Shown here one piece after another: positions 1-64,000 of a DNA stretch of 64,000 bases (within the stretch, counting starts at the first letter, position 1; each line of letters starts with the position of its first letter). Under the pieces are notes generated by a model. The model was not told the DNA's origin. It saw nothing but the letters and a program-made list of their open reading frames with translations, and did no database searches. The DNA lies in IMG/VR virus record IMGVR_UViG_3300031419_000579; one strand, given 5' to 3'. The translations under genes and the position numbers were made by a program. This DNA is from a virus.

Positions 1-51
1 AAATAGTGAACTAAGAATGAAGATGAATATGAATATCAAAAAGTCACTCAT
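1..51 (-). CDS. 5' end of a hydrophobic (probable membrane) protein, runs off the window
   Basis: ATG at 51 with AAGGT upstream; translates MSDFLIFIFIFILSSLF. Confidence 0.55.
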   Translation of the reverse strand, partial: MSDFLIFIFIFILSSLF

Positions 52-104
52 GTCTTACCTTAATTAAATTAGCGTCTTAATATATATTCTTTAACATAAT
101 TTTT

Positions 105-686
105 TTAAATTTCCATCTCTGCAGCCCAATGATAAGCATCCATCGTTTCACCAGTACTACGCAGAATCACATCCCCTTCAACCCGGTCGAGCCTGAACGT
201 TTTGAAAGTCCTCGATAGATGGCAATAGCCTTCGATATACTGGCCATCGAACTTCTTTACATCCACATCACGAAAGCTGCTTTCACCGCTACCATTCACA
301 TAGTAAAACGCGACCTCAGTCAGTTCCGCGCCCTTCCCTTTAACGTAGTTAGCTGTACTGTATGCGTTTGGTTTATCCTTTTTTCGAGATAAATCGAAGT
401 CTTTTAATGCAGCAGCATGGTCACTAAGAATATCGTGATGGCTTCCTTTCGGTTCCTTATAGGTATGATTAGCGTACAACACAACTGCAATTCCGACAGC
501 CATCATAACGACAGCGATCAGCGCATTATCCGGCATCTCAATACCCACCCCACCGGAAAAGAAAAAATACCACGCGGAAAAAATAGATTTGCCAAATTTC
601 TTGGTGTTGCTTTGTTTTTTAATGCAGATGCTGCGAATAGCCCAAGCTGCAAGTATTAAAGAAAGCAGCGAAAAAATAATATCCAT
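105..686 (-). CDS. Membrane-anchored WYL-domain protein
   Basis: Hydrophobic N-terminal segments; C-terminal FYYVNGSGESSFRDVD...IEGYCHLSRTFKTFRLDRV resembles the WYL core. Confidence 0.75.
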   Translation of the reverse strand: MDIIFSLLSLILAAWAIRSICIKKQSNTKKFGKSIFSAWYFFFSGGVGIEMPDNALIAVVMMAVGIAVVLYANHTYKEPKGSHHDILSDHAAALKDFDLSRKKDKPNAYSTANYVKGKGAELTEVAFYYVNGSGESSFRDVDVKKFDGQYIEGYCHLSRTFKTFRLDRVEGDVILRSTGETMDAYHWAAEMEI

Positions 687-697
687 GTTCCTGTCCG

Positions 698-1540
698 TTA
701 AAAATTATAATCCATCGTTAACACCACTTTTCCTGCGGTATTCACCTCATCAGCGCCACAAGTGAAGTTAGTTCCCTTACTCGTCACGCTAATCTTCCGC
801 CCTGGCAAAAGGGCAATATCATAAACGTCGTATTTATCATCAATACCGAGCAACCAGCGACCATTGCTGATACTGGACACGCTCGCATCAACAATCCACG
901 ACCCTGAGTTACTTGAAATAAATTCTGGCTCATTAAGAGCATGCGAGATAAAGCTTAAATCCACCGCCCAGCTACCGGCATTCTGTAGCACACCTGCTGT
1001 CAGATTCTTACGCGGGATCACCGTGCCGGTGCTTTCTTTAGCGTTCTCGCCTGGCTTCGCGCCCTTCCCTGTTGCCAGCCACTGCAAAGATGCGCCGGTA
1101 TCCAGCGCACACGTCACCACTACATCACCGGGAAAGTAGTTTCTGCGGACCCAGGTACTGACCGTACCGGAAGAGATGCCGAGTAGCTCACAGAGGTGTT
1201 TTTGCAGAGTAAAGCCGTAGGCGTCCATGATGCGGCGTAAAACCGGCTTGCCGCCGTTTGAAGTGATTTCGTTGTAGAGGGCTTCACCCTTCGGTGAATC
1301 GGGAGCAATATCTAAATTTGCATTTGCAAGTTTACCACTTGTGAGCCAATGGAGATCACTACCGGTATCTAATGCGCATTTCACAAATGCGCTGCCGGGA
1401 ACGCTGTCACGCTGCACCCAGTTACTGACGTTTGCAGCAGGCACACCAAGGCATTCAGCCAAAGCTTTCTGCGTCGCAACGCCATAGGCAGACGCCAAAC
1501 GTTCGACGATTTCTAATGCCGTTCCTTCGCTAAAATCCAT
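698..1540 (-). CDS. cI: 186-type CI repressor with two tandem HTH domains (280 aa; start at MDFSEG, not the ORF-track start)
   Basis: Two copies of (AY)G...QK.L.E.LG....VS.WV.R...PG.....CALDTG.SL.WL..GK plus 186-CI-like C-terminal domain; divergent from cox. Confidence 0.88.
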   Translation of the reverse strand: MDFSEGTALEIVERLASAYGVATQKALAECLGVPAANVSNWVQRDSVPGSAFVKCALDTGSDLHWLTSGKLANANLDIAPDSPKGEALYNEITSNGGKPVLRRIMDAYGFTLQKHLCELLGISSGTVSTWVRRNYFPGDVVVTCALDTGASLQWLATGKGAKPGENAKESTGTVIPRKNLTAGVLQNAGSWAVDLSFISHALNEPEFISSNSGSWIVDASVSSISNGRWLLGIDDKYDVYDIALLPGRKISVTSKGTNFTCGADEVNTAGKVVLTMDYNF

Positions 1541-1555
1541 AAGCCACCAAATAAA

Positions 1556-1572
1556 TAAACATTTGTTGTTTA
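1556..1572. promoter_or_regulatory. Palindromic candidate operator in cI-cox intergenic region
   Basis: TAAACA-tttgt-TGTTTA inverted repeat. Confidence 0.35.
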
Positions 1573-1654
1573 CTAAACGCCATTTGATGATCTGGGATGT
1601 ATCACACCACATGAAACACCGTAGAACAAAACGACCCAAAGGAGATACTGCGTT

Positions 1655-2056
1655 ATGCATACTGAAAATGCAAACAGTGAAAACGCTTTTGACTTATTCC
1701 AGGCATCAGACCTGATCGCCAATATTGCTTCTGCGCTTATGCCTGCCCTTAGCGCAGCAGTAAACAACGCGGTAGAAAAAGCTCTTGCTATCAATACCTC
1801 CGCCACCATGTCGAAAGAAGATTTCGCCGCTGCCAACGGTATCAGCAAATCAGTTTTAGAAAAGTGGATAGCGAACGGCGTTGTACTTCTCGCCCCTACT
1901 CCAACCAGCACAGTCACGCGAACTATCGAATGCAAAAAGACAGGACATACCCGCACCGACGTGATGGAAAAACACGGTAATGCGCTTGTAAATGTTGCCG
2001 CATGGCGTGAGAAAAACCTGCAACACGCCATCAACTGCCGCTACATCAAACGATAA
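1655..2056 (+). CDS. cox: Cox/Apl-like regulator and excisionase
   Basis: First early gene opposite cI; HTH-like MSKEDFAAANGISKSVLEKWIANG and ALVNVAAW motif; strong AAGGAG RBS. Confidence 0.75.
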   Translation: MHTENANSENAFDLFQASDLIANIASALMPALSAAVNNAVEKALAINTSATMSKEDFAAANGISKSVLEKWIANGVVLLAPTPTSTVTRTIECKKTGHTRTDVMEKHGNALVNVAAWREKNLQHAINCRYIKR

Positions 2057-2087
2057 CTTGATTTTGCAAGTTTCGAGGATCCGAAGC

Positions 2088-2597
2088 ATGTTTGATTTTC
2101 AGGTTTCCAAACACCCTTATCTTGATAATGCCTGCCGTCAGTTTGCGCAAAAGCACAACTTGAAGGAGCTGGCTTGCAAAGTCGATATGAAAGCGCAGGT
2201 ACTGCGTAACAAGCTTAACCCCGATCAGCCGCATCAGTTAACCGTTTCTGAGCTGCTGCTGTTAACCGATGTCAGCGAAGATGCCGCGCTTATGGATGGC
2301 TTGCTGGCACAGCTGCATTGCCTGCCGTCCGTACCGGTAAACGAGCTGGCTTCTGAGAAGCTCGACTCCTACGTGATGAAGGCAACCGCCGCAATCGGTC
2401 AGGTCGCCGCCGGTGCGGTATCAACCGAACGCATGACGCAGTCACGTAAAAACGCTTTTGTCGATAGCGTCAATTCAGGCATTCGCTGCCTGACACTGGC
2501 TGCAATGGCCGTTCACTGTCGGATTCAGAGCAATCCGGCGATGGCCTCCACCCTTGATGCAGTCAGCGGTATTGGCGCATCCATGGGTCTGAGCTGA
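2088..2597 (+). CDS. cII: 186-type CII activator (169 aa)
   Basis: MFDFQVSKHP...LRNKLNPDQPHQLT motif typical of the phage regulatory CII family. Confidence 0.9.
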   Translation: MFDFQVSKHPYLDNACRQFAQKHNLKELACKVDMKAQVLRNKLNPDQPHQLTVSELLLLTDVSEDAALMDGLLAQLHCLPSVPVNELASEKLDSYVMKATAAIGQVAAGAVSTERMTQSRKNAFVDSVNSGIRCLTLAAMAVHCRIQSNPAMASTLDAVSGIGASMGLS

Positions 2598-2604
2598 GGT
2601 GACA

Positions 2605-2784
2605 ATGGCTTTTTCCATCGCACTACTGTTAAAGCGCCAGAACCCATCACCTGCCTATGGTCACGGCTGGATCATGGGTGAGAACGGTAAACGCTGGCAC
2701 CCAAGCTACAGCCAGAAAGCGCTTTTACATGACTTGTCGACCACTAAGCCGACTAACCCCTTTTTTCGCGCGTTGGATAAATAA
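2605..2784 (+). CDS. Fil/DUF2724-like early protein
   Basis: SIALLLKRQNPSPAYGHGWIMGENGKRWHP motif; position after cII as in 186. Confidence 0.7.
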   Translation: MAFSIALLLKRQNPSPAYGHGWIMGENGKRWHPSYSQKALLHDLSTTKPTNPFFRALDK

Positions 2785-2785
2785 T

Positions 2786-3166
2786 ATGACCAGCATCGCT
2801 AAAGCAGTACCTGATAGCAGCAAAGCAACGTTTAGTCATATTCGTCTGGTTCATGCCCGCGCTGACCAGGTTGAATCAATGACCTTTGACGAATTTCGCC
2901 GCCGCTGGCGTCAGATGCGTAAGAGCAATGAAAACCCTGCGCTGCGCTATTTCAATCGTCAGGGCGATGAGTTTAAGTTCTGCGTACTGACCCTGGCTAA
3001 CCGCGAACATCCCGCCAGCTTTAAGCAAGAGGAAATCGGCAGGCCGTTTGAAAGTTTCGATGAATATCGCCGCGAACTGATCATTAAAGCCATGAACAAA
3101 ATGTCGCGCTGGGGCGAACTGCTGCCGCGTCGATTCTCAATCTCAGACTGTTTTCTGTCTGAATAA
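2786..3166 (+). CDS. P2-family early protein (DUF5347-like)
   Basis: Intact 126-aa ORF in early operon; C-terminal RRELIIKAMN...LLPRR resembles DUF5347 proteins. Confidence 0.5.
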   Translation: MTSIAKAVPDSSKATFSHIRLVHARADQVESMTFDEFRRRWRQMRKSNENPALRYFNRQGDEFKFCVLTLANREHPASFKQEEIGRPFESFDEYRRELIIKAMNKMSRWGELLPRRFSISDCFLSE

Positions 3167-3234
3167 TTAACCGAATTTAAAAATACTGGCGTCAACTCGC
3201 CGGGCATTCTTTTGCCAAAAATAAGGAAATCTGC

Positions 3235-3465
3235 ATGCGTAATATACAAACCAACCCATTCGTTATCGGTTGTGACTTCAACACTGAGACACTGCTGAAA
3301 GCCGCGCGCAACGAGGAACGTAAAGATAAGGTACTGGCCGTTTCTATTCGCCTTGAGGCGTTAGCCATTCACATCACCCGTAACGAAATGAACGGTATCT
3401 AAGCCGCTGAATTACTGCGACAGGAAGCGCTGCGCTTTGAGCACGAATCGCAGGAGCTGCACTAA
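3235..3465 (+). pseudogene. DUF2732-like P2 early gene with in-frame TAA at 3400-3402
   Basis: MRNIQT...ARNEERKDK...RNEMNGI*AAELLRQEALRFEHESQELH*; family sequence continues through the stop. Confidence 0.8.
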
Positions 3466-3689
3466 TGGCTGATTCAATTGATATCGCCCAGCAGCGAGAA
3501 GCTGAGAACCTAGCGCGCTGCCTGGCTAATACTATCTATCGCCCGATCGGCGTCAGCGCATCCTTCTGTGAAACCTGTGATGCCCCGATCCCAGAAGCCC
3601 GCCGTAAAGCGCTGCCAGGTGTGATGACCTGCGTCCACTGCCAGACCATTCAGGAACTGAAAAGCGCGCACTTTGGTAAGCGTCAGTGA
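3465..3689 (+). CDS. TraR/DksA-family C4 zinc-finger protein (P2 orf82-like)
   Basis: MADSIDIAQQRE...CETCDAPIPEARRKALPGVMTCVHCQ. Confidence 0.9.
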   Translation: MADSIDIAQQREAENLARCLANTIYRPIGVSASFCETCDAPIPEARRKALPGVMTCVHCQTIQELKSAHFGKRQ

Positions 3690-5911
3690 TCATTGACTAC
3701 GCCCACCCGTGGAATCAGCCACGGGCGGCTATCGCAAAGCCTTACATTACTTACGAAGCAAAACGCCGCCGCGCACAGATGTACGCGGCTTTGTTGCATG
3801 CGCAGGAATTAGTTGAACAGCAGCCTACTATCGTCAAGCTGGACATTAAGCGCCGCTTTAACGACCTCGATAAAACCCAGGGAACAGCCCGCGCCAATGC
3901 GTACTTAACAAAGACCTTTGTTGAGCGCACATTGCCACGTGTTGAAACCGTCAGCGCACAGTATCGCCTCGGTTAAATGAATCCCGAAACCTTTAGCCTG
4001 CTGGCGCATAATGGCGGAAAACAACAAGGTTCGGCCAGAGCGGCCGGCACGTTGTGGGAACTGATGAAACGCTATAATCGCCTGCCGGATATGGCACGCG
4101 CCGATGTGGATTTACTGGCCGGTGATATCGCCAGCTTTTTACTGGCAGAAATGGTACAGGTACATGAGCTGGTCAGTGGTGAGTCAGATTATCAGTATAC
4201 CCATCGCGTCTATATGACGGCGGCAACGATTACTCGCGAACTGGATCAGACCCCGCCATTGTGGGAAAAGGTCACATCACGATTTTTCTGCCCGGAAGAT
4301 GTCACCCCGGCGATCATGCGTATGCAGACCGAAACGTGGTGGAAAGGCCGTTTACGCCGCATTGCATCATCATGGCGTGAGCACCTGCAAATCGCCCTCG
4401 CCAATATCAGCAAAAAGCACACCCCATATGCCAGCACCATGACCGTTAATGAGTGGCGCGAACAGAAGCGCCGCACGCGCGAGTATCTCAAAGGTCTGGA
4501 GCTGGAAAACGAGGAAACCGGCGAGCGCATCAGCCTGATTGATAAATTCGACGGCAGCGTATCGAACCCGTCAATTTGCCGTGGCGAGCTGATGACCCGC
4601 AACAGTGGATTCGAAAAGATCTGCAACGAGATGGGCTTTATTGGCGAGTTTTACACTCTGACCGCACCGTCCCGCTATCACGCCACCATTAAAACCGGCC
4701 ATCGTAACCGCAAATGGAACGGTTCCAGCCCGACAGAAACGCAGCGCTATCTCAGTAACGTCTGGCAGAAAGTGCGCGCCAAGCTGCACCGTGAAGAAAT
4801 CCGCATTTTCGGTATTCGTGTTGCCGAGCCGCACCACGATGCCACACCGCACTGGCACATGCTGATGTTTATGCTGCCAGAAAATGTCGACCGCGTGCGC
4901 CAGATCCTGCGTGATTATGCTTATCAGGAGGACAGCGGCGAACTGACAACTGCCAAAGCCCGCAAGGCACGTTTTCATGCCGAAGCCATCGACCCGGAGA
5001 AAGGCAGCGCCACCGGCTATATCGCTAAATACATTTCCAAAAATATCGACGGCTATGCGCTCGACGGCGAGCTGGATGATGAAAGCGGCAAGGAGCTGAA
5101 AGAAACTGCCCCTGCCGTTTCCGCCTGGGCGGCACGCTGGCACATTCGCCAGTTCCAGTTTATCGGCGGTGCACCGGTGACGGTTTATCGTGAGCTGCGT
5201 CGCATGGCTGACAGTGAAACCGCGCATGGTCTGAGCGTTGAGTTTGCAGCGGTACATGATGCTGCTCACGGCGGCCAGTGGGCTGATTACGTCAATGCAC
5301 AGGGTGGTGCTTTTGTGCGCCGTGACGAACTGGAAGTGCGCACCTGGTATCAGGCCAGCGACGAGCTTAACCACTACGGTGAGGAAATCACGCGCATTAA
5401 AGGCGTTTACGCCACCTCTGTTGGTGATGATACGCCGATCCTGACCCGTCTTGCGCAGTGGAAGATTGTCACTAAACGCGCCGTTGATTTGGCCGTTGAC
5501 CTTCAGGACGCGTCAGCGTCCTCTCGGAGTTCTGTCAATAACTGTACGGGGCAGCAGACTGAGCCGCAGGAAATTGACTTCACAAAACCGCCGAACCGGT
5601 CAGAACGGAGACGGATATTGGCGCGGATACGCAGTAAAGAGACACCAAAAGCAGGCACAGAACCCATAGCCCATCCCGGCAACAGCGAATCACGGCAAAA
5701 GCTGCATGGAATAGTGAAAGATATATCCGGTGTGGCACTGACTGAGTCAGAGATCACCAGAATGATGATGGGTGCCAAAGTGATAGTTAATGGAAAGTCA
5801 TATTTCAGCGGCTCGGCTGGCAATCTCTACGGTGGCAGTAAGCCAGATCTGAATCCTTTGGCACGCTTTAACCAGATGGCTAAGCGAGTGATTAACGAAA
5901 AGAAAGAGTGA
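3686..5911 (+). pseudogene. A: Rolling-circle replication initiator gpA interrupted by in-frame TAA at 3974-3976 (downstream 644-aa ORF 3977-5911 intact)
   Basis: HUH motif EPHHDATPHWH, GYIAKYISKNIDG tyrosines, FQFIGG motif; 3686-3976 and 3977-5911 are in the same frame. Confidence 0.88.
5516..5548 (+). other. P2/186-type rolling-circle origin (nick site) inside gene A
   Basis: CTCGGAGTTCTGTCAATAACTGT matches the P2/186 ori consensus as I recall it. Confidence 0.75.
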
Positions 5912-5971
5912 AAAACAGGCACTCAGACTAATCCGAGTGATACGAATCTTTACGCTTCCTAAACAGCATGA

Positions 5972-5991
5972 TACTGTTTATACATACAGTA
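5972..5991. promoter_or_regulatory. LexA (SOS) box
   Basis: TACTGTTTATACATACAGTA = CTGT-N8-ACAG. Confidence 0.85.
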
Positions 5992-6020
5992 AATTGAACT
6001 AAGCAGGAGGTAAAGGACTG

Positions 6021-6197
6021 ATGGGGTTAGATAAATTAAATGAGTCAATCGCACGTATACAGTTTGTCGCGGATGTCGCGCTCATCGCACAGTGCAAATC
6101 TGATGAACTACAGCTGGCTATGTCTTTGGTAAGTGACCTTGCGCGCGAGATTGATACTTCCAGACTGCAAGACGCGATTTTCTATCAGGCGGAATAG
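6021..6197 (+). CDS. Small SOS-controlled protein, probably Tum-like antirepressor (58 aa, below ORF-track cutoff)
   Basis: MGLDKLNESIARIQFVADVALIAQCKSDELQLAMSLVSDLA...; AGGAGG upstream; follows LexA box after gene A, the position of tum in 186. Confidence 0.6.
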   Translation: MGLDKLNESIARIQFVADVALIAQCKSDELQLAMSLVSDLAREIDTSRLQDAIFYQAE

Positions 6198-6241
6198 CCG
6201 CTCTGCAAGGCACCACAAGCCATAAAATTTGGACATAACCC

Positions 6242-6264
6242 AGCCGCCTTACAGGGCGGCTTTT
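6242..6264 (+). terminator. Intrinsic terminator
   Basis: AGCCGCCT-taca-GGGCGGCT followed by T tract. Confidence 0.7.
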
Positions 6265-6398
6265 CGTTATCTGGAAACGCATTTCCGTGCATTAGATCGC
6301 ATGTTCCAGATTGGATCCCCTACGCCCGCAAGCGCCACAACTGGCGCGGTTCAAGGGCTGCCATGCAACTGCATGAAAAGCGATGTATAAAGCGGGCA

Positions 6399-6417
6399 GG
6401 CGTGGCGGGGAAAGCAT
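6399..6417 (+). other. cos site (19-nt cohesive end, 186-type)
   Basis: GGCGTGGCGGGGAAAGCAT in the conserved GGGCA...TGCGCGC context. Confidence 0.9.
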
Positions 6418-6509
6418 TGCGCGCTGACTACGAAACACTTATCTTAATAGTCAGTAAGTCTTAGGCTTTATAACTTAGTATTAATCTTAGGCGTTCATTA
6501 AAGGAATAG

Positions 6510-8762
6510 ATGATGAGTAAAGATTCTCATAAATGGTCAAAAAAAGATGCTACTCCACTTAGAGAGCTTTTTCTTGATCCAAATAATTACCGTTTTGTTG
6601 ATAATGAAAGCTATCGCGTAGTACCAGTAAATAACATTACTGACTTTTCGATTCAAAAACGTACTCGGCATTTCATTGAAGGTAATCGCCAAGAAAATAT
6701 TAGAGATCTATTATCTAGCTTCAAGGCTAATGGTTTTCTCGATGTTGATATTATTCAAGTTAGAAAACTACAGGATGGTGCCTTTCTTGTATTGGAAGGA
6801 AACAGGCGCGTAACTGCTTTGAAATGCCTGCAAGAGGATCATGAAAAAGGTCTAGATATTGGAAATTTAGACCCGCAAGTATTTGGCAATGTTAAATTCG
6901 AACTCCATGAAACAGATGACATAGAAAAACATCTAATTGTCATGGGATTGAAACATATTAGTGGCAATAAAAAATGGTCAACCTTGAATCAATCTAAGTT
7001 GGTTCATGACTTCCTATTACCCTATAGGGAAAAAGATAATTATTTTTCTAAAGAAAACGAATTATGTGAATCTCTTGGCATTTCAAAAGCAAGATTAAGG
7101 TCCATGATTAGGGTATATAATTTAACCTCAGCCTACAAGCGAAGTGACTATAGTGAACAATTTGATCCTAGCCGCTATGGTATATTTGAAGAAATAATTA
7201 AGAAGCCAGCTATCAGAGAATGGTTAGACTGGAGCGATGAAAATTACGAAGCCAAAAACAAAATTAATCTTGAGAGATTGTTTTCTTGGATTTCAAAAAA
7301 TGAATATTCTTGTTCTGCAGAAGACCTCGAAGATGAAGAACCAGATGGGGATTTTTCATATAATAAAAATGATTATGAAGAACGAGAAGCAATTATAACT
7401 AAATCTTTGGAAATTCGCGAGTTGGCATTGTTTATAAATAATGAATCTGCTTTAGAAGTAATGGAGAGAGAAAGAAGCTTAGCTCGGGGACTAGCTGTTA
7501 GTGGGACAATTGATAAGCAAAATTATCAAAACGCTTTAGGAGGTTTATTTTCATCAGTAAAAGCGTTAGTTGAGATAAGAAATCACGTCAATAATGAGGA
7601 TGTTGAGTTATTAAATGATGCCAAGGAGAAATTAGCATCAATATTGCCTAAGAAAAGCAGTTTAAACATTGAGGGGGGTAACTTTAATGTTGCTTTTGAA
7701 TTTGGAAGGCCAACGCAATTTTCAGAAATTAATATAAAAAAATACAAATCATTCAAAGATTTCAATATTAAAAATCTTAATAAAATTAACATTATCGCCG
7801 GATTGAACAATAGTGGAAAAACAAGCCTTCTTGAGGCTATTTATTTATTGACGCAGCAAAATGATATTTCTTCATTCTTCAATCTGATCAAATCAAAAAA
7901 TAAAACCAATGATTTAAGTCCTTTGCTATTAAATAAGATATTCACAAAGAATATGGTTATCAATGGCATTTACAATAATGTTTTTGTTGGGGTAGAATAT
8001 AAGAAATTTGAAGCCATTGATATTGATAAAAAAGATGATTATATCGCATCTTACAATGTTACTTCTTCAGTCGATGGACAGGAATTTGCGACAACAATCC
8101 ATACTTTCGTTCATGAGCAAATGATAAGAAATAACAATTCAATTTTAAAACTTTGTCCTGCTTCAATTGAAAGCCCATATTTTTACAGTCTTGACAGTCT
8201 CGTTAGGAATTATACAAAATCAGTTGAAACAAAGTGCCAAAGGAACGGAAGTTCGGAGTTCGTTACCGCGTTAAGCTTAGTGGTAGAATTTATACGAAAA
8301 ATAGACTCCGCCATCATTGATATTAGATTTACCGATGAGGGCGAACTAAAAAGATTCATAGTTGAATCTGAGAAGAACAACTTTAGTAATTTCGACATTA
8401 CAACTTATGGCGAAGGTTTACAGCGAATATTTTACATTGCGTTAAGCTTTGCTGCATCAAAAAACGGTGTTCTATTGATTGATGAGTTCGAAACAGCAAT
8501 TCATTACTCTCTATTAGTTGAATTCACAAGTTTCGTGCAACAGCTTTCAGCAACTTTTAATGTTCAAATATTCTTAACTACTCATTCAAATGAGTGTATA
8601 TCCGCATTCGTCAACAACGGTTGCGATAACAAGATTATTTCTGGATTTCAACTTAATAATAATAATGAAAGAATAACATACAAAGAGGTAGACGGCGAGA
8701 GACTGCAATATATAATTGATAGTTTGGGGATCGATATTAGAGGAGGGAGTGATAATGAATAA
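6510..8762 (+). CDS. ParB/Srx-like N-terminal domain fused to ABC-type (AAA_15/AAA_21-like) ATPase; candidate defence protein
   Basis: LFLDPNNYRF and LVLEGNRRVTALK (ParB-like); Walker A GLNNSGKT, signature YGEGLQ, Walker B LLIDEFETAIH, H-loop FLTTHS; AT-rich. Confidence 0.85.
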   Translation: MMSKDSHKWSKKDATPLRELFLDPNNYRFVDNESYRVVPVNNITDFSIQKRTRHFIEGNRQENIRDLLSSFKANGFLDVDIIQVRKLQDGAFLVLEGNRRVTALKCLQEDHEKGLDIGNLDPQVFGNVKFELHETDDIEKHLIVMGLKHISGNKKWSTLNQSKLVHDFLLPYREKDNYFSKENELCESLGISKARLRSMIRVYNLTSAYKRSDYSEQFDPSRYGIFEEIIKKPAIREWLDWSDENYEAKNKINLERLFSWISKNEYSCSAEDLEDEEPDGDFSYNKNDYEEREAIITKSLEIRELALFINNESALEVMERERSLARGLAVSGTIDKQNYQNALGGLFSSVKALVEIRNHVNNEDVELLNDAKEKLASILPKKSSLNIEGGNFNVAFEFGRPTQFSEINIKKYKSFKDFNIKNLNKINIIAGLNNSGKTSLLEAIYLLTQQNDISSFFNLIKSKNKTNDLSPLLLNKIFTKNMVINGIYNNVFVGVEYKKFEAIDIDKKDDYIASYNVTSSVDGQEFATTIHTFVHEQMIRNNNSILKLCPASIESPYFYSLDSLVRNYTKSVETKCQRNGSSEFVTALSLVVEFIRKIDSAIIDIRFTDEGELKRFIVESEKNNFSNFDITTYGEGLQRIFYIALSFAASKNGVLLIDEFETAIHYSLLVEFTSFVQQLSATFNVQIFLTTHSNECISAFVNNGCDNKIISGFQLNNNNERITYKEVDGERLQYIIDSLGIDIRGGSDNE

Positions 8763-9588
8763 TATTACCATTGTTTTTTGTGAAGGCGGGCATGATATTG
8801 CCTTCTTAACTAGGCTGCTAATGTGGTCTGGGTTTGAGGACTATGATAAAAGAGTTGAAAAATTCCTTCCTCCTTTTAATACCCTTTTTTCCAATGAATT
8901 AAAAAAAATAAATCTCTCGGAAAGAAAACCAGGATTTGTAGGCGCATCTCACCGAGTCCCTTCAGCAGCTTTTACAAAGAATGACAATCTTGTCTTCATA
9001 CATAATTTAAATGGAGACGGTAAAGAACGTGAACGAAGGGAAGTTTTTGAAATATATAAAAAAATAAGAGGCGCCGATTCTTTTTCATCAAAATTTAACT
9101 TTAGTTATAAATTCTTATATTTTTTTGATGCGGATGATGTCGGCATAAATGTTCGCTTACAACACGTTTCTCAAGAGATAGGGTTAAATAATAACCTTAT
9201 AAATGGAAAATTGAAGCGACACGAAGGGGATACATATGGGGCTTATATTTATCATGACGCGGGAAATGGTTTAGATACAGGGGTTTTAGAAGATATTATA
9301 TCTGATCTTGTCAAGGCAAGGCATAGCGATATATTCCATGCTGCGACTCATTATCTTGCATCTAATGCCCTACCTTCTCAGCGTTGTTGTGAGTTGAGAA
9401 TTCGTAACGGACAAGAAACTTACGGGGCTGCAAATAAATTTAAAATCAAAAAATCAATAATAAGCACAATGGGTCAACTCCAGTTTTCTGGTTCCAGTAA
9501 CATTGTAGTAATCAAAAACTCTGATTTTTTTAAGTCAAACGACATAGCATCTTCGCAAGTTTGCAATGACATAGTTAATATGTTTTGA
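8755..9588 (+). CDS. TOPRIM-like protein (DUF3226/DUF4435-like), partner of the ATPase (277 aa)
   Basis: IVFCEGGHD (conserved Glu), FFDADD (DxD), TGVLEDII motif; overlaps upstream stop by 8 nt. Confidence 0.75.
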   Translation: MNNITIVFCEGGHDIAFLTRLLMWSGFEDYDKRVEKFLPPFNTLFSNELKKINLSERKPGFVGASHRVPSAAFTKNDNLVFIHNLNGDGKERERREVFEIYKKIRGADSFSSKFNFSYKFLYFFDADDVGINVRLQHVSQEIGLNNNLINGKLKRHEGDTYGAYIYHDAGNGLDTGVLEDIISDLVKARHSDIFHAATHYLASNALPSQRCCELRIRNGQETYGAANKFKIKKSIISTMGQLQFSGSSNIVVIKNSDFFKSNDIASSQVCNDIVNMF

Positions 9589-9592
9589 TTAA

Positions 9593-9621
9593 TCGCACCT
9601 TCATTTATTTTGAGGGTGCGA
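9593..9621. terminator. Hairpin between convergent cargo and portal genes
   Basis: TCGCACCTTCA-tttattt-TGAGGGTGCGA. Confidence 0.65.
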
Positions 9622-9634
9622 ACCATCTTAATTT

Positions 9635-10655
9635 TTATAAAGAATACTCACTAAAACTTAACACTTCAATGTTTAACCAATAGTTCATCTCCTTCATCCG
9701 CTCCTGCAGTGGCGTCAGCTCATTCCTAACAAACACCTCCGCCGCTTTGATCGCATCCCCAAAGCCACCCGAGTTATCAGGAATAATCCCCATCATCTGT
9801 GGCGGCACGCGATGCGCACTCAGTAAATCGTCGCGGCTAGCCTTCTTAATATTAAAGAAATCATCCTTAGTCGCCACCTCACTCAATGGGACGATCTTAA
9901 TCCCATCCGGCTTACCATTCGGCGCATACATAAACAGATTGCGAAAGTTTCCCAGCCCTTTAGTATCACGCATCGCCTCACGCATACGGTCGATATCGGT
10001 ACTGCTTTGCGCCGCATCGGTCATATACAGGATGTAACCGGCGTGCGCGCCGTTCTGGTAATACTTACGGCGGAACAACGTCGCCGCCTCATTCAGCCAG
10101 GCAGAATTAAGCGCGCTGAGATATTCCGGCAGGCCGTACAGCTCCTGGTTAATATCAGGCTCAACAAGATGGAACACGCTACCCGGCTCAAAGCGATGCG
10201 CCTCTTTCCAGTTCTGCACAAACCAGTAAACGCCCTCTTCTACTCCGCGCCGGGTGTATTTCGCCGGAACACACTCCAGCCGCATCGGCTCACCGAGCGC
10301 ATTCTTACGCAGCTCCAGAAAAGCATTACCAAATACCAGATAATCCAGCGCAAATTTACTGAACTCCTGCTGACTCAGCATCGGATGCGGGATAAAGGTC
10401 GAGGCCAGAATATTGCGCTTCACATAAATTGGCGAGCTGTGATGCACCGCCGAGCAGGCTGCGCGCCAGCCCGTCAAAGCTGACCGGTGGCTCATACCAG
10501 CGGCCATTGTGGATGCACTCGGCGTAATCCAGAATTTCCCGCTTATCGAGTACCGGCGTGGCGTCGCCAAAGCTGAACGCCTGCGCGGCTGCCGCTGGCT
10601 GCTGTACCGGCTCGTTTTTGGTGGCGAATGCCTTGCGGCCTCTGCGCTTGCTCAT
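9635..10655 (-). pseudogene. Q: P2 portal gpQ with frameshift near 10455-10462
   Basis: N-term MSKRRGRK...AFSFGDATPVLDKREILDY...WYEPPVSFDGLARSL in one frame; AVHHSSPIYVKRNIL...FRRKYYQNGAHAG in another. Confidence 0.9.
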
Positions 10656-11224
10656 TAGTAAAACTCCACAAAGTTAGGACCCATTCCACCGTTAGCGGCG
10701 GTCAGCGGTTCGTTAAGTAAGGCGTGCATAATCGCTCAGGCGACGTCGGCGTGGCTGGCGTCCTCGCTGCGGCTGGCTTCACAGGTGGAACGGTTGCCGC
10801 TGGCGGTCATGGTTTTGCGGATCGCCATAAACGACTGCGTGATATCGGTGTGGCCTGCGTCATACTCCAGGCGGCCGCTGCCAATGGTGTCTTTCACCTT
10901 CAGCACCATCGCGGTTTTGATTTCCGGGGTGTAACGGATTTCACGCGCCGCCGGGAAGAACTGCCGCACCAGTTGAAATACGCCCTGGCCGATGCCGGTG
11001 GCGTCCACGCCGATATATTCGGTGTGATACTTCTCGGTCAGCTGTTTAATCGACTGCGCCTGTGCGGCAAAGTCCATGCCGCGCCACTGGTAGCGCTCCA
11101 GCACGCGGAACTTGCCACCGGCCACCACCGGCGGCGCGAGCACCGCACAACCAGCGCTGTCGCCGGTGTGTGACGGGTCATAACCGATCCATACCGGGCG
11201 ATAGTCAAATGGCCGCAGCGCATA
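10655..11224 (-). pseudogene. P: 3' remnant of P2 terminase ATPase subunit gpP, with TGA at 10736-10738
   Basis: RPVWIGYDPSHTGDSAGC...GVDATGIGQGV...SHADVA*AIMHALLNEPL; stop overlaps Q start. Confidence 0.9.
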
Positions 11225-11630
11225 ACCGAACACGTTTACCACAGAGCTGTAGATATCGCTGCAAACGCCAGATCACTCTTTAACGTCCTCCAGCAGAGAG
11301 CCATGATGCCATGAAAAGGCGTTTTTTATCCCGCCTCTCATCTGCCACATCCATCGCGCCGAGGCACTGCCCGGTTGGCGTAATTCCCAGTTTGGTATGA
11401 GCGTCGACCGCTGAGCGAACCCATTCATTCAGGAGCAGCAAATCCTCAGCCGATGCTGAGTAATTGAGGTCGAGTTCCTGCGCCACCATCACGGGATTAT
11501 CGATTTTGGCGCACTCTTTCTGGTACCAGGCGTCGTCCTTACGCGGATCGCTTCGCCAGTGGAACGTAAACACCGGAATGCGCCCGCCGTGGCGTTTCTG
11601 CGCGAAAGGGTTAGCCATGCCGTTGACAGA
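11225..11630 (-). pseudogene. terL: Internal fragment of a non-P2 (lambdoid/P22-like) terminase large subunit
   Basis: [15 protein letters not shown]...[11 protein letters not shown]...[12 protein letters not shown]...LGAMDVADE, then frameshift to [10 protein letters not shown]...E*SGVCSDIYSSV. Confidence 0.8.
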
Positions 11631-11680
11631 TGACCAGATGACCAGATGACCAGATGACCAGATGACCAGATGACCAGATG
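11627..11680. repeat. 8-bp tandem repeat (CAGATGAC) x6 plus a 6-nt partial copy
   Basis: Read directly; all full units perfect. Confidence 0.97.
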
Positions 11681-11752
11681 CGAGATTTTCGGCAATTATC
11701 GTACTGACGAAATCAAGGTATTGTCTCATTGAATAAAACGACCTGATATCCA

Positions 11753-11970
11753 CTCTAAAACTAGAAATCCGTGAGTTGTTACAGTGAGCCAGAAAAGAAG
11801 CCTTAATCTTAATCGGCCGAGGCTTTTTTATTGCTGTTTGCCAGCTAGCAACTACAATTAGAAAAGTAGCAGCTCAATGCGCCGCCCGTTCGATGGATTG
11901 TTAGATAATCAATGATGATAAACAGGCGCACCATATTTCGAGGCTCCGCAATTGCGGGGCCTTTTTTAAT
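11753..11970 (+). repeat. Late-promoter leader region, diverged inverted-orientation copy of 44821-45038
   Basis: Shares CTAGAAATCCG, GGCTTTTTTATTGCTGTTT, CAATGCGCCGCCCGTTCGATGGA, AGATAATCAATGATGATAAACAGGCGCACCATATT and GGCTCCGC.ATTGCGGGGCC with the reverse complement of 44821-45038. Confidence 0.9.
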
Positions 11971-12039
11971 AAGAATTTAAAGGTCACCGTCCTCGACTGC
12001 AGAGTTTTGAGGTAAAATTGCCCGCTCCACAGAGGAATT

Positions 12040-12414
12040 ATGAAAACTTTAGCTGCAATACTTCTGCTTGCATCCAACTACTCTATCGCCGCGGTTGATA
12101 ATCCTGAAAAATCAGCGGAGGATTTATGCGAGATGGAATGGAGAATCACAGACCGCTCTGGCTCAACGACAATGGATATTCCCCAGATTGTCGATGAAGA
12201 AGTAGCTGCTTTTAAGGCATCTGGATATTCACTGTCTGATTTTTCTATAGATGAGAAGGATTTCGTGAAAGTGTCCACTGATGGTGCTTTAAGTTTCAGG
12301 AAAATGTTGGGACAAATGTCGACCCCCTATGCTGAAGCAAGAAATTTCTTCAGGGAGCAGATGGTGCCTATATGCACTAAAAATGTTCTGGAAAGCATGC
12401 CTAAGAAGCATTGA
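12040..12414 (+). CDS. Putative secreted protein (moron between late leader and holin)
   Basis: GAGGA RBS, signal-peptide-like MKTLAAILLLASNYSIA, two Cys, downstream terminator hairpin ~12437-12463. Confidence 0.7.
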   Translation: MKTLAAILLLASNYSIAAVDNPEKSAEDLCEMEWRITDRSGSTTMDIPQIVDEEVAAFKASGYSLSDFSIDEKDFVKVSTDGALSFRKMLGQMSTPYAEARNFFREQMVPICTKNVLESMPKKH

Positions 12415-12512
12415 ATCTTAAAACTAATCGGATTCAAAGGTCGCCATCCGGCGGCCTTTTTTATTTCCCCTTTTTTCAGCACACAGCGCCTAAGCAGAGC
12501 CGGAGGTGGGGC

Positions 12513-12727
12513 ATGTATCGAATGGACAAACTAACGACAGGTATTTCCCATTGTGCGTCAGCCGGTATGCTGGCCATCGGAAGGGGGCCTGCGCGGATAT
12601 AAAACGCTGGGTGAATGACTGTGGCCGCGACTGCCGGTTAACCAAAAGACAAGCGAATGGCAGTTACGGTCAGGTCGAGCGCCGGAATCAGGAATCAGAG
12701 TTAACCTGCTGGGAGCTGGATCAATGA
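12513..12727 (+). pseudogene. Deletion fusion of phage-21-type holin 5' end and lysozyme 3' end
   Basis: MYRMDKLTTGIS (holin start) joined to ACADIKRWVNDCGRDC...YGQVERRNQESELTCW (endolysin C-term). Confidence 0.8.
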
Positions 12728-13173
12728 TGTGGCAGGCAAATAACTGGCGCAATCTGATTTGGTTCGCTCTGGTGCTCTGCGTTGTGCAGCTGGCTTATTC
12801 AACCAGAGATTATCAAGACAGGGCAAATAAAGCTGCGAGTTATTTGAAATCAGCAATATAGACCCTCACTGAAATGCAGACACGCCAACGCGATGTTGCT
12901 GCACTGTATGCCAAATACATCGGAGAACTGGCCAATGCGGAATCTAAGCTTGATGCTCTTGAGCAATGCGTTAGTTCTAATAAGTGCGAGTTGCGCATCA
13001 ACGCCACCTGGCCCAAGCCATCCACCAGCACCATCAGCCTGGATGATGACGCCAGCGCCAGACTTACTGACGCCGCTCAACGGGATTATTTCACTCTTAA
13101 AAAGCCAATCGTCATCATCACCACACAACTAACTGGGCTGCAGCAGTACATTAAAGAACAGTGTCTGAATTAG
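12724..13173 (+). pseudogene. Rz: Rz i-spanin with TAG at 12859-12861
   Basis: N-terminal TM, RQRDVAAL..KY..ELA, LRINAT, QQYIKEQCL; near-paralog of 43312-43785. Confidence 0.85.
12935..13132 (+). CDS. Rz1: Rz1 o-spanin embedded in +1 frame of Rz (probably degenerate)
   Basis: Lipobox-like SASC, Pro-rich PPAPSAWMMTPAPDLLTPLNGIIS. Confidence 0.65.
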   Translation: MRNLSLMLLSNALVLISASCASTPPGPSHPPAPSAWMMTPAPDLLTPLNGIISLLKSQSSSSPHN

Positions 13174-13795
13174 TGTTCGAAAGACTAAACTCAAGGTGTG
13201 TATGAAGCTGGTAAAAGCCCAAGCATTTACCAATAGTTTTCCGAATTAAAGAAGAAACTAATATTATAAGCTTGACTCTGTTGGGGGTTTCATGAGCCTT
13301 GAATTCATAGCTTCCCTTGCTTATACCGTCTGAATCAAAAAGCTCTAAGCTTTCTTCATTAAGAGATAAATCAACATCATTATCTATATTCCTGATAAGG
13401 TCAGCTAACGAGGTAATAAAACTTTTTTCGATAAAATCAGTGTGTATGTTGTGCGCAAGACCGTTTCTCAGAGAGTTAAATTTATCAAGCACTCTGAAAG
13501 ATGGTGTAGGCAGGCCAAGTTTTGACGCTAGTTCGAGCTTTTTGAAATAACTTAGTTTGAATGGTCTTCCTTCTTTCGAAGTGGAGTCAAACAGGTTTTC
13601 CTTCCCAATTGCTGAACAAATGAACGCTTCAAGAAAGTTTTCTGTAATTAGGTGTAGCCTCAGTACTACACCAATGTCATCTTTGCTTTCAGTTGATGCT
13701 ATCAATGCATTGCGTACTGATTTGTTGTCGAAGAGTTTAATAAAAATAAAGTTATTCATAATGTCCCGGTAAGCAGGTAATTGAATGGCACTCAC
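13151..13795 (-). CDS. HEPN-like protein (MtlR/Abi-type helical fold); true start may be ATG at 13759
   Basis: LRLHLITENFLEAFI...KKLELASKLGL...NSLRNGLAH with RxxxxH motif; AT-rich; convergent with Rz. Confidence 0.65.
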   Translation of the reverse strand: MSAIQLPAYRDIMNNFIFIKLFDNKSVRNALIASTESKDDIGVVLRLHLITENFLEAFICSAIGKENLFDSTSKEGRPFKLSYFKKLELASKLGLPTPSFRVLDKFNSLRNGLAHNIHTDFIEKSFITSLADLIRNIDNDVDLSLNEESLELFDSDGISKGSYEFKAHETPNRVKLIILVSSLIRKTIGKCLGFYQLHTHLEFSLSNTNSDTVL

Positions 13796-14135
13796 CGACA
13801 GATAAAATATTTTTTGTAGCGAGTACCTTACTTGACTTGAATGCCACGCAAGCGTCCATCAGAGCAGGGTACAGTGATAAAAGCACAAACCGTACAACAT
13901 CTGAAAACCTGACATCCTAAAAAGGATCGCCGATCTCACTGCAGATCGCAACGAGCAGTTAAACATTTTTGCTGCCTATGTGCTGCGTCATCTGGCAGAA
14001 ATCTATTAAGTCGATGCGCCTGAAACTGCTTGTGATGGACTATTGTTAAAATCGATAACCAAATGCCTGCCTCATATTGCTGCTATATCGCGGGCTTTGA
14101 CATAGCTGGAATGTTTGAAAGCATAGTGGATAGAA
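13785..14135 (+). pseudogene. terS: Degenerate terminase small subunit (not in ORF track)
   Basis: Across frames: MALTDR*..FCSEYL..DLNATQASIRAGYSDKSTNRTTSENL..PDILKRIADL...YVLRHLAEI...YIAGFDIAGMFE. Confidence 0.75.
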
Positions 14136-14139
14136 CTCG

Positions 14140-14580
14140 GAAGATGTCACGCGGATGCTTTTCAGCGATGTCAGGGATAATCGAGTATTTATCACTCAGA
14201 GCAAAACCAGCCATAAGCTGGCCATACCTTTAAACCTTGAGCTGAAAGCGTTGGGGTTGTTACTTGAAGCAGTTATCGATTTATGCCGACGGGATAATCC
14301 GTCAGATTATATGATCTATTCAGCCGTAAGGCGCGGGGGCAAAAAGCCAGGCCCTGTTACGCCGGTTGCTTTAACCCAGGCTTTTGCTGAAGCACGAGAA
14401 TTGAGCGGTATTAAGTTCGGTGAAAATCCACCGACATTTCATGAAATACGCAGCCTGGCAAGTCGATTGTTCGAAGCCGAGAATGGCGAGGATTTCGCGC
14501 AGAAATTACTGGGACACAAAAACCTGTCAATGACCAAAAAGTATCTGGATTCTCGCGGGCAAGAATACATGATGGTTTAG
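14140..14580 (+). pseudogene. int: 3' fragment of lambda-type tyrosine integrase
   Basis: QSKT, TFHEIRSLASR (HxxR), LLGHK, TKKYLD; first catalytic Arg region and N-terminal domains missing. Confidence 0.9.
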
Positions 14581-14657
14581 ACTGGATATTGGAAATTCGA
14601 ACATATTTCGGATAATTTCGGGCTAAACCCTAATAGAAGCAGATGAATCAATAACTT

Positions 14658-14683
14658 AAAAAAAGACCGAATACGATTCCTGT
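14658..14683. other. att core: partial copy of the 3' end/terminator arm of SdsR (RyeB) sRNA
   Basis: Reverse complement ACAGGAATCGTATTCGGTCTTTTTTT matches the SdsR 3' end as I recall it; lies 78 bp after int; only one arm of the terminator stem is present. Confidence 0.72.
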
Positions 14684-14832
14684 TTACGATTCATTGGGAT
14701 ATTTCTGTTATTTATCATGAAGATAGATAACAAAAACACCTCTTTTATAGGTTGCAACACTTACCATTACAGCCTTTGTAGATCAAACAGTTACCATCTT
14801 TTTCGGATCTGGTTCGGACAAATTTCGATACG

Positions 14833-15156
14833 TCATATCGTCGGCCTGTCATCCTCACTCAGCCGCATGATAATCGATGTCACCACGCCCAGCACTGTCA
14901 CCTCTTCCATAGCCTCACCTTCATACGCTTCACCGTCCGGTGTGATAATGCTTTGCCCCATGAGCTTCCCTATCTGCGACTCCCCGAATATTTCAAACGC
15001 CAGGGTACTGCCCTGCTTCGGCTTCATGCTGCGGTCGATAACATAAAACTGGTCGTCATCATCCAGAATCATCGTTGCAGACGGGTGGCTGACCAGAAGC
15101 TCATTCAGGTCAAGCCGCTTTTCGATGTAATCGTTAGCCGGTGATGGAAATCCCAT
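14833..15156 (-). CDS. UmuD'-like (HumD-like) protein lacking the catalytic GDSM segment
   Basis: Starts M-GFPSPANDYIEKRLDLNELLVSHPSAT, i.e. at the UmuD cleavage site. Confidence 0.75.
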   Translation of the reverse strand: MGFPSPANDYIEKRLDLNELLVSHPSATMILDDDDQFYVIDRSMKPKQGSTLAFEIFGESQIGKLMGQSIITPDGEAYEGEAMEEVTVLGVVTSIIMRLSEDDRPTI

Positions 15157-15158
15157 AG

Positions 15159-15398
15159 TTACCTCACGTATCCCATGTTCATCATGTAGAAAGTTTTGTC
15201 GTCTCCGTCGCGGCAGCCATCATCTCGAAAGAACGTCTGGTAGCGTCCTATCCATTGATTGGCCTGCTCACGCGTCCAGATGTGGTTGCGCTTGCTTAGC
15301 TCACGGACAAAGTCAGATGTGGTGACAACCCTACCCAATTTCGGATGCAATTTGATGCTGGCCGTGAAAGCCGCGTCGATTTCGTATCGTCTTGCCAT
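15159..15398 (-). CDS. Small conserved phage protein co-transcribed with the UmuD'-like gene
   Basis: 79-aa ORF directly downstream of LexA box; stop 2 nt from next start. Confidence 0.7.
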   Translation of the reverse strand: MARRYEIDAAFTASIKLHPKLGRVVTTSDFVRELSKRNHIWTREQANQWIGRYQTFFRDDGCRDGDDKTFYMMNMGYVR

Positions 15399-15417
15399 GA
15401 ATGATTAGCCTGATAAT

Positions 15418-15437
15418 TACTGTATGCACATACAGTA
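15418..15437. promoter_or_regulatory. LexA (SOS) box
   Basis: TACTGTATGCACATACAGTA, near-perfect palindrome. Confidence 0.9.
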
Positions 15438-15606
15438 TTATTGATCGGTAGGATTGATCAAGTGACTAAAGGACAGGTTTATGTAGAGCGTTGAACTGTA
15501 GCTAAATTTCTTTTTTACGCGCCGACTTTGACAATTCATTACGAAAACTTGCCATTGTCTTAACGTAATGCCAAGATCGGAAAACTCTCACTGTAAACAC
15601 GGTTTT

Positions 15607-15966
15607 ATGCTCAGAACATTTAAGAAATACGTCTCGGTAGGCGTGGTAAATACATGTATTCATTGGGCTATGTTTGCGTTGATGCTCTACGGCGGTGCGA
15701 GTCAAGCGCTTGCTAATTTCAGCGCATTTTGTGTAGCTGTAACATTCTCTTTTTTTGCTAATGCGCGCTGGACGTTTAACTCTGAAGCCACCACCCTTCG
15801 ATATATGATTTACGTATTGTTCATGGGTTCGCTGGCATCCGTTGTTGGATGGGCTGCTGATAGGTGTCAGCTTCACCCTGGTGTCACATTGGTGTTGTTC
15901 TCTGCGATTAGCCTGATATGCGGTTTTTTATATTCTAAATTTATAGTGTTCAAGGAAGTCAAATGA
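15607..15966 (+). CDS. gtrA: Bactoprenol-glucose translocase GtrA (119 aa)
   Basis: [16 protein letters not shown]...[25 protein letters not shown]. Confidence 0.93.
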
Positions 15967-16892
15967 AGGTCTCACTGGTTGTCCCTGTTTTTAATGAAGA
16001 GGACGCGATACCGATTTTTTACAGAACTGTTCGAGAATTTGAAGACTTAAAGCAGCACGAGATTGAAATAGTCTTCATCAATGATGGCAGCACAGATGCG
16101 ACAGAATCGATCATTAATGCCCTTGCAGTTTCCGACCCGCGTATTGTGTCAATATCTTTCACGCGTAATTTCGGTAAAGAACCAGCGCTGTTTGCCGGAC
16201 TTGATAATGCAACCGGCGATGCCGTTATTCCTATTGATGTCGATCTGCAGGACCCAATAGATGTCATACCTCGCCTTATTGAGAAGTGGCAAGCAGGCGC
16301 TGATATGGTACTTGCTAAGAGAACCGACCGTTCAACTGATGGACATCTCAAGCGCAAGTCCGCTGAAATGTTCTATAAGTTGCACAACAAAATTAGCCAT
16401 CCAAAAATTGAAGAGAACGTTGGTGACTTTCGCCTGATGTCACGTGAGATTGTTGAGCACATCAAGCAACTTCCTGAGCGAAACCTTTTTATGAAAGGAG
16501 TTCTGAGCTGGGTTGGCGGGAATGTTGATATTGTCGAATATACCCGCGCCGAGCGCGTTGCCGGAAGTACAAAGTTCAACGGGTGGAAGTTATGGAATCT
16601 GGCGCTTGAGGGCATCACCAGCTTCTCAACATTTCCACTACGCATGTGGACGTATATTGGGTTGTTCGTTGCTAGCCTGTCATTTCTTTACGGCGCTTGG
16701 ATGATTCTGGATAAAGTCATGTTTGGCAACAGCGTTCCCGGATATCCATCATTGCTGGTATCTATCCTTTTCCTAGGTGGAATTCAACTTATAGGTATTG
16801 GGGTTCTTGGTGAGTACATCGGGAGAATTTATGTCGAGGTCAAGAAAAGACCAAAGTATGTATTGAAGGAAGAAAAGCATGTTAAAAATTAA
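15963..16892 (+). CDS. gtrB: Bactoprenol glucosyltransferase GtrB
   Basis: [41 protein letters not shown], two C-terminal TMs. Confidence 0.96.
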
Positions 16893-18291
16893 TAAGGGTG
16901 ATATAACAACAATTTTCATGTTTTTGTTTTTTTCACTGGCGGTACTCTCATCACAGCGTCATTTTATTGATGATATGGGCAGGAGTATAGATGGATACTT
17001 TGGGCTGTCAGACAATGGCAGACCATTTGCCGACCTTATACTTTTGGTTGCATCATTTGGAAATTCTCTTGCTGACTCAGGCATTTGGTTCCAGCTATTA
17101 TCAATTCCTGTTTTTGTTTCAGTACCATTTTTAATTTGCAAGCTTACAGACTGCAAAATCAATTCACTTTTGTTTATACCAGCAGTAGTTAATCCATTCA
17201 CAATTGAAAGCATGATGTATAGATACGATGCGCTTTCAATGTCTTACTCCCTGTTTTCATCTTTGCTTGCATGCATTATTTTGAGTCGTGGGCTAGCATT
17301 CTACATTCCATCAATCGCATTGCTTACCTCATCACTATCTTCTTATCAACCAGCCATGTCTGCATTTATTGTTCTGGCTATTTTCCTATTCATTATTGAA
17401 GAAAAATACAAGTATAAGCAACTGATACTTAGAGGGTTTGTTTTTGTACTGTCATACCTTATTTATTCGAAGATAATAAGCCCAGCGTTCATTAAGGGTA
17501 ATTACACAAAGCAATATTCTCAGCTCATTGATTTTCTTGACTTTAATGCATTTTTCAGCAATTTCAAATCAATGATTAATTTCTGCATTGAAAATGCTGG
17601 ATTTGCAATTATTTCAATCTACTGCCTGTCATTCATTTTGTGCATTTCTTCCATGCTCTATCTATTGATATCGAAGAAAATTAATGCATTTAGATTCTTT
17701 CTTTACATTCTGTCTATTTTACTTATATCACTAACTCCGATACTCATACTCTCAGTTTTGAAATATCCGGCGTTTGCCCCAAGAATATACATCTCATTAG
17801 GAACATCGATGTCTTGCCTCATGGCAATCCCGTTCGTTTTTTTACCCGCCACAAAAAAACTCTGCATTGCTCTTTCTTTCTCTCTGTCTTTAGTATCTAT
17901 AAATATGGCGTTTGTTATTTCAGCATCAAACAACGCACAATCGCGTTACGATGACGCTGTTTCGAATCAGGTTCTAAATACTATACAAAAGATTGAAGAT
18001 GATGGTGGTAAAGTTAACAGCATTGGTTTTATAGGGTACATGCAACCTTCAGAAATATCTAAGTTATCATTCAAAAAATATCATATGGCAGAGACACTTA
18101 CCCCGCTTTACGTCAAGGGTAACTGGTGGTGGGGCAATTACATGTTGCAGTTGAGGGGTATTAAACTCAAAAGACTGAACATTGATGAGAAGTCTTTCGA
18201 ATGCCCGTATCCAGTTAATGGGGTTTTCTATAATTATTATTTCTCTAACGAGTCTCTTGTGCTGGATTTTTCGAAGCGAATCTGCAGATAA
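16879..18291 (+). CDS. gtrC: Serotype-specific O-antigen glucosyltransferase (GtrC/GtrII-like)
   Basis: Multi-TM, AT-rich, third gene of gtr operon; IDD.GR, GRP, YQP, PR motifs. Confidence 0.85.
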
Positions 18292-18297
18292 AAAACG

Positions 18298-18320
18298 CCC
18301 CAGCCTTTTCAAGGTTGGGG
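18298..18320. terminator. Bidirectional terminator between gtrC and tailspike
   Basis: CCCCAGCCTT-ttc-AAGGTTGGGG. Confidence 0.65.
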
Positions 18321-18327
18321 TTTGTAT

Positions 18328-20193
18328 TCATACTGGCCGATAAGTGCCTTTAATATGAATAAATCCTGATGAAACTCCTGAATCGCTTGCCTTTATCGTT
18401 GAGCCATCTTGCTTCACAAACCTGATAGATGTGCTTGAGGTTTGTTTGATCGGAACTGCATTATTGAATGTTGAATTTGCTGCGAACTGAACCATGTTCA
18501 TTGGGGTTGCTAATATTGCTTTAAATGGCAAACCAAAAACGCCAATATCTCCAGTTCCACCATTGAAATTACTCCACCTTAGTACCATTTCAAACCCCAC
18601 CTCAACACCATCAAACCATACATTACATTTTGTTGATGGATCTAAAGTAACTGATCCTGCTGTTGATTCGCCAGCAAGGGTTAATGCTGGAATGGGTTGA
18701 ATGTCAGAGTTTATCATCCCCGATGCATATCTATTTCCAAAGCAAACCACCCCCATGTCCTGAAGGACACCCTTACCAAAATATACAGGGGTTCCACCAC
18801 TCCACCCAAGGAAGCTATTATTTTTTATAAGAATATTACTGGCATCGCCCCCTGTAATAATGCCCGTAGAGGAATCGGTATTCTCTGTCAGATAAATGAG
18901 GTTATTGGTTATGGTTATATTTCCACCATCAAGCTGGAGGCGAGAACTATCAAGCCAACAAGCATCAATTAGGGTGTTACCAGATGCTGATTCATGTAGT
19001 AAAGCCTGCTTACCTGCAGAATACAGGTGCGTACCTGAAACCAGCCTATTGCTTTGTCCTTTTATGCGCAAGCACCGCACCTTACAGTAAGATACGGTAG
19101 CACCAACCAGTCTGTTATCATGTGACCTAAGATATATTCCGGTCCCGGTAGTAACAACTGATGGGAAATCTTCATCACCTGCCGAGCTCCATTGGCGCTG
19201 CTCTACAATTACACCCAATCCAATTGTGTGACCGCCGGATTTTTGAGTGTCTGATGCATCAGAATCTATTCCGTAGACCAAAAACTGATCTACGCGCATA
19301 TGTTCTGTGGTTGTGCTGGCACTGCCTCCTAAATTTATTCCGCTACACTTATAACGACAGTGTACTGCGCCAGTAAATCTAACAAATAAGGATTCACGGT
19401 TCGGCGTTATACCTCGATCTACCGACATATCAATTAGATATGAATTTGTTGAGTGGTCGTCAGGAGCAACTATCGTCATGTTAATGGTTCCCCCATATGT
19501 TCCTCTTAAACCGACACTAGTCGCAGGATATAAATTCACATCACATACAAACTCAATTGATGAAAAGTCATACCATTCTTGTGGGTTTGGATAATTATTC
19601 TTCCATTTCGGTGCAATGCTGATAGCATATGCAAGCGCATTATCCCACGCTTCATCACTACCGTTCTGCTCTGTTCCAGTATTACCAAATGCGCTTACGT
19701 TAATAATTGTTTTAGCGGTGTGCTTTTCAAGGTGAGAGGTTAATGTACCTTTTCCGTAATTAACGAAGTCAGTACCTTTTTGTGATTGCAGGTCAGCTCG
19801 CAAAACTGCATCGCCTACTCCTAACCATTTACCAGAACCAATACCACCGGTTGATTCTGGCGTTGAATTTTCCGGAACGATTTTTGAGCCGGAAGCATAT
19901 GAACCAGTCCACTTATAATACTCGCCGTCAAATTCGTTGAATAAAACTTCATTAGGATTTTCAATGGTAGCGCCAGTCGTGAAAGACAGCCCGCTCAGAA
20001 CCACGTAACCAAATGATGACATAGTCTGCTGCGCGAGATGATTGATACCCTCTACAGTGTGATGCTCGACGCCGAACCTATCCCGATATTTGAATTCCGG
20101 AGAGGTAACAAACTCATCTATTTTACCGGCATTGAATTTCAAATCTCGCGGCGATTCGCTTGGGACTGGAAGCTGTGTTGGGATGGTAGTCAT
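18328..20193 (-). CDS. Tailspike/depolymerase-like receptor-binding protein
   Basis: Anchor MTTIPTQLPVPSESPRDLKFNAGKIDEFVTS...DRFG; beta-helix-like repeats (NTLIDAC, NITITNN, NILIKNN); last tail gene. Confidence 0.85.
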   Translation of the reverse strand: MTTIPTQLPVPSESPRDLKFNAGKIDEFVTSPEFKYRDRFGVEHHTVEGINHLAQQTMSSFGYVVLSGLSFTTGATIENPNEVLFNEFDGEYYKWTGSYASGSKIVPENSTPESTGGIGSGKWLGVGDAVLRADLQSQKGTDFVNYGKGTLTSHLEKHTAKTIINVSAFGNTGTEQNGSDEAWDNALAYAISIAPKWKNNYPNPQEWYDFSSIEFVCDVNLYPATSVGLRGTYGGTINMTIVAPDDHSTNSYLIDMSVDRGITPNRESLFVRFTGAVHCRYKCSGINLGGSASTTTEHMRVDQFLVYGIDSDASDTQKSGGHTIGLGVIVEQRQWSSAGDEDFPSVVTTGTGIYLRSHDNRLVGATVSYCKVRCLRIKGQSNRLVSGTHLYSAGKQALLHESASGNTLIDACWLDSSRLQLDGGNITITNNLIYLTENTDSSTGIITGGDASNILIKNNSFLGWSGGTPVYFGKGVLQDMGVVCFGNRYASGMINSDIQPIPALTLAGESTAGSVTLDPSTKCNVWFDGVEVGFEMVLRWSNFNGGTGDIGVFGLPFKAILATPMNMVQFAANSTFNNAVPIKQTSSTSIRFVKQDGSTIKASDSGVSSGFIHIKGTYRPV

Positions 20194-20249
20194 AATTTAT
20201 CCATTAAAAAAACCAGCGCAAAGGCTGGCTTATGATGATTATCTGGTGT

Positions 20250-22736
20250 TTAAGGGTAAATAAGGTCGCTGTACTCTGCGAGGCTTAACGATGTAGTTCC
20301 GTCCCCGTTTGGCTGCTTCTCGCTGATAATCCATTGAGTTGCATCCAACTCTTCCGTAGTGGCGATCATGTAGCGTGACGGAGACTGAACGTCATAGCCG
20401 TCATAAATGTTTAGCGCGATGTCCGGCATTGCTGCGATAAAACCGAAGTCCGTATCAGCGCGGCGCGTAGCCGGGTATCGGGTGGTTGAAGTGCCAGAGC
20501 TATCGGTTACCACAACAAACATTGATCCAGAGAAGTTAATGCGCTCACTTGTCTCAAAGTTATTACCGTTGCGGGCAACGATATAACCAGCCTGCTGATT
20601 TGTATCGTATGTGTCAGGTATCTGAACCATATCACCGACATTCACCCATTCCCCGTCAGACAGAGCCGTTATAGCGGATGTCATTCGCGAATAGATGAGC
20701 CTACGGCATTCTTTCTGTGCACGGTAATCAGCGGAAAAGGCATCGCGTAAGTACATCATTTCAAACTTCTTGGCCTTGACTGGCTGGCCCAGCTCAATAG
20801 CGCCGTTCCGCACGCGATACCGAATGTAATCCTGTTTATTGGTGTTCGGATTGCGATACTGAACTTCAACTCCGTCATAGCCGCCTGGCAGCGTCATTTC
20901 ATAGCTGAGAGAGTATCCGTCCGCGATTGTGTTAGCCCGGTTGAAAACTGTTACCGGCCTATCGCGTTTTTCATCTAGGGTGAAAGAGAGTAAGCCATCA
21001 TCCCAGAATACGCTTACGCTGGCCGCGTCGCAGATTGTCTCCATGCGCGACCCGAGAGAGATGTCCTCATCGTCAAACGTGTAATCGCAGTAGCCAAGGC
21101 GTGGGTCTCTGGAATCAATGCGAGCCTGTATCTGATAAAGCCCGTAAATATCTATCGTGTTTTCGGACTGCCCTCCAACTATCAACCAATTAAACAGAGC
21201 AATATCTGCAAACTTTCGTGATGGCCGCAGCGCGTAATCGACAGCCTGCGTCGCACTGTTATAGCTGATGACGTAGCGATTTATTAAAGCGTTATACTTT
21301 CTGTCACGGGAGCTGGTAGCCTGCTCAGTTGCCTGAACGGTAATGGTTACGATTGTGTCATTTGGATAAGTCACGTTCAGCCGGCGGCGCACGACATGAA
21401 TCATTTCCACTTTCATTGTGGAGTGATCGTTACTTGCGTTTGTTCGCGTAAGCTCCACTGCGTAACGCCCCGCCCCCGCTGCTGGCGTAAACTTGTAGGT
21501 GTCGTACATCGTGTCACTTAAGCCGGTATAGTTTTCCTGCCGCTTGGTGAACGTCTGGGTGGTGCCGGGTATCTGGACATTGTTGTCGTCGACTTTCCAG
21601 AACGTGATGTCAGCAATGGCATAATCACCATCTCCAAGCTGCGACTGCAGATGAACCCACAGCTCCGCACCTTCTACTGGTGAAAAGAATGGCCCGACTG
21701 TCAGCGGTTCGTTGTCGTTGATAGTGAATAGTGTCGTGTTGATGGTGGCATTTGCTGGCGTTTCGTTGTAGTCCTGCCCGCTCATGTTGCCGAATGTGAA
21801 GTTGTAGAAATAATTCGGATTCGTTACTGCGCCGTCATCAGTTTCCGTTGCGCTAATCAAATCGCCGAAAATTGTTATGTTTTTCGTTACCGGGCCATTC
21901 ACAGTGTCATATGTAACGTTTACCACAAATGAAACTGAGTGCGGCTTGCTCAAATCGAAGAAGTAATTGAAGTCGTCATTTCTCGGAATGGTGACCTTTG
22001 CCTGCCCGGCCAAAAAGCTTCCTGACGTGACGTTATTTGTCGTAGCCGTCTCGGCTGGGAAGTCCTCACTTTCGTTCGGTCCTGGCAACGCCTGTCCGTC
22101 AATATCATCGAATGTGAATCCTTCGTTGATTTGAGGGATAACATCGCCAGGCTGATAAATTGAGTAGGAAGCACCAGCCAGTGCGCCGAGGTTTGACTCG
22201 GAGTACCGGATAGAGCTGACATCGTAACGGCCAAGCCCGAAATTCATCCACTCAGTGACTCTCTTGTTATTTTTATCGTACTCGAAGATAGATTGCTGAA
22301 TCAGATCAGGAAAGGAACGCACCAGGCCAAAGTTGTCCGGTCTCGCTTCACCATTTCGGGCGATATTTGTTTGCCCCTTCAGGCTGTTGTTCGGTGATGT
22401 CTTACTGTTGCCAGCTGATGCGCTGACGTCTGGCTGTTTTATCAACCCGTTCATCAGTTTCTGCGTGAACTTGATTGGGTTTAGATGCTGCAGGGGGTTG
22501 AGAAGCGTTCCGACTATGCCTCCGCTTTTTGGCTGGTCGAAGATAACAATGCGGTCACTTTCTTTGAGTTGAAAGCCAACTTCATCATCATCATTCAGCT
22601 CTCTGCCATTTATATTGATGCGCAACTCGGCGTGTAGTGTTGACTCAGCCAGCCAATTGCTGAATATCATCCCCGCTGGCACTTTGACACGCTCCTTCGG
22701 CAGGCCGGGAACCCGCTGAATCTCGATAATCGGCAT
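20250..22736 (-). CDS. Central tail/host-specificity protein (TipJ-like)
   Basis: NIARNGEARPDNFG...FPDLI motif; position after NlpC/P60 gene; start MPIIEIQRVPG. Confidence 0.85.
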   Translation of the reverse strand: MPIIEIQRVPGLPKERVKVPAGMIFSNWLAESTLHAELRININGRELNDDDEVGFQLKESDRIVIFDQPKSGGIVGTLLNPLQHLNPIKFTQKLMNGLIKQPDVSASAGNSKTSPNNSLKGQTNIARNGEARPDNFGLVRSFPDLIQQSIFEYDKNNKRVTEWMNFGLGRYDVSSIRYSESNLGALAGASYSIYQPGDVIPQINEGFTFDDIDGQALPGPNESEDFPAETATTNNVTSGSFLAGQAKVTIPRNDDFNYFFDLSKPHSVSFVVNVTYDTVNGPVTKNITIFGDLISATETDDGAVTNPNYFYNFTFGNMSGQDYNETPANATINTTLFTINDNEPLTVGPFFSPVEGAELWVHLQSQLGDGDYAIADITFWKVDDNNVQIPGTTQTFTKRQENYTGLSDTMYDTYKFTPAAGAGRYAVELTRTNASNDHSTMKVEMIHVVRRRLNVTYPNDTIVTITVQATEQATSSRDRKYNALINRYVISYNSATQAVDYALRPSRKFADIALFNWLIVGGQSENTIDIYGLYQIQARIDSRDPRLGYCDYTFDDEDISLGSRMETICDAASVSVFWDDGLLSFTLDEKRDRPVTVFNRANTIADGYSLSYEMTLPGGYDGVEVQYRNPNTNKQDYIRYRVRNGAIELGQPVKAKKFEMMYLRDAFSADYRAQKECRRLIYSRMTSAITALSDGEWVNVGDMVQIPDTYDTNQQAGYIVARNGNNFETSERINFSGSMFVVVTDSSGTSTTRYPATRRADTDFGFIAAMPDIALNIYDGYDVQSPSRYMIATTEELDATQWIISEKQPNGDGTTSLSLAEYSDLIYP

Positions 22737-23115
22737 AGGAGTAAAATTCCACTTTGGTGAATAGTTTCTGAATAGTGCGAATGTGATCGGAACGAACGTG
22801 GCCGTTCTCACCACGGCTGTGTAGTGCGCGGCCATCAATTACCAGCCCGACGTGCACCGGTTGAGCGCCGTAGTAAGCAACGAACATGTCGTTTTCAGAG
22901 AAAATATCCACGCGCTTCCAGAACAGAATTTCATTGAAGAAGCAGGTGGCAAAATCACTTTCAGCTTCGTAACCCGGCACATCATGCAGCTCGACACCCA
23001 ACACATTTCGGTAATAAAGCACTATGAGCCCCCAGCAATCCGCACCTTTAAAACTGCATGCGCGGTTATGCCAGGGCATGCCTTCTACTCTTTCAAGGAA
23101 TTCGTGTTTAAGCAT
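22645..23115 (-). CDS. NlpC/P60-family tail assembly protein (gpK-like)
   Basis: GADCWGL and HVGLV catalytic motifs. Confidence 0.88.
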   Translation of the reverse strand: MLKHEFLERVEGMPWHNRACSFKGADCWGLIVLYYRNVLGVELHDVPGYEAESDFATCFFNEILFWKRVDIFSENDMFVAYYGAQPVHVGLVIDGRALHSRGENGHVRSDHIRTIQKLFTKVEFYSYADYRDSAGSRPAEGACQSASGDDIQQLAG

Positions 23116-23578
23116 TTTTCAATCCGGGGAATTCTTCGATGTTATAGAGCCGGCCAACGTTGTTGTTTAGCGGATTTTTCAGTGTCAGTGAGCAGGTCAC
23201 ATCATCTGCATCCATCGACACGTCAGCAACGTAAAGTGTCCACGGCTTCAGTGGCGTGTTCATGTCAGCAGAGTCAAAGCGCTGATAGGTTGCCGATATC
23301 GGCGTCAGTCGTCCATAAGCTTTCCACTGCTTAAGCTTATGCTTAAAGTCCTGCGCCATTCTCCCAAACTTGACGGAGCTGTCGATTACCGGCGTGCTGC
23401 TTTGCTGGCTTTCTATAACTTCCATTCTGCATGGTGTGTAAACCTGACCGGCAAATGTTTTGGGATAAATTTGTTTATCCACGAGCCTGACCGTGCCGAA
23501 CACCGGGCTACTGAATGTCATCGTGTCGTACAGTATGCGGTTCGGTCGCTGGCTCTTTATCTCTCGGAATGTCGGCAT
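23108..23578 (-). CDS. Minor tail protein (DUF1833-like)
   Basis: Position between distal tail protein and NlpC/P60; typical size. Confidence 0.75.
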   Translation of the reverse strand: MPTFREIKSQRPNRILYDTMTFSSPVFGTVRLVDKQIYPKTFAGQVYTPCRMEVIESQQSSTPVIDSSVKFGRMAQDFKHKLKQWKAYGRLTPISATYQRFDSADMNTPLKPWTLYVADVSMDADDVTCSLTLKNPLNNNVGRLYNIEEFPGLKNA

Positions 23579-24051
23579 CAGTAATCCCTCGGCATAATTT
23601 CAGTAACAATCTCATCCAGCCAGCCTCCCCACGGTGCGGGGAGCTCAACGATAATGTCATCGAACTCATCATCTGAGCTTTTGAGCTGACGGCAAATGAC
23701 GCTACCTGTCCATGTAAAGACGGATCCGCTCTGGCTCCATGTTGGATAGGCGGTAAAGTGAAATTCCTGCGCCTCAATGCCGCTGTCGCCCATACCGGTA
23801 TACAAACGCATGTTGAACCACTGATTACCGTTATCGAGGTAGTTCGGACTTCTCAGCCACGCGTAGAAACGGCGATGCTGCTGACTATTGAATATCCATG
23901 TCAGATTAAACGAGGTTTTCAGGTCGTCAGTGAGCTTCTGGAAGATTGGCGCGCCCACCTGTGGCTGGTCTGTGCGAAATCCGGTATCAGTGGTGGGGTT
24001 TTTGTTAGACTTCTGTGCAAGGGGTAGCCCTTCGGGATAATCAATTGCCAT
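23578..24051 (-). CDS. Distal tail protein (gpM-like)
   Basis: IDYPEGLPL...GNQWFNMRL; immediately after tape measure. Confidence 0.75.
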   Translation of the reverse strand: MAIDYPEGLPLAQKSNKNPTTDTGFRTDQPQVGAPIFQKLTDDLKTSFNLTWIFNSQQHRRFYAWLRSPNYLDNGNQWFNMRLYTGMGDSGIEAQEFHFTAYPTWSQSGSVFTWTGSVICRQLKSSDDEFDDIIVELPAPWGGWLDEIVTEIMPRDY

Positions 24052-24052
24052 C

Positions 24053-27000
24053 TTAGCCTCTTGCCTTGCGTGGTGCCTGATGATTATTAGAAATGGCCTG
24101 GCTTATTTTTCCACCCTGGTTAAGGTCTGCGACTATTACATCAACAGTTATCCCGTTGCCGTTGTTTGACGCCTGAGCATCGACTGTGGAACTGGTGTAG
24201 TTTTGAATGTTGATAACCACGCCGCCAGATGAATCACCGCCCTGCATATCCTTGTTGCTGATAACCTTCCCGTTATCGCCCGGTATCATGAACTGCTTAC
24301 CACTGCTGGCCTGGTAGATTTCAGGCATGCCGCCCTCGCCTACCTGATACATTGAGCCTGCCGATACTGGCCCGCCGTTTTTACGTTTACCTGCCAGACT
24401 GCCAGATAATGCCATTGCAGCAACAACTGCACCGATACCTATTGCTGCAGCACCACCAAAGGAACCTATCGAGGCAACAATTGCAGCAGGTGTCCATGCA
24501 GCTGTAGTTGTTGCTGCCGCTGCAGTGCTGGCCGCTGTGGTCGTAGCTGTACCAGATACCGATGCTGCTGTAGTTGCTGCAGTTGCAGATATCTGAGCGG
24601 TGGACCCCATCACTGCCGATTTGACCCACTCGACCCCCATCTGGACAAATGAGTTAATCAGGCTGTTGATAGCATTACTGGCAAGAGAGTGAACCGCTTC
24701 GCCTGCATCCATACTGCCTGTAACGATACCGGTGAATGCGTTAGAGGCGTTACCCGCAAGAGAATCAAACGTTGCCGCCAGCGCCTCATTACCAACGTTC
24801 TGGTTTCTGAACATCTGCCACATTGCTGCTGTGCGCTGCTGTTCATACTGAGTGTTTAGTGATTTCCTCAGCGCCAGCCCTTGCTGCTCGGTGATAGTCT
24901 TGTTCTGCTCGAACTGCTGGATAAGAGCCAGTTTTCTGGCATTTTCATTTGCTAACGCCTGAACCGGGTCAACTGTAGCGACAGCCTCCTGCTGTGCTGT
25001 GACAGACTCGCCAGAACGGATTTTTGCTAGGTTGGTTTGGTGCTCTTGCTCAATTCTCTCTGACTCACGGCTGTATTGCTGTTGAGAGATAAGCAGGTTT
25101 CCCTCTGCATCCTTTGCGCCTTTTAGCATCTCGAGCTGGGATTTCTGGCTGGCGTAATCCGCGCTTTCTTTTAATTCAGGAATGGAATTTCTGGCTTTAA
25201 TCGCGGCTGCCGAATCCCATATTGCCGCTGCGTAATCTTTTGCTTGCTGAATTTGTTCTGCAGATGCTGACTTACCGAGTGACTGCTCGGCGCGAAGAAT
25301 CGCCTGCTCTCTGCTTAACTCCTGCGTGGACGTAGCGGCTAATTCAGACTCCTGCTTCAGCGCATTTAGCTTTTGGGTGATTGACTCAGCTTGTGAAGCT
25401 GCTTTTTTTCCCTCTGTAGTGTTAGCGCGCGTCTCTTTTTTCAGCTCCTGCTGGGCTTTAATGTTGTCATATTCTGCCCCGGCTCGCTCTCTTGCCAGAT
25501 TGACAGCAGCCTCATCGCCCCCTAAAGCTCTGATATCTTTTTCAGCCTTTAGCTGCTCCCTCTTTCTGTCGTTTAATTCTCCCTGAATCTCGACCTGTTC
25601 CAGCTGTTTATCGAGAAACTCCTGTACTTTTTGAGGTCGTTCCAGCGTCAGGCTTGATGAGTTGAATTTCTCCTTGGCCCGACTGGCGAAGTTGATTGCA
25701 TCGCCTAGCTGATTCATTAGCCCAGAAACAACGCCGGCCTGCTCGCCGTCACGCTTAAGTAAATCATAGCCCTGACGAAACTGACCATTCATCTGCGCAC
25801 GCAGAATACTCGTTTTGCTGATAGTCTGACTTAGCTTAGTTCTGGCAGAATCTACTTTAGCGGTTAGTTGAATAGACTCGCTTTCGAGGCTATTAACGTT
25901 AGCTAAAGCCTGATAATAAAACGCATTATCCTTGCTCAGATTCTTAAGCGCCGCCCTGCCTTTTTCAAGGCGAGCATTCAGAGAGGTCAGTGAAGCCTCA
26001 TTTTTTTCAAGCTCAGTTCTCTGCACGCTGATGGATTTATTGGCATTGTCGATTTCAGCCGCAAGCTGCGCCTGACCCATGCTTTTCATTTTGGATATTA
26101 CGTTATCCAACTTATCAGCGAAATCGAGGCTCTCCTGCTTGGCTTGCTGCATTTTTTGGAAGAAATAGAATATTCCAGCCGCCGCAATAACTGCTGCGCC
26201 AACCGGCCCACCAATAAGAGCGAGCGCATTACGTGCAAGCCCGCCGATTGTGGTAGTGGCCGCCGCCGCCGCCGCTGTCGCAACCCTTGATGCTGCCGCC
26301 TCTGCGAGTTGTGCTTCTGCGTAAGCTGCTGAACGCTGAATTGCGATAGACTTAACTGCAATTAGATTTTCCAGGGCGAACGCCTGCGCTGCTGATCCTC
26401 GCGCAACGTTATATTCCGTTTGTGCAACGGCGAGATTAGATATTGCCATTTGCTTATCAAGACCAGCCTTAATAGTTGCCACTCTGGCGGCATTTGCTGC
26501 GGCGGCTGTCGCCTCAGCTGTTGCTGCGGCCTGCGTTCTTGCAGCAATTGCATCCTCAACCCTTGCTTTGGCTGCCAGATACATTGCACCGGCAAATCTA
26601 CTTCCAAATATTACAGCCGCAGCGCCCAGGACACCCGCCACCACGTCGAGATTTTCACTTAGTGAAATAATGCCTTGGTTGAAAACCTTAATTGATGAGC
26701 TTACGGCAGTGCTTTCACCTACAAACTTCGTGATGTTGTTCGTTGCAGTAGTAAATGCTTGCCCCATCGTCATTGCGGTATTTGAGAATTCTTTGGCAAT
26801 GGCATCGCTTTGCTTAAGGAGGCCATTTACGACAACCTCAGTCGTTAGTTTACCCTCGGCTGCCATTCCCCTTAATTGGCCTATGGTCACACCAAGTGAG
26901 TCAGCAAGAGCCATTGCAAGGCGGCTACCATTCTCCGAAATAGAGTTAAACTCTTCGCCACGAAGAACGCCTGAGGCCAAAGCCTGTGAAAGCTGAGTCA

Positions 27001-27508
27001 TTGTGGAGCTGGCTTCTTCAGTCGTTGCACCGGAAACCGCAAGGCCTTTGTTTATAGTCGAGGTCAGAGTTATCAGATCGGAAATGCTGGTGCCTGCAGT
27101 ACGAGTAGACCGCTCAAGGCGTCCGTAAAGTGTCGCTGTAGCTGACAGGCTGCTCATTGTATTTTGGGAGATATCAAACACACGCTGGGTCACGTCTGCG
27201 AGCTGCTCGTTAGCTCTTACTGAGTTGGCAAGCTTGTTGTTAACTGTTACCCATTCGTTTCCGTATTGAGCAACCTGTTGAACAGAAAGAGCAGCCATAA
27301 TGCCTTTAGCAACACCGCTGAGGCTGGACATCGTTCTTTCCATAGAGCCGAGCGAGCGCTCAGTGCGATTAACGCTGGCCTCCAGCCGACCCATGTTGCC
27401 ACCCAACCCATTAAGAGCTGCATCCACCTCCCGGCGAGCGGCAAGCAGACGGGCCGTGTCCATGTCCACTTCATAGATGATGCTGCCAGCGTTAAGGGTT
27501 CCAGCCAT
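24053..27508 (-). CDS. Tape measure protein
   Basis: 1151 aa, Ala-rich helical; QLSQALASGVLRGEEFNSISE motif; C-terminal GGPV...YQVGEGG.PE. Confidence 0.95.
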   Translation of the reverse strand: MAGTLNAGSIIYEVDMDTARLLAARREVDAALNGLGGNMGRLEASVNRTERSLGSMERTMSSLSGVAKGIMAALSVQQVAQYGNEWVTVNNKLANSVRANEQLADVTQRVFDISQNTMSSLSATATLYGRLERSTRTAGTSISDLITLTSTINKGLAVSGATTEEASSTMTQLSQALASGVLRGEEFNSISENGSRLAMALADSLGVTIGQLRGMAAEGKLTTEVVVNGLLKQSDAIAKEFSNTAMTMGQAFTTATNNITKFVGESTAVSSSIKVFNQGIISLSENLDVVAGVLGAAAVIFGSRFAGAMYLAAKARVEDAIAARTQAAATAEATAAAANAARVATIKAGLDKQMAISNLAVAQTEYNVARGSAAQAFALENLIAVKSIAIQRSAAYAEAQLAEAAASRVATAAAAAATTTIGGLARNALALIGGPVGAAVIAAAGIFYFFQKMQQAKQESLDFADKLDNVISKMKSMGQAQLAAEIDNANKSISVQRTELEKNEASLTSLNARLEKGRAALKNLSKDNAFYYQALANVNSLESESIQLTAKVDSARTKLSQTISKTSILRAQMNGQFRQGYDLLKRDGEQAGVVSGLMNQLGDAINFASRAKEKFNSSSLTLERPQKVQEFLDKQLEQVEIQGELNDRKREQLKAEKDIRALGGDEAAVNLARERAGAEYDNIKAQQELKKETRANTTEGKKAASQAESITQKLNALKQESELAATSTQELSREQAILRAEQSLGKSASAEQIQQAKDYAAAIWDSAAAIKARNSIPELKESADYASQKSQLEMLKGAKDAEGNLLISQQQYSRESERIEQEHQTNLAKIRSGESVTAQQEAVATVDPVQALANENARKLALIQQFEQNKTITEQQGLALRKSLNTQYEQQRTAAMWQMFRNQNVGNEALAATFDSLAGNASNAFTGIVTGSMDAGEAVHSLASNAINSLINSFVQMGVEWVKSAVMGSTAQISATAATTAASVSGTATTTAASTAAAATTTAAWTPAAIVASIGSFGGAAAIGIGAVVAAMALSGSLAGKRKNGGPVSAGSMYQVGEGGMPEIYQASSGKQFMIPGDNGKVISNKDMQGGDSSGGVVINIQNYTSSTVDAQASNNGNGITVDVIVADLNQGGKISQAISNNHQAPRKARG

Positions 27509-27525
27509 TTACTTATCTCCAGGCG

Positions 27526-27556
27526 AAAAAAAACCCCGCCGAAGCGAGGTTTAAAG
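27526..27556 (-). terminator. Intrinsic terminator of the moron at 27568-28164
   Basis: Minus strand AAACCTCGC-ttcg-GCGGGGTTT followed by T tract. Confidence 0.75.
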
Positions 27557-27567
27557 AAATTTTATTG

Positions 27568-28164
27568 TTACCTACAGAGCTTTAACCATAAATCATTGAA
27601 ATCCTGACTACCATCATCTATCGATGAATTTCCGCCTACAGATATGTAGCGAGAATTGCCTGAATAGGCGCCAAAGCTGTTCTTTGCATTAACGTACCCA
27701 CATACCGCACCATCACTGGTGACAAAACCACCAGAGAACATAGCCGATGATGGATCCTTCAGTGATGACTTTACTGATGCCTCAGCATTATCAACTGCTA
27801 TAACATTCTGCTTTTCGCGCTCAAAGGTTTCTTTTTTAGCTGCCGACTGAATCTTTTCTGATTTGACTGTTTCTGTATAACCTTCGCCAAAGATAGGAGT
27901 CATAGAATTAACCCAGACCAGCGAAGCGACATTAAATGCCACCGAGAAAAGAAGAAAACCCAGACAACAAACCAAAGAAGTTGCGCGCCTTTCTCTCTCA
28001 GAAAGCCTCACGTTGTGCTTAGATTTGGATGCTATCCAGCTAAAAAAATAGGCGACCAGTCCAAAAATCGGCAGAATGAATAATAGAGACGCTGGTTCCC
28101 TGATTGCAAAAAAACACGTAACTGCGAGTGCGACACAGGCCAGCGTGCAAATAAACGCTCTCAT
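27568..28164 (-). CDS. Membrane protein moron, candidate superinfection exclusion
   Basis: Three TM segments then VCGYVNAKNSFGAYSG domain; own extended -10 and terminator. Confidence 0.7.
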   Translation of the reverse strand: MRAFICTLACVALAVTCFFAIREPASLLFILPIFGLVAYFFSWIASKSKHNVRLSERERRATSLVCCLGFLLFSVAFNVASLVWVNSMTPIFGEGYTETVKSEKIQSAAKKETFEREKQNVIAVDNAEASVKSSLKDPSSAMFSGGFVTSDGAVCGYVNAKNSFGAYSGNSRYISVGGNSSIDDGSQDFNDLWLKLCR

Positions 28165-28194
28165 AACCCTAACCCCTTAATTAAATCACGAGCA

Positions 28195-28203
28195 ATCCTA
28201 TCA
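28195..28203 (-). promoter_or_regulatory. Extended -10 promoter element for the moron
   Basis: TGATAGGAT (TGnTAnnnT) ~30 nt upstream of ATG. Confidence 0.45.
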
Positions 28204-28229
28204 CGCAGCAAAAGCAAAGAACCGCAAAA

Positions 28230-28904
28230 CTAAGCGGCCTTTGCCATCCTCTTCGCTTTTCTCGCAAGATAATCATCAGTGACAGCATCGTATTCGGCCC
28301 GAGTAAATCCTTTTTGGTCTGGATACTTGGCTGCAAGCATGTGCTGAAACTCAGTCATGCTTAACTGCTCGGCGTCAGAGCGGCTAATGCCAAAGTGGTT
28401 ACGTGCTGCGCTGATGTACTCGAAAGCGTTGAACTCAGTAGTTACCTGCCCTGTTTCATTGCGCTGCAGCTGCCGCACCTTTGCCTTGCCGATGATGCCG
28501 TGGGTGATAAGGGATTGTGCGATGAGAACCATCTCAAACGAGGGCATCGAGCCTTTACGATAAACAAAGGCCCACTTGCCAGACTTGCCGGGGATAATCT
28601 CACCGATTAGCTTTGTCAGGTCTTTATCGCAGCAAGCCTGCAGTACAGACATTGCCGCCATAATCGCTGGTTTAGATATTTGCTGCCGGTTTAGGTACTG
28701 ATACAGCCACTTAGGAACGGAGTCATATGCATCAATTGCACGCTGAAGCAGTGGTGTCACCTCGTCGTTATGCAGGTCGTAAAAGGCCTGCACAATCTCC
28801 CTTGGCTCACCGATACGCATCATGCTTGCAAATGACGGGCGAAAGAAATAATCCTCATCCCCGTCCGTTATCAGGCATTCGCCGATCTCTTTGATAGGAG
28901 TCAT
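28230..28904 (-). CDS. Tail assembly chaperone (DUF6246-like)
   Basis: MTPIKEIGECLI...YFFRPSF..M.RIG.P.EIV; position before tape measure. Confidence 0.8.
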   Translation of the reverse strand: MTPIKEIGECLITDGDEDYFFRPSFASMMRIGEPREIVQAFYDLHNDEVTPLLQRAIDAYDSVPKWLYQYLNRQQISKPAIMAAMSVLQACCDKDLTKLIGEIIPGKSGKWAFVYRKGSMPSFEMVLIAQSLITHGIIGKAKVRQLQRNETGQVTTEFNAFEYISAARNHFGISRSDAEQLSMTEFQHMLAAKYPDQKGFTRAEYDAVTDDYLARKAKRMAKAA

Positions 28905-28905
28905 A

Positions 28906-29601
28906 TTAAGGCACCGTTATGCCACGTTCTCTCATGATATCCGCTATTTTATTCATCAGATCGACACATTCAGCAGTAGAAATAATTTCGTTATAGGCGC
29001 AGAACATGCCAATTGTGCCGGTTGTGCCAGCGGTAATTGGTGATGCAAATGGAAGACCGTTAAGGTAAATAGGGCTGGTTGATTTTGCGCGGGCTGTAAC
29101 AGCAGTCGTAGTCTCTGCCCCTGCATGAGTTATTCGCTTAACCATGGAGTTGCTCGCCTGATATGTTTGTACAGTCCAGCCTCCTGTATGTGTCGCGGGA
29201 GTAACACCAAATGTTGTAGGAGATGCAATACCTGACGCCACGAGAAATGATGCTGCGTTGTTTGTTCCAGTTCCAAGCCTCAGGCCAGTAAATGGAGCTG
29301 TAGCTGGAGACAGGTTTCCCAATGCATTAACAGCCTGCCCTGAAGCGCGTTCCATATTCCAGCAAACGATAAAGGTCATGTCGTCACGCTCAATAACGTT
29401 AGTATTGAGCGGCTTATCAGCTTCAAGAACCGCACCGATGCTATTAAAAGTGCCAGCGTAACCTAAGCTTAACGCTCCGGTAATCCCAGATGGGGATAGC
29501 ATGTCAAATACTTCAATTGTGGATTGGCGAATCAAAGCTTGTGCTGGCTCAATCATTGGCAGGTTTGGATTATCAATAACAGTATCGAGTGTTAAACGCA
29601 T
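28906..29601 (-). CDS. Putative LamG/jelly-roll accessory fibre protein
   Basis: Beta-rich, Gly/Thr-rich; coupled to the SGNH fibre gene (2-nt gap). Confidence 0.55.
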   Translation of the reverse strand: MRLTLDTVIDNPNLPMIEPAQALIRQSTIEVFDMLSPSGITGALSLGYAGTFNSIGAVLEADKPLNTNVIERDDMTFIVCWNMERASGQAVNALGNLSPATAPFTGLRLGTGTNNAASFLVASGIASPTTFGVTPATHTGGWTVQTYQASNSMVKRITHAGAETTTAVTARAKSTSPIYLNGLPFASPITAGTTGTIGMFCAYNEIISTAECVDLMNKIADIMRERGITVP

Positions 29602-29603
29602 TT

Positions 29604-31826
29604 TTAAACTCCGATTATTTTATGAAGGCCGATCTGCCCAATACTCAAATCAATTCCAGAAATAGCCACGTTTAAAGATGTCACCCCTGCTGGAACAGTA
29701 AAGCGCTGGCTATATGTTCCGAATGTATCCATCGTTGCCGCCCAGCGCCTGATGCCTGCAAGAATACCTGTAAGTGCAAAAGGATTGGCTGCGCTGTTCA
29801 CCCAGACATTGTTCTCACCGCCGGAGTTAGCCTTAAATTTGAGGCTAAATTCGAGAACATCACCAGGAGTTACAGCAATCGTCTGGCTGCGCGTTGCAGG
29901 TGTTGTCCCGTCAGCGCTGGCAACACGCAAGACATTGCCTTTAACCGCAGAATCACTCGTCAGATTAGATGTCCCAGCCGTCCCAATGAGCCATGCAGTT
30001 GGCTCATTGGGACCGTCAATATTGAGTAAAAGCGGGTTAGCAATTAGATTGGTACTCGTTTCCGGCGTTGTGTTACTTTCAGCCATTCGTGGAGAGACAT
30101 TTGAAACCCAGTTAACCATTGCATCTACCAGTGCCTGACCCATCGCCTTTGCTCCGGCCGCTGTGGGATGAGAGGCATCATAATTCCACCCGCTGAACCA
30201 TTGTCCTGTAGCCGGATCGGTAGTTGCTTTATGCATATCAACAAATGGCAGGCTGTATTTTTCTGCGTATGACCGGATCCACTCGTTCATTTTGTAGCGT
30301 TTAACATCCTGCGCAGCGGTGTTCCCGCTTTGCGCTGACATCGAGCAACATACGGGAATAATCCCGCTTCGGCGAAGCTCTGAATAAATAGCGTTTATTG
30401 CCTTAATGCTTTGCTCGTACGTATAGCTTGCGATCTGAACGATATCGTTTCGACCAGCCAGCACTACGCAGAACTTAGGCTTTGCAGCAATGGCAACTGG
30501 CACATGAGTAGCAAGTATCTGATCTGCGCGATACCCACCTGTTGCAGATAGCCCGGTTTTGAGAATTCTTCCGTCACTTAGCATCCCAGCCCAGACAGGC
30601 CAGCCCTGAGCACAAACGGCTGGCTTCTGCCCGCGCGTAACGTCGTTATAAGCCCCCGCAGTTGCTTCAGTGAATGCAGTAATGGAATCACCGATAAAAA
30701 AGAAATCATTTTTTACCTGCCCTACTTGCTGGCTTAGCGGGAATCCCAAATATTCTTTCGAACCATCATTCAGGGTTCCCCAAAGCACATGCCCTTGCGC
30801 ATCTGTCTCTGCATAGGAGTAACGTGTACTTTTTTTTGGACTGAAAACGTTCCTGCCGATTCCCAATGAGATTTCGGCGGCAACATTACCGATATTCGCT
30901 GTTTCTGCGGTAATTTGAGGTGTACTTACATTTTCGATATCGAGCTCATCTATTTTTGCTCCACCCGGGAAAAACCACTTGCCAGCCGAGTCACAATAGG
31001 TGATTGCCTTGCCAGCAGTATCGATTATTTCATAAGCGTATTTAGATCTCTTTTGGGATTTGATACCTTGAGTTCGCGCATCAACCCTATCTGCTGCCAG
31101 TCGCGCTGCTTCTGCAAGCGCCGTGCCCGCGATATAGGATGTTTCTTGCGCGACTCCACTATTATTAAGATATGTAATTATCGCCGTATCCGACCCAACG
31201 CCCTGTGCTACGGAGAATGATTGACCGGCCGTTGTGCTGGACAGTCCGGTCTGGATATCTGGCATCAATCCCGTAGTGGCAACCGCAGATTTTGCTGATT
31301 CAGCTGCTGCCTCAGCAGCTCTGCGATCTTCTGCTGTATGAGCTGCCTGTTCAGTAGCCGCCTGACTCGCTGCCAAAGCGACACCTTTTGCCTGCAAAGC
31401 TTGCGTCGCCTGAGCTGATGCCACCTGAGCAGCGTCACTTACGCCTGCGACCTGACTGGCTACATCACGGGCAGCTTTACGAGTGCCTTTGTACCACTCC
31501 CGAATTTCAGCATATACAGTAGGTGTTGCGAGTACCGGGTCTGAGAATACGACGTAATCGTTAAGCGTTCCCGGCTCGCTTCCATCCTCCAGGTTCATCA
31601 CGCCAATAATGACCTTTCGACTGTCATTGCCGTAACTGACAAATACGCGGTAAATGCCTTCGGAAAGATTGAAGGCATACTCACCATTTTCACCGGTTAT
31701 CTGCGATACATCCATACCGACAAATGCGGTTCCTGAGTTCCTGATTAGCACAATGTCAATTCTCGCCCCGGCCTGTGGAGCTCCTGACGGGTCGGTAAAA
31801 TTGCCGCTGATAATTATTTCGGCCAT
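29604..31826 (-). CDS. Tail-fibre-like protein with SGNH/GDSL esterase domain
   Basis: Prophage tail-fibre N-term (IISGNFTDPSG...GEYAF...PGTLND), Ala-rich coil, SGNH blocks FIGDSIT / LAGRND / DASHPT, CBM-like C-terminus. Confidence 0.85.
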   Translation of the reverse strand: MAEIIISGNFTDPSGAPQAGARIDIVLIRNSGTAFVGMDVSQITGENGEYAFNLSEGIYRVFVSYGNDSRKVIIGVMNLEDGSEPGTLNDYVVFSDPVLATPTVYAEIREWYKGTRKAARDVASQVAGVSDAAQVASAQATQALQAKGVALAASQAATEQAAHTAEDRRAAEAAAESAKSAVATTGLMPDIQTGLSSTTAGQSFSVAQGVGSDTAIITYLNNSGVAQETSYIAGTALAEAARLAADRVDARTQGIKSQKRSKYAYEIIDTAGKAITYCDSAGKWFFPGGAKIDELDIENVSTPQITAETANIGNVAAEISLGIGRNVFSPKKSTRYSYAETDAQGHVLWGTLNDGSKEYLGFPLSQQVGQVKNDFFFIGDSITAFTEATAGAYNDVTRGQKPAVCAQGWPVWAGMLSDGRILKTGLSATGGYRADQILATHVPVAIAAKPKFCVVLAGRNDIVQIASYTYEQSIKAINAIYSELRRSGIIPVCCSMSAQSGNTAAQDVKRYKMNEWIRSYAEKYSLPFVDMHKATTDPATGQWFSGWNYDASHPTAAGAKAMGQALVDAMVNWVSNVSPRMAESNTTPETSTNLIANPLLLNIDGPNEPTAWLIGTAGTSNLTSDSAVKGNVLRVASADGTTPATRSQTIAVTPGDVLEFSLKFKANSGGENNVWVNSAANPFALTGILAGIRRWAATMDTFGTYSQRFTVPAGVTSLNVAISGIDLSIGQIGLHKIIGV

Positions 31827-31853
31827 AAAGTCCTCTTTGCTCGGGGCAAGATA

Positions 31854-32600
31854 TTACGCGGTGATGGTTACAGCAGTGGTGCCAACCTTAGCGCCATCAG
31901 TGGTTGTGAACGTGGCATTGCCAGTTCCAGCAGCCACACCGGTAATCAGGCCAGCATTGCTAATGGTGAACTTGGTTGGGTCAGAGGAAGCCCATGTGCC
32001 ACTCTTGTCAGTCGCATTGGATGGTGCGACGGTAGCGGTCAGCTGACGGGTAGCGCCTACTGCCAGAGAGGTAGTCGCAGGTGTCAGAGTCACGCCAGTA
32101 ACGGCAACAACGTCGCCATCTTCGATTTTGGTAACCATTACGGTTGTGCCATCAGCAACTTTGAATTCAGTGCTGAAAGTCACAATGTCATTAGTGCCGC
32201 CATCTGTACTGAGTGCGGTGATGACCATATAGCCCTGAAACTCAATTGGCCCGATTTCAACGCGAAGCCAGATTGTCGGCTGGCGGCCAGCGCTGATTTC
32301 TGTGGTGAAGTAATTTACGAAGTTACCGAAACCGAACTGGTCCAGGCGGTCGCGTTTACGTACTTCTCCGTCAAATCCTACGGTGCCGTCAGCATTGGTT
32401 GTCAGGTTCTCAACCCAGCCACCCGTATCGTCCGCGTCTGAGTTTGTGGTATTAGGCGAGAAGTCGAGAGTCTTTGATGTGCCGGCAGCAAGTGATTTCC
32501 ACTCCGACTCCGTTGGAACCGTGTCGGGACATCCCAGCGCGACTTCCAGCACTACATTTCGGCCAAAAGTTTTGCCGTTTTCGGTTGAGCAGCCTTGCAT
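31854..32600 (-). CDS. Major tail tube protein with C-terminal Ig-like (Big_2) domain
   Basis: Start MQGCSTENG; C-term VAVTGVTLTPATTSLAVGATRQLTATVAPSNATDK. Confidence 0.92.
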   Translation of the reverse strand: MQGCSTENGKTFGRNVVLEVALGCPDTVPTESEWKSLAAGTSKTLDFSPNTTNSDADDTGGWVENLTTNADGTVGFDGEVRKRDRLDQFGFGNFVNYFTTEISAGRQPTIWLRVEIGPIEFQGYMVITALSTDGGTNDIVTFSTEFKVADGTTVMVTKIEDGDVVAVTGVTLTPATTSLAVGATRQLTATVAPSNATDKSGTWASSDPTKFTISNAGLITGVAAGTGNATFTTTDGAKVGTTAVTITA

Positions 32601-32668
32601 ATTTGCTTGCCTCTTTTTCAGATAATAAAAAAGGCCGCACTTGGCGACCTTGTTTGACGTGATGTTGG

Positions 32669-33052
32669 TTACTCGCCGAATAGGCAAGCGAATTGAAGCC
32701 GATAGACCAGGCGGCCTTCAGCGGTTGGAACTGGCGCAGGGTAGCCGCCCATATTTTCTATGTGTCCGATGCAGTCATTAGGCATGGGAAAGGTTTGGAC
32801 GTATTCGATAATTGCGCTTGCTGCATCATCTGCATCCTGATTGCGGTCTTTGGCTCCGATGACGTCAACAAGAACGTAATACTCAGAACCAAGATTATTG
32901 CGTATCGCCGAGCCGCCATTAGGCCGGAACACGATGAATTTATCGCTCCCCTTTCCTGTGTCCTTCCATGCAAGCCGCTGCACAATAAAGTTGTCACACA
33001 GACCGGCACCTAAAAACAGGTCATGCACCCGGCGATACATTGGAGGGTTCAA
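32669..33052 (-). CDS. Tail terminator-like protein
   Basis: Position before tail tube; size 127 aa. Confidence 0.65.
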   Translation of the reverse strand: MNPPMYRRVHDLFLGAGLCDNFIVQRLAWKDTGKGSDKFIVFRPNGGSAIRNNLGSEYYVLVDVIGAKDRNQDADDAASAIIEYVQTFPMPNDCIGHIENMGGYPAPVPTAEGRLVYRLQFACLFGE

Positions 33053-33417
33053 AGTGACATCTCCTTAGCTATGGCGCTTTCAATGGCGCCAAGCTCTTCT
33101 TCGAAGCCTTTAGTCAGGAATTCTTTTTTCGCTGTTGACCTGCGGAATCGTTGAACATTGGCAGGGTCATGGACGAGTGCGGCATAGTTAGCCGTGTAAC
33201 CTACCCGCCCGGTGATTCTCACGCCGTTAACAATAATTTCTCTGAACTGACTATTAATCAGGAATGATGTGTCTATAGGCGTGTACAGCGCCGCACGAGC
33301 ACCGCCGATAATCATCGCACTTGTCAGAGCGCGAACGATTCTCCTGTCCTCAATGTTGTCGATTGTCCGGTTAACGTTCCGGGACACCTGCTTGATGCCC
33401 TTAACTTTCACGCCCAT
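33049..33417 (-). CDS. Neck protein (HK97 gp10-like)
   Basis: MGVKVKGI...YTPIDTSFLINS...VGYTANYAALVH...KEFL. Confidence 0.8.
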   Translation of the reverse strand: MGVKVKGIKQVSRNVNRTIDNIEDRRIVRALTSAMIIGGARAALYTPIDTSFLINSQFREIIVNGVRITGRVGYTANYAALVHDPANVQRFRRSTAKKEFLTKGFEEELGAIESAIAKEMSL

Positions 33418-33418
33418 A

Positions 33419-33766
33419 TCAGACTCCGGTAATAATCGCCCAATCGTCTGTCAGACGCTCAAACGTGTCCGCATAACGAATGGATTGCATCACCTCATCA
33501 GCACCAGCATCAACAGGGTCTGGGTTGGAGGATGCACCGATAAGAATGTAATCACCAACATCGGCCAGCGCGTATTCAGTCCAAATGGTGTTTTTTACCA
33601 CACTCTCTGAACCGATATCGCCAAGCCGTTTGGATAACCCCCCCTGATAATCAGCCATAATGACCAGAGGTTCAGACCAGCCGAGCGAATCGCCCGCCTC
33701 ATCGTTACCGAGTCGCTTCCAGATGGTGCACGGCGCTGTATATGACCAGTTAGCTGTAGATGACAT
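33419..33766 (-). CDS. Head closure/head-tail adaptor
   Basis: WSYTAPCTIW motif; head-completion cluster. Confidence 0.7.
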   Translation of the reverse strand: MSSTANWSYTAPCTIWKRLGNDEAGDSLGWSEPLVIMADYQGGLSKRLGDIGSESVVKNTIWTEYALADVGDYILIGASSNPDPVDAGADEVMQSIRYADTFERLTDDWAIITGV

Positions 33767-33768
33767 TG

Positions 33769-33936
33769 CTATTCCCTCCAGCTAACGACAGTTGGATGCT
33801 CAGCAGCAATGCGAGAGCAGTTAATCCGCCACTTTCCAGCCTCGTTAATGTACCCAGTAGCCTGTGCGCCGTTGTCGGTTTTCACCCACACCCGGCTGAA
33901 TGCCCTCGGTAGTTTTTCCGATACAGGAACCCACAT
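33769..33936 (-). CDS. Small DUF551-like protein (55 aa, below ORF-track cutoff)
   Basis: MWVPVSEKLP...VWVKTDNG...VVSWRE; start overlaps upstream stop. Confidence 0.6.
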   Translation of the reverse strand: MWVPVSEKLPRAFSRVWVKTDNGAQATGYINEAGKWRINCSRIAAEHPTVVSWRE

Positions 33937-34313
33937 CAGCAGCCCCCCACGACGTCAAAGAATCCAACGCTACTACCTACATCAATCGGCAGTAATGAAG
34001 TACAGCCAGACGTATCGAGAGCGGCGAGAGTGTTGCGCATAGTCTTCACATCGCCGCTGTAATCAAATGAACGGGACGCCCCTGAAGGCGCTGACTGTGA
34101 CTTAATGCGCTGGCTGTATGCGGTGATAGCCATCAACGTCACGGCGTACACCTGAATCAGCATCAGATCGCATTCATCGTAGCCAGCCGCCTCCAGGCAC
34201 ATGCTTATGCTGCCCAACTTGCACAGGTAGGCATCAACCATGAAGTCTGGCACCGAGTAACCAAGCGCAGATAACTGCTGTTTAACCTGCGCTGCCGTTA
34301 TCTGCACTGACAT
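33936..34313 (-). CDS. Head-tail connector protein
   Basis: RIKSQSAPSGASRSF motif; follows capsid genes. Confidence 0.75.
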   Translation of the reverse strand: MSVQITAAQVKQQLSALGYSVPDFMVDAYLCKLGSISMCLEAAGYDECDLMLIQVYAVTLMAITAYSQRIKSQSAPSGASRSFDYSGDVKTMRNTLAALDTSGCTSLLPIDVGSSVGFFDVVGGC

Positions 34314-34315
34314 GG

Positions 34316-34684
34316 TTACTTATCCTTTTTGATTGCGGCCGCCAGCGCTGCTTCGGCTTCGTCAGCTCGCTTAGTTTCTGCTTCCAACGCGTCAGCGTGC
34401 TCTTTCTCTTTGCTCACAGCGGCTTCCTGCAGTTGTTTAACCTGTTCCAGCGCGTCATCAAGCTTAGATTGCAGCACCGATGTATCAGTGCTTACAGGTG
34501 CAGATGGTGTAGCCACTTCAAAGGTCAGCTTTTCACTGGCCTTCTCTTTCGAAGCTTCTGCCTTACCCTGCTCAACCCATTTTTCCGCGATGGTGTTGTC
34601 AACGTCGTAAACCTTGCCAATCTCCAACTTCTGAAGATTGGCACCAGCGAAAATGTTTGAAACCAGAATTTTCACAAGTGCCAT
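34316..34684 (-). CDS. Phage structural hypothetical protein with coiled-coil C-terminus
   Basis: Intact ORF after major capsid gene. Confidence 0.65.
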   Translation of the reverse strand: MALVKILVSNIFAGANLQKLEIGKVYDVDNTIAEKWVEQGKAEASKEKASEKLTFEVATPSAPVSTDTSVLQSKLDDALEQVKQLQEAAVSKEKEHADALEAETKRADEAEAALAAAIKKDK

Positions 34685-34693
34685 GATTGCTCC

Positions 34694-35776
34694 TTAGCTT
34701 GAGGCATAAATGACAGAGAAATGACCAGCGATGTCCTGTTTAACCATCAAGCCAGCAGCGCCCCAAGTGCGCCAGATGTAGTCGCTGTTGTAGAACTGAC
34801 GTGGATCGGCAACGGTGCCGAAGGCCTGGCCCACGATTGGTGCGATAACGCCAGCCTGCAGGGGAACAATCAGAATTTGATTCCCGGTGAGCTTGGCATC
34901 CTCTTTGATCGCAACAATACCTGTCAGCTTCAGCAAATCTTCCATCACCGTAGGCGCAGCATAATTATTAGAAATGCGGTGCTTTTCGAGATTGGAAGTG
35001 ATTTCACCAGAAACATACCAGGTCTGCTGGCCGTACTGCAGGTTGGTAAGCTTCAGTACATCACGCAGGCGGATAGCCTCTGCACGCATGGCTTCCGGGT
35101 CGGTGCTGGTTGTGAAGTTAAGGTTCAAAGTCACCTGAGCAACACGCTCATCAGCACGAAGACCTTTCCATGTCTTTCCGTCAAAGTTGATAAAGTTACC
35201 TGCAGAATCACGGAAGCCGCCCCAGATGTAATCAACGTACTGGCGACGTACATCATTGACAGAGCCAGACTGAGCATCAGCCAGTGAGGACAGCGCATTG
35301 CCTTTGTTGAATACCGGGTCGCGCCAGTTGAACTTGAAGCCGGAGTCATGGATAGGAACCATGGTGCCGTCAAATGTGTAGCTCTTGGCATCCAGAGCTG
35401 CACCAATCTGTCCTGACATGGAAGTGTGAGCCCAGCCACGTCCGCCAGTGCGGGCGTACTCATACACAGACTCTTCCAGGCGTACCGAGCGAGACAGCGG
35501 CATCAGGTCATTTAGAAGCATGAACTCTGTGTTCGGCTCAAACTCTGCCAGCACCGTCTGGTCATAGGCTTTATACAGGCGACGAATATCATCGACAGCG
35601 TTTACTGCATCCAGTGCCGGAGCGTTGGCAGCCTCACCGCGCACACGAGTACGGGCGATGAAATCAGCCACTGCCTGAGCGCTGGAATTACGAGCGAACT
35701 GGAGTTCCTGGAACTGAGCGGTGTTAGCCTCAAGGTTCCGGGTCTCGGTCGCCTTCTTAACGGAAAATACAAACAT
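34694..35776 (-). CDS. Major capsid protein
   Basis: 360 aa from MFVFSVKK; position after scaffold/decoration genes. Confidence 0.85.
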   Translation of the reverse strand: MFVFSVKKATETRNLEANTAQFQELQFARNSSAQAVADFIARTRVRGEAANAPALDAVNAVDDIRRLYKAYDQTVLAEFEPNTEFMLLNDLMPLSRSVRLEESVYEYARTGGRGWAHTSMSGQIGAALDAKSYTFDGTMVPIHDSGFKFNWRDPVFNKGNALSSLADAQSGSVNDVRRQYVDYIWGGFRDSAGNFINFDGKTWKGLRADERVAQVTLNLNFTTSTDPEAMRAEAIRLRDVLKLTNLQYGQQTWYVSGEITSNLEKHRISNNYAAPTVMEDLLKLTGIVAIKEDAKLTGNQILIVPLQAGVIAPIVGQAFGTVADPRQFYNSDYIWRTWGAAGLMVKQDIAGHFSVIYASS

Positions 35777-35786
35777 TCGGTGCTCC

Positions 35787-36224
35787 TTACTTAATAACAA
35801 CGCGCAGGAGGTCACCTGCCGCAACGGTATATGCGCGATCTTCTTCCACAAACGCACGGATAGATTCACCCTCTGCTGCCGCCTTCACGCGACCATTAAC
35901 TACAGAGAGAGGCTGGCCTTTGGTATATGTGCCGGCAGCTGCTGGGATATTGAAGAAGACACCCGGTGTTGGATGAAATGCTACTACCCAATCACCAGCG
36001 GCAATGGTGTCATCCACCGTTTTGCATCGCAGGTAGTCATAGTTAGCAACATACAAAATCGCATCTTCGTCGCCATCAACTGATGCAGTGAATTTCTTGG
36101 TCGTATTGTCGAAGAAACCTACTGTACCGGGTGCAGTGGCTGCAGCTGCAGCTCCTTCACGGTGCAATTGTGGGTTTGCGAAGATGCCGCCCGCATGAAT
36201 GACGTGCTTTCCATCTTTAGCCAT
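35787..36224 (-). CDS. Head decoration/capsid accessory protein
   Basis: Small Gly/Ala-rich ORF between DUF2213 gene and capsid. Confidence 0.7.
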   Translation of the reverse strand: MAKDGKHVIHAGGIFANPQLHREGAAAAATAPGTVGFFDNTTKKFTASVDGDEDAILYVANYDYLRCKTVDDTIAAGDWVVAFHPTPGVFFNIPAAAGTYTKGQPLSVVNGRVKAAAEGESIRAFVEEDRAYTVAAGDLLRVVIK

Positions 36225-36227
36225 TAT

Positions 36228-37625
36228 TTACTCCGGAATTTCGCTGAAAGATTGGTTGGTAGTGGTCTGACGGAAAGAACCGTTCAGGCCAATTGAGGTC
36301 TGGCATTGAGCAAACAGCTCATTCAGCGGTTCGCCGTCCAGCGCGTTCACAGCGATATCGGTCATGCCGAATTTAGCTTTCACAGCAGCACGCTTTTCGG
36401 TTTTCTCTTTGTCAGAGTTGGCGGTGAACTGGGTGTTTAGCGCCGATACCTGGTCAGAAAGCGCTTTAGCCCATGCTGGCATTTCTTCGCCATTGGCGGC
36501 AGTGTCTTTCGCTTTCTTCTCATCCGCTTCTTTCTTTTCGCGGGCGGCTTTCTCTTCCGGTGATTCGGATTTACCGGCTGCCTTTTCTGCAGCCATCTGG
36601 TTGTATGCGTCCATCAGCTCTGCATCGGATTTGCCTTCTGTCGGCTTACCAGCTGCTTTTAGCGCATTAACGATTAGGTCTTTCATCGGATCATCTTCTC
36701 CGTTAGTTTTAATTTCGTACTCAGTAGGTTTGCGCACGACTTCCACAGGTTCGCCGACGAATACGGCTTTGCCGTCATCATCGATGAGGTACTTCTGTTT
36801 GAAATAGCTGACGTCATCTCTATAGATGAATGAGTCAGGCCAGACGCTCTCTGCCCATGTCCATTTATCTTCACTACGACCTTCGCGAAGCTTGTCGCTG
36901 ATGGCTCGATTGATATCGTCGAATGAGTAATTTGAGGCGTTGGTGAAGAAGAATTTTGCTTTATTTAGTAGCCCTTCTCTTGTCAGGTCGGCGGCTTCTG
37001 AAAGCCTGGCAATCTCAACCTCCTGCTCATCACCTTCGGCATTTACGAAAATGCCGACCCCATCTCCTGGCGTGCCAGCTCCCGGCTCATCAAGCAGCAC
37101 AGCGACGTGGTCAAACATCATGTTGGTAGCGATTTCGTTGTACTTTTTACCCTTAGATTCGCCATTTGCAGCAATGCCGGAGTAAAGCAAACCCGTTGAT
37201 ATGTGGATTGGCTCCGCATTCTTGCCTGACGCCATATCATCCAGCCGATTGACCAGTCGCTTACCTTTTTCGCTGCTCTCTGCGTATTGGCGGTCGACAT
37301 ACATATCGCCATCCACTTTTCCATCTTTGTGACTGACGTTCTGTAGCCATGCGCCGACGTGATAGTTATTTACAGCCCGAACATCACGGGCTGATACGTG
37401 CTTGCCGTCCACCTTTGGATGACCAAGCGGCATAGGGTTTCGCTCGAGGGTGTTATATGCCTTTCCGATTTCTGCTGCCGGGTACAACTTCCGGTTCATC
37501 ACGATGTCATCAACGACAGGCGTGATGCCGCGAACCACGATGTGTGGTTTACCGTCGATGGTTTCAGTGGTGATGTTTGAAGCGGAGTTGACGACGGTCA
37601 GCACGTTAACGCGATTGCGTTTCAT
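36228..37625 (-). CDS. DUF2213-like prohead protease/scaffold
   Basis: PMPLGHP, ISTG, FDHVAVLLDEPGAG motifs; charged scaffold-like C-terminus. Confidence 0.85.
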   Translation of the reverse strand: MKRNRVNVLTVVNSASNITTETIDGKPHIVVRGITPVVDDIVMNRKLYPAAEIGKAYNTLERNPMPLGHPKVDGKHVSARDVRAVNNYHVGAWLQNVSHKDGKVDGDMYVDRQYAESSEKGKRLVNRLDDMASGKNAEPIHISTGLLYSGIAANGESKGKKYNEIATNMMFDHVAVLLDEPGAGTPGDGVGIFVNAEGDEQEVEIARLSEAADLTREGLLNKAKFFFTNASNYSFDDINRAISDKLREGRSEDKWTWAESVWPDSFIYRDDVSYFKQKYLIDDDGKAVFVGEPVEVVRKPTEYEIKTNGEDDPMKDLIVNALKAAGKPTEGKSDAELMDAYNQMAAEKAAGKSESPEEKAAREKKEADEKKAKDTAANGEEMPAWAKALSDQVSALNTQFTANSDKEKTEKRAAVKAKFGMTDIAVNALDGEPLNELFAQCQTSIGLNGSFRQTTTNQSFSEIPE

Positions 37626-37651
37626 GCTGTGTCCTCATTGATGTGGTTTTG

Positions 37652-38638
37652 TTATGTGGCTTGGTGCCACTGCTTGCGCTCTTCGGCCAACCGGCTGACC
37701 AAACCTTCATTTACCACTTTGCCGTGCTCATCCAGAATCACCGGAATCTGTGAGCAGTAACAGTGATAGCGATTGCCGTCACGGCTATACCATTCACGCA
37801 CCTCTTCAACTGTACGCGTCTTACCATGCCAGAAGGCGTGACGGGCTCTGGTTGTGGTCTTGAGTGCCGAAAGATGCAAAAGCGCGGTGTTAAGAGCGAG
37901 GCGCTCTCGAGCCCAGTCCGTTTCTTGCCACTGAGCTTCACGAAGCGCACCAACCTGCTCTGTCTGCGCAATGTTCTTGGCCTTCGACATACTGACATCG
38001 AGGCGCTTACTGATGATTTGCGCCGTCTCGCGCGGGTTTACTCCGCGCCCAATAGAATCGGATATCACATTTGCCAAGTCGGCCCGGGCAGCATCACTAA
38101 TGCCTTTCCAGTCGCTGTAGGTGGAGACGTAAGCCGCGGCGATCTGGTTCTGATATGCCGGGCTGCTAAGCAATTGCGAGAGCGTGGTTTGCTGCTCATA
38201 TATGGGTGACTGCACCGAAAGGTTAGTAAACGCCTGAAGTGTACCGCGTTCATATTCAGCGGCAACGTAGCCCAACACCCACAGATTTTGACTACCACCA
38301 TCCAGCAGTGAGTCGTCCAGAATCAACTGAACCCGCTGCAACAGGTCGGCAAGCTGCGCCGACGTCATGTCGTAGATGTAGGTGCCAGCGTTAACCTGAT
38401 AGAGCGTTGCGGGGCCATCTTCGTTGTTGCAGAGGATGAATCCACACTCACTGTTAGCCTCACGTTCCCGGCCGGTTAGCTGCTGGTCAAATAGCAGCTT
38501 AAGGTTGCGCTTGATATCCAGATAGCGCGACTCGATGTCACGATACATCAGGCCAACCTGCCTAGCTGATTGAGTGGGGTCAACTTTGTTGCGAGGTACG
38601 ATTGGTGTTCCGATTCGGGTTTTTGCTGTCGTCATCAT
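37652..38638 (-). CDS. Head morphogenesis protein (Mu gpF/SPP1 gp7-like)
   Basis: IAQTEQ...A, HAFWHG, NRYHCYCS motifs. Confidence 0.88.
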   Translation of the reverse strand: MMTTAKTRIGTPIVPRNKVDPTQSARQVGLMYRDIESRYLDIKRNLKLLFDQQLTGREREANSECGFILCNNEDGPATLYQVNAGTYIYDMTSAQLADLLQRVQLILDDSLLDGGSQNLWVLGYVAAEYERGTLQAFTNLSVQSPIYEQQTTLSQLLSSPAYQNQIAAAYVSTYSDWKGISDAARADLANVISDSIGRGVNPRETAQIISKRLDVSMSKAKNIAQTEQVGALREAQWQETDWARERLALNTALLHLSALKTTTRARHAFWHGKTRTVEEVREWYSRDGNRYHCYCSQIPVILDEHGKVVNEGLVSRLAEERKQWHQAT

Positions 38639-40037
38639 CTGTCAGCGGATCCTTATCGGTAATCTTCTTGCTCGGGTCAGGAGTGATCTGTTCTTTAATT
38701 GGCTCAAGCTCGCCAACTGCGCGTATCTCGTTAACATCAACCGCTGATGAACCAAATGCCTGCTGAGTATCTTTAGCCACGGTAGCCATTGCTTGCATAT
38801 TGGCGATCTTCTCTTTCTCACTCGGGGCAAGTAAATCAGACCACGCCAGTGTTACTTCTTCAGAGCTTGGTGGTGGGATTGCGCCAAACGACCAGAGTCG
38901 CTCGATAATTTCGGTTACCAATGTTGTTTGATGCCCCCATCGGCGGCCATTACAGCGTTTAGCCCATGCTACTTTATCTTCGTCAGATGCAAGTCGCCCC
39001 GTCTGCTGACCAAACTGAATAGTGAATGGGCTCTGTATTGATGCAGAGAATTCATTAGCTGCTACCGTCCATGATGGCGATGGGTCGGATGCGGCCACAG
39101 AAAGCACTCCAACCTTTCCTGCCTGCATAGCGATAGCTGCATCCGTACCCCGATTGAGCTTCTGAACCTTATCGTTCATGGCTTCTGCGAGGGTTGCATA
39201 ACCTGCGGATGTCGCCTGCTTCACCAGTTCTTCTATCTGAGTTGTGCTGTCAAATTCCATCGATAACTGACGACTGGCATTCTTCAGGAATCCTTCCGCG
39301 CTACCGCCTGAAATCTTCTCCAGGTCGAGAAGTTTGTTGTATCCGGCTCGCAGGAAAGGTACGCCTGAAAGCATATTTTCATCTTCTGAGCCTTCACTGA
39401 TGATAATGATGCGGTCTGGGTGCACCTGAACGCTGCGCGTTGGCCCATAAGTCTTGTCGTCGCCGACAGGTTGTTCATTGAAGTAGTAGAACTCTGGCTG
39501 CCCGTAGTCTTCACTCTGCATGTCAGTAACGTAGGTGCCCGGCACAACCTGTGATTCCCATGCGGGGATGAGGCGAATAATTGCCTTTTCGCCCAATGCC
39601 TTTACCGTTCCAACATTTACCGGATCTTTCCATTCGCCGCCGTCCTTGAGCTGAATCAGTAGTGCTGAATAGCGGCCAACCAGATTACGACGATCTGCGT
39701 CTTTGATCTTCGGCCAGTGCTTCTTCAGCAGCTTTGTGACCTGCTTTTCCCACGGAGTGGTTTCGGTAGACTCCTTGCCTTCTTCGCCATCGATAATGGT
39801 TGGGCTGTCTACCCAGCATGAATCCAGCAGGTTATGCACGGCGGCATGGGCCACAGCGTTGCGCTCGTAGGCCCGGTAGTAGCCATCGAATTCTACACGA
39901 TCGGGATAACCAAACTCGTCCCATAGCTTTGTGCGTTTAGTGTTGCCATTCATGCCTGCGTACAACATGCGCTGGCGGCCCACAGCATCAGCAAGGGCAT
40001 TAACGAGGAACTGCTCCCCGGTTGTTAAATCACTCAC
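38580..40037 (-). CDS. Portal protein (DUF1073/anti-CBASS-Acb1-annotated family)
   Basis: Follows terL; G...L...YNKLLDLEK..GGSAEGF, FGQQTG motifs. Confidence 0.85.
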   Translation of the reverse strand: MSDLTTGEQFLVNALADAVGRQRMLYAGMNGNTKRTKLWDEFGYPDRVEFDGYYRAYERNAVAHAAVHNLLDSCWVDSPTIIDGEEGKESTETTPWEKQVTKLLKKHWPKIKDADRRNLVGRYSALLIQLKDGGEWKDPVNVGTVKALGEKAIIRLIPAWESQVVPGTYVTDMQSEDYGQPEFYYFNEQPVGDDKTYGPTRSVQVHPDRIIIISEGSEDENMLSGVPFLRAGYNKLLDLEKISGGSAEGFLKNASRQLSMEFDSTTQIEELVKQATSAGYATLAEAMNDKVQKLNRGTDAAIAMQAGKVGVLSVAASDPSPSWTVAANEFSASIQSPFTIQFGQQTGRLASDEDKVAWAKRCNGRRWGHQTTLVTEIIERLWSFGAIPPPSSEEVTLAWSDLLAPSEKEKIANMQAMATVAKDTQQAFGSSAVDVNEIRAVGELEPIKEQITPDPSKKITDKDPLTDDDDSKNPNRNTNRTSQQS

Positions 40038-40046
40038 TGGTGCTCC

Positions 40047-41519
40047 TTAGAAGAAGATTGCGCCAACTTTTTTATGGTTGTTCTTCGCAACAGCAAAGTA
40101 ACGGAATCCATCAGCGCCATGTGATGTTGCGTCATGAAGAGGTTTGTCTTTCCAGCATCCGCGCTTGTCGTCCCATTCCTTGCGGTAGCCCTCAAGGTGA
40201 GTGATGCCTTCTGCGCACTTCTCTTCATCGAATACGCATTTCGGAAGCAGCTCACGTACTGACTCAATCCCGGTATCGACGCCAGTTTTCGGCACAACCT
40301 TGAAGGTCATGGAGTATGTCTGCCCGTCGATTTCGTACCCTTCACGCGCCAGCTCTTTACGGGATTTGGCGTCAGATCCGAACTCACGGTTCTCGATATC
40401 GTGCGGCCCCCAGTGCTCTCCGTATTCATAGCCACGGTCTTTAAGCACCTTCATGTAGTGACGCAGACCTTCACCTGAGTTTTCGTAATAGTCGATGATG
40501 TGGAATTCTTCGCCCACTTCACGCACGAACCAGATTGCCGTTGAGTCACCCACGCCGATATCCCAGAACGTGTGAACCGGTAGGTGTGAATTATCAGGCA
40601 GCGTTCCGATTCGCTTGTTGGTGTATAACCAGCGGAACTGTTTGGCGTAGTAAGCGCCCTCAACTGATTGCTGGAATGCTTCAGCGGGTATCGTTGGATA
40701 CTCGCGCCTCATATCATCGCCGAGCGTTTTCTCTTTGGCGTAATACCATGCTTTCTGACGTTCGTTGAGAATGACGCCGTGCTTGCCTTCCATCTCATCA
40801 AAGTACTCAACCAGGCGCTGCGGTAGCGCCTCTACCTGGTCGATTGCGTACTGCGGATTCTTCCACCATGAGAAGAAGAAAAACTTCCAGTCCAGCGGGG
40901 AAAGCTTCTTGCCTTGCAGTGCGGCTTTTTCGGCAGTCTGGCAGTAATCGAAGAAGTAACCCGCCCGCCCCTCCGCTGTACTCTCGATAGTGGCAAAGCA
41001 TCCGGTTGATACTGCCTCAAACGCACCGGTGACAATCTCACGGGCTTTGTCTGGATACTTGGCGCATATCTTCCCGAACTCGGAAACGTGCAAGTAACGG
41101 AGCGTACCGCCACGGAATGACGTGCTGACGTAGAGTGACCCACCTTTCTTGAAAACCAACTCCCCTGCAGAGTCATTGCTGGCCGGATTGGCTGCTTTAA
41201 TCTCATCGGGTAAGTTGTCATATGCGTACTTCACCTTTTCACGGAACAGGCGCTTGGCATCGTTCAGCGTGTGGGCGATCAGGGCGCACTTGGCAGACTC
41301 AAACAAGGCCGCGTCCAGCTGAATTATGCAGACCTCAGTCGTGAAGCCGAGCTGGCGCGCCTTCAGAATGATGTTGCGCGTGTGGATTCCCTCGAAGTAC
41401 TCGCGCTGCTCAGGCGTCATCCTGAAGCGGGCAGGCTTTCCTTCTTTGTCGGTTATCCAGTAGAGATTGTTCAGCCGCCAGTCTTTATCAGCCAGCAGCT
41501 TTATATGCTCAGGTTTCAT
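40047..41519 (-). CDS. terL: Terminase large subunit
   Basis: ILKARQLGFTT, YLHVSEFG, IESTAEG, FWDIG, SHGADGFRY. Confidence 0.96.
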   Translation of the reverse strand: MKPEHIKLLADKDWRLNNLYWITDKEGKPARFRMTPEQREYFEGIHTRNIILKARQLGFTTEVCIIQLDAALFESAKCALIAHTLNDAKRLFREKVKYAYDNLPDEIKAANPASNDSAGELVFKKGGSLYVSTSFRGGTLRYLHVSEFGKICAKYPDKAREIVTGAFEAVSTGCFATIESTAEGRAGYFFDYCQTAEKAALQGKKLSPLDWKFFFFSWWKNPQYAIDQVEALPQRLVEYFDEMEGKHGVILNERQKAWYYAKEKTLGDDMRREYPTIPAEAFQQSVEGAYYAKQFRWLYTNKRIGTLPDNSHLPVHTFWDIGVGDSTAIWFVREVGEEFHIIDYYENSGEGLRHYMKVLKDRGYEYGEHWGPHDIENREFGSDAKSRKELAREGYEIDGQTYSMTFKVVPKTGVDTGIESVRELLPKCVFDEEKCAEGITHLEGYRKEWDDKRGCWKDKPLHDATSHGADGFRYFAVAKNNHKKVGAIFF

Positions 41520-42121
41520 TACGCCCCCTGAGACAATGAATCCATCAGGTCAGAAAGTGTCTTAACAGCGTTATTTCCTTCAAGGCCATCAATATCGTAC
41601 GCCTGCCGCTCAAGGCTGATGAGGTTCTTCAGCGCGTCACTCAGTGCTTTAGCGGATTTGACCCTTTCAGGCATGCTGATAACCTTCTGATAGATTTCGT
41701 TAAGCTTATCCTGCCCTTTATCGTCAGGTTGGAGCATTAGCTCCCCGAGCTTCTCAAGTGCAGCTACGTCAGCGCACTCTGCTGCCAACTCATCGAACAG
41801 TGCGTTAGTTATTTGCCTAGCCCGCCTGATGTCTCCGCGATGCTCCATGCGGACAGTGGCTATCACCTCTGCCGACGCCTCAATTAGTACGCGCTCTGAC
41901 AGCGCATTCTCTGCGCGTACCTGCTTGCGTACCTCTTGCTTGCGTACCAAATCATCAGCGCGCTCTTTTACTTTTGCGGCGAGGTCGCGTGACCAGTCAT
42001 CTCTTTTAGCTCTTTTACGTATAGCGCCTTCACTGATGCTGTGTTGTGAGGCGATTTCACGGAGAGACATCAAGCCAGCCCGGTAGGCCGATTCGATGGC
42101 TTCCCAATCTGCTAATGCCAT
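41519..42121 (-). CDS. terS: Terminase small subunit
   Basis: DWEAIESAYRAG..SLREIA..H.ISEGAIRKRAKRDDW; overlaps terL start. Confidence 0.9.
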   Translation of the reverse strand: MALADWEAIESAYRAGLMSLREIASQHSISEGAIRKRAKRDDWSRDLAAKVKERADDLVRKQEVRKQVRAENALSERVLIEASAEVIATVRMEHRGDIRRARQITNALFDELAAECADVAALEKLGELMLQPDDKGQDKLNEIYQKVISMPERVKSAKALSDALKNLISLERQAYDIDGLEGNNAVKTLSDLMDSLSQGA

Positions 42122-42219
42122 GATTATTTCCTAATGCGACTCACTATTGAGAGCTAGTGCTCCCATTTGATTACGCAGAATCCTCTGCGTGTTCTTTCTA
42201 AGAAAAGTGGAGGTTTGTT

Positions 42220-42357
42220 ATGGATATTTCGATGTGGCACGAATTGGCGGTTGCCTATGCGCCAGCGGTAAATGCAGTCATTATGCTTGTTTGCTCTTAC
42301 CTTAAATTTCGGTTTTTTAGCCAGCCTCTTGATACTGAGGCACGTAAACCATCCTGA
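42220..42357 (+). CDS. Possible small hydrophobic peptide on the opposite strand (45 aa)
   Basis: GGAGG RBS; MDISMWHELAVAYAPAVNAVIMLVCSYLKFRFFSQ... Confidence 0.4.
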   Translation: MDISMWHELAVAYAPAVNAVIMLVCSYLKFRFFSQPLDTEARKPS

Positions 42358-42508
42358 GGACGTCGTCAGGAGCCAGATATACCCATGAGCCATCGGCCAG
42401 CGCGATAGAGTAAAGGCCATTGACCATCTCAGGCTGGCTACGAGTCATTAATCCCTCGTAAGTCTCGCCTGATTTGGTTGTTACGGTGATTTTGTAGCGG
42501 TCAGGCAT
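42317..42508 (-). CDS. Small conserved phage hypothetical protein
   Basis: MPDRYKITVTTKSGETYEGLM...; AGAGA RBS-like. Confidence 0.6.
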   Translation of the reverse strand: MPDRYKITVTTKSGETYEGLMTRSQPEMVNGLYSIALADGSWVYLAPDDVLRMVYVPQYQEAG

Positions 42509-42588
42509 ATTACTCTCTTGGTTAATCATCATCAGGCGCACTCGTAAATGCACCTTGGGATGCAACTATACTCCCCAGTTCTCCTCGC

Positions 42589-43134
42589 TCATGCTGCCTT
42601 ACCTTCCATCAGTGAAACCATGTCAGGATCTAACTGGTCGATTAGATTTTTCCTTGCATCAGTTAGCAGCGCTTTGCGACCACCTGAACCCCATTTACCC
42701 ATCCGGCTTGCACACTGGCTGATTTCTTTTGTTTCGCCGTTGATGAGGTGATCAAGCCGATTAAGCTGGTTGAGGATATCCAGTGAGTTGGTGCGGCTTT
42801 CGATGAATGTGTTGTAAACATCAATCTCGAACTCGGGCTTAATCCATGCCGCATAGCGCACGGCGATCATCTCGACGCCCCAAATGCCTTTGCTCGTCCC
42901 GCCTTCGACTATCAAAAGAACTTGACTTTTATCATGGGGACGTTTTTGTCCCCGCGTCGCCAGCACCTGAATGAATCGGCGAACTGACGCGCTGCGGATG
43001 AACTTGCTTGGCTTCTGAGACTCTGTTGCCTCACCATTCAGAACGGCGGCAGCGTGCAAGTCATTCAGGCAATAGCGCCCTTCGCTGTCTACGCGAACTG
43101 AAACGCCGTTTACGATCACGGTTGGATATGTCAT
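42589..43134 (-). CDS. KilA-N domain protein
   Basis: RVDSEGRYCLNDLH, QKPSKF, G...GIWG...IAVRYAAWIKPEFEI.V. Confidence 0.9.
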   Translation of the reverse strand: MTYPTVIVNGVSVRVDSEGRYCLNDLHAAAVLNGEATESQKPSKFIRSASVRRFIQVLATRGQKRPHDKSQVLLIVEGGTSKGIWGVEMIAVRYAAWIKPEFEIDVYNTFIESRTNSLDILNQLNRLDHLINGETKEISQCASRMGKWGSGGRKALLTDARKNLIDQLDPDMVSLMEGKAA

Positions 43135-43311
43135 TGCGTTTTACCTTTTAGTGAATAAGCCTCGTTGCCCAGATAACCGCCCACAGAGAAGCCGCCGCTT
43201 ATAACGGTTATCTCCGAAGCTGATTCCTGAAAGGCCCTGTGTAGTTGATTGCGCCGGGCATGGCGCGGAGGTTTGTTGCGGATATAAAAAAGCCCGACCG
43301 AAGTCAGGCTG

Positions 43312-43785
43312 TTATTTGAGGCATTGCTCTCTGATATACTGCTGGAGATAGTTCACCTGTCCGGTGATGGTGTTGATTCGCTCTCTGAGGGTGAAATAAT
43401 CCCGTTCAGCGGTGTCATTAAGTCTGGCGGAGGTAGCATCGCCCGCGCTGCCGGTGGAGGCGGTGCCACTCTTTGCACAGGTGGCGTTGAGCTGCAGCCG
43501 CTTACGACCAGCAATAACATCAGACTGGAGTTCGTCAATACTGGCTTTGGCATCTGCTAACTCCTTTGTGTATTTGTCATCGAGGGCAGCAACATCACGC
43601 TGACGTGCCAGCATATTTGTTATCGTTTTCTGGCGGGCTTCAGCCTGCTCTTCTGCATGAACGGCACGCTCGCTTTGCTCTTTTGCTTTGGTTCGGTAAT
43701 GGTCGAACAAGGCAGAGTAGGTTACGCTCAGCGCTATAAGGCCGACAATAATCAGGTTGCGCCAGTTATTTACCAGCCAGATCAT
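43312..43785 (-). CDS. Rz: Rz i-spanin
   Basis: N-terminal TM, RQRDVAALDDKYTKELADAK, QQYIREQCL. Confidence 0.93.
   Translation of the reverse strand: MIWLVNNWRNLIIVGLIALSVTYSALFDHYRTKAKEQSERAVHAEEQAEARQKTITNMLARQRDVAALDDKYTKELADAKASIDELQSDVIAGRKRLQLNATCAKSGTASTGSAGDATSARLNDTAERDYFTLRERINTITGQVNYLQQYIREQCLK
43324..43560 (-). CDS. Rz1: Rz1 o-spanin (embedded; ORF-track 43353-43553 frame)
   Basis: Lipobox VSGC then Pro-rich PPPPAARAMLPPPDL; actual ORF 43353-43553. Confidence 0.75.
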
Positions 43786-44278
43786 CAGCTTTCTCCGCTA
43801 AGCAAAGTGAACGTTCCATATCCCGGCGGTTCATCAGTCCACGCCATTTCTGACCACCGGCGTAAATCCAACGACGCAACTCTTCGCAAGCGGCGTCTAC
43901 GTTGCCAGCATTAAGCTTTTTCAGCAGCGTTGATTTGGAGAATGCACCAATGCCTACGTTGTAAGTGAAGCTGTAAAGCGCCGCACGCTGGTACTCACCC
44001 AGCGGAACCTTTACCAGCGGATCTACCTGGGCTTTTACCAGGCTAACCCGATTCCAGAGCAGCTGGTCGCATTCGCGATCGGTATAGGTTTTATTCCTGA
44101 TAACGCCTTCGCCGGTAATGCCATCGCAGACTGTCCAGACGCCAGCAACATCTTTGTAAGCCACATACTCGCGCCCCTCTACCCCGCCTTTACCGCCGAG
44201 AAAGATGGTCGTAATAAGCATTGCCCCGCCGCCAGCTGCCGCAATCAATTTATTTCTTAAACCTGATGAGATAGCCAT
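43766..44278 (-). CDS. SAR-type lysozyme (phage 21 R-like)
   Basis: Gly/Ala-rich N-terminal anchor; EG...Y.DVAGVWTVCDG.T catalytic triad. Confidence 0.95.
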   Translation of the reverse strand: MAISSGLRNKLIAAAGGGAMLITTIFLGGKGGVEGREYVAYKDVAGVWTVCDGITGEGVIRNKTYTDRECDQLLWNRVSLVKAQVDPLVKVPLGEYQRAALYSFTYNVGIGAFSKSTLLKKLNAGNVDAACEELRRWIYAGGQKWRGLMNRRDMERSLCLAEKADDLAGK

Positions 44279-44280
44279 TG

Positions 44281-44529
44281 TTAATCCTCACCAAATTTTT
44301 CTGCATGAATGTAGCCGCGTTCCTCCAGCGCTTTAATTTTCGCCAGCGAAACTTTGCGCTTGAAGTAAAAATTAATGGCAAATGTCAGCAGCGCAACAAT
44401 GATGCCTGCCAGAACACCAACGGCGCTCCACTCGTCAGGACTTAGTCGGTTCAGTAAGCCGTTGGCTACCGTTCCGGCAGATGCGCCATACGCAGCGCCA
44501 GATGCCAGTTTGCTCATATCTATGCTCAT
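44281..44529 (-). CDS. Class II (pin)holin with probable dual start
   Basis: MSIDMSKLASGAAYGASAG...SPDEWSAVGVLAG...NFYFKRK; second Met four codons downstream. Confidence 0.9.
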   Translation of the reverse strand: MSIDMSKLASGAAYGASAGTVANGLLNRLSPDEWSAVGVLAGIIVALLTFAINFYFKRKVSLAKIKALEERGYIHAEKFGED

Positions 44530-44630
44530 GATCACCCCCGGCTTTGCCGTGGTGCTGTTTGTAGGGTTAAGGAAATAAAGTGCGCCGTCCCGAGCTAACA
44601 GGAGTGAGTGAGGGTGATTCGGGAGGCGCA

Positions 44631-44660
44631 AAAGAAAAAGGTCGCCCTATGGCGACCTGT
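44631..44660 (-). terminator. Intrinsic terminator upstream of holin
   Basis: Minus strand AGGTCGCC-ata-GGGCGACCT followed by T tract. Confidence 0.7.
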
Positions 44661-44672
44661 TGGAATTAATGC

Positions 44673-44748
44673 GTGGTGTCCGGCGCTTTCCCGGCTTGCA
44701 TTCGTCGCCATGGTGAGCATTTACCTCACCATCTAGCTCATTCACCAC
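44673..44748 (-). ncRNA. C4-antisense-like structured RNA
   Basis: GUGGUGAAUG...GCAAGCCGG-gaaagcg-CCGG-ACACCAC; closing stem GUGGUG/CACCAC, inner AUGGUGAG/CUCACCAU hairpin; resembles the P1 c4 motif as I recall it. Confidence 0.65.
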
Positions 44749-44820
44749 ATCGAAAAGCAGCCTGTTTCACAACACGAGCGGCGTATCAGTTACCGCACCG
44801 TCAAGCTGCTTGTCTGATGC
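44747..44820 (-). ncRNA. Putative three-way-junction RNA in late leader
   Basis: AAGCAGC/GCUGCUU outer stem, GCGG/CCGC hairpin, UGUU-GUGA-AACA GNRA hairpin. Confidence 0.4.
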
Positions 44821-45038
44821 AATAAATAAGGCCCCGCAATCGCGGAGCCTAGGAATATGGTGCGCCTGTTTATCATCATTGATTATCTGACAGTCCATCG
44901 AACGGGCGGCGCATTGAGTTGCTACATTTCTAACTGTAGTAGCTCCCCGGAAAACAGCAATAAAAAAGCCCCAACTTATTAAGGTCAGGGCTTTTTTTCT
45001 AGCTCACCGTAACAAGCAACGGATTTCTAGTGTTAGAG
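44821..45038 (-). repeat. Late leader (tR'-like terminator plus structured module), homologous to 11753-11970
   Basis: See 11753-11970. Confidence 0.9.
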
Positions 45039-45039
45039 A

Positions 45040-45068
45040 ACTATATCCCTGACTTCCGGAAAAGTAAA
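45040..45068 (-). promoter_or_regulatory. Late promoter pR'
   Basis: TTTACT-17 bp-TATAGT directly downstream of Q. Confidence 0.65.
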
Positions 45069-45105
45069 TAGCTAACGATAAATTAATAAGCTATTTTATC
45101 TTGTG

Positions 45106-45927
45106 CTATGAAGTAACCTTATTTAATGCTGAGTTGGCCCAAGACTCCTCAATCTCCAACTTTCCGATAAGCTGATCATAAAATGCTTTCCCACTTTTTT
45201 CCCACGTAGCCAAGCTGATCGCATCTGTGACGCTGGAGATAGCACGGTAGGCCTCGGTAGATGGTATGCGCTCAAATCCCCTTCCCCCACATTGTTTGCA
45301 ATCCCCCATCACGGGAACACCTTGCTGCTGTGTTTCTTTACGCAGCACCGCCCTGCCTCGTCCGTTACAGTCCCGGCACGCCGCAGAAACCACGCCCTTG
45401 CCTTTACAGGAGTTGCACAGCACACGCTCAGTATCTCGCACCCGATAGTTAACGTTCTCGGCTAGCGGCTCATCCAGTCTCATGATTTGAGTGACAGCCT
45501 CCGGCCGTTGCAAACCAAATCTGGATTTCATTGTGAAAACTTCAACCTCAATGAAGCCTTTCGCCTTGCAGCATTCGCACGGTTTTACGCTGGCAGCACT
45601 CCGGCAGTAATCCATGTACGCATAACTTGCGAGTATTTGCATAACCGCTGGTTTAATATCTGTGTCGAGTTTGCGTAAGGCTGCAACCTTATCGCAGGTT
45701 TTCAATGCATGTTCTGTTAACAGGGTTACGGCGCGTCGGGCGTCGTACTCGCTTACCCCTACCTTCCCCATGAAAGCACTAAATCCCATCGGTGCGAGCG
45801 ACTGCACCATTCCCATTGCTGCCATCTGGTCAGTGCCTGTCAGGGCATCTGAGGCGGTGGCACGTGGAGAGTCGGAGATTTGCGTGGACTTCGGGAAGTG
45901 ATATTTGACTGTAGCTTCAAGGCTCAT
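45106..45927 (-). CDS. Q: Late antiterminator Q
   Basis: MSLEATVKYHFPKS...ASDALTGTD.MAAMG; multiple CxxC.G.G zinc motifs; precedes pR' and lysis. Confidence 0.92.
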   Translation of the reverse strand: MSLEATVKYHFPKSTQISDSPRATASDALTGTDQMAAMGMVQSLAPMGFSAFMGKVGVSEYDARRAVTLLTEHALKTCDKVAALRKLDTDIKPAVMQILASYAYMDYCRSAASVKPCECCKAKGFIEVEVFTMKSRFGLQRPEAVTQIMRLDEPLAENVNYRVRDTERVLCNSCKGKGVVSAACRDCNGRGRAVLRKETQQQGVPVMGDCKQCGGRGFERIPSTEAYRAISSVTDAISLATWEKSGKAFYDQLIGKLEIEESWANSALNKVTS

Positions 45928-46043
45928 GCCCTTCTCCCTGCGATGTGGCTGAAGTGTTGGAGTAATCGGTAGTCACACATGAAAGAGCTTTTAGAGCGGT
46001 AGAGTCTGATGTGTAGCCACTTGCGCTGAAGGTATTCGGTCAT
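45924..46043 (-). CDS. YlcG-family small protein (39 aa)
   Basis: MTEYLQRKWLHIRLYR...CDYRLL; overlaps both neighbours by 4 nt. Confidence 0.65.
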   Translation of the reverse strand: MTEYLQRKWLHIRLYRSKSSFMCDYRLLQHFSHIAGRRA

Positions 46044-46876
46044 GCTGCCTCCATTGAGAAGTTGAATCCCATCTGCCCACCGAACGCTTCACAGCTTTCT
46101 GAGCAGGAACCTGTGTCGTACTGGCGCATTGATGTCATGCGTGATGCAAGCTCATCCCTTCCTGTATCGGAAAAAATTGCAATCACCTGCTCCAGCGAGT
46201 TATTGCTTCTATACATAACCTTGTCTTCTTTGGTATCGAATTCGTGAAGTGTTTGGATAAAATGAGCTGCAAGAGCAGGTTCATCTTTTGTCGCCAGCGC
46301 CACTTTTTGTAGGCTCTTTTTGATACAGAAAACACAGTTCCCTAAGTGCTCTTGAATTCCCAAATTAAAAGGCTGTATTTTCCACCAGTCGATTACATCC
46401 TGCTTTTCGAAATCACTTATCTCCGCCAAATATCTAATTCCAGGTTTTAGCGATATTCGCTTAGGCTCATCTATCCTCATGCCAAGCCAGGTCGTGTAAT
46501 TCCCTCGCCCAAAATACTCATCACAGTATTTGATAAATGGCACTGTCTTCATCCTGTCCGTACAGAACGCGCCTCCTACGTATGGGTGCCCGTACTTTCT
46601 GAGCATCCTCTTCCATGGCTCAAGGTCGGGACCGATGCGATCTATGCTGAGGATTTCGTAGGTGCTTGGCTTGTTCATTTCGGGATTAGGGATGACGCGA
46701 AGGCAGGTAAGTTTGATTTTCCAGTGCTTGACGATGTTGCGGATGAATTCGTAGGTCTTGGGGTGTTCAGCGCCGGTGTCCATGAAGATAAATTCCGTGT
46801 CCGGATCTCTTTCCTTCATGATGTTTGCCAGATACGCAGAAGTTAGACCGCCAGAAAGACTGACGACATTTTTCAT
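46040..46876 (-). CDS. PAPS-reductase-family (PP-loop) protein
   Basis: VVSLSGGLTS, FMDTGAEHPKTY, FCT..MK, LGMRIDE, GNCVFC. Confidence 0.82.
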   Translation of the reverse strand: MKNVVSLSGGLTSAYLANIMKERDPDTEFIFMDTGAEHPKTYEFIRNIVKHWKIKLTCLRVIPNPEMNKPSTYEILSIDRIGPDLEPWKRMLRKYGHPYVGGAFCTDRMKTVPFIKYCDEYFGRGNYTTWLGMRIDEPKRISLKPGIRYLAEISDFEKQDVIDWWKIQPFNLGIQEHLGNCVFCIKKSLQKVALATKDEPALAAHFIQTLHEFDTKEDKVMYRSNNSLEQVIAIFSDTGRDELASRMTSMRQYDTGSCSESCEAFGGQMGFNFSMEAA

Positions 46877-47475
46877 GCTGCCTCTCTTTGCTTATTTATA
46901 ACCCTCAGTAAAGCCCTGTAATGCGCTCGTATGGCGCACAGCTCTTCGCGGGTGTATCGGTGAGGTGTGTTGTTGTTTTCGATCGCCTCGACTCGCTGAG
47001 CGCCGATTTTGGCCATGAGGAATATCCGGTACTGCTGCTGGTTTGCTGATAACTCGACGTTACAGCGATGACATTGCTTGTGGATATTGTCTTCGTTGTA
47101 GCGGATTTGCGAAGCTGCCTTTCTGGACCGGTAATGTCCTGCTTCCCACTGAACCGTTTCCCATGTTCCGCAGCTAATACAAGGGAGATGTTTATCCCTC
47201 AGCCTGATGAAGTCATTAACCACGCGCTGGGTTAAATCTTCCCAGTGCTTTAATGGCTTCAGGTCTGCTTTTCGCTTGTTCCACTCAATGCGCTGTAGCT
47301 TCTCCTGCTTGCGTATTTTACGCGCCTGCTTCTCACCTTCCTGCTGACGTGAAAACGCCAGACCGCATTGCCAGTCAGAGCAGACTTTTTGAGTGGATGA
47401 CCAGGGGAGGTATTCAGTGGAGCAGATGGGGCATTTCTTTGGCTTCGGTGTTTTCGGCTTAATCCCCTTCGCCAT
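46873..47475 (-). CDS. ninG: NinG/Rap junction endonuclease
   Basis: FIRLRD..LPCISCG...EAGHYRS...NIHKQC..CN. Confidence 0.93.
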   Translation of the reverse strand: MAKGIKPKTPKPKKCPICSTEYLPWSSTQKVCSDWQCGLAFSRQQEGEKQARKIRKQEKLQRIEWNKRKADLKPLKHWEDLTQRVVNDFIRLRDKHLPCISCGTWETVQWEAGHYRSRKAASQIRYNEDNIHKQCHRCNVELSANQQQYRIFLMAKIGAQRVEAIENNNTPHRYTREELCAIRAHYRALLRVINKQREAA

Positions 47476-47605
47476 CTTCCCTCCTCACTATTTCAATAAC
47501 TTCATAGCCGTTAAGCTCGTAGAATGCGCAGCAGTCGCTACAGCACCAGGTCTCGTCAGCGCTTAGTGCCAGTCCGCAATCAGCACAGATGCTTTCAGCT
47601 TCCAC
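47459..47605 (-). CDS. Small Cys-rich NinF-like protein (48 aa, GTG start)
   Basis: ICADCG...ETWCCSDCC. Confidence 0.45.
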   Translation of the reverse strand: MEAESICADCGLALSADETWCCSDCCAFYELNGYEVIEIVRREDGEGD

Positions 47606-47891
47606 TGCCCACCTCCTTTTGCTCGTCAAACCACATCAGGAAAAATAAGCAGCACACCGCGGGCGCCAGGTGGGGTAAGTTGCTTTCACTGTCGTTCGAC
47701 TCTCCTGACCACCAGGCTGTGATGTGACGAATCGACGCATCGAAATAACGCTGCCTGCCATCCGGTACTGTTTTCCAGTTGTCTAATGCGTACTTGGCTG
47801 CCCCAAATTCAAGAACGGACACGACAGTTTTAATGGCACTGAACGGCAGCAGACTAAACCTCCATTTCCCCGAGTCATGCTTAGTTGTCAT
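47595..47891 (-). CDS. dATP/dGTP diphosphohydrolase-like (DUF5664) protein
   Basis: KHDSGK.RFSLLP...VLEFGAAKY..DNW...RYFDA.IRH..AWWSGE..D.ES.LPHLA.A.CC. Confidence 0.82.
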   Translation of the reverse strand: MTTKHDSGKWRFSLLPFSAIKTVVSVLEFGAAKYALDNWKTVPDGRQRYFDASIRHITAWWSGESNDSESNLPHLAPAVCCLFFLMWFDEQKEVGSGS

Positions 47892-48094
47892 ATTCGGCTC
47901 CACATAGGGTTCTGCCAGCGCCGGCTCGGGCGAGGCTCAGTTTTCTCTTCGGGTAATAAAGCGCTTACCGCCCATGACTTGTAGTCAGCGGCAAGATGCT
48001 TTTCGACTTTGATGTTGAGGGATTGATACTTGTGGATTAGTTCGTTGGCTTCTTCGGTGGTGCAGTCAGGCTGATGGTGCCAGCTCATTTTCAT
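47888..48094 (-). CDS. Conserved phage hypothetical protein
   Basis: MKMSWHHQPDCTTEEANEL...WAVSALLPE. Confidence 0.7.
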   Translation of the reverse strand: MKMSWHHQPDCTTEEANELIHKYQSLNIKVEKHLAADYKSWAVSALLPEEKTEPRPSRRWQNPMWSRI

Positions 48095-48296
48095 GGACTT
48101 TCCTCCCTGCACTTTCACCCCACGCGCCACGGTGAACCATGAGGACGCCATTGACGATTGCGTGAAATCTGGCTTCTTTGTCGCGATGGTACTTTCTGAT
48201 TGTGGTGCGATTAGACTTGAGAATTCTTGCCAGTTCTGTCTGATTGCCCCGCGTCTTTATCAATAATTCGGGGATTGTCTGGATGTTTACGTTCAT
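48066..48296 (-). CDS. ninH: NinH-like HTH protein
   Basis: TIPELLIKTRGNQTELARIL...TIRKY.RD...HAIVNGVLM. Confidence 0.85.
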   Translation of the reverse strand: MNVNIQTIPELLIKTRGNQTELARILKSNRTTIRKYHRDKEARFHAIVNGVLMVHRGAWGESAGRKVHENELAPSA

Positions 48297-48736
48297 GCTG
48301 CACTCCCGAACCGCGTTGCCCATTCTGCTGCCTGAGCTGATTCATCGCTGAATTTGACGTTGTGCTCCGCACCAAAGGCATGCATTATCGTAATTAAATC
48401 CTTCATTTCACTTACGCGCATTTTGCTGGTTGACTGCCCCAGCACCACAAAACCACCGTCTATACCTGGAACTGTTTCCTGCTTCTTAAGCGCGGAGGTA
48501 AATACGTTCTTCCAGCTTTGAGTGTCCATTTTTCGCCCATACCAGATAACCTGCCTGGAGATGTCGTTTAAACAACTCCAAAGCATGCGGTTTTGCGCAA
48601 GGCTTCTGGTGTCTTCCTGGATAATTATTTGCAGTGGCTTGGCGGGATTTAGGGGTAGTTGCTGAATCGCGGTAATGCAATTTTGTCGGATGTTGCCGTC
48701 ACGCAGCAGGAAAGTCATTTTCTCCATCAGCTTCAC
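48293..48736 (-). CDS. ninB: NinB/Orf recombination protein
   Basis: RSLAQN..LWS.L.DISRQV.WYG...WKNVFT...GQSTSKM. Confidence 0.93.
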   Translation of the reverse strand: MKLMEKMTFLLRDGNIRQNCITAIQQLPLNPAKPLQIIIQEDTRSLAQNRMLWSCLNDISRQVIWYGRKMDTQSWKNVFTSALKKQETVPGIDGGFVVLGQSTSKMRVSEMKDLITIMHAFGAEHNVKFSDESAQAAEWATRFGSAA

Positions 48737-48944
48737 CTTTAACCAGTGTAAGTTTCGGCCTGTAATCAGACAGGGTTATTGTCATTTTCTTCTGCTCAAA
48801 CTCATGGATGTATTCGGTTTTATTCCCTGCATCCATAAATCCCATTACATAACTGAGCATGTAATTAAGAGGGTCTACGCCTGAGCGATGCATCATGTCG
48901 AGTGCCTGCTCCATTTTTTCATATGCTTTGCTTGCTCTAGCCAT
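48699..48944 (-). CDS. Hypothetical protein
   Basis: Intact ORF in nin region, overlapping neighbours. Confidence 0.6.
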   Translation of the reverse strand: MARASKAYEKMEQALDMMHRSGVDPLNYMLSYVMGFMDAGNKTEYIHEFEQKKMTITLSDYRPKLTLVKGEADGENDFPAA

Positions 48945-49252
48945 TACTCATCTCCTTTAACGGTTACCCCGGCCTTTCCAATGGCGGTAATAACATCATC
49001 GCGACCTTCCTCATATGCCTTGTTTGTTACATTGGTGACATCTTTAGGAAGCTCAACAACGACCGCAGCTCTGCTGGCCTGCCATGCCCACCAAGCGACT
49101 TGCATATCCCATGCGAGATACTCGCCATCACCATTTCCACAAACTCGATAGTCAATTGAGTCACCGAATTCGTTTTTAATTGCTGTCTCAAACTCTTCCC
49201 TGCTCTTATCCACGCTTACCTCCCGCCCATCGCCGAAGAAAAAGGCCAACAA
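48944..49252 (-). CDS. Hypothetical phage protein
   Basis: SREEFE...AWWAWQASRAAVVVELP motif common in nin regions. Confidence 0.65.
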   Translation of the reverse strand: MLAFFFGDGREVSVDKSREEFETAIKNEFGDSIDYRVCGNGDGEYLAWDMQVAWWAWQASRAAVVVELPKDVTNVTNKAYEEGRDDVITAIGKAGVTVKGDE

Positions 49253-49328
49253 TCAATGCTGGCCCTGTCGTTAACTCTGTTATGTAAAGTGGTAACATCA
49301 CTGCTCACTCAGTACCGGCATGCTGTAT

Positions 49329-49493
49329 TCACTCATTGGTAGCTCCTTCTGATTCCTGCCGCTCAAGGATTGGGAGTGCAATCCTAAGGGCTTGAAGATA
49401 AATTTCTTCGCTTAACGTAATACCGCGATATGATTTAGCTTGTGTCAGATTACCGATCATATCTTTGCAAATTGCTGAATTAATACATTTCAT
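49329..49493 (-). CDS. Hypothetical protein (54 aa)
   Basis: EEIYLQALRIALPILE motif; overlaps upstream stop. Confidence 0.5.
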   Translation of the reverse strand: MKCINSAICKDMIGNLTQAKSYRGITLSEEIYLQALRIALPILERQESEGATNE

Positions 49494-49672
49494 TTAGTCA
49501 CTCCGTTCATTAGTTTAATGCAGAGTTTGCAGGTCACTTTAGATTTCACAGTTGTGGTTTTTCGCATGTAACCACATAACGCGCCATGCAACCCAAGCTG
49601 GTAATACCCCTGCCGGGCGCTAAATGGCATTACTGAATCCGTTTCTCTGTGTCGCATGTGTAACTTCTTCAT
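49490..49672 (-). CDS. Hypothetical protein
   Basis: LCG...VTCKLC zinc-ribbon-like; AGGG RBS. Confidence 0.6.
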   Translation of the reverse strand: MKKLHMRHRETDSVMPFSARQGYYQLGLHGALCGYMRKTTTVKSKVTCKLCIKLMNGVTK

Positions 49673-49701
49673 CGCCCTTCCCCTTGTTTAGCTGGCTCGA
49701 C

Positions 49702-49911
49702 CTATATGTCAGTGAACGCATAACGAGCTGCTCCAGTTTTCTTGATAATTCCGCTATCAACTCCATCCCTAATAACGCGCCCTGCACGGATATAGCTTGC
49801 TGAATCAACGCTGTCATCACCGAAGTAATCTGTTATTGCCTCCGCTACGTCTGCTCTGCGGAATTTGGTGCCCTTCAATGAGATAAGTTTTTCAATTCTT
49901 GGCTCTGTCAT
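49702..49911 (-). CDS. Hypothetical (winged-helix-like) protein
   Basis: Overlaps upstream stop by 4 nt. Confidence 0.55.
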   Translation of the reverse strand: MTEPRIEKLISLKGTKFRRADVAEAITDYFGDDSVDSASYIRAGRVIRDGVDSGIIKKTGAARYAFTDI

Positions 49912-50204
49912 GATTTCATCTGCCCGGACTCAAACTGAGACTTCAAGGGTAGATAAACACACCGATGAACGAACGGGATAAACTCTGCGAAGAAGTTATT
50001 ATCCGTGGCCTGCCGGTAGCCTGTTACCTGGTCGACCATCGCCTCAAGATCATTTCTCGGCTTACGTGGCAGACTGACATCGGAGAGTCGGCAGAAGTTG
50101 GATATTAAATCCGGCTCACCCAGGCACTCGTCCAGGCAGAGGCTGAATGCCGGGTCCATCAGAAGCGATTGGATAACGTCGCGTGGCAATCGTTTGTCAG
50201 TCAT
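49908..50204 (-). CDS. Hypothetical protein
   Basis: Intact ORF downstream of helicase. Confidence 0.6.
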   Translation of the reverse strand: MTDKRLPRDVIQSLLMDPAFSLCLDECLGEPDLISNFCRLSDVSLPRKPRNDLEAMVDQVTGYRQATDNNFFAEFIPFVHRCVYLPLKSQFESGQMKS

Positions 50205-50234
50205 GATTTCACCTGCTTGCGGTAGCCCATTCTT

Positions 50235-51575
50235 TTATCCCCTCCAGTCATTGCTGCTGGTCGATTCTCTCTGGTTATCTGCATAGCGCCGTGCGGCTTC
50301 TGCCTGTTCGATGTTGGTGAAGTGACCGTTTTTCCATCCCATGTAAAACGTCTTAGGCTGTCCGGATCGATACTTTCCGACAATGATTTCAGCAATGCCT
50401 TTCATATCGGTTTTCTCGTTATAAACCTCGTCGCGATAAGGGAAGATAATCACATCAGCATCTTGCTCTATTGCTCCTGAGTCCTTCAGGTCTGCCATTG
50501 TCGGCCGCTTCTCTACGCGGGTCTCTACACCACGGTTAAGCTGTGACAGTAGAATCACCGGTACTTTGCTGCGCAGGCTGAACTGCTTGAGCTTTCGGGT
50601 GATTTCTGCAATGGCGAGGTCGTGACGGTCTGCCTTTGGTTTTTTCATCAAGCCGAGATAGTCAATACTGACGAAGCTCAACCCGCCGTCCATGTTCAAC
50701 CGGTCAGCGTGTGCGATAATCTCGTCAACGCTCAATGTTTCATCAAGAACGTAGTTCTGTTCATCCAACAGTGTTCCGGTTGCGCCGGTAAGCCTTGTGT
50801 GCTGCTCCTGAATCATGTCCAGAGGGTTTCGTAACGTGCCGATCGATAACCCAGCTCTGTCGGCAACGTGGCGCTCCACAACCTGCATATCTGACATTTC
50901 CATTGATATCATCAGTCCTCGACCTTTCTGTCGGCCGATTGAATTTCCAATGTTGATTGCCAGTTCCGTCTTGCCCATGCCTGGCCTGCCAGCGATAACG
51001 ATTAGGTCTGTACGGTCGAAGCCGCCATACTCATCATCCATCGCGTCGATGCCTGTTTTCAGGTACAGGCCAGAATCAGAGCCGGCCATGCGTTTTTCAA
51101 GAACGTCCATGTAGTCGGGCAGCATGTCGCCTATTCGTCGCGGCAAGCGATCGTTGGTTTCGAACTGTAGCTTTGAGACGATGCCGGACACCTCAGCAAT
51201 GCGCTCGTTGATATCGTGTGTTCCGGCTGACCTGAGCATTGCAGCGGCACGAATCAGCTCCTGCTCGCCCTTGCGTAGCATCCAGCACTGACGAACTCGC
51301 TTAGCCCACGCCTTGATATTCGCCGCGCTGCGGCAGCGGGAGGAGACGGTCAGGACAACATCACGTGACTGGTCACTGACTCCCGCCTGAACTGTGAACA
51401 TGTCGATTGGCTCGGCCTTGTCCAGCAGGACGCAAATCACCTGATACATGTTGCGAAGGTGGAAATTCTCGAAAGCATCAGCTGGCAATTTCCCGGATAT
51501 TTCACGGCAGTCGATGTGATCGCCCTTCACCATCATCGCGCCCACCAGTTGCTCTTCAAATTCGTAGCTGTCCAT
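50235..51575 (-). CDS. DnaB-like replicative helicase (P22 gp12-like)
   Basis: IAGRPGMGKT, SMEMS, IDYLGL, LSQLNRGVE.R, DLKDSGAIEQDAD. Confidence 0.96.
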   Translation of the reverse strand: MDSYEFEEQLVGAMMVKGDHIDCREISGKLPADAFENFHLRNMYQVICVLLDKAEPIDMFTVQAGVSDQSRDVVLTVSSRCRSAANIKAWAKRVRQCWMLRKGEQELIRAAAMLRSAGTHDINERIAEVSGIVSKLQFETNDRLPRRIGDMLPDYMDVLEKRMAGSDSGLYLKTGIDAMDDEYGGFDRTDLIVIAGRPGMGKTELAINIGNSIGRQKGRGLMISMEMSDMQVVERHVADRAGLSIGTLRNPLDMIQEQHTRLTGATGTLLDEQNYVLDETLSVDEIIAHADRLNMDGGLSFVSIDYLGLMKKPKADRHDLAIAEITRKLKQFSLRSKVPVILLSQLNRGVETRVEKRPTMADLKDSGAIEQDADVIIFPYRDEVYNEKTDMKGIAEIIVGKYRSGQPKTFYMGWKNGHFTNIEQAEAARRYADNQRESTSSNDWRG

Positions 51576-51576
51576 C

Positions 51577-52509
51577 TCATGGCTCCTGGCTGATAACTTG
51601 GTCGATGATGCGCTGAGTCAAAGCGGTATCTATCCCGTATTTTCTCCCGGCAGGATTGTCACCCATGGCATAAGGCGTCGGCATGTATCCAAATTCGATA
51701 TAGCCGTTGATGAACGTGTCTATGTCGCGTGGGTGGCGCTGAGTTTCTTTGCAGTGCTTGAGGTGAGATTCATACAGGCGCTTGACGCCCTTTTCAGTTG
51801 TCGTGCTGATACTGGCAATGCGAGGCAATCCATGCTTGAGAGCTTTGCAGTTCCACGTCTCTTTGAATCGTTCACGATCGAATGTGAATTTATTGGATGC
51901 CTGCCGTTTGGGTTTTGATTCTTCCTGAATCGACGAATCCCCGCTTGGGGATTTAGGGGTATTATTTAATTCTTGTTCTAGTAACTTCTTGTTCTGTTCA
52001 ACCTTCATTGTTACGAGGTTTGTTACCTCCGCACCATCTGAGGCCGCGCCAGTTCTGGTTTTGTTTGTTACCTCGTTCGTTACTTTCTTTGTTACCTCAA
52101 AATCACCCTGATAATCGGTGTAATTTATGATGGAAATTACAGTACCGTGGCGGCTTCCAGAGTAGGCAATCATCTTTTCAGCCACGAAAAAATCAAGCAT
52201 ATCTCTGACCTGCTTGGCGGTCTTTTCTCCTCCTTTTGAATCCCGGAGTTTTCTGGCGAGGATATTTATCTGCGTTACAAGCTGACCGGATGATAACTCC
52301 CACTGAACGCCGTCAAATTCCACCTTTCGCGGCCTGTAGGAGGCCTCTCCGATTAGCCTAACCCAAAGGGACAGCTTTGCAGTATCCCTTGCCCAATCCT
52401 TAGATAGAACGCTCCTGAACAGTGCAAAATGCCCCTGCTTTTGGTTTTCCATCCGTGAACTCCTTGAAGGCTGATCACCTCCGAATTCTGCGTAGGCTAC
52501 ATTGCTCAT
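51577..52509 (-). CDS. Replication initiator (O-like)
   Basis: Between cII and helicase; G..ISIINYTDYQ; GTTACC/GTAAC-type repeats around 52010-52110 as likely iterons. Confidence 0.85.
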   Translation of the reverse strand: MSNVAYAEFGGDQPSRSSRMENQKQGHFALFRSVLSKDWARDTAKLSLWVRLIGEASYRPRKVEFDGVQWELSSGQLVTQINILARKLRDSKGGEKTAKQVRDMLDFFVAEKMIAYSGSRHGTVISIINYTDYQGDFEVTKKVTNEVTNKTRTGAASDGAEVTNLVTMKVEQNKKLLEQELNNTPKSPSGDSSIQEESKPKRQASNKFTFDRERFKETWNCKALKHGLPRIASISTTTEKGVKRLYESHLKHCKETQRHPRDIDTFINGYIEFGYMPTPYAMGDNPAGRKYGIDTALTQRIIDQVISQEP

Positions 52510-52649
52510 TTGCCCTTCTCCCTATCCTTATACTCCTGAACCAGTGCCTTCAGCTTTTCAAATACAGCCGGATTGCAGGTTCTAAGGTATCGGGAGCGGA
52601 CAATGCTCTTATGCAATTCGTCCTGGCTTATTACGTGTCGTTTTGCCAT
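52506..52649 (-). CDS. DUF2740-like small protein (47 aa)
   Basis: SQDELHKSIVRSRYL; between cII and O. Confidence 0.6.
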   Translation of the reverse strand: MAKRHVISQDELHKSIVRSRYLRTCNPAVFEKLKALVQEYKDREKGK

Positions 52650-52673
52650 AATTACCCCTGTGAATTGATCCAG

Positions 52674-52970
52674 TTAAAAATTCATAGTTACTTGAGAGCC
52701 TTCGACTGTTACCGCAGTTGAGGGCTTTTTCTTTGTCAGAATTGATGCAACCTGCCGCGCTAAATGCGCCATATCCTCATCGACCACTCCGTATTCCAGA
52801 ACAGCCAACAACATCGATATCTTCGGCACCCAGTCGCGTTTCCACCGGCTTATCTGCGCCTTATCGACGCCAACGGCCTTAGCGGTGCGCTCTGTACCCA
52901 GCAATGAGATTTTGTTGAGTAATGCGCTCTCAATGCGTAGCGCCTCATTGCGTTTGTTTGCGTGCTCCAT
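52674..52970 (-). CDS. cII: CII transcriptional activator
   Basis: RIESALLNKI...G.E.TAKAVGVDKAQISRWKRDW.PK.SMLLAVLE. Confidence 0.95.
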   Translation of the reverse strand: MEHANKRNEALRIESALLNKISLLGTERTAKAVGVDKAQISRWKRDWVPKISMLLAVLEYGVVDEDMAHLARQVASILTKKKPSTAVTVEGSQVTMNF

Positions 52971-53037
52971 AATGAATACTTGTCCTTAATGAATAGTTAG
53001 TTACGTGTGTGCACCGTGGGGTGCCACATTATTTGGT

Positions 53038-53075
53038 AGGGACGAAGCATCCCTGGTTAAGTTGTATAAAGAGCG
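53038..53075 (-). promoter_or_regulatory. nutR: boxA plus boxB-like hairpin
   Basis: CGCTCTTTATACAA then AGGGATGCTTCGTCCCT directly after cro. Confidence 0.8.
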
Positions 53076-53082
53076 GTGGTGC

Positions 53083-53316
53083 TTATGCTGCTAACGATTG
53101 TTTTTTGCTGATTTCTAAGATCTGTGTGGCAGTGAACCGGCCTTCGGATGCTTTTGCGATCAGTTCTGCGTAATTCGTTTCCCCAGTGAAATCAGTTCGG
53201 GGAAGAGTTCCGCGTTCAATCCATTTGTAAATGGCCTTCGGCGTGCGACCGCAAGCGTTAGCAACCACCGAGACTTTTACTAACTTGATAACGTCTCCAA
53301 GAGCAGGTGTTTGCAT
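53083..53316 (-). CDS. cro: Cro (HK022-like, 77 aa)
   Basis: VANACGRTPKAIYKWI..G.LPRTDFTGETNYA. Confidence 0.9.
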   Translation of the reverse strand: MQTPALGDVIKLVKVSVVANACGRTPKAIYKWIERGTLPRTDFTGETNYAELIAKASEGRFTATQILEISKKQSLAA

Positions 53317-53333
53317 AATGAATACTCCATTAA

Positions 53334-53405
53334 TGAACTCAAAGTACATTATATGCAGGAACTGAAAGTACAATCAAGTGCAGATACTATTGAACTTATG
53401 GTTCA
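53334..53405. promoter_or_regulatory. OR operators (three 15-bp sites: 53334-48, 53358-72, 53391-405)
   Basis: TGAACTCAAAGTACA, GGAACTGAAAGTACA, TGAACTTATGGTTCA; the last equals the HK022 consensus TGAACCATAAGTTCA on the other strand, as I recall it. Confidence 0.85.
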
Positions 53406-54108
53406 AGAAGAAAAAGTGCGTAAAAACTTCTCCCTCAGGCTGGCACTGGCTTGTGAAATGGCGGGATTAGCAAGTCATGGGCAACAGATAAGGATCGCTA
53501 AGGCTATGGGGGTGACTCCAAAGGCCGTGAGCAAATGGTTCAATTCTGAGTCCATGCCTCGTCGTGGAAAAATGTATGAGCTTGCAGAATATCTCGGAAC
53601 GACAGTATCTTTCCTTGTGGGAGATACTACTGAGGATGGGATTGTGCGTGACTCATTGAAAAAGAAAGATAGTTATTTTCGCGTTGATGTTTTTGATATC
53701 CAGGCAAGTGCAGGAAGTGGTGTCATGGTCAGGGATGAGTTCGTAGAGACAATTAAATCTATCGAATATTCTAATGAGGAGGCACAACTCATTTTTCATG
53801 GGCGCCCAGCCGAAAGCATCAAAATGATTGCTGTTAATGGCGACTCAATGTCAGGTACTTTCGAGCCACGTGATCAGATCTTTGTTGATGTGGGAGTGGA
53901 TTTTTTTGATGGTGACGGCATCTACATTTTTACCATTGAAGATAAACTCTACATCAAACGACTTCAGCTGCAGTTTGACCGGCTAGCCATCATTTCCGAC
54001 AACAAAAAATATGAAACTTGGCATATGGATAAAGAGAAGATCAGCATGATACGTATCATCGCGAAAGTCTTAGTTAGCCAGTCAAGAGCCTACATATTTC
54101 ACAGTTAA
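53398..54108 (+). CDS. cI: CI repressor (HK022-like, S24 peptidase; 236 aa)
   Basis: FSLRLALAC...VTPKAVSKWF..ES.PR; QASAG cleavage site, VNGDSM Ser, YIKRL Lys. Confidence 0.95.
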   Translation: MVQEEKVRKNFSLRLALACEMAGLASHGQQIRIAKAMGVTPKAVSKWFNSESMPRRGKMYELAEYLGTTVSFLVGDTTEDGIVRDSLKKKDSYFRVDVFDIQASAGSGVMVRDEFVETIKSIEYSNEEAQLIFHGRPAESIKMIAVNGDSMSGTFEPRDQIFVDVGVDFFDGDGIYIFTIEDKLYIKRLQLQFDRLAIISDNKKYETWHMDKEKISMIRIIAKVLVSQSRAYIFHS

Positions 54109-54157
54109 AGCCCAGTGGCCGGAAGAGACGTTCAGTTTGAAAGTAAACAGGTGAATT

Positions 54158-54370
54158 ATGGATGATGCAGATTTAGCACAAGCACGCGAAGAAGCACATT
54201 TGTCCGCTTCTATGTCAGCACGCGTTCCCCGATTAGTGAGCAGAGATGGCAAGTGCATCTGGTGCGAAGATGAGCCAGTGGTTGCCGATACAGCGTTCTG
54301 CTCTGCTGAATGTGGAGAGGATTACCATAAGCATAAGCGTGAGATGAAGCAGCGTATTGCTGGCGAGTAG
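54158..54370 (+). CDS. Small TraR-like/C4 zinc-binding protein
   Basis: MDDADLAQARE acidic N-terminal helix; CIWC...FCSAEC. Confidence 0.65.
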   Translation: MDDADLAQAREEAHLSASMSARVPRLVSRDGKCIWCEDEPVVADTAFCSAECGEDYHKHKREMKQRIAGE

Positions 54371-54400
54371 TGCACAGAAGAGCGAGTAGTGCACAGAAGA
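54363..54400. repeat. Perfect 19-bp tandem duplication GCGAGTAGTGCACAGAAGA
   Basis: 54363-54381 equals 54382-54400. Confidence 0.95.
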
Positions 54401-54455
54401 GACATTCGGCGAGATAAAAAACTAATATCTTAAATTTATTCAGGATAAAAATTCA

Positions 54456-54998
54456 GTGGCTAAGAAAGATGATTTCAGGCCTACTCAAAAGCAAGTTAAT
54501 GATGCCATTAGCGTTCCAAAAATAGTCACCTTCTCTGGCGCGTCTTGGAATGCTAGCGAAGGCAGAACGCCGATTTGGTATAAGCTTGACCTAAAAGCTT
54601 TTGATGGCAATGGGAACCCTTTAGCTGGCATAAGATTCATGCTGCATTGGCGTTATCCGATTGTCGAAGGTGTAGATATTGTCAAACTTTCTTATGTAAT
54701 GTTTCTGCATGATCGGAGGCTATTCGCTCTGGATCCATATCCGGCCGACAACAAACCTCACCGCAACAGAGCAAAAGTAGATCATCCGGATTTTGTTGAA
54801 GTAGCCCTTGGCTCTCATTACCACATGTACTTTGAGTCCGCAGCGGAAGAAATCGCCTTGAAATTGGATGTCGACATTAAACCAGACGACTTCTTTGGCT
54901 ACTGGAATTACTTCTGTTCTAAGCTTAATATAACTTACAAAGGCAACCCACCTCTGCCACATCAAGACAACTCAGGCCAGCTATCATGGGAAATGTAA
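54456..54998 (+). CDS. Uncharacterised protein with His-rich motif (GTG start), gene 1 of rex-position cassette
   Basis: RLFALD....KPHRN...GSHYHMY; 13-nt overlap with next gene. Confidence 0.75.
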   Translation: MAKKDDFRPTQKQVNDAISVPKIVTFSGASWNASEGRTPIWYKLDLKAFDGNGNPLAGIRFMLHWRYPIVEGVDIVKLSYVMFLHDRRLFALDPYPADNKPHRNRAKVDHPDFVEVALGSHYHMYFESAAEEIALKLDVDIKPDDFFGYWNYFCSKLNITYKGNPPLPHQDNSGQLSWEM

Positions 54999-55762
54999 CG
55001 TGTTCAACAGTCATATCTAAGCTCGGGTTCGAATGTCACCCAATGAGCGATACTCTGCTGCGCGTCATTAGCCCATTCACTTACTATGATGATAGCGAGC
55101 AGATCAGTGTGTTTGTCCAAGAGATGAGTGGCCAGTACCGCATTACTGACTACTGCGACACATTGATGAATATTGAGTCTCGAGGGATAAACCTGACAAA
55201 GCGAAAAATCGATTTGATCCGGACATCTTTAGCCTCTCAAGGTGTGACACTGAACGAGTCTGGTGAGATTTCGGCATGGGCAACCGAAAACAATGTTGGG
55301 TCAATGACTGCAAATGTCATTCGAGGTGGACTGCTTGCTTCAGCTCAATCAGCAGAGTGGTATGCAGAAGTTAAAGATGATCGGTTTGAAAAGTGTGTCA
55401 TTAGTTACCTGAAATCACAGGGGTTAGGGTCAAGGCTTTCTCTTAAAGAAAAGGTCAGAGGAATAAGCGGACACGACATAACGATTCCCATAACTCTCAG
55501 GCAGAAATCTAATCTTCTTACACCTAAGAGGGGATTTACTGTAAGCCTCTCGGGATCAAGAGGTTGGAATACAGCTCACTCTACAGTGGGAAAGATTGTT
55601 GACATCAGTCACTCGGTACCTCACGTCAGCAATAGATTCGTCATTGTCGATAGCGAAGGGTTGAGTCCTGAGCTGCAGCAACTGGCATTATTGTTCAACG
55701 ATAGTGCTCTTGTACTTCCTTTCCATAACAGGGATAGTTGGATTGAAACCTTAGTTGCCTAG
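54986..55762 (+). CDS. DUF1828-like protein, gene 2 of rex-position cassette
   Basis: VISPFTYYDDSEQISVF...YRITDYCDTL motif; C-terminal alpha/beta domain with VRGISGH. Confidence 0.75.
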   Translation: MGNVTCSTVISKLGFECHPMSDTLLRVISPFTYYDDSEQISVFVQEMSGQYRITDYCDTLMNIESRGINLTKRKIDLIRTSLASQGVTLNESGEISAWATENNVGSMTANVIRGGLLASAQSAEWYAEVKDDRFEKCVISYLKSQGLGSRLSLKEKVRGISGHDITIPITLRQKSNLLTPKRGFTVSLSGSRGWNTAHSTVGKIVDISHSVPHVSNRFVIVDSEGLSPELQQLALLFNDSALVLPFHNRDSWIETLVA

Positions 55763-55763
55763 T

Positions 55764-55788
55764 AACCCGGCCACCGCGCCGGTTTTTT
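55764..55788 (+). terminator. Intrinsic terminator closing the cI-cargo transcript
   Basis: ACCCGGC-caccgc-GCCGGTT followed by T tract. Confidence 0.7.
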
Positions 55789-55906
55789 GTGCCTGCTGGC
55801 CGATAACGCTTGTTAAATCTCAAAAATCGATTCATTAAAAAAAATTGTCAGTTCCATAGTTAGCAGCTACCTTTACTTTGTCTACATCTGGAGTTACATA
55901 TACCCA

Positions 55907-55974
55907 ATCCTGATGTGGCGTAATGAATTGGCATTCATTTCACCCGCTCAGCTCACCATGAGCGGGTTTTTTTT
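55907..55974 (+). ncRNA. Candidate ~70-nt two-hairpin sRNA
   Basis: TTTACT-17-TACATA upstream; AATGAAT/ATTCATT hairpin; ACCCGCTCA/TGAGCGGGT terminator with T8. Confidence 0.35.
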
Positions 55975-56354
55975 AATAAATTACATGTTGCCACTTCGAA
56001 TTAAAGCTACTCACTGCCTGTCCGTGCTGCCCTATACAGCCGAATATCAATCCCGCTACTTGCCGGTACATTAATCAGATTACCTTTCATCAGTACCATC
56101 TCACCGCCATCACTCAGTTTTGTTTGCGATGAAACATGCGAAGGATAACTACATTTCGCCCGGGTTGGTTCAAGCCCCCCAACTCTGTACGCAACTCTCA
56201 CCCACCACCTGCACTAAATCCCTTCCCTTGCACTTTTTCGATACTCCTGCGTCCAAGGAGCAGCGCTTAATGCGCTTGAATTGGGCTTGGTGAAAAATAA
56301 ATTACCTTTAAAGTCATGAGGATGAACCAAAATCGAGAAAACACACACCGATAT

Positions 56355-56393
56355 TGTACTTTTGGTACTTGATATTCATGAACCAATAGTACA
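56355..56393. promoter_or_regulatory. OL operators/pL
   Basis: TGTACTTTTGGTACT (56355-69) and TGAACCAATAGTACA (56379-93) match the OR motif. Confidence 0.8.
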
Positions 56394-56435
56394 TTATCTT
56401 TCCATAAGCACGACGCAGCCCACCGCAAAGTGCAA

Positions 56436-56472
56436 GCTCTTTAACAATCAGGAATGGGGATGATTCGTCCCC
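56436..56472 (+). promoter_or_regulatory. nutL: boxA plus boxB-like hairpin
   Basis: GCTCTTTAACAA then GGGGATGATTCGTCCCC. Confidence 0.8.
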
Positions 56473-56610
56473 GCCAAAGTGCAGTTGGCTTTGGGAAAGA
56501 GAGAGGTGGAGCTTACGGCGCGAGTTTACCGTCGGACCTGAGAAGCCTCTTAAATTCGGAAACGTCACGGGTTCCGGCTCTTTCACCCAAGCCAATTACC
56601 GGAGGTATTT

Positions 56611-56883
56611 ATGAAGGCACGCGAAATCAAAAAGCTGCGTCGAGCCAAAGAGTATCGCTCCAGGAACGCCGCAGAGAATCGTTTTGAGCAGAAGCTTTTA
56701 ACAGCAATGTCTGGCTGCAGCAATCGAGTACTTAAAGCAGTAGAGAGTCCGAGTATTCGCGAAGTGAAAGAGGTTGAATTTGTTACCCGGGAGAACCCTG
56801 AGTACCGGAAGGTGAATAACCCTTACGGCCAGCTTACTAACGCCAGGCAGAAAATGCGCGGGTGCTGCATTCCACTTATATGA
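56611..56883 (+). CDS. N: N antiterminator
   Basis: Basic N-terminal motif; C-terminal RQKMRGCCIPLI like lambda N RQKIKGKSIPLI; first gene after pL/nutL. Confidence 0.85.
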   Translation: MKAREIKKLRRAKEYRSRNAAENRFEQKLLTAMSGCSNRVLKAVESPSIREVKEVEFVTRENPEYRKVNNPYGQLTNARQKMRGCCIPLI

Positions 56884-56891
56884 GGTGAGAC

Positions 56892-57185
56892 ATGGAGAGT
56901 ATAGGTAAATTAGTAGTATCGGTTAGCTTCGATACTACTGAATTAAGAAATCAGATTAATGATTTACGGCAGTTACTTAATTCATCGCTTGAATGCTTTC
57001 CTGACTATATCGTTGAGATGATTCTGCGCAGTCTTCCTGCTGTGCTCGAGGATATCGTCCTGTGTAATAACTCTCCCGCAACCGGCACAGGCCTTGATAT
57101 TGTTCATAGTGTAAGGTTTGGCACGAAATACGAAAGACTCGCTGCCGCAATCAGGGCAAGAAAACTGAGCACGGATACTCTCTGA
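56892..57185 (+). CDS. Hypothetical protein overlapping an antisense ORF
   Basis: GAGGTG RBS; follows N. Confidence 0.5.
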   Translation: MESIGKLVVSVSFDTTELRNQINDLRQLLNSSLECFPDYIVEMILRSLPAVLEDIVLCNNSPATGTGLDIVHSVRFGTKYERLAAAIRARKLSTDTL

Positions 57186-57188
57186 CAT
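56982..57188 (-). CDS. Putative zinc-binding protein (CPDCG...CAGCG)
   Basis: Two CxxC motifs; AAGGA RBS. Confidence 0.6.
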   Translation of the reverse strand: MSESIRAQFSCPDCGSESFVFRAKPYTMNNIKACAGCGRVITQDDILEHSRKTAQNHLNDIVRKAFKR

Positions 57189-57325
57189 AAACCATCCTTT
57201 TCGAATGACTGTGGACTCAGAAACATATCAGTTTCCTTTGACTGTGGAAAGCAGGGAAATCACGCGCCGGGCGTGGCTAAATATCCCGGCACACACATCA
57301 TAAAGGTCGCTTAGGTGGCCTTTTT

Positions 57326-57573
57326 TTTAACAGCGGCGCTGCCGCAAAGATGCGACTCATATCATTAAGTGAGGAATTCATGAAACAAGTAGACGAGTTC
57401 GACCTAAATATCATCGCTGATTTTATTGGGCAGAGCTGGAGCAGCTTTATCGACTTCTGTGCAGAGCGTGCAGAAGACGGAGAATCTGAAGCACAGCGAC
57501 TCTATGAGGCTATCGGCGGCGAAGAGTAAAAACATCGACAAGGATGTCGGCCTTTAACAGCGGCGCTGCCGCA
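57326..57573. repeat. 21-bp direct repeat TTTAACAGCGGCGCTGCCGCA at 57326-57346 and 57553-57573
   Basis: Exact copies; each contains a GCGGC-gct-GCCGC hairpin upstream of an RBS. Confidence 0.9.
57380..57529 (+). CDS. Acidic hypothetical protein (49 aa)
   Basis: GAGGA RBS; MKQVDEFDLNIIADFIGQSW. Confidence 0.6.
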   Translation: MKQVDEFDLNIIADFIGQSWSSFIDFCAERAEDGESEAQRLYEAIGGEE

Positions 57574-57583
57574 GGAGTGAGAG

Positions 57584-57904
57584 ATGAGTGATACCTACCA
57601 AGCAGTTTATGATGCCGTAAGAAGTCGAATCGGTGGCACAGATATTGGTAGTGCGATTGAGAGTGCAATGCGAAGCGAAAATTTCGGACATTACTTTCAA
57701 CAAGCCTGTTATGAGATGCAAAACGCGGCAATTGAACATAGCCGGCCGTGCGTCGTTTTTAAGCCGACATTGAATCAGGACGGCAATGCATGGGTGGCCG
57801 TTTATGGTGACTTGCCAACTGGAGTTGTTGGGTGTGGTGATTCTCCAGCGGAGGCCATGAACGACTTCGACGTTGCTTGGTATAAGTCAGCTAAGAAATC
57901 CTAA
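57584..57904 (+). CDS. Hypothetical protein (HicB-like C-terminal motif)
   Basis: GGAG RBS; DGNAWVAVYGDLPTGVVGCGDSPAEAM. Confidence 0.7.
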   Translation: MSDTYQAVYDAVRSRIGGTDIGSAIESAMRSENFGHYFQQACYEMQNAAIEHSRPCVVFKPTLNQDGNAWVAVYGDLPTGVVGCGDSPAEAMNDFDVAWYKSAKKS

Positions 57905-57953
57905 CAGGCTGCCACATGGCGGCCTTTTTATTGAATGCTGAACAGTTGAGGAG

Positions 57954-58196
57954 ATGGATATGAGCAAAGAAACAGGTGGTCCAGCGTTCCCCTGTGAGTA
58001 TGACCACTACAACAATGACGGTGGAATATCACGTGAAATTGAGCCTGGAATGACCTTACGGGACTACCTTGCGGCTAAAGCTTTGAATGGGATTCTTTCC
58101 GACCCTGATGCGGGCTTGCATGATGATGACCTTAACCGATACGCCGTCATTGCTTATAAGGCCGCTGACGCAATGTTAAAGGCACGCGGCCAATAG
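57954..58196 (+). CDS. Conserved phage hypothetical protein
   Basis: TGGPAFP...GMTLRDYLAAKAL...AY..ADAMLKAR. Confidence 0.8.
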   Translation: MDMSKETGGPAFPCEYDHYNNDGGISREIEPGMTLRDYLAAKALNGILSDPDAGLHDDDLNRYAVIAYKAADAMLKARGQ

Positions 58197-58215
58197 CCGC
58201 ATTAAGGAGGTGAGA

Positions 58216-58422
58216 ATGGAGTGGATTAATTGCAGCGACGCGTATCCAAATGTCGGTCAGGAGGTGTTGATACGAATTCCAGTATGCAGTCATCACAACA
58301 TCGAAAATGGTAAGTATAGAGGTGAAGGTGTTTTCATAGGGGCTTGGTGTAATTCTCGAGGCGTCAGCTGTGCATACAAAGTAACCCACTGGATGCCTCT
58401 ACCGGCCCCACCTTCGGAGTGA
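58216..58422 (+). CDS. DUF551-family protein
   Basis: MEWINCSDAYP...VTHWMPLPAPP. Confidence 0.85.
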   Translation: MEWINCSDAYPNVGQEVLIRIPVCSHHNIENGKYRGEGVFIGAWCNSRGVSCAYKVTHWMPLPAPPSE

Positions 58423-58585
58423 TACCGCAAGCCGTATTCTCGGAGTGCGGCTGACGATGTTACTCACATCATCCATGAGACCTTTGCCCTCCCTGTGAGG
58501 GCTTTTTTATGCCCCATACCAAAGCGCCATTACTCAATGACGCTCCGTTATGCAAACCAATCAAATCATTCACCTGGAGCTACCT

Positions 58586-58723
58586 ATGCAACACGCATTT
58601 GCCGGGGCTATCCCAATGGGTAGCTTCTGGCCTCACACGTCTCAGCTTTCCCGTTTAACTGAACGCCTGCGCCGCATCGGGCGCTGGTTTATCAAGACTC
58701 TCAATGAGAAGGGAAAGCCATGA
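58586..58723 (+). CDS. cIII: CIII-like FtsH inhibitor (45 aa)
   Basis: MQHAFAG...SQLSRLTERLRRIGRWFIKTLNEKGKP parallels lambda CIII; GGAG RBS. Confidence 0.7.
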   Translation: MQHAFAGAIPMGSFWPHTSQLSRLTERLRRIGRWFIKTLNEKGKP

Positions 58724-58830
58724 AACAAATAATCATCACCGCTCGTCGCATGGCTCGAAGGGCTCTTGCGACAAATGACCAGGTTATGTGGGCTGCTGCT
58801 CACAGTCTTATAAAGGGGTGCTATCGATGA
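58720..58830 (+). CDS. Kil-like small protein (36 aa)
   Basis: Overlaps cIII stop as kil does; ARRMARRAL...VMW. Confidence 0.5.
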   Translation: MKQIIITARRMARRALATNDQVMWAAAHSLIKGCYR

Positions 58831-59021
58831 AATTAAGAGTCGAATGTGGAGACATGGCGACCCGCGCCAGCTTCCGGCCAGGAATGATAGTCATCACGAT
58901 GGATGAAGTGATGCTTCAGAATTTTGACAGCAAGGAGTTGCTCGGCCAGATGGATATCAAAGAGGTTTTCGAGTGGCTTAATGAGCAGGGTTACACGGTT
59001 AGCCAGGAGAAAGCAGCATGA
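58827..59021 (+). CDS. Hypothetical protein
   Basis: ATGA-coupled chain of early-left genes. Confidence 0.65.
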   Translation: MKLRVECGDMATRASFRPGMIVITMDEVMLQNFDSKELLGQMDIKEVFEWLNEQGYTVSQEKAA

Positions 59022-59176
59022 CACTGGAAGATATCGATGCAGATGAATGTTTCATTAGCATGATGAGCGCAATCATCGAACCTATGACATTCGAACTGGC
59101 GCAGCAGGAAGCTAACGCCGATTACCGCACGGAACAGCAGGCAGAGCGAATGGGAGTTAACTATGGAGGTCTATAA
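59018..59176 (+). CDS. Hypothetical protein (52 aa)
   Basis: ATGA-coupled; acidic. Confidence 0.55.
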   Translation: MTLEDIDADECFISMMSAIIEPMTFELAQQEANADYRTEQQAERMGVNYGGL

Positions 59177-59777
59177 GGCAATCAGCGCAGTAGCAAAGGA
59201 GATGGCTGAACAGGGCATCAGCAAGGACCGCGAGAACCGGCAGCAAGGGTTTAGCTTTAGAGGTATTGACCAGGTTTATAACGCGCTGGCTCCAATGCTG
59301 GCGAAGCATGGACTTGTCATCCTTCCGCGCATCACCGAGAGAACCGTGACAGAGCGAACCACGAAGACTGGCGGCGTCTTGTTCTATGTTGTGGTTAAGG
59401 CCGAGTTTGATTTCGTCGCCACTGAAGATGGAAGTAAGCACACGGTTATCACCTATGGTGAAGCCATGGATAGCGGCGATAAGGCCACCAACAAAGCAAT
59501 GTCTATCGCTTATAAGTACGCGGCATTTCAGGCGTTCTGCATTCCTACCGAGCAGACCGCAATCGATGCTGACGCTGAAGTACACCACGTAGCGGCGCGT
59601 TCACATGATGACATTCTTGCTGACTTCACTGCGCAGGCGGCAGAGTGCTCAACGCTTGACGACCTCAAGGGAATTTATAAACCAGCCTGGAATGCACTTG
59701 CTTCCTCAGCTGATCATCAACAGAAGTGCGTCGAAGTGTTTAAAACCCGTGGCGCAGAACTTAGCAAGGCGGCATAA
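59163..59777 (+). CDS. erf: ERF-family ssDNA annealing protein
   Basis: I.KDREN.QQGFSFRGID...GEAMDSGDKATNKAMSIAYKYA. Confidence 0.92.
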   Translation: MEVYKAISAVAKEMAEQGISKDRENRQQGFSFRGIDQVYNALAPMLAKHGLVILPRITERTVTERTTKTGGVLFYVVVKAEFDFVATEDGSKHTVITYGEAMDSGDKATNKAMSIAYKYAAFQAFCIPTEQTAIDADAEVHHVAARSHDDILADFTAQAAECSTLDDLKGIYKPAWNALASSADHQQKCVEVFKTRGAELSKAA

Positions 59778-60245
59778 ATGACCCATTTAAGCGGCATGCT
59801 CGATAGATTTCACAGCGGCTATGAAAAATGCCCGACAAGCGGCTGCTGGAACTCCAAAAAGGCCAATAACAAAGGAGGCTATACAAAGTTTGTAGCCTTT
59901 GGTCGAACGCTTCTTTTTCATCGCGTCTCATACGAGCTTTATCATGGACCAATCCCCGGCACCATGATGGTTTGCCATAGGTGTGATAACCCCGCATGTG
60001 TAAATCCTGACCATTTATTCCTTGGGACGGCCCAAGACAACATGGACGACAAGATTGCAAAGGGTCGTCATAAAGGAGCGCAGGGAGGGGAGCGACATCC
60101 TGGCTCAAAGTTAACTTCATGGCAAGTGAGTGAGCTGAGAGCCCGTCTTAGCCGGGGAGAAAACCAATACTCGTTAGCTAAAGAGTTCGGTGTTTCTCAG
60201 TCAATAATCAGCAACATCAAAACAGGGAAAAGGTGGTCATTATGA
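59778..60245 (+). CDS. Free-standing HNH endonuclease
   Basis: [35 protein letters not shown]. Confidence 0.92.
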
Positions 60246-60697
60246 GTTCTCGCGGCGTTAATAAAGTCATCCTGGTCGGCAACCTTGGTCAGGACCCTGA
60301 AATTCGATACATGCCAAATGGCGGCGCGGTCGCAAACATCACACTGGCTACTTCGGAGTCGTGGCGGGATAAGCAATCGGGCGAAACAAAAGAAAAGACA
60401 GAGTGGCATCGCGTGGTGCTGTTCGGAAAGCTGGCAGAAGTGGCGGGCGAATACCTTCGTAAAGGCTCACAAATCTACATTGAGGGTAAGCTGACAACAC
60501 GCAAATGGACAGACCAGGCTGGCGTCGAAAAGTATACAACCGAGATTCATGTAAACGTTGGCGGCACCATGCAGATGCTTGGAGGAAAGCAGCAGGAATC
60601 TGAATCAGGCCAAGCAAAGCCCGCTGCGAAAAATCGTCCACCGCAGCAATTTAATAATGAGCCGCCAATGGATTTTGATGATGATATTCCTTTCTGA
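60242..60697 (+). CDS. ssb: Single-stranded DNA-binding protein
   Basis: [23 protein letters not shown]...DFDDDIPF. Confidence 0.97.
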
Positions 60698-60710
60698 GAA
60701 TGGAGAAGTA

Positions 60711-61259
60711 ATGAAGCACCTTATGATTGACCTCGAAACAATGGGCAACCGCCCTTATGCGCCGATCATTTCAATTGGCGCAGTATTCTTCGAACCTTCT
60801 TCTGGTGAAACCGGGAGTGAACTATCGATAAATATTTCACTTGATTCATCTATGCGGCATCGCGCACGACCAGATGCCGCGACGATTATTTGGTGGATGG
60901 AGCAAAGTGCAGATGCCAGAGCATCCCTGACCTCAGATACCGTTTCTTTACCAGACGCACTTATATCTCTGACTGAATTCATCAGCAAGCACGCAAACCC
61001 TAAATTCCTTCAGGTGTGGGGTAATGGCGCTTCATTCGACTGCGTTATTTTGCGCAACAGTTATGAGTTATGCGGTATTGATTCGCCTTGGCAGTGGTGG
61101 AATGACCGCGATGTCAGAACAATTGTTGAAATGGGCAAAGCCGTCGGATTCGACCCGAAACGCGATATGCCATTTGATGGCGTCCGACACAATGCTTTAG
61201 CCGATGCAGTTCACCAGGCGAAGTACGTCTCTGCAATCTGGCAAAAGCTGATTAGTTAA
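60711..61259 (+). CDS. DEDDh 3'-5' exonuclease (Exo VIII C-terminal-like)
   Basis: LMIDLET, VWGNGASFD, RDVRT, HNALADA. Confidence 0.92.
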   Translation: MKHLMIDLETMGNRPYAPIISIGAVFFEPSSGETGSELSINISLDSSMRHRARPDAATIIWWMEQSADARASLTSDTVSLPDALISLTEFISKHANPKFLQVWGNGASFDCVILRNSYELCGIDSPWQWWNDRDVRTIVEMGKAVGFDPKRDMPFDGVRHNALADAVHQAKYVSAIWQKLIS

Positions 61260-61285
61260 CTCCCCTTCCCCGCAGGTAAACCACA

Positions 61286-61639
61286 ATGCCAAATCTGACA
61301 CCTCAACAGGAGGCGTATTGCTCACGCCTGCCTGAAAGTAATCGCGCCTGGTATCGGTTAAGAGCATCAAGGATGACTGAGGCGCAAAGAGAGCTTGAGA
61401 GGATGACATGGGAGGTTATGAAAGCTGTTGAATGTGATAGCTGTGGGGAGCCACATAAGCGATTAACAACGATGGTTGATCGTACCCGGGAGCGGTACAC
61501 AAGGATGTACGCAGAGCAGGCGGCTTTCTGGCCTAAGCAACCCAAAATCATCGTCACTCAGCCAGTCGATATTGCGAAAACTTATCGCGACTACACAGAT
61601 ATTCGGTTTGGTCTCGGCGGCGCTGTTCGACAGGAATAG
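61286..61639 (+). CDS. Hypothetical protein
   Basis: Intact ORF in early-left region. Confidence 0.55.
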   Translation: MPNLTPQQEAYCSRLPESNRAWYRLRASRMTEAQRELERMTWEVMKAVECDSCGEPHKRLTTMVDRTRERYTRMYAEQAAFWPKQPKIIVTQPVDIAKTYRDYTDIRFGLGGAVRQE

Positions 61640-61678
61640 CCATGAGTGCTTGTTTAATCTAAATAACGGAGCTATGAG

Positions 61679-62068
61679 ATGAGTATTAACACAGTTGAAT
61701 ATGCCAATCAGTTGCTGGCTGAGAATGCGGATTTGAAGAAGCAGGTGCAGGAACTAAAGTCCCGCCTGCAATTGGTCAGCGAGTTAAGCGATGCGGCAGC
61801 AGCCCTGCACGTTGAAGCTGAAAAGCAGGTGCAGGCGCTGGCGGCTGAGCGTGATGAAGCTATCAATAGCCACCGCAACCATGCAGCCAGGCTAATTGAT
61901 GAGCGTGGTCAACTGCGACAGCGACTGGTAGCAGCAGAAGCACAAATCAAGGAGCTTACCGCCGACCTCGACAAAGAGTCAGAGATACGTCACCGCATTC
62001 ATGAAGAGCTGAACGCGATTAAGGGTGTACAGCAGCCTGTTTATCAAATTATCGATGATGGCAACTGA
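61679..62068 (+). CDS. Ead/Ea22-like coiled-coil protein, probably truncated by downstream insertion
   Basis: Coiled coil; ends abruptly at QPVYQIIDDGN* where the AT-rich block begins. Confidence 0.55.
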   Translation: MSINTVEYANQLLAENADLKKQVQELKSRLQLVSELSDAAAALHVEAEKQVQALAAERDEAINSHRNHAARLIDERGQLRQRLVAAEAQIKELTADLDKESEIRHRIHEELNAIKGVQQPVYQIIDDGN

Positions 62069-62394
62069 TAGGGGCCTAAGGCTCAATCGTGCGAAAATGC
62101 ACGTTGAGTATATTTTTTGAACGATCCTGTTAGATTAGGTTTTTAGATATGCGGTTGAAAGTGCCCTGAAAATTCGAAAACAACTCTAACCTAACGGTAT
62201 TTGAGCTTTATCCTTGTGTCAGTCTGATGTAAAGCCCAGCTTGGCATAAAATAAATCGAAATAATTATATTAACTTTATATACTTTAGTGAATAATAATA
62301 GAGAGTTTATGATTATGATGAGTTACTTATCATGAAAAATCAGAAACTCATGGAATTCGATTCAGAAAGGTAAAATGACCAAGGATAATAAGCT

Positions 62395-63051
62395 ATGAGT
62401 ATTTCGAAAGAGACTGCTGTTCACTTTGGTAAGACGCTGAGGGCTAAAGATGGGGGGCATCGTTTAACTCGTGATAACTATTGCCGAATAAACACAAAAA
62501 GTTCGTTTGGAAATGGTCGTGTCTATACAGATGAATGGTGCCAAAAGCACATTGAAAAATGCATGATCAATTTTGATAAAAACATAGATTATTTCAATAA
62601 TCTAAATAGAGATGATTTTGCTATAGATATAAATAACTTCATAAAAAATAACCTTTGTTTTCATGAAGTGAAAAATATTTCTGACTGTAATGGTCTAAGT
62701 GGTTGTTATGTGATGGTCCTTGATGAATATTGCCAAGTGTATGTTGGCATCAGTAAAAATATAGCACAGCGGATAAGTGTACATTGGTCAAAGACAAAAG
62801 AGTTTGATCGTCTTATTTATGGCGATGTTAATACATCTAAAATATCTATTGACTCTTTTCGGGCGCTTGATACAACTCGATTATTTATATTTGCATCACA
62901 CAACGATGATGAGCTTGTTAAAATAGAGGATGAAATCATGGATCAATTTGATCCTAAATTCATTTCAAATCGCATATACGGAGGTACTATTGATGGAGGT
63001 TTGTCTGAAGTTCGTACTGGTCTTATTGCTAAATTGCGATCATTAATGTGA
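62395..63051 (+). CDS. GIY-YIG nuclease moron
   Basis: GCYVM...VYVGISKNIAQRISVH, conserved Glu (KIEDE) and Asn (ISNR); AT-rich; AAGGA RBS. Confidence 0.85.
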   Translation: MSISKETAVHFGKTLRAKDGGHRLTRDNYCRINTKSSFGNGRVYTDEWCQKHIEKCMINFDKNIDYFNNLNRDDFAIDINNFIKNNLCFHEVKNISDCNGLSGCYVMVLDEYCQVYVGISKNIAQRISVHWSKTKEFDRLIYGDVNTSKISIDSFRALDTTRLFIFASHNDDELVKIEDEIMDQFDPKFISNRIYGGTIDGGLSEVRTGLIAKLRSLM

Positions 63052-63069
63052 TTTTGGTTAAAAAACGTA

Positions 63070-63096
63070 CCAAGCGTGCGCTTTCGTACGCTTGGG
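63070..63096. terminator. Strong hairpin after GIY-YIG gene
   Basis: CCAAGCGTGCG-cttt-CGTACGCTTGG. Confidence 0.55.
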
Positions 63097-63317
63097 CTTC
63101 AGCCCCTTGGTACGATACTGAAAAAAAATATCTCTGAAATATTGCGCTTGCACGTGGTGGCAAGTGCCGAATTTTTTACGCCGCCGCCATATCGCAATGC
63201 CTGAGAAGGCGATGAGGTTGCCAAAGTTGTGTATGAGATTAAATCATTACAGAGCAAGAGCGCCTGGCACTTATTTCTCGTTGCAAGTTTCATTTAAAAA
63301 GCGGCCTAACTTTCATT

Positions 63318-63524
63318 ATGGATGATGAGGATATCTACCGCATCGCCCTGTCAGCGCTACAGGATAAACCAGCAGTGCCAGATGGCTGGAAACTTGTGCC
63401 GATTACCGCCAATATGGATACAGTTAATGCAGGGTATCGCGCCATTCAGGCTGGATGCGAGCCGGAAGGTATTTTCGCAGACATGATTTCAGCATCCTCT
63501 ACTCCAGGAGGTGAACTTGACTAA
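63318..63524 (+). CDS. C-terminal fragment-like ORF of Ead/DUF551-type phage gene
   Basis: RIALSAL...VPDGWKLVP motif usually internal to longer proteins. Confidence 0.5.
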   Translation: MDDEDIYRIALSALQDKPAVPDGWKLVPITANMDTVNAGYRAIQAGCEPEGIFADMISASSTPGGELD

Positions 63525-63652
63525 ACGCACAGCATGGCTGGCAGTGTTCATACTCTGCGCCCTGTTCTGGTCTCTCATCGCTTACATAATTATCTATTAG
63601 CACACTAACCACCCTCCCCGACTGACGGTATACTCCGATAAGGAGGACACCC

Positions 63653-63895
63653 ATGTCTCATAACTTAGCAGCAAGAAGCAAAGAAGAACGCGAGCGGATT
63701 AACGTGGACTTAGCCGCGTCTGGTGTGGCATACAAAGAGCGGATGAATCTGCCGGTGCTGGCATTTGAGGTACAAAATCAGCAGCCTGCACACCTGCAGG
63801 ATTACTTTGTAGAGCGGCTGCAATTTTACCGTCAGGAGTCGTCTAAATATCCACGAGGAACTGACCCGGTTTACGCGAAGGAGGAAGGTAAGTGA
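63653..63895 (+). CDS. holE: DNA polymerase III theta homolog (HolE/Hot-like)
   Basis: MSHNLAARSKEERERINVDLAASGVAYKERMNLPV...ERLQFYR. Confidence 0.92.
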   Translation: MSHNLAARSKEERERINVDLAASGVAYKERMNLPVLAFEVQNQQPAHLQDYFVERLQFYRQESSKYPRGTDPVYAKEEGK

Positions 63896-64000
63896 ATGAA
63901 GAAGAATTTTGTGACTACCTGATTGTCGGTGGACAAAGGCATGGTGAGGTTATCCAATGGCAGCAAGTGGAAGATGAGTTATTCCTTTCAAACATCAACC
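63892..64000 (+). CDS. 5' part of hypothetical protein, truncated by window end
   Basis: GTGA overlap with holE stop, AGGAAGG RBS, open to window edge. Confidence 0.5.
   Translation, partial: MNEEEFCDYLIVGGQRHGEVIQWQQVEDELFLSNIN

Follow-up and report, generated by a model that had tools for sequence, protein, structure and literature searches.

A candidate anti-phage gene pair of PDC-M38 type, predicted to couple a ParB-like/ABC ATPase fusion to a Toprim nuclease, in the cargo hotspot of a decayed P2-like prophage

Two AT-rich genes lie among broken phage genes in a 64,000-nucleotide viral DNA stretch (IMG/VR record IMGVR_UViG_3300031419_000579; hereafter the window). An earlier note, made from the nucleotide letters alone, had proposed them as a candidate new two-gene anti-phage system carried by a P2-like phage. 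This raises three questions: what the genes encode, whether the pair is new, and what it may do. The following features define its surroundings.

3686-5911, + strand: replication gene A, interrupted (Pfam Phage_GPA; residues 4-741 of A of Erwinia phage ENT90 in a single frame by tblastn)
6399-6417, + strand: cohesive-end (cos) sequence of the P2-like prophage, bounding the cargo slot on the left (pattern match; ENT90 block)
6513-9588, + strand: cassette formed by genes 1 and 2
9593-9621, no strand assigned: hairpin between the convergent gene 2 and Q, a possible bidirectional terminator (folding)
9635-10655, - strand: portal gene Q, frameshifted (Pfam Phage_portal; tblastn against ENT90)
10658-11224, - strand: terminase gene P, reduced to its C-terminal third (Pfam Terminase_6C)

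The cos site, GGCGTGGCGGGGAAAGCAT, shows two mismatches to the P2 cos sequence, and 0.01 matches to this pattern are expected by chance. It lies inside a 63-bp block that shares 92% identity with the cos region of ENT90 and is the sole ENT90 homology between A and Q; a 3.2-kb insert is missing from the ENT90 backbone. As the earlier note had proposed, A, Q, and P are all broken. Gene A contains an in-frame stop visible in the translation (3974-3976), Q has one frameshift near 10454 that separates residues 1-69 from residues 71-342, matched in a different frame, and only residues 399-587 of ENT90 P were matched by tblastn. The same search with ENT90 proteins gave no match for the scaffold gene O. 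The order A, cos, cassette, and Q corresponds to the A-to-portal slot beside cos, as claimed before, an interval defined as defence hotspot #1 of P2 by Vassallo et al. 2022 (PMC9519451). The cassette is cargo in this hotspot of a decayed P2-like prophage.

Gene 1 begins at one of two adjacent ATGs (6510 or 6513, giving 750 or 749 amino acids), ends at 8762, and has an AAGGA ribosome-binding site upstream. Gene 2, located downstream on the same strand, extends from an ATG at 8755 to 9588 (277 amino acids) and is preceded by a GGAGGGAG site. Its start overlaps the stop of gene 1 by 8 nt. Both genes are intact and translationally coupled. The GC content is 0.29-0.35 across 6501-9500 compared with about 0.55-0.60 in the flanking phage genes, in agreement with the initial description of two intact, overlapping, AT-rich genes between cos and portal. 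No promoter was identified with confidence for the cassette. The hairpin that follows it has a folding energy of -19.5 kcal/mol on the + strand (z -5.8) and -16.6 kcal/mol on the - strand (z -4.6). It had been described as a terminator; the hairpin itself stands, but no T-run follows it and a consensus terminator scan did not call it, so that a bidirectional terminator is possible, a role plausible rather than shown.

The two proteins have the following organization.

6513-8762, + strand: gene 1 (PDC-M38A type), ParB-like module and ABC ATPase (ORF; full-length match to PADLOC PDLC04607)
6546-6977, + strand: ParB-like nucleotide-binding N-domain, aa 12-155 (Foldseek; Pfam ParB_N in the family)
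6981-7292, + strand: helical region resembling an HTH DNA-binding domain, aa 157-260 (AF2 model helices 157-259; Foldseek)
7308-7373, + strand: acidic linker, predicted disordered, aa 266-287 (pLDDT <50 at 266-269 and 277-287)
7374-7646, + strand: helical connector, last part of the ParB-like module, aa 288-378 (model helices 298-377)
7710-8747, + strand: ABC ATPase of OLD/AbiLi/AriA type, aa 400-745 (Pfam, PADLOC)
8755-9588, + strand: gene 2 (PDC-M38B type), DUF3226-family Toprim-like predicted nuclease, 277 aa (PADLOC PDLC04613; AF2; structural search)

Gene 1, for which we found >1000 full-length homologs, joins a complete ParB-like module to an AbiLi/AriA-like ABC ATPase in one protein. 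The best 27 Foldseek hits of its N-terminal part are all ParB, Noc, KorB, or Spo0J proteins (E 1e-4, prob 1.0). The alignments run over about 250 columns, against ParB/Noc/KorB chains that are C-terminally truncated, and take in the DNA-binding domain as well as the N-domain. The model thus suggests that the HTH-like region is the equivalent of the ParB central domain and a putative DNA binder. An N-terminal ParB/Srx domain had been proposed previously. The ParB assignment is upheld, but its extent was underestimated, as the whole module of ~375 aa comprises the N-domain, the HTH-like domain, and the connector. The acidic linker is variable or missing in relatives. The N-domain motifs LDPNNYRF (6573-6596), EGNRR (6795-6809), and MGLKHISGNKKW (6942-6977) are invariant, and EGNRR aligns with the GERR (GxxR) nucleotide-binding motif of Noc. 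Pfam ParB_N is matched by 19 of 36 family members; the match of gene 1 itself is weak (E 0.047), as are its matches to PDB sequences (E 0.2-0.9). The ParB box III catalytic motif was not found in the family, the PDB alignments having stopped short of this region, and its place at the equivalent helix is occupied by an unrelated invariant family motif, MGLKHxSGxKxW. With these weak sequence matches and no box III found, CTP binding or hydrolysis by gene 1 is no more than a possibility.

The C-terminal half is, as claimed, a complete ABC ATPase, with Pfam matches to AAA_21 (3e-17) and AAA_15 (1e-13). The Walker A (7800-7823), signature-like YGEGLQR (8406-8426), Walker B (8472-8492), and H-loop TTHS (8577-8588) motifs are all present and invariant in the family. 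AbiLi, AriA, and NsnB are the ATPases of proven defence systems. The kinship with such ABC-ATPase/Toprim systems suggested at the outset is supported by PADLOC matches to AbiLi (PDLC02336, 4.5e-35, profile positions 4-334 of 340), to two AriA models (1.6e-22 and 8.6e-17), and to NsnB (4.5e-19, profile positions 3-307 of 345; the Pfam search reported no DUF3696, the C-terminal domain of NsnB). The AriA models ranked well below PDC-M38A and AbiLi. By these matches, the ATPase of gene 1 appears to be related to AriA by domain and not to belong to the same family.

The AF2 model of gene 2 (pLDDT 90.6) is best matched by the DUF3226 structure 2p62 (Z 16.8, 216 residues aligned). Next come the Toprim domains of OLD (6nk8_B, Z 8.7, 167 residues aligned), GajA (8u7i_A, residues 372-572, Z 7.9), and Thermus OLD (6p74_A, Z 7.9); 2i5r, a small Toprim protein, reached Z 6.0. 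These values of 6.0-8.7 are near the stated noise ceiling of the search (7-8), but a single family accounts for all the leading matches outside DUF3226. Residue E10 of the CEG motif (8779-8787) follows strand 3-9, and the DxD motif (D125 and D127, 9127-9135) ends strand 117-125, corresponding to Toprim strands 1 and 3; the three residues are invariant in all 42 aligned sequences. Pfam DUF3226 (PF11536) is matched by 25 of these 42 homologs (best 1.9e-12), and gene 2 itself falls below its threshold and matches no Toprim family by sequence (Pfam, E <= 0.1). The model thus points to a DUF3226-family protein with an OLD-type Toprim fold, a predicted nuclease, in line with the Toprim-type effector proposed earlier. 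All motifs originally quoted were found (LDPNNYRF, EGNRR, GLNNSGKT, YGEG, IDEFE, and TTHS in gene 1; CEG..D and DAD in gene 2), and they are invariant or nearly so across their respective families.

In each of the eight homolog contexts that we read, the partner gene lies directly downstream on the same strand. It encodes 237 aa in the Klebsiella locus and 277-294 aa in the other seven. The surroundings are of mobile or defence type. The pair was found after psu/delta in a P4-like satellite, in a Vibrio prophage cargo site, and in islands of Salmonella and Pantoea that also carry integrases, relaxases, and a TIR protein. In Clostridium its locus lies close to a PLD-SNF2-DUF3427 protein, another copy immediately follows a type I HsdR gene, and the Pectobacterium copy is a chromosomal insert without adjoining phage or satellite genes except a transposase fragment. 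Only the two ORFs are shared with Pectobacterium (6497-9589 of the window, 75.6% nucleotide identity). With dN of 0.10 and 0.15 and saturated dS, both genes are under purifying selection, while the neighbouring phage genes are broken. The distribution of the family is patchy and horizontally mobile across phyla.

The earlier note had not recognised this fused architecture as a described system. However, both proteins are matched over their full length by PADLOC-DB v2 models of PDC-M38. Gene 1 matches PDLC04607 (PDC-M38A) from residue 6 to 745 (E 3.2e-298, 989 bits, positions 5-715 of 715), a model of exactly the ParB-ATPase fusion, and gene 2 matches PDLC04613 (PDC-M38B; E 2.3e-108, 359.9 bits, profile positions 1-277 of 278) and other PADLOC models only when these are also PDC-M38B. 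Gene order and adjacency are the same, with no structural difference, although PDC-M38 also takes in short ATPase-only A variants (models of ~370 positions) beside the ParB-fused form. By sequence, the cassette is thus assigned to PDC-M38 as a catalogued variant of the ABC-ATPase/Toprim defence class. The source study lists 145 computational PDC candidates, among them PDC-M38, which was originally picked because it is embedded in defence systems and comprises two cassette clusters in the supplement (Payne et al. 2024, bioRxiv 10.1101/2024.01.29.577857). HEC-01, a related ATPase and Toprim candidate, gave no defence in the assays of the same study. In the literature we found PDC-M38 as a table entry, and our search returned no text discussing it or its domains. 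As PADLOC already lists PDC-M38, the cassette is mechanistically interesting but not a new discovery; most of the novelty is gone, and PDC-M38 is still only a computational candidate.

Several characterized systems share parts of this organization. [quoted passage not shown] The AbiLi profile is matched end to end, but by the ATPase half of gene 1 only; AbiLi lacks a ParB-like module, and gene 2, a DUF3226 protein, has no AbiLii match in PADLOC. PARIS likewise encodes its Toprim effector apart from an OLD-type ABC ATPase, and it too occurs in P2/P4 hotspots. AriA, however, lacks the ParB module, gene 2 has no AriB/DUF4435 match (Pfam and PADLOC, E <= 0.1), and neither the Ocr trigger nor the tRNA substrate of PARIS is implied for the cassette. 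Menshen (NsnA, NsnB, and NsnC) comprises a ParB-superfamily sensor with a DNA-binding domain, an OLD-ABC ATPase, and a nuclease effector that has a Toprim fold in some variants (PMC12065111), the same sensor-ATPase-nuclease logic as we propose here. It has three genes with a separate NsnA, whereas the cassette has two, with the sensor fused to the ATPase, and the ParB domain of NsnA is DUF262, whereas that of gene 1 is of the ParB_N/PD-lambda-5_A type. The N-terminal half of gene 1 matched only PDC-M38A and PD-Lambda-5_A in PADLOC, with no NsnA model among the matches, and gene 2 had no PADLOC match to NsnC (inactive PIN domain and nuclease). OLD and Gabija GajA belong to the same broad ABC ATPase and Toprim families but carry both in one polypeptide, whereas here they are encoded by separate genes and the ATPase bears a ParB-like module. 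Finally, PD-lambda-5 and the pairs of ParB-like and Mrr proteins lack an ABC ATPase, and their nuclease is of the PD-(D/E)xK type. The ParB-like module of the Mrr pairs is homologous to that of gene 1, and PD-Lambda-5_A matches the N-domain at about 1e-9 over only about 100 residues. PD-lambda-5 is described as a compacted RM+Abi system with methyltransferase as its top domain label (Vassallo et al. 2022, PMC9519451).

We consider that the cassette is probably a functional copy of PDC-M38, a two-gene ABC-ATPase and Toprim anti-phage system carried as cargo in the P2 cos-to-portal hotspot. With gene anatomy, folds, conserved motifs, strict pairing, and mobile or defence-type contexts observed as above, we infer an anti-phage activity, a complex of the two products (A and B), and its trigger, ligand, and substrate. 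Protein A would form an ATPase oligomer that binds protein B. Its ParB-like module would bind DNA as an infection sensor, probably gated by a nucleotide in the EGNRR pocket, and the ABC ATPase would turn DNA sensing into a conformational change that switches on or releases the Toprim nuclease B. Glu10, Asp125, and Asp127 of B would then hold the metal for cleavage of nucleic acid. As a substrate, DNA is somewhat more likely, as the nearest folds of B are those of the DNA nucleases OLD and GajA; by analogy with PARIS, tRNA cleavage may be envisaged as a somewhat less likely alternative. Complex prediction gave A-B a score of 0.44 compared with 0.00 for the best control, with an interface agreement of 89-97% over three runs. 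Among the solved complexes of the calibration 58 of 80 reached the mark, as did 2 of 110 mismatched pairs; scores <=0.60 included only 7 of the 80 solved complexes and both mismatches, a range more often wrong without a good prior. The predicted A-B interface thus lends weak support to this complex.

The same gene pair could instead be a toxin-antitoxin system acting by abortive infection as in PARIS, a reading that we judge unlikely. The ATPase oligomer would sequester the Toprim protein as a latent toxin until a phage protein, and not DNA, frees it; the freed nuclease would cut host tRNA and stop growth, and the ParB-like module would serve autoregulation or offer the trigger a decoy or a surface to bind. 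A sequestered effector would agree with the order and translational coupling of the genes and with the weak predicted A-B interface, the ATPase matches AriA (1.6e-22) and AbiLi (4.5e-35), both from abortive systems, and PARIS is itself found in P2/P4 hotspots (PMC13064643, PMC12065111). However, besides the missing PADLOC matches of gene 2 to AriB and AbiLii at E <= 0.1, AriB is only marginal in Foldseek (8v46_D, E 0.06, TM 0.20) and is not among the best 50 of the wide structural search, led by the DNA nucleases OLD and GajA. A protein trigger would moreover leave unexplained an invariant ParB-type module that is common to Mrr-type DNA nuclease pairs.

The mobility of the pair raises another possibility, namely that it serves stabilization or competition between elements rather than host defence, as an addiction cassette or as a weapon against rival elements such as plasmids or helper phages, with the ParB-like part recognizing foreign partition sites or DNA ends. 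We regard this as improbable. It would agree with the location of the pair on a prophage, a P4-like satellite, and mobilisable islands with relaxases, with a cassette that outlives its decayed prophage, and with the role of ParB-superfamily proteins in conjugative plasmid conflict (Maindola et al. 2014, cited in PMC10853773). On the other hand, the Pectobacterium copy is chromosomal, with no adjoining phage or satellite genes beyond the transposase fragment, one copy follows a type I restriction gene, PDC-M38 was first picked as embedded in defence systems, and anti-phage and anti-element roles can coexist. A housekeeping or regulatory role in DNA partition, repair, or transcription control, with a coincidental location, is already disfavoured and seems scarcely credible. 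Relatives such as ParB, KorB, and Noc are indeed partition and regulatory proteins, and ABC ATPases of the SMC/RecF/Rad50 type, to which gene 1 has weak NCBIfam matches in the P-loop only, act in repair. These matches, however, span ~45 residues around Walker A and are far below the cut-offs; there is no ParA partner, and a centromere-type function is not expected in an integrated, decayed prophage. The pair is, in addition, patchy and horizontally mobile across phyla, and here an AT-rich foreign cargo in which gene 1 is strictly coupled to a partner with a nuclease fold.

To return to the anti-phage reading, a new point concerns its proposed sensor. The whole ParB-like module (about 370-375 aa) is also encoded as a free-standing protein, with a gene for an Mrr-type nuclease next to it downstream in all five contexts checked, and therefore seems to behave as a portable sensor. 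These free-standing relatives span positions 8-362 of the 715 of PDLC04607. The partners of Mrr_cat nucleases match the gene 1 module with E values of 1e-24 to 1e-36 and share with it the motifs LDPxNxR, EGNRR, and HxxGxKxW. We tentatively propose, as a possibility that we hold with some doubt, that the module is a portable sensor of invading DNA, a nucleotide-gated clamp of ParB/KorB type that evolution has mounted on two or more unrelated effector arms. It would join Mrr-type PD-(D/E)xK nucleases directly and DUF3226 Toprim nucleases through its fusion to an ABC ATPase. If this is true, two switches placed in series in one polypeptide, one of ParB type and one an ABC ATPase, would license the nuclease, and PDC-M38 would be the first defence system of this kind.

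The two proteins of the cassette belong to a family that has already been catalogued. Gene 1 is matched over its full length (989 bits) by a 715-position model of the same fused protein in PADLOC-DB v2, and gene 2, also over its full length (360 bits), by a 278-position partner model; both models belong to the PADLOC candidate system PDC-M38. The earlier note had described the fused architecture as unrecognised. This claim fails because the family is PADLOC's PDC-M38, and the copy in the window brings no new architecture. PDC-M38 is one of 145 "phage defence candidates" drawn from genes that lie inside BREX, DISARM, type I RM and Hma systems, and stated by its authors to be untested (Payne et al. 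2024). In the supplement of that study, two cassette clusters are placed under PDC-M38. A search by terms of comparative papers on Menshen, Dnd, BREX and lactococcal Abi systems found neither the fusion nor a ParB-ATPase. A literature search found no text mention of PDC-M38 or DUF3226; a description is possible in the 2020 work of Krishnan et al., reportedly a classification of ABC ATPases that may already describe ParB-ABC ATPase fusions.

ORF calling and motif checks found both genes where they had been placed. Gene 1 residues are numbered from the ATG at 6513 (749 aa), and all motif coordinates were checked.

Features of the cassette
6399–6417: cos sequence GGCGTGGCGGGGAAAGCAT, by pattern match
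6510/6513–8762, plus strand: gene 1, with two adjacent ATGs (750 or 749 aa), by ORF calling
8755–9588, plus strand: gene 2
Gene 1, aa 266–287: acidic disordered linker, from the structure model
Gene 1, aa 288–378: helical connector following the linker, from the structure model

The ORF listing of gene 2 begins at a TTG (8716). Its true start is the ATG at 8755, preceded by a ribosome-binding site, GGAGGGAG, at a distance of 7 nt. This start gives a protein of 277 aa, a length matching that of the homologs, and an 8-nt overlap with the gene 1 stop. The GC content of the cassette block is 0.29–0.35, against about 0.55–0.60 in the adjacent phage genes. RNA folding predicts a strong hairpin at 9593–9621, between gene 2 and the convergent portal gene, and a consensus terminator scan called no site after gene 2; the hairpin proposed earlier was recovered by folding, and a role as terminator is plausible. 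The cassette is an intact, well-bounded copy of about 3.2 kb that is easy to clone.

Fragments of replication protein A, portal and terminase genes were detected around the cassette with Pfam. According to protein A, the nearest sequenced phage is the P2-like peduovirus Erwinia phage ENT90, and the state of the flanking genes was judged by mapping ENT90 proteins onto the window.

Flanking prophage genes
Gene A: in-frame stop at 3974–3976 (nonsense codon), otherwise a single-frame alignment to ENT90
Gene Q: single frameshift near 10454
Gene P, 10658–11224: last third alone remains, ENT90 residues 399–587

The nonsense codon in A, the frameshift in Q and the remnant of P therefore bear out the earlier description of an intact cassette between broken flanks. 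In the first 20 kb of the window, the ENT90 scaffold protein O has no match. This prophage remnant has lost core genes of its own and kept the cassette. ENT90 backbone homology stops just past cos (6424) and restarts within Q, and the stretch between these points measures about 190 bp in ENT90 versus 3.2 kb in the window. This gap indicates that the cassette fills a slot for cargo that lies between cos and the Q gene end. The slot lies, as had been proposed, in the interval from the replication endonuclease to the portal gene, which is P2 defence hotspot #1 (Vassallo et al., PMC9519451). Just past the P remnant, at 11627–11680, there is a perfect tandem repeat of the 8-bp unit CAGATGAC (6.8 copies), to which two overlapping ORFs owe their odd GHLVIWSS repeats; it may mark where the prophage suffered a deletion. 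Between gene A and cos lies a 58-aa ORF (6021–6197), followed by a terminator-like hairpin with a T-run (6242–6261). At the equivalent position ENT90 encodes a "putative prophage protein" of 80 aa, for which tblastn found no match in the window.

The C-terminal half of gene 1 (aa ~400–745) is a complete ABC ATPase matching Pfam AAA_21 and AAA_15, in agreement with the motif-based assignment. Walker A, a signature-like YGEGLQR, Walker B and the H-loop are all invariant across the family. Among PADLOC models, this half matches AbiLi over the whole profile (4.5e-35), AriA (1.6e-22) and NsnB (4.5e-19).

The N-terminal half (model pLDDT 78.8) has a ParB-like fold. The 27 top-ranking Foldseek matches are to ParB, Noc, KorB or Spo0J without exception (prob 1.0), in alignments of ~250 columns that cover the nucleotide-binding N-domain and the HTH DNA-binding domain. 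At the sequence level, weak but consistent signals point to the same assignment. Pfam ParB_N is matched by 19 of 36 family members, NCBIfam parB_part at 4e-5, and in the family profile the invariant EGNRR aligns to the GERR motif of Noc. A profile of the shorter N-domain gave weak matches to Noc, SbnI and PadC in the PDB (E 0.2–0.9). PDB searches with profiles of the 400-residue N-terminal part and of gene 2 returned nothing meaningful, matches to PDE10A and Cse2 being set aside as chance. ParB box III was not found in the gene 1 family, which has its own invariant motif, MGLKHxSGxKxW, instead; we rate nucleotide binding by this module as plausible. The ParB-like domain of the earlier note is borne out by the fold; the module may bind CTP, as suggested there, and may hydrolyse it.

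Gene 2 itself has no Pfam match; among its 42 aligned homologs, 25 match DUF3226. Modelling gave a confident structure (pLDDT 90.6). In an all-against-representatives search, the best structural match was the DUF3226 structure 2p62 (Z 16.8). Next in rank came three Toprim regions, those of Burkholderia OLD (Z 8.7), GajA (Z 7.9) and Thermus OLD (Z 7.9); a small Toprim protein, retron Eco2 and DnaG ranked lower. The Toprim hallmarks are invariant and in their canonical places: Glu10 follows strand 1 and Asp125-x-Asp127 follows strand 3, which supports the Toprim-type reading of gene 2. Further invariant residues (H83, N84, D88, E179, D180, K233 and S234) suggest that the active site is extended.

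Full-length homologs of gene 1 (720–750 aa) number more than 1000 and occur in Enterobacterales, Vibrio, Aeromonas, Shewanella, Campylobacterota, Clostridium and candidate phyla. The 74 homologs of gene 2 are almost all 266–300 aa long. In all eight contexts examined, a partner gene comes directly downstream on the same strand; in most of them the two genes overlap or are separated by a few bases.

Genomic contexts of the gene pair
Klebsiella P4-like satellite: directly after psu and delta, partner called at only 237 aa
Vibrio cholerae prophage: between umuDC-like genes and lysis genes
Pectobacterium: in a chromosomal insert
Salmonella and Pantoea islands: with integrases, relaxases, a TIR protein and an Mrr-like gene
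Clostridium locus: near a resolvase and a PLD-SNF2-DUF3427 protein
Metagenomic contig: directly after a type I HsdR gene

The short partner gene of the Klebsiella pneumoniae satellite (homologue locus L003, 10243–10956), compared with the usual length of about 280 aa, may be truncated or broken. The Pantoea island (locus L010, 18837–20241) carries a second, short AAA_21 ATPase of 370 aa followed by another gene, which may form an unfused ATPase-plus-partner system of the same class. The DNA common to the window and Pectobacterium is limited to the two ORFs (window 6497–9589; 75.6% nucleotide identity), which makes the gene pair by itself the portable unit. Between these copies, dN is 0.10 and 0.15 for the two genes and dS is saturated, so that no dN/dS ratio could be computed for gene 1; judged from the low dN only, the pair is under purifying selection. 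Searches of 5,426 E. coli genomes and 50,697 phage records found no near-identical DNA, and a protein search of these phage records gave a sole match at 16%, on ATPase motifs. The cassette therefore does not derive from a sequenced phage of that set. Context and homology support well its reading as a defence candidate.

A search with gene 1 aa 1–290 against 1.84 billion representatives matched 904 proteins, which include the fused form (~700–745 aa) and a large class of 355–395 aa comprising the whole module without the ATPase. This free-standing form spans positions 8–362 of the 715 of the PADLOC profile and has in common with the fused form the invariant LDPxNxR, EGNRR and HxxGxKxW motifs and several tryptophans.

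Pairs of ParB-like (~365–393 aa) and Mrr_cat genes at homologue loci
L013, 1–2018
L014, 6001–7867
L015, 302–2285
L018, 6001–8054
L019, 170–2136

In all five contexts examined the gene after the free-standing ParB-like gene encodes an Mrr_cat (PD-(D/E)xK) nuclease; it overlaps the ParB-like gene in four and starts 17 bp downstream in the fifth. One pair adjoins a CBASS operon, and another lies in a phage-like region and is followed by a Dam-type methyltransferase. To PADLOC such a pair is no known system; it gives only partial PDC-M38A and PD-Lambda-5_A matches. The N-domain of gene 1 likewise matches PD-Lambda-5_A models (about 1e-9); PD-lambda-5, a validated system, has been described as a compacted RM+Abi (PMC9519451). 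An unfused three-gene ancestor, with a ParB-like gene, a separate ATPase gene and a DUF3226 gene, was rejected, as the partners in 5/5 contexts are Mrr_cat nucleases. What is new is that Mrr-paired ParB-like proteins are directly homologous to the N-terminal half of PDC-M38A. From this module-wide homology, gene 1 reads as an entire ParB-like protein of sensor type to which an AbiLi-like ATPase is attached.

Beyond anatomy, folds, conservation and context, we infer a sensor-transducer-effector chain as the best-supported mechanism. The ParB-like module would bind DNA, probably gated by nucleotide at the EGNRR pocket, the ABC ATPase would transduce its signal, and the Toprim protein would cut. 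Complex prediction for gene 1 aa 288–749 with gene 2 scored 0.44 versus 0.00 for the best control, in a range (0.60 or less) where, unless the prior is good, a score is wrong more often than right. In the calibration, 58 of 80 solved complexes and 2 of 110 mismatched pairs reached the mark. The runs agree on the interface at 89–97%, and the modelling weakly suggests a complex of the two proteins. The numbering of the printed chain 1 interface residues (426, 437–455) is ambiguous: counted along the 462-residue fragment they correspond to the C-terminal helix (about aa 713–742 of gene 1), and counted along full-length gene 1 to the helix after Walker A; we rely on neither reading. As nuclease substrate, DNA is favoured over the alternative of a PARIS-like course, in which a protein trigger would be followed by tRNA cleavage, because the nearest folds of gene 2 are DNA nucleases and the ParB-like module otherwise partners DNA nucleases.

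ABC-ATPase-plus-Toprim systems, such as OLD, Gabija, PARIS and AbiL, are a major class of bacterial immunity, and to our knowledge how their ATPase senses infection is known for PARIS alone. Relative to the experimentally known systems, the cassette is a variant of this class in which a ParB-type sensor is fused to the ATPase and the Toprim protein is of DUF3226 type. A recognisable DNA-binding, probably nucleotide-gated ParB-type module on the ATPase makes the sensing step directly testable by point mutation of EGNRR, of the Walker motifs and of the acidic residues of the Toprim protein. The PDC-M38 candidate family is widespread and mechanistically tractable, and the window holds a clean and intact copy. 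The sensor common to PDC-M38 and the Mrr-type pairs links two widespread, uncharacterised candidate defence families.

What the first reader, a model, noticed from the sequence alone, without database searches (positions are those of the whole stretch)
54456..55788. Two-gene DUF1828-type cassette occupying the rexAB slot: second candidate defence system
Seen: two overlapping intact genes co-oriented with cI, between cI and pL, closed by a terminator. Protein 1 has a compact His-rich motif (KPHRN...SHYH). Protein 2 has the DUF1828-like SPF..D.I...ITD..TL motif and an alpha/beta C-terminal domain. Known: lambda rexA-rexB lie here, are transcribed with cI and abort heterologous phages. Inference: lysogen-expressed sensor-effector or toxin-antitoxin pair of uncharacterised mechanism, possibly a metal-dependent nuclease.
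Basis: partly seen in the sequence, partly recalled or inferred. Interest (0 to 1): 0.75.

Follow-up and report, generated by a model that had tools for sequence, protein, structure and literature searches.

The report
Untested two-gene cassette in rexAB slot
Two overlapping, strongly conserved genes sit behind the repressor gene of a lambda-like prophage, where phage lambda keeps rexAB; they are probably an anti-phage module made by the dormant phage, but two published computer screens already flagged relatives, I found no experimental test of it, and this scan has met the same cassette many times.

Summary
Gene A (54456-54998, 180 aa) and gene B (54986-55762, 258 aa) overlap by 13 nt. They follow cI on the same strand, end at a conserved terminator (55767-55788) and lie upstream of an OL/pL-like site and an N-like gene.

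The cassette is a discrete swappable module. Homology to E. coli prophages runs exactly over 54453-55794. A and B are adjacent in 23 of 23 related loci, behind several repressor types.

A is a divergent DUF6978 protein with three family-wide histidines (H102, H121, H123) and no solved-fold match. B has a DUF1828 domain with a YbjN/T3SS-chaperone-like fold, then a PD-(D/E)xK-fold domain. In this clade that domain has lost the two aspartates conserved in distant relatives (C137, P168).

A complex model supports A-B binding (0.75 against 0.02 for the best control).

The pair is a distant member of PADLOC's untested candidate PDC-M24. Distant relatives sit inside or beside restriction-modification genes. 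DefensePredictor lists the CFT073-type homologues as predicted, untested defence genes.

The pair shares the slot with RexAB but not the make-up: there is no homology and no membrane segment.

The scan found this cassette earlier in at least 20 other genomes. It is a good candidate, not a discovery.

The parts
53311..54108 (+). cI-type repressor. The longest ORF starts at TTG 53311. Gene callers on identical contigs start it at ATG 53353, giving 251 aa.
   Evidence: Pfam HTH_3 8e-8 and Peptidase_S24 6e-18; phrog_4 transcriptional repressor 8e-48; gene call of 251 aa in L003-L006.
54158..54370 (+). 70-aa DksA/TraR-like zinc-finger gene between cI and the cassette. It is not part of the cassette and is absent at this place in the relatives outside the window's own phage (P. 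latae, E. coli).
   Evidence: phrog_54 DksA-like zinc-finger 9e-8. Homology to P. latae starts only at 54388 and to E. coli at 54453.
54453..55794 (+). Extent of the mobile cassette: ribosome-binding region, gene A, gene B and terminator.
   Evidence: blastn to E. coli prophage loci covers exactly 54453-55794 at 73% identity, with unrelated flanks. A contig of run X20 matches 54447-55788 and then runs on unlike the window on both sides.
54456..54998 (+). Gene A, 180 aa, soluble. A divergent DUF6978 protein with conserved R88, D93, H102, N104, H121 and H123.
   Evidence: Pfam DUF6978 E 1.4e-3, below the cut-off; 12 of 19 family members hit it at E<=0.01. Shape match to a DUF6978 cluster: TM 0.70/0.89, rmsd 1.2 over 132 residues. 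hhalign to distant partners: 84%, E 7.6e-6. Invariant H121/H123 and near-invariant H102. No hydrophobic segment.
54986..55762 (+). Gene B, 258 aa, soluble. Residues 1-127 form the DUF1828 domain (YbjN/T3SS-chaperone-like fold). Residues 130-258 form a DUF1829-like PD-(D/E)xK-fold domain without the aspartates conserved in distant relatives.
   Evidence: Pfam DUF1828 1.2e-12; PADLOC PDC-M24B 7e-8. Fold matches 8q8o_B Z 11.3 and 3cxj Z 10.0 (N domain); Cdn1 9.2, PspGI 9.1, Can2 9.1, AF1548 9.0 (C domain). hhalign to distant relatives: 96.5%, E 7.6e-10. P168 and C137 stand where distant relatives have Asp.
55767..55788 (+). Intrinsic terminator that closes the cassette.
   Evidence: GC stem followed by T6. 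The hairpin and T run are kept in 8 relatives, with a different stem sequence in Xenorhabdus and Providencia. The folding energy alone is not exceptional (z 0.25).
56353..56400 (+). OL/pL-like site: promoter-like hexamers plus operator words shared with the cro/cI region.
   Evidence: TTGATA-17-CATTAT. The words AAAGTACAAT and AGTACATTAT are shared with 53343-53375.
56611..56883 (+). N-like first gene of the leftward early operon. This is inferred only.
   Evidence: A 90-aa ORF with an Arg-rich N-terminus, at the place and of the size of the N_peptide genes in E. coli loci. It has no Pfam or PHROG hit of its own.

Best explanation
The cassette is a self-contained, horizontally swapped two-gene module (A, B, terminator). 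It rides in the repressor operon of a lambdoid prophage in the slot where lambda keeps rexAB. It is a divergent member of the DUF6978 + DUF1828/DUF1829 pair family that PADLOC lists as candidate PDC-M24.

Its most likely role is anti-phage protection of the lysogen, in the manner of a toxin-antitoxin-like or abortive-infection pair.

Proposed working, all inferred:
- A and B are made together by translational coupling and form a complex.
- In that complex the chaperone-like DUF1828 domain of B sits on the face of A that carries the conserved His triad.
- B's C-terminal nuclease-fold domain lacks the two aspartates conserved in distant relatives, so it acts as a sensor or binding module, not a cutter.
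- An infection cue changes the complex and frees or activates A, a putative metal-dependent enzyme. A then harms the infected cell or the invader.

Shown here: the anatomy, the module borders, the strict pairing, purifying selection, the folds and the restriction-modification neighbourhood of distant relatives.

Not shown: expression in the lysogen, binding, toxicity, any protection, and which protein is the effector.
For: Slot and operon layout.

Same pair in the cI-to-N slot of E. coli phages ev207, ev017, PhiR63_2 and PhiR57_1 and of many prophages with different repressor, cro and replication modules.

A and B adjacent in 23 of 23 loci.

Module borders at 54453-55794.

dN/dS 0.06 and 0.035.

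Homology to PDC-M24: PADLOC B 7e-8; hhalign 96.5% for B and 84% for A; a canonical pair found with PDC-M24B 9e-103 and PDC-M24A 2e-56.

Distant pairs lie between hsdS and hsdR, beside MmeI-type enzymes or beside N6/N4 methylases in 5 of 7 loci whose neighbours I scanned. This matches how PADLOC derived its 145 untested candidates (10.1101/2024.01.29.577857).

DefensePredictor lists both CFT073-type homologues as predicted defence genes, with log-odds 4.9-6.3 (PMC13092281).

The complex model supports binding but does not show it. The score is 0.75 and the best of 3 controls is 0.02. In calibration the mark was reached by 58 of 80 solved complexes and 2 of 110 mismatched pairs; those counts hold only roughly because my own alignments were used. 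Runs 1 and 2 share 92% of contacts, run 3 shares none, and partner pLDDT is at least 80.

The three histidines of A are conserved across the wide family. A's residues 100-105 and 123 and B's residues 35-39, 64-69 and 91-94 lie in the predicted interface.
Against: No experiment on any member was found. DefensePredictor's tables of tested units do not contain it.

The PADLOC match of A is only E 0.035, and Pfam DUF6978 is below its cut-off.

One of three complex runs gave a different interface. Interface residues are only weakly more conserved than the rest (p 0.03-0.16).

A has no solved-fold match, so nothing points to a chemistry (best Z 5.0).

The only transcript evidence is two short contigs of a roughly 92%-identical relative in a seed metatranscriptome. 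DNA carry-over cannot be excluded.

Guilt by position and by association does not separate defence from addiction or regulation.
Confidence: 0.55

Rival explanations
1. Defence, but with the roles reversed. B is the effector: a nuclease using a non-canonical site, for example the invariant S161-G162-H163 loop with K181, D206 and D222. A is its sensor or regulator.
For: B's C domain has a restriction-endonuclease fold: PspGI Z 9.1, BsoBI 8.6, Can2 9.1. Its title says BsoBI uses histidine-catalysed hydrolysis in this fold. H163 is invariant in the clade. In distant relatives the domain keeps an invariant Asp on helix 1 and a nearly invariant Asp on strand 2.
Against: In this clade those two aspartates are replaced by C137 (variable) and P168 (invariant). 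No (D/E)xK is seen on strand 3. Pfam DUF1829 does not hit the protein at E<=1.
Confidence: 0.15
2. A toxin-antitoxin or addiction pair that stabilises the prophage or the module, with no meaningful anti-phage effect.
For: Two small overlapping genes, a predicted tight complex, a mobile module, and a weak shape likeness of A to the TumE toxin family (TM 0.45/0.60).
Against: Distant relatives sit inside restriction-modification operons rather than on plasmids or at prophage ends. The slot in lambdoid phages is one used by exclusion genes. Two defence predictors flag it. Addiction and defence are also not exclusive.
Confidence: 0.12
3. An accessory regulator of the phage's own life cycle (lysogeny maintenance, induction or superinfection immunity tuning), or some other lysogenic-conversion function unrelated to other phages.
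For: It lies in the repressor operon. B's N domain resembles YbjN-family and regulator proteins: 8q8o_B, called a regulator of a biofilm operon, Z 11.3; AmyR Z 7.3.
Against: The same cassette serves behind several unrelated repressor types and replication modules. Distant relatives are in non-prophage restriction-modification loci. Neither fits a phage-specific regulator.
Confidence: 0.1

Closest known systems
PADLOC phage defence candidate PDC-M24 (A = DUF6978, B = DUF1828 + DUF1829). It is one of 145 untested candidates from 'guilt-by-embedding' (Payne et al. 2024, bioRxiv 10.1101/2024.01.29.577857).
   Same: Same two-gene order with overlap, and similar sizes (about 150-180 aa and about 255 aa). 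B matches PDC-M24B at 7e-8. Profile-profile homology is 96.5% for B and 84% for A. The His-x-His motif of A and the D55/E94 residues of B are shared.
   Different: A is too diverged for the PADLOC and Pfam models (E 0.035 and 1.4e-3). B's C domain has lost the two aspartates conserved in canonical members. This copy is prophage cargo in the repressor operon, not embedded in a restriction-modification locus. The candidate itself has never been validated.
Lambda RexA-RexB exclusion system
   Same: Same slot: downstream of cI on the same strand, ahead of OL/pL, closed by a terminator. It is a two-gene cassette carried by a lambdoid prophage.
   Different: There is no match to any Rex model in PADLOC. 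Neither protein has a membrane segment: maximum 19-aa hydropathy is 0.98 and 0.87. RexB is a polytopic membrane protein (established knowledge). The folds are different, so a membrane-depolarising mechanism is not expected.
E. coli lambdoid-prophage pair WP_001062368.1 + WP_000968518.1 (CFT073, phage ev207 type), listed as 'Predicted novel defense gene' in DefensePredictor (PMC13092281, Tables S5 and S10).
   Same: Homologous pair (39% and 50% identity) in the same cI-to-N slot. The paper's HHblits annotation gives DUF1828 + DUF1829, clan PDDEXK.
   Different: It is a different subclade (185 and 250 aa). It is only predicted: it is absent from that paper's tables of tested and validated units.
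HipAD (DS-6) defence system, whose second protein carries DUF3037 + DUF1829 (PMC13092281).
   Same: A validated two-protein defence in which a DUF1829-type domain sits in the non-enzymatic partner. That partner is predicted to bind the effector and DNA. This gives a precedent for B as regulator, not cutter.
   Different: The effector there is a HipA-type kinase. No DUF6978 or DUF1828 is involved, and no sequence match was tested or claimed here.

Membership tests
PADLOC PDC-M24 (candidate system) | Component A matches the PDC-M24A / Pfam DUF6978 models | tested here: inconclusive
   PADLOC gives E 0.035 and 0.043. Pfam DUF6978 gives E 1.4e-3, 19.4 bits against a cut-off of 29.6. Supporting evidence: 12 of 19 relatives hit it at E<=0.01; shape TM 0.70/0.89; hhalign 84%.
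PADLOC PDC-M24 (candidate system) | Component B matches PDC-M24B and carries DUF1828 | tested here: met
   PDLC04539 at 7.2e-8 and PDLC04540 at 5.7e-7. Pfam DUF1828 at 1.2e-12, above the cut-off. hhalign 96.5% over residues 22-222.
PADLOC PDC-M24 (candidate system) | B carries a DUF1829 (PDDEXK clan) C-terminal domain | tested here: inconclusive
   Pfam DUF1829 does not hit at E<=1. The fold is PD-(D/E)xK (Z up to 9.2) and the profile alignment spans it. The canonical member L026 does hit DUF1829 at 7e-32.
PADLOC PDC-M24 (candidate system) | A directly upstream of B on the same strand | tested here: met
   13-nt overlap here. Adjacent in 23 of 23 related loci. An upstream ORF of 148-173 aa is present in 9 of 10 full-length distant B loci.
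Lambda RexAB | Sequence homology to RexA and RexB | tested here: not met
   Scans of PADLOC, Pfam, PHROGs and NCBIfam give no Rex family for either protein.
Lambda RexAB | A membrane-spanning partner (RexB) | tested here: not met
   No hydrophobic segment: maximum Kyte-Doolittle mean over 19 aa is 0.98 for A and 0.87 for B. Both models are globular.
Lambda RexAB | Located after cI on the same strand, before OL/pL, and transcribed with cI | tested here: inconclusive
   The position is met. No terminator-like site lies between cI and A. Co-transcription could not be measured; there are only relative-derived metatranscriptome contigs.
PD-(D/E)xK nucleases | Restriction-endonuclease-like alpha/beta core fold | tested here: met
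   Residues 130-258 match Cdn1 (Z 9.2, rmsd 3.3, 111 aligned), PspGI (9.1), Can2 (9.1), AF1548 (9.0), Bax1 (8.8) and BsoBI (8.6).
PD-(D/E)xK nucleases | Acidic metal-binding residues (Asp on strand 2, (D/E)xK on strand 3, often Glu/Asp on helix 1) | tested here: not met
   The strand-2 Asp of distant relatives aligns with the invariant P168. The helix-1 Asp aligns with the variable C137. No (D/E)xK is seen on strand 3. Alignments at 12-19% identity carry some risk of error.
Type II toxin-antitoxin pairs | Two small co-transcribed genes whose products bind; one is toxic alone | not testable with these tools
   Overlap and a model that supports binding (0.75 against 0.02 for the best control; 58 of 80 solved complexes and 2 of 110 mismatched pairs reached the mark). 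Toxicity needs an experiment. Likeness of A to TumE is weak (TM 0.45/0.60).

The most novel reading that the evidence does not exclude
A and B together form a split metalloenzyme of a kind not yet described. The family-wide His triad of the DUF6978 protein (H102, H121, H123) and the family-wide acidic residues of the DUF1828 domain (D36, D55, E94) would meet at the predicted interface to build one composite active site. That site would be the effector of a new class of anti-phage system that lambdoid phages carry in place of RexAB.
Probability: 0.1. Interest if true: 0.7.

Novelty: new member of a known kind. Interest (0 to 1): 0.38.

Why it matters
If the pair protects lysogens, it would add a widespread system to the list of defences that temperate phages keep in the repressor operon. 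A relative is present in 299 of 5426 complete E. coli genomes, including CFT073, and here in a Pantoea-like plant-associated host.

It would also give a function to three domains of unknown function (DUF6978, DUF1828 and, in part, DUF1829).

The concrete gains from this window are as follows:
- A defined minimal module with borders for cloning.
- A short list of residues to mutate.
- The observation that the nuclease-fold domain has lost its acidic residues in the prophage clade, which points to the small His-motif protein as the place to look for the activity.

As it stands it is a candidate already flagged by others and seen repeatedly in this scan.

Tried and rejected
- Near-identical DNA search in the phage collection: no match.
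- Sequence search of both proteins against solved structures: nothing below E 0.25.
- Foldseek of A and of B against the PDB: no match at E<=0.001.
- All-against-all structural search for A: best Z 5.0, not meaningful.
- BFVD for A: one uncharacterised phage protein only.
- AFDB clusters for A: uncharacterised proteins only, plus one 'Suppressor of fused-like' name at 3.6e-4, which I did not follow.
- An HNH/His-Me reading of A's His motif: considered from the strand-strand-helix order. Dropped because no fold search returned such a family.
- Whole-genome search of the window's own genome: none is held.
- Literature: no paper mentions DUF1828, DUF6978, PDC-M24 or the E. coli accessions in a functional context. 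Brenes and Laub 2025 (Cell Host Microbe) is not held, so I could not check whether they tested this pair.
- RNA evidence: no RNA holder of the window's own sequence is listed. An rRNA-depleted RNA run under the same species label laid no reads, so it is no test.
- Conservation enrichment at the predicted interface: weak (p 0.03-0.16), so not used as support.
- Rfam scan of 53000-57000: only a chance-level hit (E 0.23).
- HMMs built from the narrow alignments did not reach the distant pairs. Profile-profile comparison did.
Full report
**What is there**

The region is the immunity region of a lambdoid prophage. On the minus strand lie a DnaB-type helicase, a replication initiator, a CII protein (Pfam Phage_CII, 1.3e-40) and a 77-aa Cro-like repressor. 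On the plus strand lie the following features:
- A cI-type repressor (HTH_3 + Peptidase_S24) at 53311/53353-54108.
- A 70-aa DksA/TraR-like zinc-finger gene at 54158-54370.
- Gene A at 54456-54998.
- Gene B at 54986-55762.
- A hairpin with a T run at 55767-55788.

Further downstream is a promoter-like site at 56369-56397. It lies among 10-nt words that also occur in the cro/cI operator region (AAAGTACAAT, AGTACATTAT). After it comes a 90-aa ORF with an arginine-rich N-terminus, at the place and of the size of N in E. coli relatives.

The order is therefore cI, cargo, terminator, OL/pL, N, all on one strand, as in lambda. 'The rexAB slot' is a fair description. No terminator-like site was found between cI and the end of B.

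**Are the genes real, and is the cassette a unit?**

Both proteins match phage protein families strongly: phrog_2017 at 1e-60 and phrog_1960 at 2.5e-106. Against the copy in Pantoea latae (91% and 95% protein identity), dN/dS is 0.06 for A and 0.035 for B. Against the E. coli copy, synonymous sites are saturated while the proteins stay 77% and 83% identical.

A and B are adjacent in all 23 related loci that I fetched. Nucleotide homology to E. coli prophages covers exactly 54453-55794, from three bases before the start of A to just past the terminator, with unrelated DNA on both sides. A contig from another sample matches 54447-55788 and then diverges at both ends.

The terminator hairpin is kept in eight relatives. 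In Xenorhabdus and Providencia the stem has a different sequence but the same shape.

In E. coli the same cassette follows repressors of at least four different lengths and types, with different cro and replication modules. It occupies the same slot in phages ev207, ev017, PhiR63_2, PhiR57_1 and an Stx1a phage.

A relative is present in 299 of 5426 complete E. coli genomes. In 61 of these the close type covers the whole cassette. One carrier is CFT073, where the proteins are WP_001062368.1 and WP_000968518.1.

The window's own DNA occurs in phyllosphere, seed, silage and soil samples. This fits a Pantoea-like host.

**Protein A**

A single-sequence search of 1.8 billion representatives found only 14 relatives at E<=0.001. 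The protein scores below Pfam's cut-off for DUF6978 (E 1.4e-3), but three results tie it to that family:
- 12 of 19 relatives hit DUF6978 at E<=0.01.
- The predicted structure (pLDDT 86) superposes on a DUF6978 cluster with TM 0.70/0.89 and rmsd 1.2 Å over 132 residues.
- A profile comparison with the partners of distant B proteins gives 84% probability, E 7.6e-6, with the H-x-N and H-x-H motifs in register.

Across this wide set H121 and H123 are invariant and H102 nearly so. The fold is a mostly antiparallel sheet with two helices. It has no convincing match among solved structures (best Z 5.0).

An H...H-x-H arrangement, with the pair on one strand, is what a three-histidine metal site looks like. 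That is an inference from the pattern, not a result.

**Protein B**

Residues 30-112 match DUF1828 above the cut-off. The model (pLDDT 80) has two domains:
- Residues 1-127 match YbjN-family and type III secretion chaperone structures: 8q8o_B Z 11.3, 3cxj Z 10.0, Spa15 8.7, SicP 8.3 and AmyR 7.3.
- Residues 130-258 match restriction-endonuclease-fold domains: Cdn1 Z 9.2, PspGI 9.1, Can2 9.1, AF1548 9.0, Bax1 8.8 and BsoBI 8.6.

For the 50%-identical E. coli homologue, the authors of DefensePredictor report DUF1829 (clan PDDEXK) at residues 155-241 by HHblits.

Distant relatives keep an invariant aspartate on the first helix of this domain and a nearly invariant aspartate on the second strand. 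In the window's clade these positions are C137 (variable) and P168 (invariant). Both a multiple alignment and a profile-profile alignment show this. No (D/E)xK is visible on the third strand.

So the fold is that of a nuclease, but the usual catalytic residues are missing here. The clade has instead an invariant G-x-S-G-H loop.

**Do they bind?**

The complex model supports binding but does not show it. The score is 0.75 and the best of three controls is 0.02. In calibration the mark was reached by 58 of 80 solved complexes and by 2 of 110 mismatched pairs. Those counts hold only roughly, because my own alignments were used.

Runs 1 and 2 share 92% of their contacts; run 3 shares none with either. 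Partner pLDDT is at least 80.

In the best run, the DUF1828 domain of B (residues 16-94 and 123-129) lies on A's sheet and on the loop that carries H102 and N104. A's R88 and H123 also touch. On B's side E16, D35, D36, E64, R66-I68 and E94 are in the interface. Interface residues are only weakly more conserved than the rest (p 0.03-0.16), so I do not count that as support.

**What family is it?**

PADLOC's models for candidate PDC-M24 hit B at 7e-8 and A at only 0.035. Using the PDC-M24B model on 401 genomes of the phylum, I found matches in 13. Of the 10 loci with a full-length B-type gene, 9 have an ORF of 148-173 aa directly upstream on the same strand.

The best of these loci is a canonical member: A matches DUF6978 at 2e-44 and PDC-M24A at 2e-56, and B matches DUF1828 plus DUF1829.

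The neighbours of the distant pairs were as follows:

| Locus | Neighbouring genes |
|---|---|
| L026 | Between hsdS and hsdR of a type I system |
| L029 | MmeI-type enzyme |
| L030 | MmeI-type enzyme; MobA/MobL relaxase on the other side |
| L027 | N6/N4 DNA methylase |
| L036 | N6/N4 DNA methylase |
| L033 | Reverse transcriptase |
| L028 | Transposase |

This agrees with the source of the PDC list. Payne et al. derived 145 untested candidates from genes embedded in Hma, BREX, DISARM and type I restriction-modification loci (bioRxiv 10.1101/2024.01.29.577857).

Independently, DefensePredictor (PMC13092281) lists both CFT073-type proteins as 'Predicted novel defense gene', with log-odds 4.9-6.3, in Tables S5 and S10. 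They do not occur in the tables of tested and validated units. I found no paper that tests the pair. One relevant paper, Brenes and Laub 2025, is not held.

**How it most likely works**

The evidence supports a lysogen-expressed two-protein module with a defence role. My confidence is about 0.55 for the role and much lower for any detail. The model I commit to has four steps:
1. A and B are made together and form a complex.
2. B's chaperone-like domain covers the His-site face of A.
3. B's degenerate nuclease-fold domain senses or binds something from the invader.
4. The change releases or activates A, which acts as a metal-dependent enzyme.

There is a partial precedent for a DUF1829-type domain in the non-enzymatic partner. 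In the validated HipAD system, the DUF3037 + DUF1829 protein is predicted to bind the kinase and DNA.

The rivals are these:
- B is the effector, using a non-canonical histidine site.
- The pair is a plain addiction module.
- The pair has a phage-internal regulatory role.

Each can be separated by the toxicity, mutant and phage-panel experiments listed under next steps.

**Comparison with RexAB**

The slot and the operon layout are the same, but nothing else is. There is no homology. Neither protein has a membrane segment, whereas RexB is a membrane protein. The folds are unrelated. The cassette should not be filed as a Rex system, and a membrane-depolarisation mechanism is not expected.

**Novelty and verdict**

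The cassette is a further member of a catalogued but untested candidate family. Earlier rounds of this scan met it in at least 20 other genomes with the same reading.

This window adds four things:
- A non-E. coli, plant-associated host.
- An extra DksA-like gene wedged between cI and the cassette.
- A controlled complex prediction.
- The finding that the prophage clade has lost the aspartates conserved in the nuclease-fold domain of distant relatives, while the histidines of the small protein are universal.

It is worth an experiment but is not a surprise.

Noticed in passing
window 54113-54135 and 54363-54409: An exact 19-bp tandem duplication (GCGAGTAGTGCACAGAAGA, twice) follows the stop of the DksA/TraR-like gene. 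A related motif (CAGTGGCCGGAAGAGACGTT) follows the cI stop. The Pantoea latae relative has cI, then 45 nt, then gene A, with no DksA-like gene. The small gene therefore looks like a separate insertion into the junction, with the junction sequence repeated on both sides.
   Followed up: partly
window 54158-54370: A 70-aa DksA/TraR-like zinc-finger gene sits directly after cI inside the repressor operon. In the E. coli relatives the zf-dskA_traR gene lies far downstream in the leftward early operon.
   Followed up: partly
window 55800-56350: About 550 bp between the cassette terminator and OL/pL hold no recognised gene. They contain a strong + strand terminator (55942-55967, 9-bp stem, T8), a 64-aa minus-strand ORF (56007-56201) that gene callers accept on metagenome contigs, and a negative GC skew. 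There is no Pfam, PHROG or Rfam match. A small RNA or a small minus-strand gene is possible.
   Followed up: partly
window 53317-53375 and 56353-56400: The cro/cI region is very short (about 36 bp if cI starts at ATG 53353). It shares the operator-like words AAAGTACAAT and AGTACATTAT with the pL-like site. The pR-like promoter lies inside the 5' end of the longest cI ORF, so cI may start at 53353 and its mRNA may have little or no leader.
   Followed up: partly
window 52674-52948: In an otherwise 99% identical contig of another sample, 273 bases of the cII gene are replaced by 324 unrelated letters. This suggests a different cII allele in a near-identical prophage.
   Followed up: no
window 59163-60700: An HNH endonuclease gene (59778-60245) lies between the Erf recombinase and SSB genes of the early-left operon. 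It may be a free-standing homing-type insertion.
   Followed up: no
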